A stretch of 63,769 bases of DNA, the filler included. It is 14 parts of 14 records of this genome, joined end to end, with 100 filler letters (N's around TTAATTAATTAA, not from the genome) between each part and the next. Parts side by side here need not be neighbours in the genome. Positions count along the whole stretch, not along the records: positions 45,037 to 61,415 come from SRR9670534_513; 13 more parts are not named here. One strand, written 5' to 3'. Position numbers and translations under genes: made by a program. Positions 1-63,769 of the stretch are shown here, one piece after another. The first letter of the stretch is position 1. Every line of letters begins with the position of its first letter. The notes under the pieces are model-generated. The model did no database searches. It saw nothing but the letters and a program-made list of their open reading frames with translations, and was not told the DNA's origin.

Positions 1-704
1 CTTTCAGGTATAACATATTCCTTAGGCAAAACAATCTGCGATCGTACATAACAATGGTCTGCCAAAGTATCATAGGGTTCAACACCCCAATATGTAGTTT
101 TCAAACGACAACCAACACAAGTTAGATCAATAATTGATTCCCCTTGGGATCCTACAAAAGTAGGTTCACCTTTACCATGTGCGTTTAAAATATCCAATTC
201 CTCTGTAATACAAAAATTTAAGAATTTTTCTCCTCTGTCATTCGATACCCAATCCTTCCAATATGAGTGGCGGGCATTTATATTGGTTCCTATTAAACAA
301 TATCCTCCTTTATAGATTGGATGAGCACAAATTTGCTGAAGTTTACCAACCACTGGAAAGTTTTGATCTGCATAATAGGAAACCACAAGAATTTCTGAAT
401 CCAAATAAAGCACTACTGCGATACAATCAGCATTCGAATATTCACGTAATAAGGTACATGGTATATAACTTTTAATAAGTACTGCTGCTCTAAAATGATT
501 ATTTTCTTTTACATAATAACTATTATAATCCGGATAATCAAAAAACGGATCGTTACTACCTTTATCTATGTAGGGCTCTTGTAATAAAACACAAGTGTTA
601 TTCGCAGGTAATATATTTGATAAATATGCTAATGCCAAGCGCTTATGTTGTAAATTCGCCTATAATACATTTAATCTATCAATATAATTATGTTGTTTAA
701 TCAT
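1..704 (-). pseudogene. LINE ORF2 N-terminus, apurinic/apyrimidinic-type endonuclease (not in the ORF track)
   Basis: Manual translation from ATG 704: LNVL*ANLQH...VLLQEPY...RAAVLI...LIGTNINARHSYW...NDRGEKF...PTF...SIIDLT...ADH. TAG at 662-660. Confidence 0.88.
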
Positions 705-1932
705 AAATAAATTTTGACAGCATCTTCGATCTGTTTCTTGCAACAAAACAGGCATCATATTGCTTGGCATTGTGAACAACATTAACTTTGTCATTTCTTT
801 GATTGTTATGTTCAATACAGTTTATACAGCGCCATCTGCTTCGGTGCATAGCAGCTCTGTAATTGCATCTCAAAGACTCATGAGCCCCACCACAATAGGC
901 GCAGCAGGTGGCCTCCTGGCAGCCAGATGCTGAATGCCCAAAACCTTGGCAATTAAAACATTGGAATAATTGGCTAAAGTCTCTCACACGACAGCAACCA
1001 TGGTAGGTAAAAACACGTTCACTATTCTGTTTAATCAAAGTTCTAATTTCAGGTGATACCTGTGCAATCCAATGTTGTGATCTTTGGGCTGGGTCTAAAT
1101 TTTTTACCAAAGGATGCAAAATTTCGAAGTTTGTATCATCAGCATTTTCCAAACAAGGATTATGGTCTTTCAGAATGTCCATTAACAATTCTTTGGTGGT
1201 TATAGCTACTGAGACCCCTCTAATTAAAATTCTTGGCAAGCATTTTTCCACAGCTTTAACAGTGTAATTGTCCGTAAATTCTTTTGTTCCTGACAAAATA
1301 TCAAAAGCTTTTTTTGCCATATGTTCATCAGTAAAAGAAACAGCCAATCCTTTGCCGTTAATCAGTTTTCGATTAAACATTTGAAATTTATCTTTTCATG
1401 GTTCCAACCAAGTTTCAAGCTTTTTATCCAAATCTGTAAATTCAACAGAATTAATTCTGCTGTTACCTGCTGCTCCTGCATCTTTTGGTCTGATCAAAAT
1501 TGCCACTGAAGAATCTGGTTCTGGTGGTGGAGATGGAGCCGGCCAAATAGGCATGGAAGGAGCTTCAGCTTCTGGTGGTTTAACTTCCCAGGATTTTGTT
1601 ACTAATTCAACATTCGCTTTATGTAAGTCAATAATCTGTTGTTTATCCTCTTTTTGCTCTTCCAGCGTTCTAGCATATAAGATGCTACAGTGAGCCACAA
1701 TTTCCCTTGCTTCCGAAATTGTTGCTTTTTTACAGCCTTTATCACTTTGTAACAGTTGCAAAAGTTTTTCATGTAATTTCGACATTGATGTTGTCGAAGG
1801 CACCAAAGGGGTTGTGCTTCCTGAGGCCACTACCGTTTGATTCAATGAAGAATCGTCCTCTTCAGTTTATTCTTCTTCCTCATTGCTTGTAGCTGAGGCA
1901 AATGAGGACTTTAGTCCTTTCTTAGCTAACAT
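697..1932 (-). pseudogene. LINE ORF1 (gag-like, zinc-knuckle nucleic-acid-binding protein) with two premature stops
   Basis: One frame from ATG 1932 (MLAKKGLKSS) through TAA 1869-1867 and TGA 1398-1396 joins track ORFs 1396-1845 and 697-1380. Motifs CFNCQGFGHSASGC, CAYCGGAHESLRC, CINC...H...C and PRILIRGV. Confidence 0.88.
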
Positions 1933-2049
1933 AATAGAAAAAAGGAAATTCTCTCCTTAGAAAACTGGTTAGCCGGCTAGCTGAGCGAATAAAGCAAAAA
2001 GATCTAACCTTCAAAACACGAGATTTTACATAATAATTATATAAATGTT

Positions 2050-2149
2050 NNNNNNNNNNNNNNNNNNNNNNNNNNNNNNNNNNNNNNNNNNNNTTAATTA
2101 ATTAANNNNNNNNNNNNNNNNNNNNNNNNNNNNNNNNNNNNNNNNNNNN
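2050..2149. other. Artificial contig linker
   Basis: 44 N + TTAATTAATTAA (stops in all six frames) + 44 N. Confidence 0.98.
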
Positions 2150-2345
2150 TGAACTTAGTATGAAATTACACCATAATTATTCTTTTGCTAACAGTAGAAA
2201 ATGGGAATTGTTGCAGATGTAGTTTATAAATTATATATAATATTATATAATAGTTTAGCTGTCAGCTTAAAATTAATGCCACATAGTTATTATCAATAAA
2301 AAATTAGCCACTACTGTAAAATCTATTTTACTTTATATCCTTGTC

Positions 2346-4814
2346 ATGAAATTTGTATTATTTTTTCCAATATTGTTGTCATACTTTGGAATATTATTAG
2401 TATTAGTAAGCAATGGTTACCTTTTTGATAAGGAATGTGTTACAGATGTTTGCATGGCTGGATTTCAAACAGTTTTTTCTGAAGATCTTGTGAAATATGG
2501 CTGTTATATCATTGAAGCTGTACATTCATTTGATGACTTTATTTGCACATTTTCTATACAGAAACATGCTGAAGTAGTTGAAACTGTTGTTTTGTCATTT
2601 CAAACCATGCATGTTTACAATCTTGAGATTTTTGTTGATATTTTTGATGAAAATGAAAAATCTCAACATAACTTTCATTTATTTAGTTTATCAAATCTAA
2701 CTTATAATGCAACTAATTATAATGAACCCATTGTTAGACTGCTAGAGTTATCAAAAAAGACTACAGGATGTAACATTAAAATATCAGCACATAGTGTTGA
2801 TGGATTTCCTATTTACATTAGTTTGTATCCTGGAATGGCCTTATACAATACAGGCTTTATCGAAGGAATTGATGAAAAGACTTTCAACTTACGAAGTCAA
2901 ATGTTTAACTTGACAACATTACGGCCAATTTTAATGAATGAGAATGATAACACATTTGTTTATTGTTTTACATCAAATAGATCAATATTTATTTACCAAG
3001 CATTAGCAGCATCATTAAAGTGCACAAATTCATCATACTTGGCAAATATGCTAGCTTTTGAATTAGTTTCTACAGATGATTATAGAATTAGGTATGATTC
3101 TAACACAGTATATGGTAACTTGAGGTTATGTAAAAATTGTGATACATTATATGTTTTTTTCCCATCATTTGTTCTATTTGTTGAAGTTAGAAATACCATA
3201 GATGTTTGCTCTTTAGTAATTGAAGGCCTTGATCCCATAAAACATCCAGATGCTAAATTTCCATGTACAGATGACAGTAATAATGTTAGTTATTGGATAG
3301 ATATTGATAATATAGAAACATTTAATCAAATTTATCTTAGATATTATGATTTACCATATGGAAGCAAGAGTCAAAAATTCTGTTCATTGTCTTTTTTGTC
3401 TATAGGTATCAAGCCATTCATTGTGCAATTATTTGATGCTACTGCTGAGTTATTCACAGTATCATTAGGAATTAGTAAAAATCGTTCCAAAGTTTTAAAG
3501 CATATTGAAACAAAGTCTAACTTGGCAAAATTACTTATGTTAAGTGATTACTCATTCACTTTATCATTTATATACAGAGTTAATATCTATGTAGATGCAG
3601 TTTTATTTATTTCAATAATTGATACTATATATGAAAATCAGCTTGTGCTAAAAATACCTGATGAATATGTAGAATATACATCATACATATTTTTGCCTAC
3701 AAATATTTTGACTAATGGCACAATATCTATAAACTGTAAAGCTTATGCTAAATATTGCTTAGACTTTTCTGTTGGACAAGAAGAAAATCAAATTAATGAT
3801 AAGTTTTTTTATACTAAAATTAATAGTTACAATTTAACCTTATATCCAAATTCCCAATATTATAACACTATTGAAGATGTTTGGGGTTTGGAAGTAGATG
3901 AGAAAAATAACTTTTATATATGGTCTAACTTTTTAAACTTTTTTATACCTAAGCAGAATGACATAAATCAAATGGCTAAAGTTTATTTTACTATTGAAAA
4001 TAGTGAAGTATTAACATATAATTTAACAGCATCAAACAAAAGTATATATCATATTATGTTCAATAATAGTTCAAAAATGAAATTGGTTAAGTTAATTATC
4101 AACTCAACAATAACTTTTCATATAGGTGATATATCTAATATAGTATCTATAACTACAAATGCTAATGACAGATCAGTTAAAAGATTGAATAGATTGATAA
4201 TAATAAATTCTGCTATTGCAGATGATAATACTCATCATATAATGCTATTATCTTCAAAAAGTATGGTTATTCAAATAAATGTACATTTTGTATTAGAATT
4301 TAGAGAAGTTAAACTTTATAAAAATGAAATTAAGCCATTAGTAGTTCAAATGCTAACTCATATTTATGTTGAATCTGATTTTGGACAAAATTTACAAATT
4401 ATATTTACAAATGTATCAAGTTGTATAATTTATTTATATGATCAAAATAAGGATAAGTGGACATTACTTTATGTTTTTGAAAATTCAGTTACATATCCTT
4501 GGTTCAAAACTTTTTTACAGATTAACTGCAAGATAATTTCAATTATAACTTTTCAGTCTATATCCAATCAAGAATTTAATCTTAAATATTTTAAGAATTC
4601 AAGTAATGTACTATTTCATGATAGTGCTACTACAGATTTAAACAATATCTTTAGTTTATTTTTACCAGCTCTAGATGGACATATTTACCAAACATTTTGG
4701 TTTGAATTAAAGACTAGAACATTATTAGTTGCAAGTTTTGTAAATTATAGACAGTTTAATCCTAATTTTATGTGTGGTATTGCAGGATTTATTAATTTAC
4801 AATGCAAGTTTTTG
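2346..4814 (+). CDS. Large intronless secreted or membrane protein of unknown function; 3' truncated by contig end
   Basis: More than 820 open codons in very AT-rich DNA; hydrophobic N-terminal signal-like segment; scattered Cys and N-x-S/T sites. Confidence 0.7.
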
Positions 4815-4914
4815 NNNNNNNNNNNNNNNNNNNNNNNNNNNNNNNNNNNNNNNNNNNNTTAATTAATTAANNNNNNNNNNNNNNNNNNNNNNNNNNNNNN
4901 NNNNNNNNNNNNNN
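4815..4914. other. Artificial contig linker
   Basis: N44-TTAATTAATTAA-N44. Confidence 0.98.
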
Positions 4915-5646
4915 GGTAAAGCAATCACAGTATTATAATACTTTGTATTATTAATAAGTATGATGTATTATAAGACCGTGTATACATGAATAGTATATCG
5001 ATATATCTATCGTTTTATATAATGCAATAACGATCGTTTCATATAATACAATAAATAACTCTATATTGCAAACTAGAGCACATTTCACTATATTATGTAT
5101 ATTATGCAATACTATTGCATAATATATACATAAAAACATTAACATAAAATAGCATTATATACAAAATACAATATTTTGTAATAGTATATTATGGATTCCT
5201 ACTACAGTTTCTATGTAGATAAAAATCTTGCCTTATAAATTATAAGTTATTTGCTGAAAATTAAACACACATGTTACAAATGCACAACTCCATACCACAA
5301 ATTCCATCCTGCAATTTACATTATTATAATAATATATTATTAAAAAGTATAAAAATAGCTTGTTAAGTGTGGCCAGGTTTTGATATAGTTTAAATAGTTC
5401 ATTATATAGGCCTACAGTATGTAATTATAAGAAAATGCATCCATGTACATATTGTATTATTGAGCAACAACTTTTCTTTATTATTCAATATGATTATTTA
5501 TGTTTGTACTATTATAAGAGACAGACCATAATCTTTGATCATAATTATCGTCCCTTCTCTAAACATAAATTATTCCCATTGCGATAGCATTGATACTATG
5601 TTATTATGTATTATTTTTAATATTAATAAGATTTTCTTGGCTTTAG

Positions 5647-8600
5647 ATCAAAGTAATGTTGTTGAAAAGCACAGTACTGGTGATTTTATGCCTTGCCACA
5701 CAAGTTTGCCTTTTTTGCAAAAAGAACAAGACGTTAAGTTTTATAACATACTTCCTGAAAGCCAAATTATGGAAGTAAAAAGGGAAAATAATAAGGAAAG
5801 GAATTCTGATGTAACCTTGACTGAATCATTAAAATCCAGTTCTTCAGATTTAGCTCATGCTAATGAAACTGTTAGAATGGCTGGGTAATTTCATAATTAT
5901 TTTTTATAATATCATATGATAACTCATAGCAAAAATAAATTATTAATAATATTGAGTTTCAACAATGCACAACATATTAATATAGCATCTATTATTAATA
6001 ATAATAATTATGCATTATGTATTATGATCTAAACAATCGTTCACTGAACAAATGGCATAATATCATACTCTAGACTAATCCGTTTCTTAGATATCTTTCG
6101 GTAAAGAACTGGCTTGTTGGTACCAAGAAATGTCGATTAGAATTTGCAGCCAAGAGAAATTGGCAGACGTATTGGACAATATTAAGAGGGACTACTCTTC
6201 TTTTTTATATCAAATCCGATGATTCGAGTTTTGCAAGCCAGCTTGGTATGTTTTTTATTTTAGACTTAGCTAATTGCATAAATGGCTTTATCGAATTAGT
6301 TATGATTAGTTTTATGAATAGAATACAGCAGCAGTACGGTTACTATGGATATGACCGCAATAAGTGCGACATCTTTTGTAGTTTTAGAAAGCTTTAATTT
6401 TTTTCGACAATTATTTTACGGTGATCTTTATTACATATTCTTCAGCCTTGTATTTCAGCTTGCTTGTTTTAGTAATTGACTCTGCAATTGTTCAGCCACT
6501 TCCGGAATATGCTAAACGAGACAATATCTTTAGTTTAAGTACTTCTCAAGGGAATGCTGTGCTATTCCAGGCAAGATTCCAAATTGGCCGTCCTACTTAA
6601 TTATTAATTACAATTTATGTCTCTTACTTTTAGACTGCGGAACAAACTGATATGGAAAATTGGGTAATCAAAATACACTCTGCTTGTGCTTCAGCTCTTG
6701 CCAAAAGGTCACAAAGTAGCACTAATAATCCTGCTCTTACTACCTTGGGTTTTCTCAATAGTGAAATTAGCCAAACTGAAAGCAGCATAGCAGAGGTTTG
6801 ATAGGCTAGCTATTATTGCATTTATAGTAATAACTACTGTTCGCAAATTGTGATTTATGTGGCAACAATTAGATTAATGAATGATTGACATGAGTTAGTT
6901 AACGTGTTGATAATAATGATATGAATTATTATGATTATTATTCTAATTACATAGGACATGAAAATGAAAAGAATGGCCCTCTTGCAGTTAAGTAGAATTT
7001 CTAATGCTAAAAGCAAAGAAGCAGTTGAAAAGCAAATTTTTCAATGGGAGTGCAATCTGGAAAACCATCATATTTACATGTATCAAATCAAATGCTATTT
7101 AGCATCAATAAAGGGGACAGAGCTACCCAATCCTAAAGTAAGCTTTTAACTTATGTTCAGGATATAATGCACTTTTCAATTTTGTAGAGTCTTCTGTGTC
7201 ACGCAACAAAATGTACCAAAGCTTATTTGACTAAAATGGGAATTTTTAATGTTTCGTCATTTCACGCATATGCTTGCGCTAGAAACCCTTCTGCATATTC
7301 TTTTCTGCTTATTGATAAGGATCAGTTAGGGAGAGTGACGTGTTCTCAAACGACCACTAAATCAACTGGGGCTGGAAAGAATGATCCATGGGATTACCAC
7401 CAATCTTCATTCATTAATAATCTTTTCACTTCAAATATAGCTGAGACGAGGTATGTATTGCTGCCTATGAGATAGCGCATATGCAGTACGTATGTAGAGT
7501 AATAATTATGTCTAAGCTTACCCTTCTTATGATGATCATTATAATTTTTCTTCATTCAACCATCTATTTATTGGCAATTATTATAATTTTCTTTAGAGGT
7601 GACCTTGTTGAGGATAGTGCTAAAGCCTCTTTAATTGCCAAAATTAAAGCCACAAAAGTTAATAATAACGGCACAAAATACTCTGAAGCGTTATTCTTGT
7701 CTATTATTTTGCCAGATGCTTCTTTGGTATGCTTTGACGTTACTGTATACAGTATATTCACTACATATTATGTAGCATGTCTTATCACATATTGATAATA
7801 TATGTAACTATTTTTGTATCATTATATATAATAAATATTTTTAAAATATCATAATTGTCTAGCTTGTAACGACCTGTGTAATGATAAATAAGTAACTTCA
7901 TTTAGAAAAATCATAACTTTTAAAGTTAAACTTTATTAAGTTAATTGCTATTATAAATGATGTTTAAACAATTGTTATAAACCGTTTATAGATATGTAGT
8001 GTATGTATAAATTTGATAATTCATATGTGAAATAAATAATATAATTTTAAATTATTATATTTTATAAATTATGTTAAAAATAGCAATTATATCTTAATAA
8101 AATAAATTTGTAATTATCACTATAAAGTATTCGAATAGTATATAATCTGTAACTATAGTTATTAATTAACTTTAACTATAGTTAATTACTATAATAATAG
8201 TTAATTACTATAGTTTAATTAACTTTTTACAAAAAAGTATTACTACAAATATAATACAGTATGTATTTGTTAATTATTAATTATAATAAATTATGTTTTA
8301 CAACCAATGTAACATTGTATTGATTTATGGCTACAATTTAAATTATCTGCGCGAATTTGCAGCAAGTATTGTCTTTATAGATAGAGTATCCCATTGGAGT
8401 AAATACCTGGCAAAACACCTGGAATGAATTTGTACAAGTAATTTGCAACAAAGTTGGTCTAGTTTCCGAATATTTTTATGCAAGATATGTTAAGAAAAAT
8501 ATTATGAACAAATCCTATGATATGTCTTGTACAGCTGCCACAAATGAAGTCAAAGTGTATGTTATTCCTAGCGAGGATGAGCGTCTGTTGCAATCGCAAC

Positions 8601-10500
8601 ACGAAATTGGTCACATTGAAGTTCGTCCTAAACATGTACATCAAATGGTCCTAGTTAGAGGTAACGATACCGATGTTTCATCAGGATACCAATTTGAAGT
8701 TGAAGCAGAACTTCACCAAGGTGCAATAAACAAAAAAGAGAAAGATACGGTTAAGATTTTTGTTAGAGATGTCACCACTGGAAGTATGGCATTTGCCAAA
8801 GGTTTAAGACCAGGAGATGAAATATTGGTAATCAATGGTAGAATTGTATCAAATTTGGATATGATATTCATTGAATCTTTATTACAACAATCAGAACTTG
8901 TATTAACAGTAAGATCATCACCTCATACAGGACATCTAAAGGATGGTTTTTGTCAAAAGGAAGATACTTCATTCATTGCGTATGGGACTTCTTACAAAAT
9001 GGATAATGTTAATAATAAATTTTGTCACGAAGTTTCCCCATCACAAACACAATCTGTGTCAAATGGATCTAATTCAGCAAGAGTAAGTTCATTGATTGCT
9101 TTGATTAGTCAGTGGGTGCTGCAAGCGAAGTACCCTAATAAGATACATATTGTTATGTGAGAAAACACCATCAATCCAAAATTATAATATGTTCCAAATA
9201 GATGGAGCTATGTTTAGTGCACGAATTTTTATTGTTAGTTTACCTGTGAGCCTACGTCATTTATTTGTCTTACGTGGACGTATGTCCGTCATGCCTATAA
9301 TTTCTAACGGCCTAAGGATATGCAGTGACCAGTAATCTGGCAGTGCCTGCGATTTTCCTAAACACACATCATTTTAATTTTCTTTTTTATTGACGTGGTC
9401 ATGGGTGATTTCTATATTATACCTCATTTCCATTTTGCTATTTGTACTTAGTCTGCCAGTCCTCTCTGCCTTACTTCGCTTTCCCATAATGGATCTGCTG
9501 ACATGAGTGACAAAAATCTTCCTACTGGTGCTATTATGAATATGAAAATACTTTCTGCTGCTCAAAGAATTCGAAATGTTATAACTGAATTACTCGACAC
9601 CGAAAAAACTTATGTTTATGTAAGGGATTTCTCTCTCTATTGGTTATGAGCCAAATAACCAAACGTTCCTTGTATTCTTTAGAACCTGAAGGACCTTCTT
9701 CACAAATACTTGGAACCTCTAAAGAAGAAGCACATTCTCTCCAGTGAAAATATTAAAATTTTATTTGGTAACATTTATGACATCATAGCTTTTCAAGAGA
9801 AGTTTCTAAACTGCTTAAATGATACCATCGAAAATGACTATCAGTTTCAGAGCTACGAAGATGCATCAGCCTTTTCTGTAAGCAATACCTGTGTACCTAT
9901 TTTGTTATATTAGTAGTATTACCATATACATAGTTTTTTATTAACTATTGATATCTTGACTGCAGGATATTTTGATCAAAATTGGTACCGTTTTCAAGAC
10001 CTACAATGACAGCTTTAGACTATATGCCATATTTTGTGCAAGTCATAAAAAGGCTCACCAGATTTTGGCTTCAGGTTTTGTAATTATTCTATTGTTTACC
10101 TTGATTAAGCAAATTGTTCATCTGTCACAATGCTTGCTTTGTTTAGAGAAAAGCAATTCACCTCTTGGCGATTTCTTGACAGTAACAAATCCAAACAATG
10201 AGCATTCATTAACTCTAGAATCATACATGTAAGAATAATTTAAATAGATGACACTGTTATTATTTGATTAATGCCAATTGCAGGATTAAGCCAATTCAAC
10301 GAATTCTCAGGTATCCTCTGCTATTAGAAGAAATGAAAAAGTTATGTATTCCAGAATCAGAAGCTTTTCAATGTTTAAAGGATGCTTTAGATGGAATACA
10401 AACTGTAGCAGAACATATAAATGAAATGCAAAAAATTTTTGAAATTTATGGAGATGTTCTAGAATATATGCTCAGAGAACACCAACATCTTAAATTTCAG
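5647..10500 (+). CDS. TIAM1/still-life-like Rac GEF (PH, CC-Ex, RBD, PDZ, DH); multi-exon, partial
   Basis: Spliced exons give GYLSVKNWL...[18 protein letters not shown] (PH), [50 protein letters not shown] (PDZ), [10 protein letters not shown] and [14 protein letters not shown] (DH). Confidence 0.92.
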
Positions 10501-10806
10501 GTAAAGTGTTATTTTGGAAGTTTTGCATGTTTTGAAGTTTTTCATAATTTCCTTTCTTAATGTTTTAATATTTGATTAAAATTTATTAATAATATTTAAT
10601 TATAATTTATTATTTAATTACATTATATTATAATATTTTCTCGGAAAAAAGTATCATACTTTTGTGCCTTATTCTTAGATATAAAAACTGCATGTCTTTT
10701 TCGATTTTATAACCTAAGCCTATGAATTTATTATTATGTATCAATTAATGTGCAACTCAGTTAAGGCTTAAATTATTTATATCATTGGGTAAAATATTAG
10801 TAAAAC

Positions 10807-10906
10807 NNNNNNNNNNNNNNNNNNNNNNNNNNNNNNNNNNNNNNNNNNNNTTAATTAATTAANNNNNNNNNNNNNNNNNNNNNNNNNNNNNNNNNNNNNN
10901 NNNNNN
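10807..10906. other. Artificial contig linker
   Basis: N44-TTAATTAATTAA-N44. Confidence 0.98.
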
Positions 10907-13900
10907 TCGAAATCTTACCCATTTGATGATGCAGCATAGTGTATCTAAAACTTATTAAACAGATTGCTAAGAAATAATCTATTCACCTATAGTCTTTATT
11001 AGGTATAATCATTTTGCCATCTTTCTGCCACGATAACATTGGCGTTGGGTTACCAATAGCTTGAACAGGCAACTTTACGTTTTCACCTTCTGTCACAACA
11101 ACATTATGAATTCGTTCAACAAATGAGGGTGCAACCAAATTTTGACGATCTGTAAATTAGAAATTGTATTCTAGACAGCAAATATTACAAAAATAGCAAA
11201 CCTAAGACATTCAGATTAACAGTAAATTCGGCACTGCCACCAATGTTACTTGCAACGCAAGTATAGGTTCCTGCATCTTTTTTGTTTACATTACTAATTA
11301 TCAAGGAATGGATTCCATTTTCGTTTACTGCAATTTTGTGGTAGAAGTCATCATTAACCTTTACGCCTTCCTTATACCAAGTGATCTCAGGAATTGGTCT
11401 TCCAGTCACAAGGCAGTCAAATCTAATAAAGCCGCCCTCTCTTATTTCAGCATCCTTTGGTACTTTTCTAAAACTCGGCTTCAAATATTTTTCATCATCT
11501 TCATGTTCTTCCTTCCTTGGTCGCCTCCTAAAAAATTTGAACGTACAATTTTTTTGAACATCTGAAGTATGGAAAGTTATAATAAAAGTTTATGACATAC
11601 TTTTGTTCTAAATGTGCCAGTGCTACTCTGTCTACGTAACTAGTTTCATCAATTTCTCCAATAACATCTACCTGAAGCATAGCTGTTGATGAATCTTTAC
11701 CAGATGGATTCTCAACTACAATGGTGTAATGGCCTCTATCCTCCGGCTTTAAATGCTGAACTGCTAATGTTGCATTAACACCATCAGGAAAGGCTATGAT
11801 GTGTCTTCTTGAGGGTCGAATCAGTGTGTTGTCTTTTAACCAGTGAATTTTTGGTGTTGGAATTCCAGTAACTTTCGCACTGAAAACTGCTGTATCCCCT
11901 TCCTTTACATGCATACTTTTGATTTTCTCAACAATGACAGGAGGTACACCTTCTCTTGTTGGTAAAGGTGGCTTACCTCTGTCTCTGTCCATGCTTGACC
12001 TTCTGGGCAACGTTAGTACTTTTCGTGGCGTTGGTGGTGTCATCAGCGGACGTTTATCCTAACAATATAAGTACAATATGAAATATAAATCATATAAATA
12101 ATACTAATATTAGTATTAATAATAGTAATAATTATCAAAATTATAGTATTGTATTACTACTGTATTAACTATAGAGTATATTATACCAAATTAGAATGTA
12201 CTATTTTTAATAATACTCTACCATTTCATGAGGTGCAAATTCTTGATCTGAATATGAGATGTCAATTAGTTTTTGCGATCTTGGTACATACAGGGGTCTT
12301 GGAGAACCAGTTGGTGTAACACTTCTTCTGTGTAAAGTATGCTCTAATTCTCGTACTAGTATTTTACGTTCTTCTCTTTCCTTTTCATCTCTTACCCAAA
12401 GTTCATATCTCTCTGAAAGATGTATGTATTAGTTTATTATTATTATTAATCAATTGAATATGCAATATCAAATGTATATATGTACACAATTTGCAAAACA
12501 GTACGCAAACAGATACCCCTGGGCATGACATATGCTACAGTTTCTGTATGACCAAATTTGTTGGTAGCATTACATATATATTGTCCTTCATCAGAAAAAT
12601 CCAAATTATTGATAAACAGCGTGCAATCGCCATTCTGATGATTTGTGGCTATTTTATGCTTATTTGTTGGATATATTCTACTTCCATTATGTGTCCAAAA
12701 TATTTCTGGAAATGGTTGCCCAATAACTTTACATTCGAAGGTTGCAGGATGACCAATGTCCATCCTGATATTCCTTATCGGAACTATGAAGGTAGGAGCA
12801 CGTTCACCAGCAGATTGTCCGAGTCCTGAAGCGTCAATGGAAGCACTGGATGTACTTCTTGAGCGTCCATAGACTCCTGAAAATTTAGTTTTTAGTATTG
12901 TACTACACAATTTGTAAATAATAAATCACTTGAATTTTGAGCAACATAGATGAATATATTTAACATTTAATATCATATTAAATAATATAATATAATGCAT
13001 GATATTATATTAAATAATATAATATCACATTAATATGATATTATATAATACATATATTATTAACAAACATTATTATTAAAATAATAACTCATACGTTCAA
13101 CTATAAGTTTTGCTGAAGTGGACTTTGCTCCAAGTTGATTAGAAATACTACATGTAATTTCTCCTGCATCTTCAGGAAATACCTCCTGAATGATTAGAGA
13201 AGCAATTCCATTGTCATATGATTGAATAAAGTCAGGTGAAGGAGTAAGTTCATGCCCATTCAAGTACCATTTGACTACTGGCATAGGATTGCCTGTTACT
13301 TTACATTTCATTATGATTTGACTTCCCTCTTTGACTATAATGTCACGTAGAGGCTAAAATTATATCATAGTTAAATTTAGTTTTGACTCACAATCAGAGC
13401 TACTGCAGTTGTTGCTTTTAGTACTAAAACGTATCAGAGCATCTAAGAAGGCTTGACAGCAAAATTTGAAACAACAAAAAGCAGTAACAAATTACGTTCA
13501 TATATAGTAACAATACATCTAACGTTTCCTGGATTAATTATTTGAATATTTAAAAATTTGTGATCTTATCCTATGAACTATGATATATCATATGGTTGCT
13601 ATAATCTATTATATAGTTTCATTCACATAGCTAAAAGCACAAGCCATTGTACTATACAACCATGCAATTATTACAGCAATCATAGATATAATATGAAAAA
13701 GTAACAAGTCTAGCAGTAATTAATAATAATTAAAATAGTCTAAACAAACAAGGGCTTACAGCAATAATTTCAGGTGCAATATCTCTTCTTGGAGTACTTT
13801 CGCGACTTGACATTTCAATCATCTATAAATAATAACACTTATAAGGAAATGGAAAATTGATAACCAATATGGCAAATGGCATATTAGCTTTAATTATTGC

Positions 13901-14748
13901 TATATTACAGCTGTTGTGGAAAACATTTTTTCTTCTTCAACAAATGCTCTTGCACTCCATAGGGGCAATTCTGTTGGGGCTTGAACTTCTCGTTCATATT
14001 TCCTAATCGGTGGCTTCGAAGATACAGGCTTGGCTGAAATGGGCGCCCTAGGCCCATATGTTCGTACGTCAACAGATGTCGGTAGTGGTGGGGGTGGAGG
14101 TGGTGCAAAAATTGGCTTCTTAAATGTCTTTTCATAACTTGATTCATCCTCTGATGAACATTCTTCAACTATTAAGTCAGCAGCACAAGTACAGATTCCT
14201 GCATCATTTTCTGCTCTAACTGCAAATTTCCCAGCATCTTCTCTGAAAGCTTCAGGAATAATCAATGTATGTAAGTCGTCATTTCGAGTGATTCTGTAAT
14301 CTGCAGAACCCTTTATCAAATGTCCATTGGCATACCAAGTTACAACAGGTTCTGGGGTTCCAAGAACTCTAACTTCAAATCTAACTGCACTACCTTCCTT
14401 AACACATTGTGTTTGTAATCTTTTCTCAAATTTAGGTGGAGCAACTTTTGCTAAAATAAATGCCATGCATTACATAAGCCCTATTGTAGTAATGATAAAT
14501 ATATCTGATGAAAACAATAAGCACAGTAAATTAAACTTACCTTTAACTACCAAATCAGCGGAGGAACTCGCTGACCCCATGATGTTATTTATAACACAAG
14601 TGAATTTTCCAGAATCTTCTTCGAAAACTTCGGGTATAGTCAAAGTCAGTCTACCATCTACGTTTGCCATTTGAAAATCACCAAATTCAGAAATTTGTCT
14701 CCCTTCACGATACCAAGTTTCAGTGGGAGTTGGTTTGCCCATTGTTAC
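10907..14748 (-). CDS. Titin/sallimus(kettin)-like muscle protein, tandem I-set Ig domains; internal fragment
   Basis: At least seven I-set Ig repeats (e.g. FECKVIGQPFPEIFW...DEGQYICNATN; FDCLVTGRPIPEITW...DAGTYTCVASN) over many exons with Pro/Ser-rich linkers. Confidence 0.88.
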
Positions 14749-14848
14749 NNNNNNNNNNNNNNNNNNNNNNNNNNNNNNNNNNNNNNNNNNNNTTAATTAA
14801 TTAANNNNNNNNNNNNNNNNNNNNNNNNNNNNNNNNNNNNNNNNNNNN
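14749..14848. other. Artificial contig linker
   Basis: N44-TTAATTAATTAA-N44. Confidence 0.98.
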
Positions 14849-17755
14849 GAAATAATCTACCAATGGAAGGACCTTGTTAAATCTGTAGAAATAAATGATG
14901 ATGCAAAGTCTTTACCTCAATTTGTAATCAAGAAAACTGAGGGAACCAAAGTAATTATCAACAGCTCAACTGGTAAGCTACATAGGGGCTATTATGTAAA
15001 TTAAGAGTCCTTATGCCTTTTATTTGTACAAGTAGATGAGAATCTTATTCAAACATGTATAATTCAATAAGAATGTAAGCATGTTTGTCAAGTTTACCAA
15101 GGGAGTCAAATTCAATTATTTATCTTGCCCATCTTGTTGCCCCCATGTTTCTATAAATAGATTATTTGGAGGCTCATAGGCAGGGTTTCAGAGCTAGTAT
15201 GAGTATGCATAAGTGACAATTTTATTTGGATATGATTTAATATGCAACTGGGCAATGATGATTTCAAGCATAATTGAGTTATTATAATGATATTATAATG
15301 AATAATTAAATAAGGAGCCAAATGGGAAATTTACATTTGGATGGGAATTATGCATGACAATGCCCTAAAACCAGTAATTATTCTTTAGACATGAGATTGT
15401 TTCATATTTTTGCAGAAAATAGGTTTTGGCATTTTGTCATGGGTAGCTTTGATTAAGTTCAAAATGTCATTTTATATATTTTAGCAGAATTTAATCATAG
15501 ATATAATTATTAAAAAAATCTTAAATTTATAAGTAAAAAATTTAAAATTATTAATTTTAATTGAAAAATCAACAATTTTTGAATTCATCTTCTATCAAGA
15601 GGTTTTACTGCTCTTGCAAATTATTTACAAAAAAATGCTTTTTAATTATATGCATTATTATTTTTCAACAAAATCAAAATTAAGTAAAAACCAAAATGTA
15701 AATGAAAAGTAATATTAATTTTTAAAAAAAATAAATTGAAGTTAAGTGTATTTTTGAAAATTTTAATTTGATTAATATTGTTTAATAATATAATCTAATA
15801 ATATAATATATAGATGTAGTATAGGTAATATAATATTAGCTTAAAAACATAGAAAATTGAATTAAAATTAAATTGTATATATTTCCAAAAATTTAATTTT
15901 TTTAGAAATAATATAATGTTTATTTTTTATTTTGTTTATTTTGTATAATATAAAATAATTAATACTTGACTAACTATAGTAAACATTATTAATATATGAA
16001 AGTTAATAAACTAAGGTAAACATGCCAAAATTACAGAGAATGCACAATTATAAATGTCATGTTTATTCACATGCAATTCAATGGCTCTCACGCAGACATG
16101 CAATCAATTCAAAGCAGCATTGCTTCGCGCCTTTTCTTGACCCTTACATGAGAAAATCTTAAGGCTCTTTTGGAAGTAATTATGTCCTCATTTTTCATTT
16201 AAAATAGAATTACTCCCATACATGATAGATACCTTATATAAATCTTAGGGTAGGGTTCCTCATACATATGTTTGACAAGCCCTCAAACTTGCACACGATT
16301 ATAATTTATAAACATGGATTATTAATAAATCATTACATAAAATAATATAAAATATATTTTATTTAATATTAAATTTCATATTTAAGTTTCAATTAAATTC
16401 AATATTTAAGTATAATTTTACATTATACTCAATTTTATTGTAGATTTAAATTAAAAATTAAAGTTATATATTATATTTTATATTACATACTATTATTTTA
16501 TATTATTATTGTATATTTTAAATTTAATTTTATATTTTAAATTAATATTTTATATTTTAAGTCTTCTTTATTATTAATTATATTACTATACTGTATTGCT
16601 ATATATATAAATTCTATTATGATAACACATTATGGTAATAATTTAGGAACATATTCAAGACTTATAGTGAAGCTTCATCTGGAACGCAATATTTTCTATT
16701 ACCTGATCCAGATTTACCTTCCAACCATGCTAATAGTGATCATTAGTTGGGTCAGCTTTTGGCTGCCAAGGAATGCATCTCCTGCAAGAGTTGCTCTTGG
16801 CATTACTACTGTACTCACCATGACAACCATCATGTCTTCCGCTAATGGTTCTCTACCAAAGATAAGCTACTTAAAATCAATTGACATTTTCCTGATTGTA
16901 TGTTTCTTCCTCGTGTTTGCTTCTTTGCTGGAGTATGCCATGGTCAGTTTTGTGGAGAGCTGGAATAATGCCAGAATCAAGAAGGCAAATTGGAGAAGAT
17001 TTGAGGCCTCCATCAGGAAAAATCATGGAGGTCTGGCAGCAATTTTGCCGCTGACATTACATGGTGATCAAAGTGAGGTTCCCTATGGTGCAAAGAAGTC
17101 AATGGTGAACATGCAGGTATTTACTAAATTAAACTGACTGATGACGTCATTAAAACGCTCGTGCTAATTGGTCTTAATAATAAATAAACAGTAACCAAAT
17201 CCAGCATGTATAAAGTCAACAAATTAACTTAGCTAAGGGGGAGCATGACGTCATCAATAAAATATTATCTCGCTAATAGATGGCTCTATTATTAGTACCA
17301 TATGTTACATGAGTGACATCTGTATTAAATCAACATAGATAGTAGTATGACGTCATTCATATTATCGCATTAACAGATGTCTCTATTGATAGTGCTATAT
17401 AAGCGACATCTTTTAGGAACAAGTGCTGCCAAATTCAAGGCAAAGATCCTTTCATGCAAATGGTCCATACAAAAGATCTGTGGTCAGAGCTGACTCTGGC
17501 GATAATTGGGGAGGACATACAATGATTCCCCCGGATCAAGTAGAAAATGGCCCCATTAACTATGAAGAATACTATGGGGAGGACATGTATGACGATCCTG
17601 AATTTTTACAAAAGAAATCTATTCTCTGCTTTACAAATAAAGCAAGTAAAATTGATACTGTATCAAGAATTGCTTTTCCTGTTGTTTTCATATGCTTTAA
17701 TATTTTGTACTGGGTAAGCTATTTACACATAACAGAACAAAAGAAAAATTCTTAA
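14849..17755 (+). CDS. Cys-loop ligand-gated chloride channel subunit, GABA receptor RDL/beta-like; 3' part (exons 14849-14972, 16647-17116, 17417-17755)
   Basis: SLPQF, GTYSRL, M1 [23 protein letters not shown]2 [28 protein letters not shown]3 FASLLEYA, M4 [10 protein letters not shown]. Confidence 0.92.
17141..17411. repeat. Degenerate ~103-bp tandem repeat in an intron, each unit starting with palindrome ATGACGTCAT
   Basis: ATGACGTCAT at 17141, 17245 and 17347; units 2 and 3 align further downstream. Confidence 0.7.
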
Positions 17756-17858
17756 TAGTTTTATATCAAATGATATATGTACTTGGTGATAATAATATCC
17801 TTCTGTCCATACATTTTGCACTTTCATCTTTTTTTGATTACCATTAGACATAAGTTTA

Positions 17859-18130
17859 CAGGGCTTCCTTTTCAAAAAATTTTATAGGTGGTTAAAATAC
17901 CGATGGCGTCATCTATTTGAAATATTTTTGCAATATATAGTGGCATTTTTATTTGTCACCGTAAATTGACAAATACAGATGGCTCTATCAAAAAATGGGT
18001 GGCGCTAATAAATTTCTAGCAACATCGATTTGTGAATTACAAATGTAAAGCCTCAATTAGGTGGGTTCAGGGTGTAAATGTTTCAATAGGGAGTTGTTAC
18101 CACTCATTCCCCTCATAAAAGGAAGCCTTG
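17859..18130. mobile_element. MITE (272 bp non-autonomous DNA transposon)
   Basis: 14-bp TIRs CAGGGCTTCCTTTT (17859-17872) and AAAAGGAAGCCTTG (18117-18130), 13/14 match; identical 6-bp flanks AGTTTA at 17853-17858 and 18131-18136. Confidence 0.8.
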
Positions 18131-19670
18131 AGTTTATACATTTTTCAACTTGTTCATAACAATAATTATTCTGTATATACTATAAAATGTTCACAAAACA
18201 TATAAGAAATTAATAAAACAAAAGTATTAATAAGATACTTATAAATTGCTAATTTTCAATATAATATTAGTAGCATCTATTCTTTTCAAATCCTATTATC
18301 CAATATTGTTTAATTATCATTTAATAAATATTGTTTTATTATGTACTACATAATGAAATTTCAATCAAATCCAAAAACTCAAAAGCAAAAACTTAATATC
18401 ATTAGAAAAAAATAATGATAATTGTAATAGATTTAAGTTATTATTAATAGTGATAAGTTGAGAAATAATATGTCCACCAAGATCATGAAAATCCTTGTCT
18501 TTTATAATAAATTCTAAGACAATATGTTCAGCACTCACAATATTCGAGACTAAACCTATTCCTTTTCCAAATGTACCTTATTGACAATACCTTGGTCACT
18601 GAAAGCTACAATGAGTCATCCAGACAATTAATATGTAAAAAATCCATGTAGGTAAAATAATGAAGATATGATGACTACTAATCATTGATGAGTCATTTTA
18701 TTACATACTTACCTAGAGTAGGTTCGATTCGTCCTTCCTACAATAAAAAACTTAGTCTAATTGCTTGGAATTCCCTGGCAAATCGTATTAACCACATTTA
18801 TTATCCATCCAACTGCTCTTTGGTTTTGTTGTGATTGTATCCATAAATAATGTTCTAGACTGGCAGCTTTTTATTAATAATTTCGGAAAAAAAGGTGCTA
18901 ACTAGAAAAAGTAACAGCAACGCCATAGAATAAGAGAGACCGTCAGAAAACTTCTGTCAAAAATACCTACCAGGAAACATTTAGATAACTTGAAAATTTA
19001 TTACCCCAATGAAACGAAATCTGTGACAATTTTTCATTTATTGTACATTATCCATTACTAATGTAGATAATACATAATAGTACATAGGGTACCTAGTATT
19101 ACTAGGCTAGTAATACACATGTAACACAATACGTGTACATAATGATTATGTCATAATGAAGAACTGCTACATATCTAAACGCTATAGAGTCTATAGTATA
19201 GAGTCTATACTCTGTATTATACAGCATAAAGTGTTGCTTTCGCTCTCGTACATATACCGTACATGATGTAGAGTACAGTACATCGTGCATTGGAGCACGC
19301 AATTCAATTTTGCGTGCATTGGAGCACGCAATACTTACAAAGTTTGTACGCCATAATTCTTTGTCACAGAATGTGCTTTACAGACGGTCTGTAACAGACA
19401 ACATGAAAGTACGCCATAGCAAACCATGTAATCCAACAGATCGAATCGGTCTAAACGGTACAGTTTATCGGTTTACATGTGCTACATAACAGATAGGTAT
19501 ACACAGAGTCTGTACCACAGACAGCCGGTACGGTATCGCACCGTGAGTGTACATGTATTTATACCGTATGTATAGTATACCTACATTGTATACCGTATGT
19601 AGTACATCCTATAACTTCACTTTATTGTGGTCATCAAATAGGTATCGTGCGTATACAAAGTCTGGAAACA

Positions 19671-19770
19671 NNNNNNNNNNNNNNNNNNNNNNNNNNNNNN
19701 NNNNNNNNNNNNNNTTAATTAATTAANNNNNNNNNNNNNNNNNNNNNNNNNNNNNNNNNNNNNNNNNNNN
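19671..19770. other. Artificial contig linker
   Basis: N44-TTAATTAATTAA-N44. Confidence 0.98.
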
Positions 19771-21721
19771 TGGTATAGAAATAAAATCACTTGACTTTTA
19801 TTAAAAAAATATATAGTTTATATTAATCTTTTAATATAGGTACTATAGTGCAATCTAAAAAATAACTATCATAATACATATACAATAGAATTAGTATAGC
19901 TAGTTTAGTATGACTATTATATTTAAACATTTTAATTACATTAAGCATACTATACTTTGATTTAACTAACAGTTGAAAATAGCTAAAAATCATAAAATTG
20001 CTATCAAAGTTATTATAGTTAATTATTCAGTATATAGTCTATATCTACTAATAAAAATATTGATAATATTTTAAAAAATATTAATGTACTTAGTATATTG
20101 TACTAATATAACTACTTTCTACAAAAGTATTTTAGCTAAATATATTTAGCTATAAAATAGTTTTGTAGAAATACTAATTTTGTTTTAATTTTTTGTACTG
20201 TATTCAATAAATTTTTAACATTTGTATTAAAGTGAGATTTAATTCTACTCTTTTTTGACAATTGAGATTTCATTGTACATTATTCATATAAAGTCTAATA
20301 CATAATAAAAAATAACAATTCAATGATAATTATTGAAAGCAAAATCAGTAAACTCAAAGCTAATGTATAGCATATAAAAGCAATCATGATCATATTAAAA
20401 AAACAATTTGTGCAATAATCATAGTAGTTATAAATACTTTCATCTGATGCATTGCTTTGAAGTGCATAATTATAATTACTTTTATAATGGGAATTAGAAT
20501 ATCATCATATATTGCAATAAAGTTGATAAATTTTGCTTTTTTTGTTAATAATTAATGGCAATTTGCTAATATTTGTTTGTTGTGAAGTATTATTAATATT
20601 GGTTGTTGTGAGGTGTTATTAATAATAATAATAAGGTGGGTATTAGAAGGATATAAATTTAGTTCAGAATGAACATTTATATTAAAAAAGTTATTATTAT
20701 TACTATTATTAGTTTTAAGCATCATGCTAGTAAATGGTAAATGGTTAATAATAAAGTCATGGAAACGTTGCGGAAAGTTTATCTCATTGTATAGTTTAAA
20801 CCAGGAGGAAGATAGTAGATGTCGCTCTAATTTCCGCATGTCATTGCTCTATATTACCTACATAGTGCCATAGTAAACCTTACCCAGAAGTGCGTAGATT
20901 TTTTATTCACAAAACCCTCCTGGTAAAGGGGAAATTTGCTTCATATGTTGACTGGAATTTTCGCGAAAATAAATCGCAAGAATGAAATAGCGTTTCAGGG
21001 TGATAACTTACCTGAATAACTATAGTACAGTCACTGTACCTGGGACGTTGTAAACCTTGATGAGTTTACAACAAAATAGCACTCCGAAATAAAATTACTT
21101 GCCATTATTAATAACTTTTACATTAGACTGCTAATCACATGCTGTTATTATTAATAATTATTAATAATTATCAGCACCACTTGACTTGGATTGAAGTATG
21201 TACTTACCAAATTCTGCATCACACCTTCAATGAGAAAAATAACAATGAACTTGCTATCGTTTCTACAACTTATTAGGTCACAATGTCACTGTAACATTAC
21301 AAAACACTTTACCACTTATTGAATCTTTATTGATTGTTTCATTCATGTCATTCTACTTTTTAATTTATCCATAATCATTATTAACGCTCTCAAAATTTTA
21401 ATTTAAACTAATTAGCTTTACATCTTACAAAAACACCACCCTGTGAATAAACCCCCTCAAAAGGTGCCAAACACCCCACCTTTGTTGTGTTTACACAAGT
21501 ACCTATCAATGGCTTAAGATACTAAACACATAATAAAAGACTGTTATAAACCCTAACAACGAACCAAGGTGATTGATGCTCCCATTGTTTGCTATCAATG
21601 CACTGTCTGTTTATATTTCCAACCTCAGATATGCGCGCTGGATATAATATATTATTATAGGCATCACAGGCAAGTGTGTAAAATCGTATTACATTGAGAG
21701 GGCATTGATTATTACTGTCAA

Positions 21722-23449
21722 ATGGGTGAAAGTAGAGCTTCAACAGCTTCTGTTCTTCAGAATAGGGTGTCATTTCTTTCAAGACAAAAATTTGAAGCCA
21801 AAGAAGCACTTTTGAGAACTAGATCATCATTGCCTAGTCTGGACAGGGGTGCCAAATCGCACCCTGGTGTTTGGGATATTTCACCCCCGGATTTTAGGGT
21901 TAATTTATATGAACCCTGTCCACCGAAAAGGAATTCAAGATCTGTAAGTTGGATTTTATAGAAACGTTTATCTCAATAATCTCATAATGTCAATTATTAT
22001 TATTAAAATCACAATAATACATAATAAAATCACAAAATGTACATATGTATGTATGTATTACATTGTTCATCTTTATGGCTCATTTCCGATTTGTATTATT
22101 TATAACAATAATGACCATTTTATAGCAACTTATGGCTATAATAAATTAGTTTCATTGAACGAAAGTATTAATGCCAAAATGAGTTTATAATTTTAAAGTG
22201 ACTTACTCAAAGTGTGTCATCATAAAAAATTGACGCAATTCTATGAGCAACTCCATGGTTACTATGATATAATATTCCGTCAGACATTGCGGCATTAAAT
22301 TTTAATAATAAACACATCACTTTTTGTTGCAAAGACTGATTGAAAGCTATTCAATTATAAATAAGTAAACGTTTCTTATTAACATTACTAGTAAATGAGA
22401 AACATCATTATGGTTTAAAATAAACATTAAATTTAAATTTTGAATATTTTAGAATAGATTTTAAAATTTTCAATATTTTTTACTGTAAAATTTTAAAATT
22501 TTGAATATTTTTTAATATGATTAATTCTTGAAAGTTTAGGACATAACAAATCATAATATTAATAACAAGCTACATATAATTAAGCTATTTTATTTACTAA
22601 TATGTTTACTAAACACAATTTTAGACAATTATATCTATAAAACCTTACCAATGACATATATTTTAACAAACAAAATTATGATTATGACATTTTAAATCAT
22701 TGTAGGCTGTTCGACCATGGAAATACGCCTTGCCCGATGACGAATTATATGCAAGAAAGCTAAAAACTAGGAAAGCAGATAGATCAATGGAATGTTTAAA
22801 ACTTGTCATTGAAAATGCTCGAAAATCACGAACGACCGATCCTAATAGTCAAGCAGAATTCAACATTCATATCAAAGCCCCTAATATCGCGACATTGAAA
22901 ATGGAGGATATGAAAAATCTTTTGCTCAAAAAGGGAAGGTACTCCAATCCGAAACCAGATGATTTTAGGCATTACCCGCCCATTAAAAAGATGGGACTAC
23001 CAGAATTTCAGTGTTTTACCGCTAAAGATCCATTCAATATCGAATTCCTAACCAAAAACCGATATTTATGTAACAATATAAACATTTAGATTTACATTTT
23101 TTTTCAAAATTTTTACAATTTTAACAAAGATATCTTATTTTAGTAAATGATGATTACTTTTTGGAAGTTGAATTGGGTAGACCAATAAAGGGTAGACAAC
23201 TCCAAACGGATATTCAAGCACCATATGAAAATACGTTTGACCCGGATATGATGTTACCAAAGGAAAAATACCCTCATTTTGGCGAAGACTTTACGGTAAA
23301 ATCAAACTCACACGATTAATAAAAATCATAGTTTTCTTTTTCAGAGATTTCCAAGAGCCAGGACGCCGCATACTGCTTTTCTAGACAGGGTTTATGAAAA
23401 CATTCAGAAAAATGCTCAACAAAGAAATCAATTATCTTGTTCAATATAA
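21722..23449 (+). CDS. Conserved uncharacterised protein, C7orf78-like; 4 exons (21722-21943, 22706-23069, 23144-23295, 23345-23449)
   Basis: Exons splice in frame via GT-AG from ATG to TAA. Motifs VWDISPPDF, PPKRNSR, GRYSNPKPDDFRHYPP and GLPEF...DPFNIEF; family name is from memory. Confidence 0.65.
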
Positions 23450-23591
23450 AATGTTCCCTTCCTATGGAACTTTTTAATAAGTACTAAATTGTAATAAGAA
23501 TGGTTGATTGTGAACCAAAATTTATTTCATTTTTAGTATAACTCCAATTAATTTATTTTATTACTTGTTAATTCTCACGTTCTTCTAATCA

Positions 23592-25166
23592 TTATCTCCC
23601 ACCACCGCCTTGTCTGAAAATTATTTAAAATGTCAAGAATTTATAACAATATGCGAAAAAATGTTATTTCCTTGTTAATATTTAAGAATAAAATTTATTG
23701 CAAACCTTTGAGCCCATTCAACGTTCAGGATTAGATGACCATAACGAAACTTATGGACAGTATTGATGGCTTTCTGCGCATCTGATCTATTGGTGTACGT
23801 TATAAACGCAAAACCTTTGCTAGCACCTGTCTGTTTATCTTTAGCAAGGTATGTTCTTTCAATCCTTCCAAACTTTTGGAAAAGAGCTGAAATATCTTCT
23901 TCTGTAGTTTCTTCAGGTAAGTTCGTAACTCTGACTGTTGGCTTATCATCTGTTCTTGAACCCATAGTAACCCCGGTTCTTTGACCATGCCTTGCAAATG
24001 TAGGCTGCTGAAATCTTTCTTGAGATTTCTCTAAAAATACCAATCTATTGACATCTTTTTGGAAAAAACCAATGATAATGTTACCGTCAATGTCGCAATA
24101 ACGACTAATACATAATAATAATAATAATAAAGAAATCTGCTACCCGCAGGTGGAGCATCAGCATCTTTTCTCGCAAAACGAATCGTATGCATTAAGCTAG
24201 CCATTTGTTTGTCTTGCAAAATTCTACTTAAGGCTTCATCTTGGTTTGTCTCTTCTTCTTCCTGGGCTAAATTTAAAAACTGCATCGTAACTTCCTGCCC
24301 AGATATGTTAGTTTGAGTCGTGTTTGGTCCAGGGGGATCATCAACAGATTGACCAAATTTCGCTAATGCCTTGCGTCTGGCAACAGGCCTTGGTACTTTG
24401 ATTGTATCGAGTTTGAAAGTTTTTAAGATCTTAAACGTTTGGCTAGGATCTGATCTATCATATTCAGTAACTGTTTTAATGTTATCCTTAATTAATTCTG
24501 TTCTACCGGCAGTTAAACTAGCTACAAAACAAACATATAAATCACTAGGTAGGGTATACCCTGCCTAGTACTAGGTTCGTACACTTAGGTAAGTATTACT
24601 CTACAATAAAATTACCTCAATCCAATGGAGTACATGTATGTACCTCAGCAAATGTATGTACCTAGCCATGTTTACGCTAATTTACAAAAAAGTGGGTACA
24701 TTATGTATAATAATAATAATCATACAGTACAGTAAGTGTATGTACCTACAATGTAGGTCCTACATATGTTATACTCGTTTAAGCTTAATTTCCAACTTTT
24801 TAAAAGTAAATTGCTGAGAATCTTTACTTATTCTCAAAGTACTTTGCGGCGAATCTGGTACTTCAAGTAGCTAAGCCATTACCTGTTACCTATTTCATCT
24901 ACCTACTACTACTTGGTACACTCCGAGTGTAACACTCCGAGTGTAACAATCGTACAGTGTGACTGTCATATTACGTACACTCGTTACTTTACAAGTAAAG
25001 TTAAGGTAGGTACTTACGTACTTCAAACAACTTTCACACCATGTAGGTACGTAAAACATACCGTACATACAACGTACACCGAAATTAATTAATAAAAGAC
25101 GCAGATACATAAGTACATACCTCTTTCAACTTCTTCGATATGAGAAGCCCAATCTTCAACAGACAT
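23592..25166 (-). CDS. EIF3G: Eukaryotic translation initiation factor 3 subunit G
   Basis: MSVEDWASHIEE; KTVTEY...VARRKALAKFG...PGPNTTQT (eIF3g N-domain); RRM TVRVTNL...SKGFAFITY...YGHLILNVEWA; four exons. Confidence 0.93.
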
Positions 25167-25667
25167 TGTCACTTTTCGGTACCTAGAAATAGGTATGTAG
25201 GTACAGTGTACACATATAGGTACATGTACATGTACGTACCTACATGGTGTGACCTGGTACACATATAGGTACATGTATGTACGTACCTATATAAATTTTA
25301 TGTCATTATTAATAAACCAAGTCTAGGTTACAGGCAATTTACAGTATTTCTAAGTTTACGCATCGTGTAGGTAGGCAATTAGGTACATATAAACATAGGT
25401 AGGCTATGTAACATAGTTACTGTAACTGCATATACATACAAGATACATACATGTACAGTACATACATGTTGTACTTACCAGATAGGTATGTATGTGTATA
25501 CGCAATGCGTACTACCAAGGCTCTCTATAACAACATTTTGTATACTGCTTAGCTTAGCTACTCATCAAGGGTTTATGAGCATATAGGTATACCTATCAGG
25601 GTCCAATTGGACAATTCAATAAAAACTATATTCAAACAATTACAATAGAAACTGGTTATTTGCACAA

Positions 25668-25767
25668 NNNNNNNNNNNNNNNNNNNNNNNNNNNNNNNNN
25701 NNNNNNNNNNNTTAATTAATTAANNNNNNNNNNNNNNNNNNNNNNNNNNNNNNNNNNNNNNNNNNNN
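25668..25767. other. Artificial contig linker
   Basis: N44-TTAATTAATTAA-N44. Confidence 0.98.
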
Positions 25768-25795
25768 AACAAAAGTCAATGATTTTACTAGTACG

Positions 25796-26971
25796 TCATA
25801 TGATTATTTTAGTACTAGTAGTCTTACTTGACAATGTAGATGGACCTCTACCCGAAACCAATGTTGACCTTTTGCTTCTTCTATATGATAAACATGCTAG
25901 GATTATAATTGCGATGCTGACAAGGAACAAAATTATTGCAATTAAAATCCAAACTAAAAAGATGAAAGTTTCAATAGAACCAACAGTAGTAATTATAATT
26001 ATAACTATCTTTACAGTAAAAAGCAACAAATTGGATACCTGCTACCCATCCTCCCACATTAGCTATCTCAATAAGTGGTTGTGATTGTGGACTTGTATTA
26101 TTACCAAGCAATGACATCAATGTTTCGGTGTCTGTAAGCTACACATTATACATGTTACTACTAATAATTACACACTTACTTATTATTATTAATTAATAAT
26201 ATTCTAATAATTAGCTTGCATTAATAATAATAACATGCATCAATACTGCATTAATAATAACAGAACTTTATTATTAATATTACTATTAATAATAACATTA
26301 TGTACATATTAGCTATTATTATTAATAACTATTCGTTTGCTATTTATCTAATATTATATCATCTGAAATAATAAATTAATAAAAAATCAATAATAAGTAA
26401 TAATAAAATACTATAATGTACTATAGTATTATAAATCTATAAAAATAACTCCAAGCATTTTTGCCGCTATTACTATCGGTATGCTATGTTATTGTATTAC
26501 AATATATTATTATAATAATAAGTAATGACGTTCTTGAGCTTTGCTGTTATTATTATAAAATATTATAATATATTATTATTATTACTAATATTAGTATGTA
26601 CGTATTATAAATATCCATAACGCTGTTTGGGGAAAGGCTTTGAAAAAAACAAAGCAGAAAACCATATCATGCATCATCATTATTATTATTAATGAGTAAG
26701 GAACCTTGTCATCGTTAGTTTCTTCAAAAGCTGAATTCTCAGTGTCCTCTGTTAAAGATCCCATTAGCAAAAGTTCTTCAGAGGACAAAGTCTTTTCAAA
26801 TTTAATATTGTTATGATTTAACAACAACAATGATAATGTGTTGTCCTTTTGATTGGGATTAATAATCAAGTCAACATCTTCCAAAATTTGGACTGCATGT
26901 ACTACTGCTATGTTTAGGCTACTAAGCACAAGCAGTGATGAGAAAAGAACACATTGGACCAACATTTTCAT
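25796..26971 (-). CDS. Probable single-pass type I membrane protein, unknown function; spliced, possibly incomplete
   Basis: Signal-peptide-like MKMLVQCVLFSSLLVLSSLNIAVVHA; downstream exon with a TM helix followed by basic YRRSKR. Confidence 0.5.
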
Positions 26972-27911
26972 TGTCAGGGAGATAATATATTGTTGTAATA
27001 CATTTGTTAGATACTATTATTAATAATTTGGGAGAAATGATAAGCATAACCGAATGAAGTAAATGTTTTAGTAGTCAGATAATAAATAAGAAGCCAAGGC
27101 CAGCCACTTAATATCATAATATATATTATTAATATATTAAGTTACTTACATATCCACTAAGGTAGAAATAGTTCTCATAAAAATCGCAACTATGCTTTGA
27201 ATCTCCCTGAATGGGTTGAATTACATCGGTTGAACCCACTGTGGTTATTCGTTTTACATCTAAATTTGTTTACAATAGCACTATTGGTAAAGATATGTAC
27301 TGCAGAAACACTGTTACTCTTGTTACTGATATTATTATATTGTAGTTTTATTTTTAATATTAATTATTATTTATTATTAATATTATTATTATAATAATGC
27401 ATAATAGTGACAACTCCATGAAAAATTTCACATATGCGCACACAAATAAATACAATCGGTTTACTAACATAAAGTAAATTTATTAAATATTTTATAAAAT
27501 CTAAATATAAATATTTTTATTTAATAAATTTTGCACAATACTATCATGTTTATGTCACGACATCTATTTTGACAATTACTTAGTATATATCTTATTATTA
27601 AAACTCTATGAATTGCTTACTGCAGATAAATCCATTGAATGATTCATGTGGAGGTGGATGGTTTCTTGATTTTCCTAAAGACATGGCCAGTATTGGTATT
27701 CTTGGTGGGTTAACAATGCCAAAGTTAACATCAAAATATCTGTTCCCGTAGAAGCTGATGTCATCTTTACAATGTTCGTATGGTTCCAAAATCTGAAAAT
27801 AATTTCAATAACTCGTAGAATGAGTCATTTTTATTATGAATTAATTTTTCTATACATACGATGTATTATAAATATTAGTTCTATAAATATATGTACGCAA
27901 CGAGTAACTAA

Positions 27912-28011
27912 NNNNNNNNNNNNNNNNNNNNNNNNNNNNNNNNNNNNNNNNNNNNTTAATTAATTAANNNNNNNNNNNNNNNNNNNNNNNNNNNNNNNNN
28001 NNNNNNNNNNN
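27912..28011. other. Artificial contig linker
   Basis: N44-TTAATTAATTAA-N44. Confidence 0.98.
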
Positions 28012-28099
28012 TATAGAAAATAAAAATTACCTTTGAAAAAATTATTGCAAAGAAAAAGAAAATATTAATTATAAATCAATAAATGTAGTAAAACTTATG

Positions 28100-29940
28100 G
28101 TAAAACTTGGTATTATGTTAAAAATTCAGCACTTTCTGATATAGGTAGACTTCCAAGTATGAATGAAATTAGTATAAGATGCTCCAAACTTTGCTTTCTT
28201 TTAATCACTTAATCCCAACTCATACTTATGCTTTCTATTAGGATTCTTTTCAAAGGTAAATAAATTATATAATTGAGGATGCTTTTTTCAACATATTATA
28301 CTATATGTGAGAATTAATGCATGATAGTTGAAAAAAGTAAGTATGTTGAAAAGTTTGAGAATATACAGTCTCTCAATTTCTAGCATTCACAGATTTTTTA
28401 CAAAGTAGTTTTGGAGTCTTTCTAGTTTAGATATGTCAAATTTGGTCAGATTCATAAGAAGTGGGCTTCCAACACTAAATAATGGTAAGATAAACTTTTA
28501 TAATAAGATATTACTGTGTAAGGGTCTTTTGATATGTAAGAGGTTAGGATCAGAATAATTCCAGGTCAAACTTTTCTTAGGATATGTTTGGTATGTGTAT
28601 GAAAGTTTAATTATTGGTCTATAATAATCCCTAGATCTCCTTTTTGTTTTAATTCTTCTAAAATTGTATTATAAAGATACAATAGGTTACTAATTAGCAT
28701 GTTTTCTTTTTAAAGAAGGTAATATGTTTACATTTGTTTATCAAAATTTTAAAAGCCAATCTTTGGCCCATTAATCAATTCTATTAATATCATCCTATAT
28801 CTTATGGACTTTTGATTCTGGAGTGGCCAGTTTCATGTTATCAGCATATTTTCAAAGATCTGTGTCCTTATCTTTTTTACCAACAGAGTTAATTATTAAT
28901 TAATAAGAAGAGAAGTGGTTCTAAAATACTATTCTGAGGCATACCACTTAGAACATCCACATATGAAGATATTAAGTCCTTTACCCTTACTGTCTGTTTT
29001 TTGTTTGTAAGGAATGCTATCAGGAAATCCTTAAGGCTTCCTATTATATCCACTCATGAAAGCAGAGTGGCAATAGCATTATAACTCACACTGTTGAAAG
29101 CTTTTTAAAAGTCTATATAGACAGTATAGATTGGTTCCCCCTTATTATAGTTCTTTAATATATAATGGATGTATTCTATCATTTGGATTATATAATCTTT
29201 GCCTTTGAGAAAACCATGTTGTGATTGATTTATGAAGTCTGTGGAAATTCAAAACATTTCCATTCATTTCCTTATCATTGCCTCTACTAGCTTACTTTCC
29301 ACTGAAGTTAGACTTACTGGTCAATAGTTATTTGGTGAATTTCTCACTCCTTTTTATATATTGGTGTAATTACAGATTTTCTTCATTCATTTGGATAGAT
29401 ACCATTATTAATAGCCAAGTTATAAAATTAGAGAAGTTTTTGCCTAAACTTAGTGCCTAACTGCTTATATAGGTTTATTGGTATTTTATCTAAAACAAGG
29501 GCTATGAAATTATCAGCCTGTTTTATTACTTCATTTAGATCATGCAAGTTTAGGTCCATCCAGTTCAGATGGACTGATTGAGACTTGGTGTCTGGAAGGA
29601 CATCCTGTTTTGTTTTGGTGAATACTGGTTGAAAGAAATTGTTGAATTTCTCAGCTTTCTTCTGGTTATCCATTAGAAGAGCTCCAGATTCAGATTTAAT
29701 TGAGGATATCATAAATAGTTCTTTTCTCTTTTTATTGATTCTAGTCTAAAACAGCCTGAAGCTACTTTTCAGAAAGGGAACATTATTATGTTCTTGAATT
29801 CTCATGTCTACTCTAATCTGCCTCCTTATATTGATGTATTTATTCTCCAAGATTACCTCATTTTGTGGAGATGAAAAGTAGTTAGCCAAACTTAAGGCTC
29901 TGTTTCTGAGATTTTTAGGTGTTTTAGCACCTCATTATCA
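28100..29940 (-). mobile_element. Decayed CR1-like non-LTR retrotransposon reverse transcriptase remnant (ends approximate)
   Basis: Manual translation: KAEKFNNFFQPVFT, QHGFLKGK, YIDF*KAFNSV, SGMPQNSILEPLLF and KYADNMKL are degenerate RT motifs (QHGF, DFxKAFD, GVPQGSVLGP, YADD). Confidence 0.85.
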
Positions 29941-31592
29941 TGCTTCTGGAACTTCTAAGAAGTGAATTACCTCCTGAGAAAAATATTATCTTCCCTTTTT
30001 TGTCTTTTATATTTTTCTCTCTAATTTTCATTTTTTTATATTTTTCTCTGATTTTTTTAATTTTTTTATCTTTATCATTTTTTTTATGTTTTACCTGTTT
30101 TTCTTTTTATTTCTTTTTTTGATTTTATTTTAAGTATTTTTTAAATTTTATAATAAAACAATATAAATTAAACAAAAATTAGAAAAATAGCCAAAGTAAA
30201 AGTTCAACTAAAAGTAGAAAAATAATCAAAGCAGAGATTAAACAACAAAATAAAGGCTTAGCTTTTAAGGCTTAAACTATGCTTTAGCTTTACAAATAAT
30301 TACTTTAATATAGTATTAAACAATACTACCAAAAAGGTAGTGAAGTTATAGCAAAAAAAACCATAATAAATACAGAGTTAATATAGGATGTTTTTTTATA
30401 ACGTATATGTTTTTATTTTTATTTTTCTTATTCTTTTTTTTTATTTTCTTAGTTAGTTTATCTTTTTGTAGTTTAATTTTAAGTATGTTTTTTAACTAAG
30501 TATGTGTAACTTATATGTAAATATAGCTACTTTGCATTTAAATATGATACTTTAGTTATAATATTTTAATTTAATTGATAATTTTTAGATATTTTGTAAG
30601 TTAAAACCTTTAAGTAAGATTTATTAGATAAACTTACGACATACTTTACTTATAGCTTTTATAATTATATTAATTTATAACTTTTGTAATTTATAACTTT
30701 TATAATATAAAGCTTTTATAATTTAATTATAATTTACTATACTAAATTCAAAATATAGTAAGATAATAAATTTAGGTAATGAACATATCCAACCTTCTTC
30801 TATTTAATAAGTTTTATAATTAATTTTATATAATAAATTTTGTATATTTAATCTTTAATAAATTAATATATTACATTTATTATTAAATGATACAAAATTA
30901 ATACATTATATTTATTACTTTTTATGTCTTTATAGTCTTCCATGGCATGGAATCCATGTAGGAGGTCAGGGGTTCAGTTCCAGTCTGAAAATTTTTTATC
31001 TTTTCTTCTAGAGTCTTTCCACATGACATCTGTTCCTACCAATTCCTTTTGCTTATTAACAAGTCCTTGCCTACTATAATTTATAGTCTATAAAGTATAA
31101 GAGAACTTTTGGAAAGGATGGATATGAAAAGTTAATAAGAATGGCGACATCTTTTTCGGTATTTATTGCATAAGATACAGTTTCTTTATTACACCATAAC
31201 AATAGCATATTTTACATTAAACGCATGTAAGCTTTTATTAGTTAGAGATCACCACAGGTGGCGCCATTGCAATTTTGTTCCATAGTTTTATTATAAACAA
31301 AAAATCGCTCAATAACAACTAAGTTTTATGATAATTAATAATAATGTATCAGATACTTTGAGGTCTATATTGCATAACAAAAGTCTATATTTACACTAAC
31401 AATATATTTTATCAAAACAAAAACAAGACTTAATAACATGTAAAACAGACTGACCAAATAAATGAGAGAAAGCAGCATCATGATGATTGACATCTATTTA
31501 CATTTTTAGATTCTTCAGTTCTATAATAATAATTAGTTTGAGCCAAAAAAAGATATCTTTGACATAATTATTATCCTTTTTTATTAATATGA

Positions 31593-33713
31593 TTATTGCA
31601 TTTTGTTAGGTTCTTTTACTACTGACAATATTTGTCTAAAGTCAAACAAGAGTGCTACTACTATTATTGTTATCATTGCTTTCTGTTGATTTGAGATTGT
31701 GATGGAGCAATTTTCCTCCAATTTCATTGTTGATACTTTCAAAAAGTGAACCACCAGTGTCAATATGAAAACTATTATCTGCACTTCCATCACTAAAATT
31801 ATATTAAAATTACTAAAATGAAAAATTTAAAAAAGTTTTAAAAAATTTCATTTGAAGTTTAGGTTGAAGAAAGTTTTAAAAAGTTTTAAAATTTCATAAA
31901 AACTTAAACATGTATTACATTTAAAACGTTTAATTTCTCTAAAATTTAAATTTTGAGAAGATTCAAGTTCAAAGTTTAAATTGTAAAAAGTTTTAAAAAT
32001 TCCATGAAAATTTCACGTTTAAAAAGTTTAAATTTAAGTTTAAATATAAGTTGAAAGAAGCTTAAACTTTAAAAAGTTTTAAAATTTCATTGTATAGCAT
32101 TTAAAAAAGTTTTTAGGTAGCAAAACGTTTAAAAAATTTAAAGTTTAAGAAGTTTTAAAATGTTCAAAAAGTTTAAATTTTAAAAATTTTAAAAATTTCA
32201 TCAAAATTTAAAGTTTAAAATTAAAAAAGGCTACATTTTAAAAAGTTTTAAAATTTCATTAAAATTAAAAGTTATTTAAAAATATTATTAAATTTTAAAT
32301 ATTACCTTCCACTAGAGTCCTTATTGCTGATATTATTGTTGAATTTGGAGGAATATTTAACAAAATCTGAGGAAAGAAATGGTTTCTGTGAAGTTTCTGA
32401 ATAAATAGGCACAGCTGGAGCACCATGATTTACATGAATAACAACAGAGCTTTTATAGGATGAAGAGGGTTGCTTTGGGATGTACTGAGGAGAAACTTTG
32501 TGTTCAACTGGAATTGCAATTGGTTCTTTGGGGTCAGAACTTGAATTTACAACTGAAATAGGAATATCGATGATATTCATAGCATGCTTTTCAGTAGATG
32601 CTACAATGTTAGTACTTTTTGTTAGTAAACAACAACAACAACAAAATATTAATAAATTATTAATTATTATATTTAATAATATTTTATAATTAATAAATTT
32701 TTGAAATGAAAATATTTGAAACAAACATGCAATTTTTGCAAATTATTAATATAATAACTAATAATTCATATATTATTAATATTTCATAATTAATATACTT
32801 TGTGGCAATTTCCTTTGATTAGCAACTTTTAAATCCACCAAAGGAGCAGTTCTGGATGAAACAGACAATCTTTGAAAACTTTTGATAATTTCATGTCTAT
32901 TTTGTTCTTGCATAGGAGAGTACTTTTCATCCGATTTTATTTCATGGTACAGATGATCTGGTGTAGATGGTGTTAGCGTTCTACCCTGTTGAAGATCTGG
33001 GTTGGAATAATCATCAGAAACATCGGACATGTAGGGTTCATTGGTTGCTATGGGAACGTTATGTATAACAGTTGCAGTTTGTTGGTGCCTGTCATAGGTG
33101 GTCTTCTTGCGTCGATGTTGGATTGAAGACGAAGAATCTGAGTTTTGAGGGGAACCTAATATTGGATTTGAATCGTTGAAATCAGTTAAACTGGGTTCTT
33201 CAGAAGGGGGTTCCTCGTTCTTCTCCTTTGGGGGGTATCTTGGACGGCTAAATAAAAATATATTTATTTCATCATTTGCAAAGCGTAATAATTCTGCACG
33301 TGCGCGTGCATTTGTAGCACATGCATTTCTAGTAGAGCAGTCTTTCCTCTTTCAAATGCGGTATGACATGTATATATTCATGATATCATAAAAAACCGAT
33401 TACGCAATAATAATAAATGTGCATAACAAATTCCCAAAATCATCTTAAAGAAGAAATGCATGTAAGACTACATGGAAAAAAGATGTCGCTGCAAATAAAT
33501 CCATAGACATAATAAAGGGGTAACGCATTGCGTGTGTAACACGGTGTTGAAGCAACAAAAGACAGGCTGCGGCTGGGCACTACACGCGCGTGAGAAACTC
33601 TCATTGAAATGCATGGAGAGGGTAGAGTTCGTGAAAATCGCGATAACTTTATAACGCAACCATATCTTTTCTTCAAACCTTATTATTAGAACGTTCATAA
33701 AGCTTCGGTACAT
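31593..33713 (-). CDS. Probable multi-exon gene for a Ser/Pro-rich, likely disordered protein; unidentified
   Basis: GC-richer open blocks at about 32797-33248, 32325-32612 and 31593-31793 with splice-site-like edges; no recognisable domain. Confidence 0.45.
31810..32290. repeat. Degenerate AT-rich minisatellite (AAAAGTTTTAAAAATTTCA-like), intronic
   Basis: Many imperfect copies of aaagtttt(a)aaaattt. Confidence 0.65.
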
Positions 33714-34054
33714 CGTACTGCTTAACCATTTTGTGGCATTTTGTCGCTGTCAAGGATTATGTGTCATAGCAAATGACACATGAAAATCTTTGCTATGTCA
33801 TAATGATCATAATGATCAATACCTATATACAAAACCTAAAGGGTTCGCTGCAAGAAAATCCCTATAGCTTATCATGAGAACAATATTTTCTGATGAATTA
33901 TTTCTTAAATGTTGGGAAAAGTCAGAATCTGAGAACTCATTTATAGAAATGGCGGAAACAAATGCATACATGAACAAAATCTTATCCGAAAATATTCTTC
34001 TGATGAAAAGTTATAGTGATTTTCCTGCAGGCTGCAACGAACTCTTTACCCTAG

Positions 34055-34154
34055 NNNNNNNNNNNNNNNNNNNNNNNNNNNNNNNNNNNNNNNNNNNNTT
34101 AATTAATTAANNNNNNNNNNNNNNNNNNNNNNNNNNNNNNNNNNNNNNNNNNNN
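34055..34154. other. Artificial contig linker
   Basis: N44-TTAATTAATTAA-N44. Confidence 0.98.
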
Positions 34155-34254
34155 GGATATCTCTTCTGCATATTTATAATGACAAAATTTTGTTATACAA
34201 TGTTCAACAATAAGTTATTGCAGCAACAATTATAATAATAGTTATTAGTAATTA

Positions 34255-35666
34255 TCAGAATAAAAGATTATAGGCACAGAAAAATAATATAGTTATGGTA
34301 AGAAAAAAAGGAAACATTTGTTGAAAAGATATTATCTTTCTATCTGTCATGCTATTACTACTATTAATAATTTTAGAAGTGATAGATGTAACCCCAAACT
34401 TAACATTACTTGTGTTTTGCAAAATTACTGTAGTTGTTGTGGTTGCAATCATGTTTGAAGTAGTTATTGCTATAGTATTAGTGATGCTAGTTGCAGACTT
34501 ATTTTCAACAGAACTACTTGTTGTGGTTGTTGTTATTGTTGTTGTTGTTGGTATTATAGGAAAAGAACATGTTTTGTCCCCCTCTAGGCCAGAATAGTAT
34601 GAATTATATGATAAAACCACTGTTGCTCTAAATAAATAACAATTTATTATTATTAAAAAAGACAACAATTAATAATTTAAATTAAATTATTTAATGTGTT
34701 ATACTATACTAGAAGTAAAACATATCAGTTACATGTTTTATTTCTAGTACAGTATAATATACATACATATGATATTAATATAATACAGTATAGAATACAT
34801 AAATATGATATTAGTATAATACAGTATAATATACCTGCATACATATGCACAAGTTACTCAATATTTTATCATATTGATCATTATGGTATCATTTTATTAA
34901 TATCAATGTTATTAATCAACAACTTAATAATATGAAATTATTATTAAAATTATCATTATTACTAGATTTCACTAACAGTTAAATTGATTAACTTATTAGA
35001 AATTTATTAAATTAATAATAATTTGAAATATTAAATAAGAAATTTTGTTTAATTGGAGTAGAAAGAAATATAAGTTATTATGCAAAACTTCTTACACAAA
35101 CTTTACTTCAAATATCTCATCAGTATTAGGTGGATACCAAAAAAGCTCAGTGTCATTATATTTAATATCATTGGTATAATGTGTTGCAGAATCTTTAAAT
35201 ACAGTGCATGTCATTGGTCTTGTTTTTGTGGTAAAATCATCAAAAATTCCTATTCTACTATTATCAGCAATATTTCTTCCTTGAACTATAAAGCCTTTAT
35301 ATGAAGAAGCACCAGAAGAAATTCTTACTAAAGAATTTTATTATAAGTTTAATAAGTTTAAGTTTTGTCAGTATTTTTATTAACAAATTATAAAAAATAT
35401 TAACAAAACTTAAACTATAAATTAATAATAATTAATTTTGTCTAACCTATAATAGGATTTTGAAAGCAATCTACATATAATCTAAATTCTGATAGTTTAA
35501 TATTTTCTGCTAATGATCCATGACCAGGAATTAAACTTTCACAGGCTTCCATTGGGGCACCAGTTGAATAAGCACATGTTAGATGATTACAAATAACAAT
35601 AAAAACTAATACCAAGAGGAAATGTCTTATAATACTACTAGTATGTGCAGTATATGTCAATATCAT
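34255..35666 (-). CDS. Reeler-domain protein with Thr-rich stalk and C-terminal hydrophobic tail (defense-protein-like); 3 exons
   Basis: Signal peptide then YSTGAPMEACESLIPGHG; middle exon YKGFIVQGR...IGIF...MTC...SATH...LFWYPP; last exon ATVVLSYNSYY, poly-Thr and hydrophobic end. Confidence 0.82.
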
Positions 35667-36480
35667 TTTATGATAGAAAAAATATATCATCAGCAAACTG
35701 TTTTGTCTATGCAAGTTAAACACTTATTATGGTAACAGGTATGTTCTACAAATGTTTACTTTCATTGTTATTATTATTGTTATTATTAATAATCAATAAA
35801 TAGCATAGATATGCATATTATCTAATGCAAATATGCAAACACTAATTCACTTTATTGTTATAAAACTATATAATGTGCTCATTTTATTGTTATAGAACTA
35901 CAGAACTATAGCATGCTTATTGTGCAGTATACAATGTACAATGAACACATAGGTAATACCACAATGAACATATAAGTAATATAATATAATAGATAGGTAC
36001 AAATATTCATAGCATAAATATTACATTATTATTATTAATAACTTTGAGTTTTATTATAACTATGATAGTCATAGCTGTTTAGCTTATAACATAAATAACA
36101 TTATTATGTAATATAATTTATACAACTGTACTTTAATAGTAAGTTACCAAATTACAGCATAGCAACTAATCATAACTGTAGTAAACAATCATAAATTTCT
36201 ATAAAATATAGACTTTTGTTAATTATTTATGTAGAATATAACAATACCAATAGTATTATACTATTACTATTATACTACTATGCTATTAGTAAATTTGATA
36301 ATATTTATTAAATATATTATTATAATATATAGCTGGCACTAAATTAATTTTTTATAGCCCTAAAAGTATATTACATTCAATAGTAACTATAAAAGTAGTT
36401 TAGTTTTATTAGATTAAATATATAATATATGTATATAGATGGGCAATTTTATGCATTGCATACACACAAGTTACTTAATA

Positions 36481-36580
36481 NNNNNNNNNNNNNNNNNNNN
36501 NNNNNNNNNNNNNNNNNNNNNNNNTTAATTAATTAANNNNNNNNNNNNNNNNNNNNNNNNNNNNNNNNNNNNNNNNNNNN
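36481..36580. other. Artificial contig linker
   Basis: N44-TTAATTAATTAA-N44. Confidence 0.98.
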
Positions 36581-36980
36581 AGTTCACTCTAACAGGTATT
36601 CTGGGAACCAGGTTACCAGGTGGTAATAGCAGGTAAATTTTATAGTCATGTCTCATTATGGCTATCGTCAACCATCTTTATTAAAAGTAAAATTTTAGTA
36701 TTTTATATGATAAATTAAAAATTTAGATTTAGGCTTACCTAACTGCTTCAGTGTTCTTAAAATCAATGGTAAACTTTCTTTTGATTGAACTGTACGTAAC
36801 ATACTCTCTAAGTTCACTACATGATTTGATAAGTTTAAGCAAATCAAAGTTTTGCTCCCTAACATTCTTTTCATAAGGGCAATATCTTTCCTTCGTTTTT
36901 GGGTTAATTTCGTGCTTCCAACGTGTCAAGGAACTACTTCTACTACTGCTCGTACTAGAACTTCTGCTTCTGTTAGACAT
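36581..36980 (-). CDS. METTL16: METTL16-like RNA m6A methyltransferase, N-terminal fragment
   Basis: Spliced FTIDFKNTEAVR|WLTIAIMRHDYKIYLLLPPGNLVPRIPVRVN matches the METTL16/RlmF pattern (F.DPEAVRALT...L.P.VP.RLNY). Confidence 0.8.
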
Positions 36981-37405
36981 CGTTCATTCTAAATACAAAT
37001 TCCCAATTCTGAAAATATCAATTAAAATATTAATTAAAAGAATTACACATTTCAATAGCTCTTTCAGCATGATTAATAATCAAATGTGTTTAATAATGAG
37101 GTGTCAGCATCGAAGGAGAAATTCTCCTCACAACAACACTGACATCTTTTTCAGCTTTGGGCAAGTGGTAATTGCTTTTTATTGAATTTTTGCATTCCAA
37201 ATCATAGTCATAAGAAAATGAAAATAAAATTAAAAATTAACTACCGATAATACTAACAACTATCGTTAATCAGTAACAACCTAGCATAACAGCAATGTCT
37301 GAGTATATATATTGCTTATCATGTTAATAATAACAAGTATCAAACTAAAATTATTTTAGTAAAATAGTGCGAAAATCTTCAACCACGATTTTCAATTTTA
37401 AAAAT

Positions 37406-37720
37406 TCATTTTTCACTATCGGAAGAAACGAACAAAGCATCGTGGCTTTTATGTACAGGTTTTGTCTCCAACTTAGGTGATGCACCATCAGTTTTGTGTA
37501 ACTCATTGGTCTTCGTTTTTACAGAGGACAATGAAGGATTGGAAGCAAAAAATGACTTCAAAAATCCACCCATTTTCCATGAGGAAGAAAGTTGTGGAGG
37601 GCTGTGATGTTGCTGGTGATCTCCAGAACCAGAAACTCTTCGCTTTCTCTCATGAGTGTCTATTTCATGGATGTGATTAATATAAGCTTCTATCCCAACA
37701 GGATTTGGAATCGATGACAT
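37406..37720 (-). CDS. Small (104 aa) uncharacterised protein
   Basis: Open, GC-richer frame with a TTTTGTAG acceptor 29 nt upstream of the ATG; no recognised homology. Confidence 0.45.
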   Translation of the reverse strand: MSSIPNPVGIEAYINHIHEIDTHERKRRVSGSGDHQQHHSPPQLSSSWKMGGFLKSFFASNPSLSSVKTKTNELHKTDGASPKLETKPVHKSHDALFVSSDSEK

Positions 37721-38030
37721 TTGACTTGATTCTTTATTTACATAAGTATCTACAAAAGTTGTGTTGCACAAAAAATGGTTGATTAATAGTAATTACCAAG
37801 TCCTTGAAATCCAAATATTAAATGTAACTGCAAACAAATAACAACCAAAGCTTAAATAATAAATTAATAATAAACCATAATTAACTCAATTAGCATACAT
37901 GTAATACATTGATGACAAGGACACAAAAGTCTATTGAAACTATTAATTCAATAAAATTGTAAGTTTTGGAAAGTTTTGGAAATTTCTAAGTAGGAAAATT
38001 TCGCAAACCTTTCATAACTACAATAAATTG

Positions 38031-38522
38031 CTACATATTAGGAGAAACAGGAGTAGGAGCTGAAAGAATTTTTTGCTTCTCCTTATATCTAGCTGCCAAT
38101 TCTTTTAATGCATTTGATGAAGCATTAATATGTGCTTCTTCTATTGTCGATCCTTTACCATCCACAATGAATTGTCTACATTTGGGTATTTCGATTGTAA
38201 GTAGTACCAGACATTCTTGCCCTAAAAGCAAAAGTTGGCAAAAATCTCCACAAAAGTTAATTTAAATTTCACAAACCTTTTTTATCAGCTTTAGGCATAT
38301 GGGTAAACGATCTATGGCAATTAAAGCAATCCAAAAGTTTGAAAAGTTTCTTCTCAGCATTTAAAGCCCTAATATCTTGATTAAGTTTCATAGAAAACCC
38401 CTTTTCCCAAATTTCCTTTGCAATTAAATATAAATTTTGAGCCGTTTTATCATGTGCAAAATTGGCTCCATTTCCATCAGCTGGAGAAGGACTAAGCACA
38501 CCTGGAACAGTTGACTTTTGTT
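38031..38522 (-). CDS. STAU: Staufen-like dsRNA-binding protein, C-terminus (SSM and degenerate dsRBD5); last two exons
   Basis: LIAKEIWEKGFS resembles the Staufen-swapping motif; SFTHMPK...CLVLLTI...GKGSTIEEAHINASSNALKELA resembles dsRBD5. Confidence 0.7.
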
Positions 38523-38835
38523 CTAAAAACGAACAATAATAAAAACACAATCGTAATAAAATTCTTACTATAGTAATGATATTTATAGAGATACTAGGTC
38601 ATAAATAGAATACTTTAATAAACAAGTGATGAGCTGCTATTTAGATAACGAGATAACCAGTGGTTCTTGTTATTATATTATGACCCAATTTTATGGACAG
38701 AGGACGATTATTACACACTATGAAACTCATTTCAACGTTGACAATGTTCAAAACTTGAATAAATTCATAAGCAATGATTACATACTTATGCAATAGGTTT
38801 ATGTTTTGAAGGGCTGGAGCGTCTGAAATGCTGCA

Positions 38836-38935
38836 NNNNNNNNNNNNNNNNNNNNNNNNNNNNNNNNNNNNNNNNNNNNTTAATTAATTAANNNNNNNNN
38901 NNNNNNNNNNNNNNNNNNNNNNNNNNNNNNNNNNN
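38836..38935. other. Artificial contig linker
   Basis: N44-TTAATTAATTAA-N44. Confidence 0.98.
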
Positions 38936-38952
38936 TTATTAATAAATTAAAT

Positions 38953-39159
38953 TTATATTCCCTTACGCTTATCATGCTGATCAAACAACTGTTTCGAGTC
39001 AGGTAAGTCGGCCTCTTCTTTATTAACTAGCATTGCCATGATATCAATACCATCGACTTCTCGTTGATTTGAACCTTTCAATGAAACATTAAGTGGCACT
39101 ATGGACAACGAACCATGGTCCGTCCAACTTCTAGCTGTTTTTCCGCTTTTTGATGACAT
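38953..39159 (-). CDS. Probable first coding exon of an unidentified gene, truncated by contig end
   Basis: ATG-initiated, GC-richer open frame at the contig edge; product not recognised. Confidence 0.4.
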   Translation of the reverse strand: MSSKSGKTARSWTDHGSLSIVPLNVSLKGSNQREVDGIDIMAMLVNKEEADLPDSKQLFDQHDKRKGI

Positions 39160-40687
39160 CTTTCAATTAGTAATCCTTTCCTTCAAAATGACTTAACCTA
39201 ATTGGATTAAGATTATTAATTAATAGGACTATATGTATTATTTTTTTTAAACTATAATATACGGCAACAGGTTAAAAGGCCTAAACACATCAAATGCATA
39301 AATAACAAAAGTCTCATAGCTCTTAAAAACTACTCTATAACAAAAGCTGAAACATAAAAATCAACCTAGTGGAAATTATAATCGTAATAAAACTTTGAAT
39401 TATAAACTCATCGAAAAGGATGGCAAAATCATAGCAAAAATGTTGGACTTATTGAAACCATACCATCAAACCATCTTGAAAGCATGTATTACATGGCTTG
39501 TAAGGAATCTTAAGGGAACACATAAAGTAGCAAATAAAGTACAGTAAAGAGAGGCTCAATTACATAATAAGTAATTGATTATTATGTTGATTACTAATTG
39601 AGTCCATGTTTGTTGCTCATATATAGTTATTCCTTCTTACACGGCGTCGCCGTGACGGCGATTAGTTTATGTGCTGAAAATAGAATTTCCGAAGCAACTG
39701 TCGACAAGTGTTTTAGGCTATAGCTAGTTTACAGAATAACTATAGTTATTCCAGTTTATTTGAGCAACTTCGCAACTTATGGCTCATGAAATTCTGACAA
39801 CGTCACTAATTATTAACTGAATAAAATTTCATGTAGTTACACCAGTGTATTGACATGACACAAAATCATTTAATGCTGATCATCATATCACAACCTACAA
39901 GTACTGTCACATACGAGCAGTTTCATGCGCTAAGAACAACATGTACGTATATATGTAGTACGTATTTTGTACAGTAATACTATTTGTAGCGTAAGCATAA
40001 TATTACGTACAGTACACAACTATACCTTACGTAACCTTAGGTAAAGTACACAGCTATAAGTTATAGCCTATGGTATAGGCCCCATACTATAGCAATTACT
40101 ATACTTTACTATACTAGTAGTTTCAGGTACTGGTTAATTGGATGTACTCAATTACGTCGTACCGCGGTACGACGTAGATATATTGTATTACAATAATAAT
40201 GTATACACATCTAGCTCTTTAAGTAATACATTAACAATAATTACGTACATGTACGTAGTCCGTATTTTGTATATACACAAATTGCAATTTCTACTCTACA
40301 ATAGAGTCTCCATGGATGAATCTCTAATGCATTTCATTACATTATGTAGCACTCAGTTGTAACGTGTGTTATACGGTATAATTCCCAATTACGATGCGCA
40401 AACAAGGTATACTGTTACAGTATTACTGTATATAGTATATACCGAGTACATTATAAGTTATAATTTATAACGTAATAAGTAGTCTACGTAGATACATATT
40501 AGGGTGTCCCTTATTTCATCAAGTTTTAAAATTTGTAGCTCTCATAGCTCATTTGGTGCTATTTTGTGAAAAAAAAATATGGTATTTTTAATTTTTAATT
40601 TACAATGTACAATAATCTAAATACTATATATTTTTGATAGTATATATTTAGATAGTATATATTTTTGTGTGGCAGGATTAAAATTAA

Positions 40688-41379
40688 TCATTTTATTATG
40701 GCATTAACAAGAGACTTAGCTTTAACAAACAGTCCATCACCTCCCAATACATTAAAATTACAACCTTTCCACTCAAATAACAAATCATCATTTGTACTTA
40801 AATCAGCCTGAAGTTTCTCCCATATTTGTAACTTAGGCTTCAGTTCTGGAATGTCACCTTCAATTTCGTAACCATCAGCACAAATTCTTTGACCGGGCCG
40901 ACAACTCTCTGCAACTTCCAATAATTCCAATTTCGAGCCACTACAAAATCAACGTTTATTTCAAACTTATTGCTAATTTTATAATAATAGTGATTTTACT
41001 TTTCATTCGTTGCACATAAAACCATTCCTTGAGACAAAACTTGCCTCATTTTAGATGGCTTTAAATTACACAGAAGAACAACAGATTTTCCATCCAGTTC
41101 TTCTTCTTTGAAATAATTTACCAAACCACTCACAACAGTTCTTGGAGTGTCTTCACCAACATCTACCTTAGACACATACAAATGGTCTGCATTTGGGTGC
41201 TAAAAATTTCCAACAATTTCAAAAAATTCATCAATTTTCATTAAATTTGAAATTTGTAAAACTTTTTATGTAAAGTTACAAACTTTTGAAATTTCAAGAA
41301 TTTTTCCAACTCTCAAGTCCAATTTTGTGGGATCAATTTCATCGGTTTCCTTCTTACAAGGAAGGGTCCCGAGGTGATA
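40688..41379 (-). CDS. EMAP-II-like tRNA-binding C-terminal domain (AIMP1 or Tyr/Met-tRNA synthetase C-terminus); last 3 exons
   Basis: [40 protein letters not shown]...[21 protein letters not shown]...[15 protein letters not shown]. Confidence 0.9.
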
Positions 41380-41479
41380 NNNNNNNNNNNNNNNNNNNNN
41401 NNNNNNNNNNNNNNNNNNNNNNNTTAATTAATTAANNNNNNNNNNNNNNNNNNNNNNNNNNNNNNNNNNNNNNNNNNNN
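41380..41479. other. Artificial contig linker
   Basis: N44-TTAATTAATTAA-N44. Confidence 0.98.
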
Positions 41480-41577
41480 TATTAATTATTATTATTAATT
41501 AATAATAACAGGGCTGGATTACCCATTATTACTGGCATAGATATTTAGCTAATAGTAATGAAAGTCATATAATATAC

Positions 41578-43190
41578 AGAAAAGGCGAATCCCATAATTG
41601 TAAATGTTGTGGTACTGAATATATCTTCAGAGCCAAATCCAGCCTCTTTCAGCAAAATATCATAGCAACCCTGAAATATAATATTGATAGATGTCGCATA
41701 TAAATGCACAGCGTTACCTTCTTTGAAACGATAGAGTTCAAATCATTCTCATTTTTAAATTGTTTCAGGTAGCAAAATCTTTCTCTAATTAGAAGTTCTG
41801 GAAGTTCTGACAAATCATTCCCTGTAAAGTTGTTACAACAAGATAAAGGTAAGTTTCCCTGACAATTGTTTTCTTTTAACCACGCTGAAGGTTCTACCAG
41901 AAAATCCTTGTAATTGATCATTCCACAGCATTCATACTAAAGAATTACATATTATGTTATTGTACATAATTTTGCAAAGACTTTTGTTTGAACTTGTGAC
42001 CAAAATAATCCAGGACCATCATATTCACTGCGAAATTGATGTACCACAATATTTTTCAAGAAGGTCTTCAAAAGGTTATCTTCCTAACATATAGATAGTG
42101 TAAAAAATGCAATGGATTACTCAGTGTACTGACAGGCTGTCAGTACACTGGATAGCAATGTTACTGACAGTAACTTACTGTATTGTATGTTTATGCCTAG
42201 GCATACGGTCAGTAATGATTACAGCTACAATGTTACGGTATTACTGTACTACTGTGAACAAACGTACCACTTTACATACTTCATACTACAGGTAGTTTAC
42301 ATAATTTGTTCTACAGGTAGAACATACTACGCTGTACTTGCATAGCACTAATACTGTATTAGTAATACATAACATAATACGAACTGCAGTGCACGTAGTA
42401 ATAGTTTTGCTCACTGTGTACGTAGTGAATTATTACTGTTCGTTATATAGTACGGGTACTGTATACTGTACGTAGTACGTTATATACTTTACGTAGTACG
42501 TAATATGTAGTATGTACTGCGATGTGCTGCAGTATACTATTGAGTATGTTGTGTCGGAATGTAGGTATTACGTAACATACACAATACATAGAATCCTAAA
42601 TAGCGCATATCGAATTTAATTAATATTTCTTACCTTATGAAAATAGTACCCCCATGTAAACATCAAAATGATACAACTAATGACGTTGATAAAATTTACA
42701 ACAGCAGTCTAAAAATGCTGTTATGTGCATAATCAAATTACTAATATGTACTTTATTAATAATAACAATTGTTTGCTTTTATTATCAGTTAATATATAAT
42801 GTACTATTTACCATTGACCAGCAAGTCTGTGTATTAGCTAAAATTGCTACTATCGCTACCGTTGATGATATAGCAGAAATAAGAATGAAAATCACTGTAA
42901 CTAGGAAGAATCGTGAAAAGGTGTAATCCGTCGCTGAAGGCATAATGAATAAATTTAAATAGAATCCAATTTGAACTGGTTTTGTGCCATGCGAATCTGA
43001 CAGTAATAAATAAGAAATTTCACCAACTGTATAGACCGAACAAATCTAAAAACATTTCCTCAATAATCTGTTTGTCGATTAGTAATTAGTAGCAAAAGCA
43101 ACCTACAAAAGTAATGGAAGCCAAAAATAACGTAATAAAATGGAGAATATGACAAATAATAAATTGAGTTTTTGCAGTGCTAAATGACAT
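41578..43190 (-). CDS. Divergent tetraspanin; multi-exon, 3' end incomplete
   Basis: Hydrophobic helices in the 5' exons, then FWSQVQTK|YECCG (CCG at 41930-41922), PLSCC, and GCY ahead of TM4. Confidence 0.82.
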
Positions 43191-43502
43191 TTTAACAAAA
43201 TATTACAAAACACTTATTAAATGTGATTGTAAAAACGCTATTAAAATGTTCTCATAATAATATGTGAGAGATAAGATAATTCAGAGAGATGTTGGTATTG
43301 AATCAATACTATTGATTATCTGATAATTCGAATAAATGTAAGTAAATTGTACAAGGTTAGATTTGCAACCAGTGTCAGTTTTTTTCGACAATTCGTGTGC
43401 AATGATATTATTATTAATAATAGAGATGATAATTATCCTTATTATAACGTAGGTATACGTCAAGGGTTCCAACCTAACAGTATATAAATCAAAGCAAGAG
43501 AT

Positions 43503-44570
43503 ATGCAACTAATTTGTTTTTTCTGGTCTAAAATTACCATGGTTGAAAATGATACCACCGATAATATGGCAGGTGCAACTGAAGCTTCTGTTTCAATCTA
43601 CATGGTGATTGCTACCAAATTGGCATATGCTTACTTCCCTGTTGCTAGTTTGGCAGTAATACTGAATTCTCTGGTAATAATCACTGTTCTTCATAGCAGA
43701 GAACTTAGAAACCAATCCACTGGAGTTTTCTTGCTATTTCTGGCATGTACAGATATCTTGGTACAAACGTTCTGGTTTAGATGGTCAATTGGAGACATTT
43801 GGCCTGAGAATTATGAATGGGCAGCTATAAAATGGCCACTGATTTGCAAGATCACTGATGGTTTGGGCATGGGTGCAGGAATTGCATCATCTCACTGCCT
43901 CATCCTCATCTGCATCGAGAGATTTGTGGCAGTTTGGTACCCCACCAAAGCGCAGCTTTGGTTTACAAGAAAAAGAGTCGGAATCATCTTATTCATTTTA
44001 TTATTTCTAAGTGAATTCTATGGTGGAATTCTTGGAACTCAATTCCACTTCTATGAACCAGCGGGGGCATGTTTGTTATACCCTGAAGTAAGCTACCTGG
44101 GATATTTAAATACAGGGCTGCATGTTGTTGAACCCTTATTCTTTATCATGCTTTTTACAGGGCTAACAGTTTTCAAAATTTATAAAATTAGCAAATCCGG
44201 TGTGAGTCAACTAAGCTCTCAATCTAAAAGAATCACCAAAATGCTTATGTCTGTTGCTATGTTGTATATTATACTAGCATTGCCATTCCCAGTTGCATTT
44301 AATTTACTCAATAATGTGACAGAAAGTGGAAATGTTGCAAAAGCGTTTTTGTTTGCTAATATTAGCTTTTTATTGGTACAAATGAATCATACATTTAATT
44401 TTGTCATTTACATGTTAACAAATAAGAATTTTAGGGTTGAGTGTATTAATTTGTTTTTAAGAAGGGGTGTCCAGGTATCACCTGGGTTTGGGGGCACTGC
44501 AGCAATGGCAGTTTCACTGAAGACGAGGTACTCTCGAAGAGAAGGTACTCTAGGTGCACGTGCCCAGTAA
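43503..44570 (+). CDS. Intronless class A GPCR, peptide-receptor-like (FMRFamide-receptor-like group)
   Basis: Seven TM helices; LACTD (TM2), IERFVAVWYP (DRY equivalent), NHTFNFVIY (TM7), NFR helix 8. The real start may be Met at 43539. Confidence 0.9.
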   Translation: MQLICFFWSKITMVENDTTDNMAGATEASVSIYMVIATKLAYAYFPVASLAVILNSLVIITVLHSRELRNQSTGVFLLFLACTDILVQTFWFRWSIGDIWPENYEWAAIKWPLICKITDGLGMGAGIASSHCLILICIERFVAVWYPTKAQLWFTRKRVGIILFILLFLSEFYGGILGTQFHFYEPAGACLLYPEVSYLGYLNTGLHVVEPLFFIMLFTGLTVFKIYKISKSGVSQLSSQSKRITKMLMSVAMLYIILALPFPVAFNLLNNVTESGNVAKAFLFANISFLLVQMNHTFNFVIYMLTNKNFRVECINLFLRRGVQVSPGFGGTAAMAVSLKTRYSRREGTLGARAQ

Positions 44571-44936
44571 GTGATTCAAAAATTTGATAAAAATTAATAT
44601 AAACTATAAACTAAGAGTTTTTAAAAAAATTTTAAAAATTTTGGTGCAGTTGCACTTCTAGTAAATCACCCCTGTAACAGCTATTAATTAATACATAATA
44701 CTACTAATTTATTTTTGGTTTTGAATTTATAATAATTGGGTTCATTATCTTTTTAGTGATGTAAGATATTTGCAATTACTCAAATAATTACAGACTCATC
44801 AATTTTAGTGGTGATTTCGGTATCATTTCAAATAAAACTAGTTATTATAAATAATAACGGAGCTATTATGTTTTATTATAATAATAATTATTATTAAAAA
44901 TATGTTATATATTATTATTAATTGTTATTATTAATA

Positions 44937-45036
44937 NNNNNNNNNNNNNNNNNNNNNNNNNNNNNNNNNNNNNNNNNNNNTTAATTAATTAANNNNNNNN
45001 NNNNNNNNNNNNNNNNNNNNNNNNNNNNNNNNNNNN
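44937..45036. other. Artificial contig linker
   Basis: N44-TTAATTAATTAA-N44. Confidence 0.98.
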
Positions 45037-45064
45037 TTTGCCCGACCCCAACCTGTTTGGTATA

Positions 45065-45130
45065 GCAGAGGCTGGCCTATTATGTATCTACTGCCTAATT
45101 ATCCCAGTAAGAACATAGGCCAGCCTCTGC
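45065..45130. repeat. Inverted repeat / hairpin with 16-bp perfect arms
   Basis: GCAGAGGCTGGCCTAT (45065-45080) and ATAGGCCAGCCTCTGC (45115-45130). Confidence 0.85.
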
Positions 45131-45294
45131 AGTACGGATAAGTTATAGTCTATTAGAGTCTATGTAGGTATTAGTCTACTAGAGTCTATGTACTCTACGA
45201 TCTATATATTTCGATAGTCTACTAGAGTCTTTACAGTACTAGTAGTATGATACTACAGTACATACATACATAACTGAAACTGTTTGTGTTTTAG

Positions 45295-45841
45295 CCGCTG
45301 CCAAAGAAAGAAGAGGTTAATAAGAATTTGTTCTTGTATAAATAACAGTCGTACAGTATGATCATCATGTGATAACTTATTTAATAAGTTATTATTATTA
45401 TTAATTAAACATCTTAGTTTAAGAATATTATTGTATATTGAATATACTATATTCTAGTGTTAATATGTAATACATATGTTATAATGTTATATGTACAATG
45501 ACTTTAAAATGATTAGAGTGAATACACAGTTTTGAAACATGACTTGATAGAAGCATATGAGAACAGATATCGACCAGATGGACCAACTGCTGAAGAAATA
45601 CAGAAAATGTTCTTTACTGGAAAACACGAATTTAAGCCAAGGTTAAGTTGGGAATTAATTGAACTTTTCTAATACGAAATCGTCTATACTATAGACTCTA
45701 TAGTATATTTCTAGCAGTTATTAATAGTAGCAGCTTGTAACATAACATATAGCCTATAACATATCTAATAGCGTATAATATTTCAGAAGTATTCACGAAA
45801 GGAAAATTCAACTTGTGGAAAAAGAAAGAGACCATATTTAG
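45295..45841 (+). CDS. MRPL42: Mitochondrial ribosomal protein L42, 3' exons (45295-45315, 45517-45641, 45787-45841); not in the ORF track
   Basis: Spliced PLPKKEE|SEY...GPTAEEIQKMFFTGKHEFKPR|SIHERK...* resembles the mL42 motif GP..EQL.KMFFTTKHRWYP. Confidence 0.75.
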
Positions 45842-45994
45842 TAGATAATTTTGATTTGATAAAAACTGAACCTTTTTTTCAATGAAAATTAGGATTGAAA
45901 ATTCAATTTGTAGTATGCATTATTTTTTTATCCAATTTAGAACTCGTGCGTTAAATTTTCTCGTGCTGTTTATTGGCTAAAGGATTTCGTAAGA

Positions 45995-46777
45995 ATGGGT
46001 TCTAAGGCTCTTCTTGTTGTTGCTGATGGTACTGAAGAAATGGAAGCTGTAATTTCAGCAGATGTAATGCGTAGAGGAGAGATTGATGTTACCATTGCTG
46101 GTTTGGTAAATGATGGTGTGGTGACTTGTTCAAGAAATGTCTTACTAAAACCCGATGTTTCTTTAACTACTGTTAAAGATAATTCATTCGATGCAATAGT
46201 CTTACCCGGTGGGTTGAAAGGAGCTGAAAGTTTTGCTTCGGTATGCATTCACTGTGTAATTTTTAAAACTGCGTATATTTTTTATTAGTCACCTCTCATT
46301 GGTGAAATTTTAAAGAAACAAGAAAGTCAAAATAGAACAATTGCAGCCATTTGTGCAGGTATCAATACATACAGTATATGTACTCCTTATTGCTATAATT
46401 TACAAAAATAATAGTCATAATCATAATTATTAATTATAATAAGTATAGTTGATGCAAATAAGTACCAGTGATTTAGCACCAATTGGATTGAAGCAACATA
46501 ATATTGGCAAAGGAAAAAAGGCAACTTCTCATCCTAGCGTAAAGGATAAGTTATCTGGTAAGTTATGACTTTGTGTTGTTTTGAATGATTTAATAAGAAT
46601 TCAATTCATCTTACAGATCATTTCAAATATCAAGAAGAAAGAGTGGTTTGTGATGGTAACTTCATAACAAGTCGTGGACCTGGGACAGCCTTTGAGTTTG
46701 CGTTAGCCATTGTTAAGCATTTGAAGGGAGAAGAAAAGATGAATCAAATAAAACCTCCAATGATCTTGAAAGATTAA
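45995..46777 (+). CDS. PARK7: DJ-1/PARK7 glyoxalase-deglycase; 4 exons
   Basis: [30 protein letters not shown] (catalytic Cys), [21 protein letters not shown] at 46775-46777. Confidence 0.95.
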
Positions 46778-46945
46778 TCACTTGATAATAATTAAGTCTT
46801 AATTAATATTGCATATAAGATTCTGATTAATTAGTAATAGTGCAAATTTTATAAGATTTACAATTAGGTATTCTTCATGTACCGGTAATTATTTTTAGTA
46901 GGTTTTTTAAGATACCTGTACTTACCAAATTGTATTTTTGCAGAA

Positions 46946-47896
46946 ATGTCTTTGTGTTGTTTGAAATGCTGGAACAAATTGTCTCGTTTGGTCACCAGTA
47001 AGAAGTTTTTATTAAGACAATTGTACACATCTACCATTTTACATTCTCCTGATGATAAAAATCCATCTGAAAGAGGCTTCGTTGACGTGTATCAACTGAG
47101 ACATGACGAACAAAAGCGAAGAGAATTGGCAAAAGGTGAAAGGTTGCAAGATGAAGTGCCTCTTGCTGGGGCTGTAGATGTTACCCAAGATTTAGGACAA
47201 ACTGTTGTCACTGTCCTAAACCAAGAAGTCGTAGATGACATTTTAATAGAACGTTATTCACCAATTGGTTTTGTACTTTCGAATAACATCAGAGTAATTG
47301 GTCCGATAGCCATATTTCCAAGAAATGTCTTTAATTGGAACGTTGGAGGCATTCATGATGTAACACCTGCTTCCATGGCCTTGTTTCATATGGTGGCACC
47401 AAAAATTGATCTTGTTGTTATGGGAACAGGAAGTTACGGAGGAGAAACATTGAATTTGGAAGTGATTAAGTACATGAGAGAACACGGTGTTGCCATTGAA
47501 ATGGCTCCAACCGAAATTGCAGTTACTACTTACAATTATTTAATGAGTGAGGGCCGATTTGTGGCAGGTGCAATGATACCACCTGAAAGAATGCATGAAT
47601 CAGATGATGAATTTGATTATCCACTTGGGATTGAGGAAATGAAAATGGTTCCTGGAATGCTATCTGCAGAAGTCAGAAAGATGATGCGGTTCGATCCCAG
47701 AGAACGTTTTAAACAAGTTTTAGCAGAAGAAAGCAAAGATGAAATTGACATTGAAGAGCAGAAAGCCAAATTGGAAGCAGAAAAACGATACGAAGATCCT
47801 GAAGTTTGGCGAATGATTGAAGAGGGAAGAAAAAAGGATGAGAAGGCAGACTCTGTCATTGTTAAAACAGATGATTCTGATAAGCCTAAAAAATAG
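46946..47896 (+). CDS. NDUFAF3: Complex I assembly factor NDUFAF3 (Mth938 domain), intronless, with terminal extensions
   Basis: YSPIGFVLSNNIRVIGPIAIFP...WNV...PKIDLVVMGTG...GVAIEMAPTEIAVTTYNYLMSEGRFVAGAMIPP. Confidence 0.9.
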   Translation: MSLCCLKCWNKLSRLVTSKKFLLRQLYTSTILHSPDDKNPSERGFVDVYQLRHDEQKRRELAKGERLQDEVPLAGAVDVTQDLGQTVVTVLNQEVVDDILIERYSPIGFVLSNNIRVIGPIAIFPRNVFNWNVGGIHDVTPASMALFHMVAPKIDLVVMGTGSYGGETLNLEVIKYMREHGVAIEMAPTEIAVTTYNYLMSEGRFVAGAMIPPERMHESDDEFDYPLGIEEMKMVPGMLSAEVRKMMRFDPRERFKQVLAEESKDEIDIEEQKAKLEAEKRYEDPEVWRMIEEGRKKDEKADSVIVKTDDSDKPKK

Positions 47897-48026
47897 CGCT
47901 TTCGCTAATTTAGCGTTTTTGTTTTATCAATATTTTTTGTATTTGTGGATTGCTCTCTGTACTATTGCAGTACCTATACAATAAATATGTTTATTATTAT
48001 TAATAATAAGGTATTCTTCCAGAGAG

Positions 48027-49607
48027 ATGGCAAAACCTATAAGAATGCTCATTTCTGGCGATGTCAGAGGAAACTTTGATGCTCTTTTTTCCAAAGTTGA
48101 AGCAACGAACAAAAAAGCTGGTCCGTTTGATTTGTTGTGCTGTATAGGCGACTTCTTTTGCGATGAAGACAATTCTAAACTCGATGATTATGTCGTAAAC
48201 AAATCTAAGCAAGTACCAATTCCTACATTTATTCTTGGTCCCAACAGTACCACTCATGAGAAGTTTTACAACCATTACTCAAGTGAAGCATCTGGTGAAA
48301 TTCTTCCTAATAAGTTATCAGTGTTGAAGAACAGTGGAATTTACACCACTTCTGAAGGACTTGTTATTGCCTACCTAAGTGGTATTGAATATGCCACATT
48401 TACCTATGATGACGCTACGACTTTGGCGGGGTATACCAAAGCTGTAGATGTTCTGCTGACATCTCAATGGCCAAGTCAGGTTGAGCTTTTTGCTCCATCG
48501 CAACCGAAAAAGCCCAGTGCAACTCATGGTTCGCCACTTATTAGTTATTTGGTTAACAAACTTAAACCAAGATACCATTTTTGTGCATTTACTGGTGAAG
48601 CATATGAACGACAACCTTTTCGAAATCATCAGCTTTTGCGAGAACCTAGTAAGCATGTTACGAGAGCCATTGCTTTAGGTTTTGTTGGAAATAAGGAGAA
48701 GCAAAAGTGGCTATATGGCATGAATATCATACCCACTACTAAAATTTCAAAAGAAGAATTAACCAAACAACCTGATGATACAACTGAATCCCCATATAAA
48801 GGTTTACCTGTCCCAGGTAGAATTAGCAAGGAAAAATCCAAAGTTGTAGCCCAAAATGATCCTGGGATACAATTCTTTTGGAATCAGCAAGAAATCATTG
48901 ACAGAAAAAGGAAATACGAAGGTTCTGGAGATGGTAGTTATGGTAAAAAACAAAATATCCAACATTTATCCAGAGATGACTGCTGGTTTTGTTTATCTTC
49001 AAAGAAAGTCGAGAAAGAACTGATTGTTCACGTTGGTGAAGGATTTTACGTAGCTTTACCGAAGGGAGGGTTGGTTCCAGATCATTTGCTAATTATACCA
49101 ATTTCTCACCAGAAGAGCACTGTTGAACTTGAATCCACTGAAGCTGTTGAAGAAATTGAAAAATACAAAAAATGGATTCGTCATTTTTGCAGCATTTCTG
49201 GTAATTCATGTGTCTTTTTTGAAAGAAATTTAAGATCTCCTCATTTGCAAATCCAAGCAGTACCAATTCCGAAGGAAAAGATGCCATTTGTCAAGCAAAT
49301 TTTTAAGGAACATGGTGCTGATAAAGGTATAAACTTTATAGATCTTGAAAAAGGACATGAAAATCTTACTAACTCTGTACCAGCAAATGTACCATACTTT
49401 TGGGTTGAATTTGATGATGGTGTTATTTTGCATCGGATTGGTAACAAACCCTTCCCACTACAATTTGGAAGAGAAGTTCTGGCTTCACCAGAATTGCTAA
49501 ATATGGTAGAAAGGGTTGAATGGCAGAAGTGCAGAATGGATCCAAGCGAAGAAAAAGACACGGTTAAAAGTTTAAGGGAAATATTTGAGAAATTTGAAGA
49601 TGAATAG
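48027..49607 (+). CDS. CWF19L1: CWF19-like protein 1 (metallophosphoesterase-like N-terminus, CwfJ C-terminus), intronless
   Basis: GDVRGNF...GPFDLLCCIGDFF, VDVLLTSQWP, LKPRYHF, YERQPFRN, CWFCLSS, ALPKGGL, FPLQFGREVLA. Confidence 0.95.
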   Translation: MAKPIRMLISGDVRGNFDALFSKVEATNKKAGPFDLLCCIGDFFCDEDNSKLDDYVVNKSKQVPIPTFILGPNSTTHEKFYNHYSSEASGEILPNKLSVLKNSGIYTTSEGLVIAYLSGIEYATFTYDDATTLAGYTKAVDVLLTSQWPSQVELFAPSQPKKPSATHGSPLISYLVNKLKPRYHFCAFTGEAYERQPFRNHQLLREPSKHVTRAIALGFVGNKEKQKWLYGMNIIPTTKISKEELTKQPDDTTESPYKGLPVPGRISKEKSKVVAQNDPGIQFFWNQQEIIDRKRKYEGSGDGSYGKKQNIQHLSRDDCWFCLSSKKVEKELIVHVGEGFYVALPKGGLVPDHLLIIPISHQKSTVELESTEAVEEIEKYKKWIRHFCSISGNSCVFFERNLRSPHLQIQAVPIPKEKMPFVKQIFKEHGADKGINFIDLEKGHENLTNSVPANVPYFWVEFDDGVILHRIGNKPFPLQFGREVLASPELLNMVERVEWQKCRMDPSEEKDTVKSLREIFEKFEDE

Positions 49608-49715
49608 GATTTTTAAGTTTTTCGGATTTGGTAGCGTTTTTAGTCTTTTATGCTCCTTTTTACGATTTTGAATGTGTTTAGAATTTTGGCCTAACAGTTT
49701 ATTAACATTAATTGA

Positions 49716-50211
49716 ATGAGTCAACAAGAGAGAACAGTAACCAACACAACCACTTGTATTACTGAAGAGCCGGTAAGTTTTCCCAAATTGTATTTATCAT
49801 TTTTATAAACAAAACTTTAGTTGAATACAATATTTCATTAATATACAACATTATTTATGCAATAATATCATACCCTTTAGGGGACAAGTCAACAAAATGC
49901 TGTAAAAATTCGCAAACCACGTGAAAAGAAAGAAGTGAAATGGACATCGGACACCGTTGATAATGAAAATATGGGGAAAAAGAGTTCAAAATGTAAAATT
50001 CCGGCGTTTTTTTTTCATTATGACATTATATTTTTTAGGCTGTTGCATTTATGTTAAACCTGAGAAATTTCGTGATCCGAAAGATAACGATTCTTCTGAT
50101 GACAGCGACGATGACAAAAATTGCGACCATTGTCGAGGTCATACTCCAAAATCGTTTAAAAGACCATCGAATGAATCCTGCAATGATCAAGGAGCTACTT
50201 CTGAGTCATAG
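49716..50211 (+). CDS. PPP1R11: Protein phosphatase 1 inhibitor-3; 3 exons (49716-49772, 49881-49992, 50039-50211)
   Basis: Spliced [29 protein letters not shown] is the inhibitor-3/Ypi1 signature. Confidence 0.93.
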
Positions 50212-52025
50212 TACTTTACATGAGCAATTTATATATACAACAATTGTCACATTTTTACGTTATTAAACGGCTTACCCCTACGTTACCTTTTGCAGTTTCA
50301 CTCCATAGTACATTTATGATACGATGACAAAAGTTGAATAGTTTTCCAATAGTTTTAACGTTTAACGTTTATATATACATAGTATCGTGTATATATCGAT
50401 AGTATCGTACGTATTTCCATATTTGTATTATATTTAATGTTGCTGTAAATACAAAATTAGTGGTTAAAATATTATGATACGGTATTACAAATAAAGCTCA
50501 ATAAGTTTTTAATATAATTAGATTATTATTTGAATGTATGACATAATGAAATTAGTAATTTGTATTTTTGGTAAAAGATGTCAGATAAATTGCCGCTGAG
50601 GAATTATTGGGCTGTTTACAGTTAACTATTCAAGTTTAACTCTTAAAAAAGTTTAAACTATTTAGAAAAGATGGCGCCATTATTGAGAAACAAAAAAGAT
50701 GGCGCAATTTCACGCAAAAGAATTTCCTCTACCTAAAAAGTACAATTTAGGTAATATGTATTTCTTGAACCTTTCAATTTGAAACCAGGATGTTAATTAT
50801 TAAATGTTAATTCTGACAAAGACAAGTTTAAATGAGCTAACAAGTATTATACATAAACTTTTTTTATCAATTGGTTTAAAAATTTTAACTGCTTATTAAC
50901 TGCCATTGGAACTGATTGAAATTTCTTTATCAGGGATTGGGAAAATTAATAATAACGAGATTTTATTTTGTTCTTTCCACCAATTATTGGCTACATTGGA
51001 ACAACTTGTTACATTTGTTACAATATCAATCAAAATTGTTTGCTTTCATGCACTCTTACTATGGCATGATAAACAACATGAGTCATTAGTAGTCATGTTT
51101 CTATCGAAATGCAACATTGATGTAAAAACTGTATTACTACATCATTAGTCTGCATGTTCAATATGTCAAACTTGCGGCGGAAGTCATTGACAATAAAACA
51201 ATATTTAAAACTTTCTCACCGGTGGTGTACCGGATAATAGCCTTTAAATAGTCTCGTCAAAGTGTCTAGTATTTAATAATGCATATGCTAGAAATCAAAA
51301 TCATTCCTAAACGATCTAGCGTATAGCTTATTAATAATAAGTTATTATTAAGAGATATGCTTTTGTTTGTTTTTGAAAGCACCTAAGGGCAGCCTTTTGT
51401 CCTTACTAAAGTTTAAGTTGCAAAGATCACTGTTGTTGAGCTACCTGCTTGCCTCAGATGAACTTGCAACTAATGAGCATTGTGTATGCTCTAAAAATAA
51501 CCACCAATCAGATTGCGCGTAGTATTGCACGCGCTTCCTTTGCCTCACTATTACACACTTATTAAACGGTATTAAACTGTGGCGTGTGTTGTCAGTTTTG
51601 CTACAAACGATGTTTGTTGTTGTTCATGTAGACTTACTTTTGATTTTAGAGGAGTGCTGACCTGGTCCTTAAGAGTAACCTAATCTGTCATAGCTGACCG
51701 CGTAGATGAAATATGTGATATACGCAGTATTAATAACCATGTGATATTGTCATTATCATGGTATTAAAGACATTATCTATCAGTAGTGCTAGGCTACTGA
51801 GAGAAAAAAAGTAGTACATATATTTATCGTAAATGGCAATTGATCACCTCTTTTGATAGTACATTTTCTAACTGTGCTGTAGCTCACCTTTGCTCTGATA
51901 ACTCTAGTAGCTGCATGCTGTGAAAACGTAGTTCTTGGTGTTTGCTTTTTTACTTTTCCTTTCATCTTTAGATTTTTGCTATTCTTTTCCCTAATTTGGA
52001 ATTAATTGGTCTGTTTTGAAATAAG

Positions 52026-55000
52026 ATGGAAAATACTAATCGAAATAACAATCGAAGCAATACTGATAGCAATCAATTCACAAATGATCAATCCGTCATT
52101 GATGATGATAGTTCAGGTCTACATAGCGATGCACTACTGAAGCTGATGGAAAGAACTGGGTACCAAATGATCCAAGAAAACGGGCAACGGTAATTACAAG
52201 CACATAGTATTCAATATGTGGGATATGGGGTGTTCAGTACATAGTAGTTCGAACTATGATCGTCAATGAATTACAATTTTTCATTGTCTGTACATGCTAC
52301 CATACATCATGTATGATATTTTTAGAAAATATGGCGGACCTCCTCCCGGTTGGCAAGGTCCACCTCCACCAAGAGGTTCTGAAATTTTCGTCGGTAAAAT
52401 ACCAAGGTGAGTTAATTATTTTATGTCATCCTCAGATCCTTGCTAATTTGGTCATTTCTAGGAATGTTTTTGAAGATGAACTTGTTCCCATCTTTGAGCA
52501 ACTTGGAAGCATTTACGAAATGCGCTTGATGATGCATTTTTCTGGTACTAACCGCGGTTATGCATTTGTAATGTACACTAATAAGGAAGATGCCAAGATG
52601 GCTGTTAGAAAATTGAACAATTATGAAATTTCAAAAGGTAAACGAATTGGAGTGTGTCGCTCTGTGGACAACTGCCGCTTGTTTGTTGGTGGAATTCCAA
52701 AGACCAAGGATAAGCAAGAAATCATGGAAGTACGTCCTTTCGTTATTACAAAAGTTATCTATATATGTCGTTGCTTATGAATAGACCCAGATAGCAAATA
52801 TTTTACTCACGAAGGTACATGTTTCTAGGAGATGACCAAAATTACTGATGGCGTGGTTGATGTCATCGTTTATCCATTGGCATCAGACAAAACAAAGAAT
52901 AGAGGGTTTGCTTTCGTCGAATATGACAGTCATCGTGATGCTGCAATGGCTAGAAGAAAGCTGATACCTGGTAGAGTTAATTTGTGGGGTCAGGTATGAA
53001 ACATTAGTTTTCGGCATAATGACTTATTTGTACTGTTGCTGCGTTTAATAAAATTGCACCAACATTTCAGCCAATAGCCGTTGACTGGGCAGAGCCAGAG
53101 CAGGAACCTGATGAGGAAATCATGTCTCAAGTTAGTACTATTTAATAGACTATTAATAATAGTTATTATAGTAATATTTATGAGTTTAAAATGACATTTG
53201 CCTCATTACAGGTGAAAATTTTGTACATCCGTAATTTAATGATTGCCACAACTGAAGATGAAATTCGTAATGAGATAATTAAGCATGTTCATATTGATCA
53301 AATTGAAAGAATCAAGAAGTTGCGAGATTTTGCCTTTGTTCACTTCAAAACTAGAGAAGCTGCCGAAATAGCTAAGAAAGCACTAAATGGTATGATTATT
53401 TATTAATTGTCTGTAAATCTCGGAATTTCTTTGCCTGCTTGTCTATCCATCTGTCTTCAAGTTCATTGATCTTTCTATGTAGATACCGATATCAGTGGTT
53501 CCAAAGTAGAGGTTGTCTGGGCTAAGCCGCCAGATAAAAGTCTTCATGAAGCGCAGAAGTCAATGAAGATGATTACCAAGTTTCAGCACCAGCAGCAATT
53601 TCAGCCTCCTTACAATCCTTGGAACATGCCTGGTATGGAGAGTTTTCCTAGCCCAGCCCATTTTGGTTTTCCGCAAGTTTTTGGGCCAGCACCACCACCA
53701 TTGATGACATCACCGCCCATGTCGCCGATGCCAGTCACTCAACCTGCCATGTTTCAAGATGGGTTACAAAGCACCGCCAGCAATGGAAGTGATGGTTGCC
53801 AAGTGTTAGTGAGATAGCCTTCCAAAAGATGTCACTATTGTTCCTACTTTTTAGAACGAATTCTCGAAGCAACACATCACAGGAAAGTGGAGGAGGAAGT
53901 AAGGGATCGTATGGGTTCAAAAAGTTGGGTCAGCGCTCTGCAGCAGGTGCTAGAGGATATAAAGCTAGAACATTGGCAAATGCTTTTGCCAATACCTTGA
54001 AATTGAACAACGGCAGAACATCTGTGCAGGTAAAATACTAACTAAATTACGATAGAATCCATTTTACTAGTAAGGAAATCGAATAAAAATAATGATAATA
54101 GCCTTTATCCATACCATTGCCGCCATTGTTCATGCCAAACTCTGCACCTCCTGGATGTTTTTACTACTGGCCAACATCACCAGTTGGTCTTGTTCCAGTT
54201 TCACCAACTTATTTAGATAATGACGACACTGATGTTAATCATGTCGAGGTAGTTATTGAATCTAATATACTGAGCAGCTTTGCGGCATAAAGTATCGTGA
54301 ACGCGCTTGCATTTGACGGTTTTTAAACTCTTTTAATAATATTGAACAGGCACATTATTATTTCCCGCGTAAAATCTAGCTGTTGGAACAATACTGTGAA
54401 CAGAATAGCTTGGGAGCACCAAAGTTTAGCTTCTTTTCTAATTCGGAAAGACCAGTACCTGGACAAGACTATTATGTGTGCAAGGTTAGTAATTACAACA
54501 ATATACATGTATACGATTATTTATTTTATGCAAATGTCATAATTATTTTAAAAAACAAATTTTAGATACAAATCCCAAGCCTAGGAAACAAGACGTTTGG
54601 AAATGACCACTTCATGAGTAAATCGACCGAAGAAGCTAAAGAGTTGGCTTGCAGAATGACTTTGCAACAATTTGGCAACACCACTGCTATACCACCAGTT
54701 CCACCACCCATTTCAATTGCCACGACCGGTCCTGAGGCTAGACCTACCAACATGTCGGATCGAAACAATAATACTGCTGGTCAGTAATTTATTTTAAAAA
54801 TGTACCAAACTGTAGTAACTAGTAGTCTACAGTGCGCTCTTTATTTTTAAAATGCTTGCTTGTCTGATAGCTCATGCTTGCCACTTGCAGATCGTATTTA
54901 TCCAAGAATATCCCAGGGTCAAGCAGTTGGGATACCTTCTTACTATTGCGCACCACCCCAAACACAGGGTTATTTTGCTCATCCCAGCTCTGCCTTAGTA

Positions 55001-55546
55001 CCTGATCAAAACAAAAAAATGGGCATTCAAACTGGGCCTGTTTTTGGATCTTCCATTTCTTACCAAATGGGCAATTTGAAATCGAATCCAAATTTGGCTA
55101 CTACTAGTGGAATTCATGGGGGTACGAAAATGATGAGACTGCCCCCTCTCAGCAAACCTAATACAGGTTTCCCTATACCTCAGGCACCCCTTTCAGCACC
55201 TGTATTCCCTACCCACAATCCATTTGGCAATTTTCCTTTTTCTGATGTTACTGCTGCTGCAGCTGCTGGCTTTGGTTGAGTTTATGAGTTTTTATTAAAC
55301 TTTTCATTTATTAATAATAAATTTAACGTGTAAATTTTAATTTTAGCTGTTCCTGGTCATTCGCCACCGAGTCAAGTAAATATGGATTTTCCATCGCCAA
55401 CGACACCTGGTTTTCAAATGCCAGCGCCTTTTTCGCCACAAGGGAGTGATGCTTGCATTCTTCCACCAATGAATCTAGCTGCTGCAGCTGCTGCAACTGC
55501 AAATGGTGCTGCTCAAACTTCTGAGGCAAAAATGGCCTCTTTTTGA
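52026..55546 (+). CDS. RBM46/RBM47/A1CF-family RNA-binding protein (3 RRMs plus C-terminal dsRBD-like domain); multi-exon
   Basis: [90 protein letters not shown]. Confidence 0.92.
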
Positions 55547-56266
55547 CTTGTTCCAATCTTATCTTAATAATTATTTAGCCATGTACGCTTTTAATTTTTA
55601 ATCATTATTATTAATAATCAATTCATCTTAATTGCGTCTTAATTTTTAATCATTATTATCCTAATAAGAAAGCAATGTTTTAATAATAACCATAATTATT
55701 AATAAGTTTCAGCGATATATAGGTAGGTGCTTACTACCATCTTTGATAGAGTAGAAAGATCTTTCTGTTACTACTATTCGAGATTGTTACTTTTGCTATA
55801 TTCACCCCTTATTTGTTATTACTACTACGTAAGCAATTATTTACAATTGTAATGCGTCACTTTTTTTTGACTTCATCATCTTTTTAGTCTATTATTCAAT
55901 GAATGTATGTGTAATGTGAATTGTTCTTTTGCTCTCCACCAACCGCGCAAAACAGTGAAAGTACCTTTGGAAGCATTCCTGGGAAGAAAAATGCATTTAT
56001 TATTGTTTGTTATAATATACTACATATGGCCATATTTTATTTGCTTCGCTTTAGGAATTAGTAACTATGTTATTTTATCATAGATATGTACTACTTTTTC
56101 TTTTTTTTTGGACTACACATTTAGTAAAACAGTCGATGCTAAATATTATGAATATTATTACATATGCAATGCTAACAGCATTTATCCTTATTATTAAATA
56201 AAGATGGATTATTATTACTATTGGTAGGCGTGTTTAAGTGAGTAAACGCAATATTTATATTCCTGG

Positions 56267-56299
56267 GTCACGTGACTAGTAGGTAGTGGGTCACGTGAC
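56267..56299. promoter_or_regulatory. Tandem extended E-boxes GTCACGTGAC (USF/MiT-TFE type) about 200 bp upstream of the kinase gene
   Basis: Two perfect 10-bp palindromes at 56267-56276 and 56290-56299. Confidence 0.55.
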
Positions 56300-56490
56300 A
56301 ATGAACAAGTAGACAGCGACAGGCGTCACGGCGCGTACATAACTTGTTTATTCTACTTAAACTTTATTTATTAATCCAGTTAGACTAACTGTTAGTTGAA
56401 ATTGAAAAATTTAATAGAACGCTATTTGTAAAATTTGATGCTTTAAAATTTGTGTCGTTAATAAACTTACAATCGCATAATTGCATAATA

Positions 56491-57649
56491 ATGCAAGCAT
56501 ATCCCTCAACTACATTTAGAGGAATAGCTGAAGGAGCACGTCTGGACAATCGATTCGTTGTGGTAATCGCTACTTTATAAAAAAATCTAGTTTTGATGCT
56601 TTCAAATTAATTTATTTCAAATTAGACAGAAGAAGGTATCTATGATGGTGAAATATACATCGGAAAATGTCTCGATGAAAGAACTTACAGGATTTGTACC
56701 TTTAAGTGTGAGGCAGAATTGACAAGGAAGAGACCTGAAAAATCTCTCTTGCGGGAAACGAAGTATTTTCGAAAACTTGAAGGTAATCTACATTTTTAAA
56801 TTAGGTTGATACTTTACTAGATTATCTATAACGTTAGGCAGTATAAGAGTTCCAAAAATTTTTGGTTCTGGTAGAACAATTCCAGGAAAGAGATTCTATG
56901 TTGTCATGGCACTTTGTGGTGTAAATTTATCCGTCATTCGAAATTCAATGCCCAACAGATGCATTCCTTTGATAAGCTTGAGTAGATTAGCAGAACAAAT
57001 GGCTCTTTGCCTAAACGACCTCCATTTGAAGGCAGATTTGGTTCACAGAGACCTCAGACCCGTAAAATCATCAATTTATTACTTATTGACCAACGAACAA
57101 TTTGCTCTATTTCAGGAAAGTTTTTGCTTTGGAACTGAAAGGGAAATGCGAACATTATACATTTTTGATTTAAGTACTGCAATGGAGTATCGTAAATCCG
57201 CAGAACCAATGACTTACAATAGTAGTTATGAATATTGCAGTGTAAATACCCACATGGGGGTAGGCTGCGTCCCAAGGGATGATTTTTGGTCAATGTTCTA
57301 TATCTTGGTTGATTTACAAACTGGAAGCTTACCCTGGACAAATATATTTAATGATGAGGAAGTTTGCACAATGAAGAAACAAGTATCCTTAGTAGGACTA
57401 ATTCGAGGCTTCACAATTGAAATGAAGGTTTTCATTACTCACATTAATCACCTACATTATTATGATTTGCCAAATTATAAATTGTGCCGGCGACTTTGGC
57501 TGAATCATTTGCTAAAGGAAGATGTTAAAGTTTACAAGACAAAGTATGAGTGGGAAACACAAGACGACGTCAATAGATGGCAGCAACTTCATCCGCCAAC
57601 AACGAGGAGAAACCCTGTCGTGATAAGCAGAAGTACCACTAAGCTCTGA
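56491..57649 (+). CDS. CK1-group (TTBK-like) divergent kinase, probable pseudokinase; 4 exons
   Basis: FYVVMALCGVNL, LVHRDLRP, YCSVNTHMG...PRDDFWSMFYILV...GSLPW, LHYYDLPNY are CK1/TTBK-type motifs. Confidence 0.85.
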
Positions 57650-57818
57650 AACCTTTTATTAATAAATTCTTAAAGCTGTAATTATTGTATATCATAATTT
57701 AATGTATGTAAATAAATTGTCACAGTCACCTATATAGTTATTATATTAAATTTTAAAATTAAAACCCGCTTTATTAATAATCCTACAAAGCTTTCAGCAG
57801 TTCTGAAATTTGAATATG

Positions 57819-60800
57819 TTATTTACCAAACCAACTACCAAAATAAGACAAAACTGATCCTCCAAATTCACCTTCAAGAATTCTTGCCTCTTTTTCATGA
57901 CCAACAGACTTTAAATCATTACATGCAATTTCAAGCAATGCTTTATCATTTCTCTTCTTTAAAAATTCTTTGACCAGTTCAAATAAATCATTGCCAACAC
58001 AGGAACTTATCAAATGGTTTACAATTAATAATTCAATCAAATCATCAGAAACAACATCAGCTGAAACGTTTTGTTGTAAATCTTTATTCACCTTGACAGC
58101 CAAACGCGGAAAACATTGAATCCTCTTAATACCAAAGCACAAAGCTGCAGTTTTCCATTCATCAACTGAAAATAAACTTGAATAAAGTTTCTGGCAATTC
58201 CTTTCTGAAAAAGAGTTCTCTTTGTCCATTCTATCCAATGCTCCAAACAGGTTATCAATGTGGACTTGTATCTTCAAGTCGGTGCTGGATAAATTCATTT
58301 TACCAACCAGGGCAAGAATCGCAAATACCCTTGGATCTTCCGTTTCATCAAATGGCCATGGACTAAGCTTCATACTCCAAATTTCTAACAAACTCAGCAT
58401 AGCATAAAACTCCTTTACTGAAAAATTTTCTTCTTTTTTAAAAAGTAGCTGAATAAGCTCCAATTTCCCTTTGGTAACTCTCAAATCTTCAACATTTTCC
58501 TTCACGTCAGGAAATAAATCGGGAAATTCTCTCTCTATCAAAACTGCAGTGGAGCAGTAAAAATTTATGAAACTTTCATTTTCGTTTAGTGTTCTGTAAG
58601 CGCTAATTAAATCAATTAACTTTAGTATTCTCTGGTAGGGTAGTTTGTCTAAATCCAGCCATTTACGTGCGATGACATCATCAATGAAATGTTGTTTCAG
58701 AACTGCATCGAAAAATTCATCCTCGATCAAAATGCAGTGCAAATGTTGCACCATATCGTGACTTGAAATATCCATTCGGTAAAAGACAAGATCTTCAAAG
58801 AGTGTCTGATAGATGGTCTTGATATCAATTCTAAAAAGTTGGCATATTTTCTTTACCATTACATATGCAGACTTTCCTTGAAGACAAGAATCATGGATAA
58901 CTGATTTAATTTCTTCAGAGTCACCCATTGTTGATTCAATCTGTGGCAAGATGTAAGCAAATTCTTCAGCTTTTCTACAAGTTTCACAGTCATCTATATG
59001 GGAAAATAATTGTTCAACCTTTTTGTTAAGGTCAGCGCCTTTGGAGACAGAAACTTTAAAGAATTCAGTTAAAATGTCCTTTCTTTGCTGATACGAGAAA
59101 AAAGCAGGTGATTTTTCAGAAAATAACAAAACCTTCAAAGTCTTTAAAAAAGTGTCATTTTCAGAACACGAAGCCCAACAAGGTTTCAATTTATCTTTGG
59201 TAAGTAAATTCTTGGCTTTTTCTGGTTCCATATTTGCGTGTTCAACCCACTTCCAAAAACACATATCAAAGAAGTAATAGAAAAGCTTGTTTTGACCAAT
59301 ATTCGAAAACGAACTGACTTTATCTACAAGTAAGTTAATCGTTCTCCAAAGAAAACAAGGCTTAATTTTCGGAATAACCATTTCCATTAAGATTTGTGAA
59401 TCTACACATGATGTCAGTAAATTATAATCCAAGGAACATGAAAGCCCATCAATGAGAGCCTTAACTAATTCCAAATGATTGCGTAATGAAAGTGAATTAT
59501 ACTCTAAATCTGCATCAAACTTACATGACTCAGTTAGAAAGACAATGAAAAATTGCACCATCGGCAAATTGGTGGTGATAACAATATCAGAAAATCTTTC
59601 ACAAAGTCTTCTAAATGGTAATTCTTTAATTGCAAGGGAAAAGTTGGGTTGTGAAGACACAATCTTGTCATAACCCAATTCATTATGGAAGACGTATTTT
59701 AACCTAATCAAATAAAATTCGCCAGAAGGAATATCATATTTATTCCCTATTTTAACCACATCTGCAAATATTTCCTCGTTATTCGTAAACGCTAAGTCAA
59801 ACAAGAAACTTTGTCTATATGACTGATCTGTATTAAATTTAGCCAAATTTAAACTACCGTCCGAAATGTTACTGAGAAAAACGCCTTCTTCATAATCAAT
59901 TAGTTTCTGCTTGACTCGGCTATAAAGAGAAACGAAATGACCATCTGGCTTCTCCTCTGTCATTCCATCAGCAATGTCCAATAAGTGTGAAACTTTAGGA
60001 CTATTTATCCATTTGGTTGCAACAGAATAATCCTCAAGCCAAATGGCAAAAGCTAAACCTGCCAAAACTGAGTGTAGCAAAAATTCAGTGTGTGGAATTT
60101 CTTCGTCAAACAAAAGTCTTTGCAAATCACTGTGAGACATATTAAGTAGTATACTAATACCAAACAGTGTGTCATTTGATAAACAACTTTTGAAAATTCC
60201 AGAAGTGGCTGAAAGGCAAAATAAAAGATAAAATAAAAGTATCATTTCATAATAAGTACCTTTATAGGTAAGTGATGAATCGCTTTCATCTGCAATCAAT
60301 TCGAAATAAGGATCTTTCAGCTGCTTAATGGTGGTTTCACTTAGGTCGTTTTCATCAAACTTAAAAATAAAATATCATATAAAAATTAATGAAAAAATTG
60401 ACCAGTGTTATTTATTAAATTACCTTAATACTAATGGCTGGGTATAAAACAGAATCAAAGAACTTTAGACATCCAAATTTGTTAAATACTGGCTGGTTAT
60501 AATTTTTATCATCCTCTGAAGATTTATCGTAAAGCGCTGGCAAAACAGTATTTCTGAGAGTTTCTATGCTTACGAAAAAGTTGCTTTCTTTATTAATTCT
60601 GTCAAGAAGTAAATTCTTCCAAATCAATTTCCTCGTATCAAGAACATCACAAATGCTTTCTCTCTCACAAACCGCTAGACAAAAATTTGCCAATTGCAAA
60701 GACTCAGACAATGAAAGTACATCATTTTCCCTCTCTAACATAATTTGAAGAATTTGAAAACAAAAGTTCCAAGCAGGGGTGAAAAATCTAGTTGCCAAGT

Positions 60801-61293
60801 AGAGAGCTCTTCCAGCTGCTACCTTATAATCAGAACGTTCCAGACCTTTAAAACCAATCAGAAGATGAACATGGAGCAGTTCGTCACTCTCTAATCCCAA
60901 TAATGTTCCCAGTTGTTCTACGCGTTCAATCTAAAATAGTGTTATCATATGAATAATTACACTAAAAGTTTTAGTCTAAAACATTAGGATAATCTTACTT
61001 CCAAAAATGCGGTTTGATTCGTTTCCAACACCAAATTAATGATGTCCATTTTATTCTCTTTCATTTTCACTTCCATTGGTATTAAGTCCATTTTAAACTC
61101 TTCCAAAAGTTTCAATCCTTTAATTAGCTTGATCTCCAGCTCAATTTTTAAATTTCCTGGAAAAGTTTTCAAACACGTCATGCATAACTGAATATTTGGA
61201 TCTTCCAAACCCACTGCTGCGTTGAAATACTGTTCAGAAGCCTCAATGACAATTTCTTCAGCATCCTTCACATTTTTTATTTTTCGTAAAAAT
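57819..61293 (-). CDS. NBAS: NBAS (NRZ tether subunit), C-terminal part; multi-exon
   Basis: IVIEASEQYFNAAVGLEDPNIQLCMTCL...LLEEFKMDLIPMEVK and KFNTDQSYRQSFLFDLA resemble NBAS segments (ASREYFNS...LEEFGVKILPLQVR; RF..D.QYKRETILGLA). Confidence 0.8.
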
Positions 61294-61373
61294 CTAAAAT
61301 ATTTTAAATAAACTTACGTATGTTATTATGCATGTATTCAATATATTGTATTGTACAATATTATTGTGCAAAG

Positions 61374-61391
61374 AAAAAAAAGAAAAAAAAA
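61374..61391 (-). terminator. Pol III oligo(T) terminator after the tRNA
   Basis: T9 immediately 3' of the tRNA on the minus strand, followed by a second T run. Confidence 0.65.
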
Positions 61392-61415
61392 TGCCGTGAC
61401 CAGGATTCGAACCTG
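61392..61415 (-). tRNA. tRNA-His 3' end (T-arm and acceptor strand), cut by contig end
   Basis: Reverse complement CAGGTTCGAATCCTGGTCACGGCA has the B-box GGTTCGAATCC and the TCACGGCA end typical of animal tRNA-His. The anticodon is not visible. Confidence 0.8.
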
Positions 61416-61515
61416 NNNNNNNNNNNNNNNNNNNNNNNNNNNNNNNNNNNNNNNNNNNNTTAATTAATTAANNNNNNNNNNNNNNNNNNNNNNNNNNNNN
61501 NNNNNNNNNNNNNNN
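61416..61515. other. Artificial contig linker
   Basis: N44-TTAATTAATTAA-N44. Confidence 0.98.
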
Positions 61516-63769
61516 TATTTTAATGTTTGGAGAGAAAGACTAGATGCTGAAGTTACATATACATCCACTTTTGTTGAAGAGTTTACCATTGATAAACCTG
61601 TGAAAAAATTTTGGAATAAATGGAGGTTGTGATTTTTTATGAAAAAAGATGTCAGTATTACTTGAGAGAATTTCTGCATTTTAGGTCTCAGGTTGCAAAG
61701 ATTGAAGCTGCCAAAAGAAAGCAAAAGGAAATGCTGGTTTCAATTGCCTTTGATAAATGGAAATCCCAGATACTTCAAGGTAAACAAGAAAGGTTCCTCA
61801 GAGATAAAAATAATTCAAAGATGGTGACAAATTGCTTTAAAATATGGCAAAAATGTAGTGGAATTTTGCTATCAGAAAATGAAAAAGTTGCCAGTTCTAC
61901 AATTCAATCATTTGTTCTGGGTAGATATTTTAAGCTTTGGAAGGATAAAAGGGAGAAGATAGACAATTTCAGAAGAGTTAATTATGCAAAATTTGTCTTG
62001 ACACAGCATTTAAAACAATGGAAAAAGGCATATGAAAGTAATCAAAAATCAAGGTAAAAACAAATTTTTAATTCAAATTTTCATTTAAATATTTCAATAT
62101 TAGAAACCTTACCATTTAGAAACCATAGCATGAAGAAACTATTGTCCTTGATGAATAATGTATTCCAACAATGGCAGATTAATGTTGAAGATAATTATAC
62201 TGAAAATATCAATCAATTTCAACAAAAGTACAATACATTGTCCATCAAAACAGCTTGGCCAACAAATGAAGAACATTCAGGATTTAGCAGCTCTGAAGGA
62301 GGCTCAACAAGCAGTGGTGTTTTTAGTTCACCAACAGGTGCATTTACCCCTGAAATATTTTCTGCAAATAGTCATGGGCAAAATCAAAAATTTGAAAATT
62401 TGATCAATGACAAGAAAAAAAGGATTGAACACTATAATAAAGTCATAAACCACCATGGAAATAGATGCATCATCATAACACCATCTGGTGAAAGATTCAG
62501 GTCCTTTTCAAACCAGAGTTTGTCTTCAAAACAGGTACTTTCCATAATTTCATTAAAATTTCAAACTTTCATTCAATTTCTCAAACTTTTGAAACATTCA
62601 TTAACATTTTTCAAACTTAAATTAAAGTTTTTCAAAGTGTTCATTAAAATTTTTCTAACTTAAATTAAAGTTTTTCAAACTGTTCAAACTTTCATTAACA
62701 TTTCATACTTTCATTAAAATTTTTCAAACTTTTTAAACTTTCATTCAAACTTTTCAAACGTACATTAAAATTTTTCAAACTTTCATTAAAACTTTTCAAA
62801 CTTTCATTAAAATTTTTCATATTTTTCAAACTCCCATTAAAATTTTTCAAACTTTTCCAACTTGCATTAAAATTTGTCAAACTTTCATTAAAATTTTTCA
62901 AACTATTCAAACCTTAATTCAAACTTTTAAAACTTTCATTAAAATTTTTCAAACTTTTCAAATTTTCATTAGAATTTCATAATATTTAAAAAATTTAGAG
63001 AATAATAAGACAGGCAGTAAACAGACTGCTGTATGGACCTATGGCCATTGCTTTTGACCAATGGCTACATATGGTCAGTAGAGGGAAAAGACTTGAGTGT
63101 TGTCATTGGATAGTATCAGATATTTCAAAAACTGTTCAAATTCACAACACATTTGAGTTATGGAGAAAACAGTCAGCCATTCTTGAGTCTCAAAGGAAAA
63201 AGAATGAGCATCACATAAAACTGACTACTTTTGCTCAATGGAAATCCTACCAATGTAGAGTTCAAAATTTCCTAAATACAGTTAATGTTCATGACAGAAC
63301 CTTGCTAAAGGAAGCCTTTGGTATATGGCAAGGAAGCATGGAGGGTTGTGAAGGAAGGATATGGCCTGGAGTGGTTTCCTGGGAAGAAAAATATGAACAT
63401 GAAACAGATTTATTTCATGAATTCAAAAGAGAGGTTAATTTAGCAATTTATTTCTCTTGGTGGAAGAAAAATGGTGCCATGTGCCAGATAGCTGATGAAT
63501 TTTATGGCAAAAATGTTCTGAAGAGGTAACCTTTAATCATGATAAAAAGTTTTAAAAACTGTTTAATTTAGAATGCTTATTGTATGGAAAAATGTAAAAT
63601 ACAAAGAAGAACTAAAGATTACTCAATTTGAAGAAAATTTAATAGTTCCAGGAATTTTACAAGATTATTTTGAAAGATGGAGGGAAAATCTGATGAAAAC
63701 CAAACAAGCCAAAGGATTTAATAGAATTAATGAACTCCATGGTGCTAGGCAAAAAGTCCAATTATGGCA
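61516..63769 (+). CDS. SFI1-repeat (centrin-binding-type) protein; internal multi-exon fragment
   Basis: Regular F/L-x-x-W-K/R repeats: AFDKWK, CFKIWQ, YFKLWK, HLKQWK, VFQQWQ, AFDQWL, TFELWR, TFAQWK, AFGIWQ. Confidence 0.72.
62545..62980. repeat. Intronic minisatellite, ~21-bp unit (TTCATTAAAATTTTTCAAACT) with 9-bp sub-repeats
   Basis: Many near-identical tandem units between donor GTACTT (62535) and acceptor TTTAG (62998). Confidence 0.85.

Follow-up and report, generated by a model that had tools for sequence, protein, structure and literature searches.

A co-oriented five-gene cluster is a candidate spliced-leader operon

Known animal operons and the layout of the cluster

Operons resolved by spliced leader (SL) trans-splicing are known from a few animal groups and probably evolved on several occasions. 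Their median intercistronic distance is ~100 bp in C. elegans, 111–112 bp in C. briggsae, 31–57 bp in Oikopleura, and 1 bp in Ciona (PMC7986045). Rotifers, ctenophores, and others also trans-splice, as do copepods and amphipods within the arthropods, and operons are not reported in any of these groups, the arthropods included (PMC7986045). In the chaetognath Paraspadella gotoi, operons were defined as at least two genes <250 bp apart and validated by SL reads; they are enriched in housekeeping genes, and the longest contains nine genes (PMC12460157). Operons and trans-splicing were excluded in Dimorphilus gyrociliatus by ATAC-seq and 5′UTR k-mer analysis (PMC7854359).

The DNA analyzed here is a 63.8-kb stretch (the window) of 14 contigs joined by N44-TTAATTAATTAA-N44 linkers, which account for 26 N runs of 44. 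The contig at 45037–61415 (16.4 kb) carries on its + strand, head-to-tail, the 3′ part of MRPL42 and the complete DJ-1, NDUFAF3, CWF19L1, and PPP1R11 genes, as established by splice models and translation. The initial annotation had placed these five genes in one orientation on a single contig, and the gene models agree. The four stop-to-ATG gaps measure 153, 168, 130, and 108 nt, the same values that it had claimed, and its AGs ending at 45940, 46943, 48022, and 49681 and its AATAAA at 47980 were all found at those positions. The next tandem gaps on the contig are ~1.8 kb and ~0.94 kb, and the co-orientation and spacing of the cluster are unusual for the window. No antisense genes are present, as Pfam searches with all 10 antisense ORFs in the cluster returned 0 hits. 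The six introns of the cluster are 46–145 nt long, and the four gaps are all T-rich on the sense strand (AT skew −0.12 to −0.38). By family assignment, each of the five genes is a housekeeping, mitochondrial, or RNA-processing gene.

The cluster resembles nematode SL2-type operons in its run of co-oriented housekeeping genes, its spacing on the 100-nt scale, and the order of a poly(A) signal followed by a YAG close to the ATG. It differs from them in that 108–168 nt is the whole stop-to-ATG distance here, which would leave a far shorter stretch from cleavage site to acceptor. No match to SL1 or SL2 was detected in the 63.8-kb window. The single-SL operons of tunicates (Ciona, Oikopleura) and Schistosoma have very short or absent intercistronic regions, like the ~10–25 nt implied in the gap before CWF19L1. 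A spacer of that size would fit tunicate or flatworm operons better than those of C. elegans, in which it is ~100 nt. One leader serves both monocistronic and operonic genes in the tunicate/Schistosoma type, and the same would apply here. Most Ciona operons are dicistronic, whereas the present one would have at least five genes. All four gaps, on the + strand and each <170 nt, fall within the <250 bp spacing used in the chaetognath study, which favors an operon. The chaetognath operons are validated by SL reads, whereas the present candidate is predicted from DNA, and nothing ties the window to chaetognaths.

Gene models and phylogenetic placement

MRPL42 (mL42) is represented by its last two exons only (45517–45641 and 45787–45841, + strand), which end in a TAG stop and were assigned by splice model and translation. 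Its upstream exons are either off the contig or not recognizable, and the 5′ end of the cluster is outside the view. The Pfam match to MRP-S32 is weak and below the cut-off (E 0.026), and 6/6 PDB matches are mL42 (E 0.014–0.22). The DJ-1/PARK7 homologue is a complete ORF of 185 aa in four + strand exons (45995–46240, 46289–46358, 46477–46557, and 46617–46777), the first of which matches Pfam DJ-1_PfpI (E 1.4e-18). The NDUFAF3 homologue is a single + strand exon of 316 aa (46946–47896) that matches DUF498, the NDUFAF3 family (E 1.6e-26). The DUF498 core covers residues 101–211, and the N- and C-terminal extensions are both long. The CWF19L1 homologue is also a single + strand exon (48027–49607) with a complete ORF of 526 aa, and contains CwfJ_C_1 (E 1.8e-31) and CwfJ_C_2 (E 6.4e-16). 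The PPP1R11 (inhibitor-3) homologue has three + strand exons (49716–49772, 49881–49992, and 50039–50211) that encode 113 aa and match PPI_Ypi1 (E 5.5e-9); its KCCCIY motif is split across an intron.

The source is an animal, an invertebrate, without a close relative in public protein sets. The best CWF19L1 homologues in two protein libraries are 44–45% identical. An LG tree of CWF19L1 put the query inside the arthropods with an SH-aLRT of 95, and the C20 mixture tree collapsed that grouping. FastTree put it beside Ciona, a position that was not kept in the mixture tree either. The CWF19L1 query lies apart from the clade that holds the one named nematode sequence, and the long form of NDUFAF3 is nematode-like. 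A search and tree with a GABA-receptor fragment gave no stable placement, and neither did cluster and Atlas look-ups. A metagenome scan with CWF19L1 for syntenic relatives returned a single locus, whose 36-residue match was of no use, and nothing was found among longer proteins for the KNTC1-like ORF. The phylogenetic hints appear to lean weakly toward the arthropods.

Acceptors and signals in the four gaps

We propose, with a probability of roughly 0.4, that the five genes form an SL-resolved operon. This reading supposes that the genes are co-transcribed, that the AGs are used, and that the organism has a spliced leader. One polycistronic pre-mRNA would span all five genes from a promoter upstream of MRPL42 and off the contig. 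Cleavage and polyadenylation at the 3′ end of each upstream gene would release single-gene mRNAs, and the coupled trans-splicing step would add the leader at an acceptor immediately ahead of the following ORF. The best candidates for trans-splicing are the AGs ending at 46943 (NDUFAF3) and 48022 (CWF19L1); those ending at 45940 (DJ-1) and at 49681 or 49697 (PPP1R11) are possible but weak candidates. Little sequence would separate cleavage site from acceptor, at most ~25 nt in the third gap. Almost as likely as this leader-spliced shared transcript is a set of five independent genes with separate promoters. They would form a compact housekeeping cluster, in which small promoters overlap the preceding 3′ ends and UTRs are very short. 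The AG at 46943, and perhaps that at 48022, would then be the acceptor of a short 5′UTR intron, and those at 45940 and 49681 would be chance occurrences.

The acceptors were compared with non-coding DNA. Finding at least one pyrimidine-rich AG per gap is at the chance level for AT-rich non-coding DNA (null p 0.15–0.5 per gap). An abutting acceptor was scored as a YAG with at least 8/12 pyrimidines within 6 nt, a distance picked post hoc. Such sites occur at 3.6% of non-coding positions and at 3.8% of 1110 non-coding ATGs. They are present at two of the four downstream ATGs, those of NDUFAF3 and CWF19L1 (binomial p ~0.007, again post hoc). A position weight matrix built from 25 curated acceptors was too noisy, with the strongest-looking site (51971) at −3.3, and the pyrimidine count was used instead. 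The initial annotation had described a pyrimidine-tract AG before each downstream ATG. All four are present, but only 46943 and 48022 are above the non-coding null (0.036 each), and 45940 and 49681 are no better than chance.

The gap between MRPL42 and DJ-1 (gap 1; 45842–45994, + strand, 153 nt) contains an acceptor-like TTTAG that ends at 45940, 54 nt before the DJ-1 ATG. Its pyrimidine count is 9/12, with a null p of 0.145 within 60 nt. The gap is without AATAAA or ATTAAA and has only AATGAA at 45881 and GATAAA at 45858. It also contains promoter-like paired motifs, CTCGTGC at 45943 and 45960 and ATTGGCT (a reversed CCAAT) at 45972, and the combination of a CTCGTGC pair with ATTGG recurs at 17158. 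These motifs count against an operon and for independent genes, and they are mild evidence against one promoter ahead of the first gene. No usable cis donor was seen when the gap was read by eye, which counts against independent genes.

The gap between DJ-1 and NDUFAF3 (gap 2; 46778–46945, + strand, 168 nt) has the acceptor TTTTTGCAG, which ends at 46943, 2 nt before the NDUFAF3 ATG. Two candidate cis donors precede it at typical intron distances, AG/GTATTC at 46868 (76-nt intron) and CG/GTAATT at 46885 (59-nt intron). The initial annotation had named pairing of the AGs with cis donors, such as one near 46884, as evidence that would refute its reading, and the GTAATT does give a plausible 59-nt intron for NDUFAF3. 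GTAATT is the donor in 4/18 curated introns, and 59 nt is a typical intron size here. TATAAGATT occurs twice in the gap, at 46814 and 46850, upstream of both donors. The donors and the repeated motif all favor independent genes over an operon, but in DNA of 23–28% GC chance alone yields many TATA-like and donor-like strings. From base composition, roughly one in three 110-nt stretches is expected to contain GTAAG, GTAAT, or GTATG.

The gap between NDUFAF3 and CWF19L1 (gap 3; 47897–48026, + strand, 130 nt, 46% T) has the acceptor TTCTTCCAG, which ends at 48022, 4 nt before the CWF19L1 ATG. The AATAAA at 47980–47985 is the only canonical hexamer after NDUFAF3, and its start is 42 nt upstream of the acceptor and 47 nt upstream of the ATG. 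With a hexamer this close to the acceptor, a separate CWF19L1 promoter and 5′UTR must overlap the NDUFAF3 3′ end. The cleavage site is predicted to lie no more than ~30 nt from the ATG, and the cis donors of this gap are weak only (GTATTT at 47939). Both points count against independent genes.

The gap between CWF19L1 and PPP1R11 (gap 4; 49608–49715, + strand, 108 nt, 50% T) contains a TGTTTAG that ends at 49681, 34 nt before the PPP1R11 ATG. This site is weak and scores 2.3 on the weak matrix; another YAG ends at 49697. All 13 poly(A) hexamer variants tested for are absent from this gap, as is a cis donor, and both absences count against independent genes. Gaps 2 and 3 share the word AGGTATTCTTC, and gaps 3 and 4 share TAGCGTTTTT; both may be chance occurrences.

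The spacer after the cluster (50212–50698, + strand) contains ATTAAA at 50262, TATCGATA at 50394, AATAAA at 50490, and AGATGGCG at 50669 and 50697. The unit probably ends on its 3′ side in this spacer, and promoter-like motifs follow.

Shared transcript or separate genes

The rest of the window bears on the likelihood of separate promoters. Conventional promoter elements are found at other genes, with TATATAAA 58 nt before a GPCR ATG and GTCACGTGAC twice ~200 nt before a kinase-like ATG. The eIF3g and RRM genes, which lie outside tight clusters, also carry acceptor-like sites, 16 and 54 nt upstream of their ATGs, together with possible cis donors. Two convergent stop codons in the window are 172 nt apart, and this interval and the AATAAA positions suggest 3′UTRs as short as ~35–70 nt. 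Since short 3′UTRs would be normal here, gaps of 110–170 nt can fit a 3′UTR and a short 5′UTR. Operon-free animals with short intergenic regions and introns also exist; in Dimorphilus gyrociliatus the median intron is 66 bp and intergenic regions are short (PMC7854359), which is like the intron sizes in the cluster. Unlike in that comparison, the window is not uniformly compact, and long AT-rich non-coding stretches are found on its other contigs. Four co-oriented gaps of <170 nt in a row, against next tandem gaps of 0.94–1.8 kb, also argue against independent genes.

The genes may also share a transcript in the absence of a leader. In that case cis-splicing of a read-through precursor would join an upstream non-coding exon to the acceptors near the ATGs, by alternative splicing of a shared 5′ exon; in a hybrid version, only CWF19L1 and PPP1R11 would depend on upstream transcription. 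We consider this improbable. It accounts for the ATG-abutting acceptors with no need for an SL system, and for the hexamer-free gap 4 and the tight gap 3. However, the contig lacks the 5′ end of the cluster and so shows no candidate for the common exon, and each mRNA would need one splice that skips whole upstream genes. We know of no precedent for such splicing at five genes. It is very unlikely that the mRNAs are stable and polycistronic and that re-initiation or internal entry allows translation of the downstream ORFs. Dicistronic genes with stable polycistronic mRNAs do exist in insects, and the only features of the cluster in their favor are the short gaps and the common orientation. Long upstream ORFs disfavor re-initiation, and those of the cluster have 185, 316, and 526 codons; the canonical AATAAA in gap 3 also argues against a stable polycistronic message.

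The initial annotation had proposed a search for an SL RNA gene, and none was found within the 63.8-kb window, where this search was made. Rfam gave 0 matches at the gathering score and six irrelevant ones at E up to 1, and a scan of the window for a donor combined with an Sm site found nothing convincing. SL RNA genes are frequently linked to 5S or rDNA repeats. The polycistronic unit that the initial annotation had put forward keeps its layout, two of its four acceptors, and the AATAAA 42 nt before one of them, but the other two acceptors are at chance and the 46943 site has candidate cis donors. These sequence data describe a well-formed candidate operon rather than a demonstrated case.

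The significance of an SL-resolved operon depends on its source. If the source is a nematode, flatworm, tunicate, or chaetognath, the case is ordinary. That the cluster is an SL-resolved operon of five or more genes from an animal without a close relative in public protein sets, possibly an arthropod or a member of another group in which operons are unreported, whether or not it is known to trans-splice, is a doubtful proposition. If true, operons would gain one more independent origin or a wider known range. A five-gene operon outside the known set, if verified, would inform estimates of how frequently animals evolve polycistronic transcription and show some of the genome features that accompany it, such as intron loss, compaction, and housekeeping content.

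Layout of the five-gene cluster

The cluster gene models were rebuilt from the sequence and lie on the + strand of one contig (45037–61415). DJ-1 (45995–46777, four exons), NDUFAF3 (46946–47896, single exon), CWF19L1 (48027–49607, single exon), and PPP1R11 (49716–50211, three exons) have complete ORFs and strong Pfam support. Only the last two exons of MRPL42 are found (45517–45641 and 45787–45841); the Pfam match is weak (E 0.026), and six of six PDB matches are mL42. The four stop-to-ATG intervals, gaps 1 to 4, are 153, 168, 130, and 108 nt. None of ten antisense ORFs of the cluster (73–123 aa) has a Pfam match. The initial annotation, which proposed an operon resolved by spliced leader (SL) trans-splicing, described this layout accurately. 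Its genes, gaps, and AG ends at 45940, 46943, 48022, and 49681 were reproduced, and its AATAAA and GTAATT start at 47980 and 46885. The next + strand genes on the contig are an RRM/A1CF-like gene (ATG 52026) and a kinase-like gene (ATG 56491), with gaps of ~1.8 kb and ~0.94 kb. The cluster spacing is unusual for the window. These data show that the layout is real and that its spacing is operon-like.

NDUFAF3 and CWF19L1 (46946–49607) have no introns; DJ-1, PPP1R11, MRPL42, and the adjoining RRM gene have many short ones. The intronless pair could have arisen by intron loss or by retroposition into the cluster. With 316 aa, NDUFAF3 is unusually long; its DUF498 core spans residues 101–211 and has ~100 aa on either side. 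Upstream of the MRPL42 exons, the stretch 45060–45204 contains an inverted repeat, seen by eye, and a 26-nt tandem repeat at 45147–45204. These repeats look like mobile element remains and may account for the missing upstream exons of MRPL42.

The window is AT-rich (GC 21–39% in 2-kb windows), and long non-coding stretches occur on contigs other than the cluster contig. It is built from 14 contigs, and each linker is TTAATTAATTAA flanked on either side by 44 N (for example, 44937–45036; 26 runs of 44 N). Adjoining contigs are not necessarily neighbours in the genome, and the 63,769 bases are not a single locus. Animal genes in the window encode immunoglobulin I-set repeats, a Tiam-type RhoGEF, a Cys-loop channel, a rhodopsin-type GPCR, eIF3g, a Reeler domain, and a LINE-type endonuclease.

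Acceptors and candidate cis donors

Splice sites (25 acceptors and 18 donors) were curated from introns backed by reading frame and Pfam continuity. Genuine acceptors in the window are short T-rich YAGs with 5–11 pyrimidines in the 12 nt preceding the AG. In the non-coding DNA of the window, 14.6% of random positions are preceded within 60 nt by a YAG scoring 9 of 12 pyrimidines or more, rising to 30.7% for 8 or more and ~50% for 7 or more. The best scores in gaps 1 to 4 are 9, 9, 8, and 8, so the presence of an acceptor in all gaps is at about chance level. The best gap 4 site is 49697 rather than the 49681 first proposed, which scores 7 of 12 by our own count. Closeness to the ATG is another matter. 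A YAG scoring 8 of 12 pyrimidines or more lies within 6 nt of 3.6% of non-coding positions and 3.8% of 1110 non-coding ATGs, and one abuts the ATG in two of the four downstream genes, NDUFAF3 (2 nt) and CWF19L1 (4 nt). The binomial p is ~0.007, to be taken as about 0.02–0.04 because the 6-nt window was picked after the data were seen. Thus, the proposed acceptors exceed the null in their closeness at these two genes, but not in their mere presence per gap. The two abutting AGs are probably genuine 3′ splice sites.

The gap 2 acceptor at 46943 has two candidate cis donors: CG|GTAATT at 46885 would give a 59-nt intron, and AG|GTATTC at 46868 one of 76 nt. TATAAGATT occurs twice directly upstream of them. 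The six cluster introns are 46–145 nt. Pairing with the GTAATT, raised by the initial annotation as a refuting scenario, is plausible for NDUFAF3 because the donors are at the usual intron distance and GTAATT serves in 4 of 18 curated introns, although chance donor-like strings are frequent in such AT-rich DNA. The two donors favor independent, tightly packed genes, a reading that we regard as nearly as likely as the operon. Co-transcription sorted out by cis-splicing, or a hybrid, is unlikely. Gap 3 contains only weak donors (GTATTT at 47939), and no usable donor was seen in gaps 1 and 4 when the sequence was read by eye.

Poly(A) signals, promoter-like elements, and short UTRs

After NDUFAF3, the AATAAA is the sole canonical poly(A) hexamer; it starts 42 nt ahead of the acceptor and 47 nt from the CWF19L1 ATG. 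Cleavage is expected ~15–25 nt downstream of the hexamer. A separate CWF19L1 promoter and 5′UTR would be forced to overlap the NDUFAF3 3′ end because cleavage would leave at most ~30 nt of gap 3, and this argues against independent genes. None of 13 poly(A) hexamer variants tested occurs in gap 4, which is 50% T. A stable polycistronic mRNA is very improbable. The AT skew of the sense strand is −0.12 to −0.38 (T-rich) in gaps 1 to 4 versus −0.03 in two other spacers, the convergent one and the one following PPP1R11.

An AATAAA lies within the DJ-1 coding sequence (46747–46752), starting 28 nt before the stop, and gap 2 has AATAAT only; the DJ-1 3′UTR may be extremely short. Gaps 2 and 3 share the 11-mer AGGTATTCTTC (46866–46876 and 48009–48019), which has no other copy in the window. 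Gaps 3 and 4 share the 10-mer TAGCGTTTTT (47911–47920 and 49632–49641), 14 and 24 nt past the stop codons, and a third copy is on the − strand at 43231.

Gap 1 contains two copies of CTCGTGC followed by ATTGG (45943–45978). The third of the three CTCGTGC copies in the window (17158–17175) is also followed by ATTGG within a few bases and adjoins TGACGTCA. The combination may be a common regulatory module, and in gap 1 it hints that DJ-1 may have a promoter of its own, a second point for independent genes. A third is the very short 3′UTRs implied by the convergent kinase-like and KNTC1-like genes, whose stop codons are 172 nt apart, so that a gap of 110–170 nt could physically accommodate separate transcripts.

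Other genes in the window have upstream elements that resemble ordinary promoters. TATATAAA is 58 nt ahead of the GPCR ATG. Two copies of the palindrome GTCACGTGAC, 23 nt apart (56267–56299) and the only ones in the window, precede the kinase-like ATG by ~200 nt; the palindrome looks like a putative E-box type promoter element. The spacer after PPP1R11 (50394–50704) has AGATGGCG at 50669 and 50697 (3 matches in the window versus 0.34 expected) and a single, non-significant TATCGATA. A short ORF from 50699 runs to a donor-like AG|GTAATATG (GT at 50751). Splicing may join this region, as a non-coding first exon, to the strong acceptor at 51971, ahead of the RRM gene. Acceptor-like sites with possible cis donors lie 16 nt before the eIF3g ATG and 54 nt before the RRM gene ATG, outside the tight cluster, and some form of 5′UTR splicing seems common among the housekeeping genes of the window. 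Upstream of eIF3g, 25213–25296 is palindromic, GTAC/TG-rich, and of low complexity; its weak mir-297 and mir-466 matches (39.8 versus a gathering score of 90 bits) are most likely chance.

Host lineage and the operon reading

The host lineage matters because it sets the prior for the operon reading. The best full-length CWF19L1 identity is 44–45% in each of two libraries, one of 5.8 billion clustered proteins and one of 1.84 billion representatives, and the top matches span many phyla. An LG tree places CWF19L1 within arthropods (95 SH-aLRT), a C20 mixture tree gives no resolved placement, and an N-terminal-domain tree puts it outside the clade with the one named nematode sequence. A FastTree grouping next to Ciona was lost in the C20 tree. 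A GABA-receptor beta-like fragment shares a clade with arthropods and lophotrochozoans; its branch is very long, and paralogy is possible. As leads only, the nearest Atlas clusters of the KNTC1-like ORF are mostly arthropod, and the nearest to NDUFAF3 is a mostly nematode 330-aa form (score 0.93), the arthropod cluster being 194 aa. The KNTC1/Rod-like gene (57822–61313, − strand) has an 851-aa exon without a Pfam match at E 0.001, and its nearest Atlas clusters carry Rod_C. We read the host as a fast-evolving bilaterian, probably a protostome.

PMC7986045 records SL-resolved operons in nematodes, tunicates, Schistosoma, chaetognaths, Hydra, and trypanosomes, and SL trans-splicing without reported operons in rotifers, copepods, amphipods, ctenophores, and others. 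PMC12460157 defines chaetognath operons as genes spaced by <250 bp, with SL reads as validation, and finds them enriched in housekeeping functions. Dimorphilus combines short introns with short intergenic regions yet lacks operons (PMC7854359).

The cluster is a candidate SL-resolved operon, with a probability of roughly 0.4. This reading is supported because two acceptors abut ATGs and by the placement of the poly(A) signal in gap 3; it is weakened by the credible cis partner of one acceptor and by the promoter-like look of gap 1. If the operon is real, it would be one more of the already known SL-resolved class, unless the host group has textbook operons.
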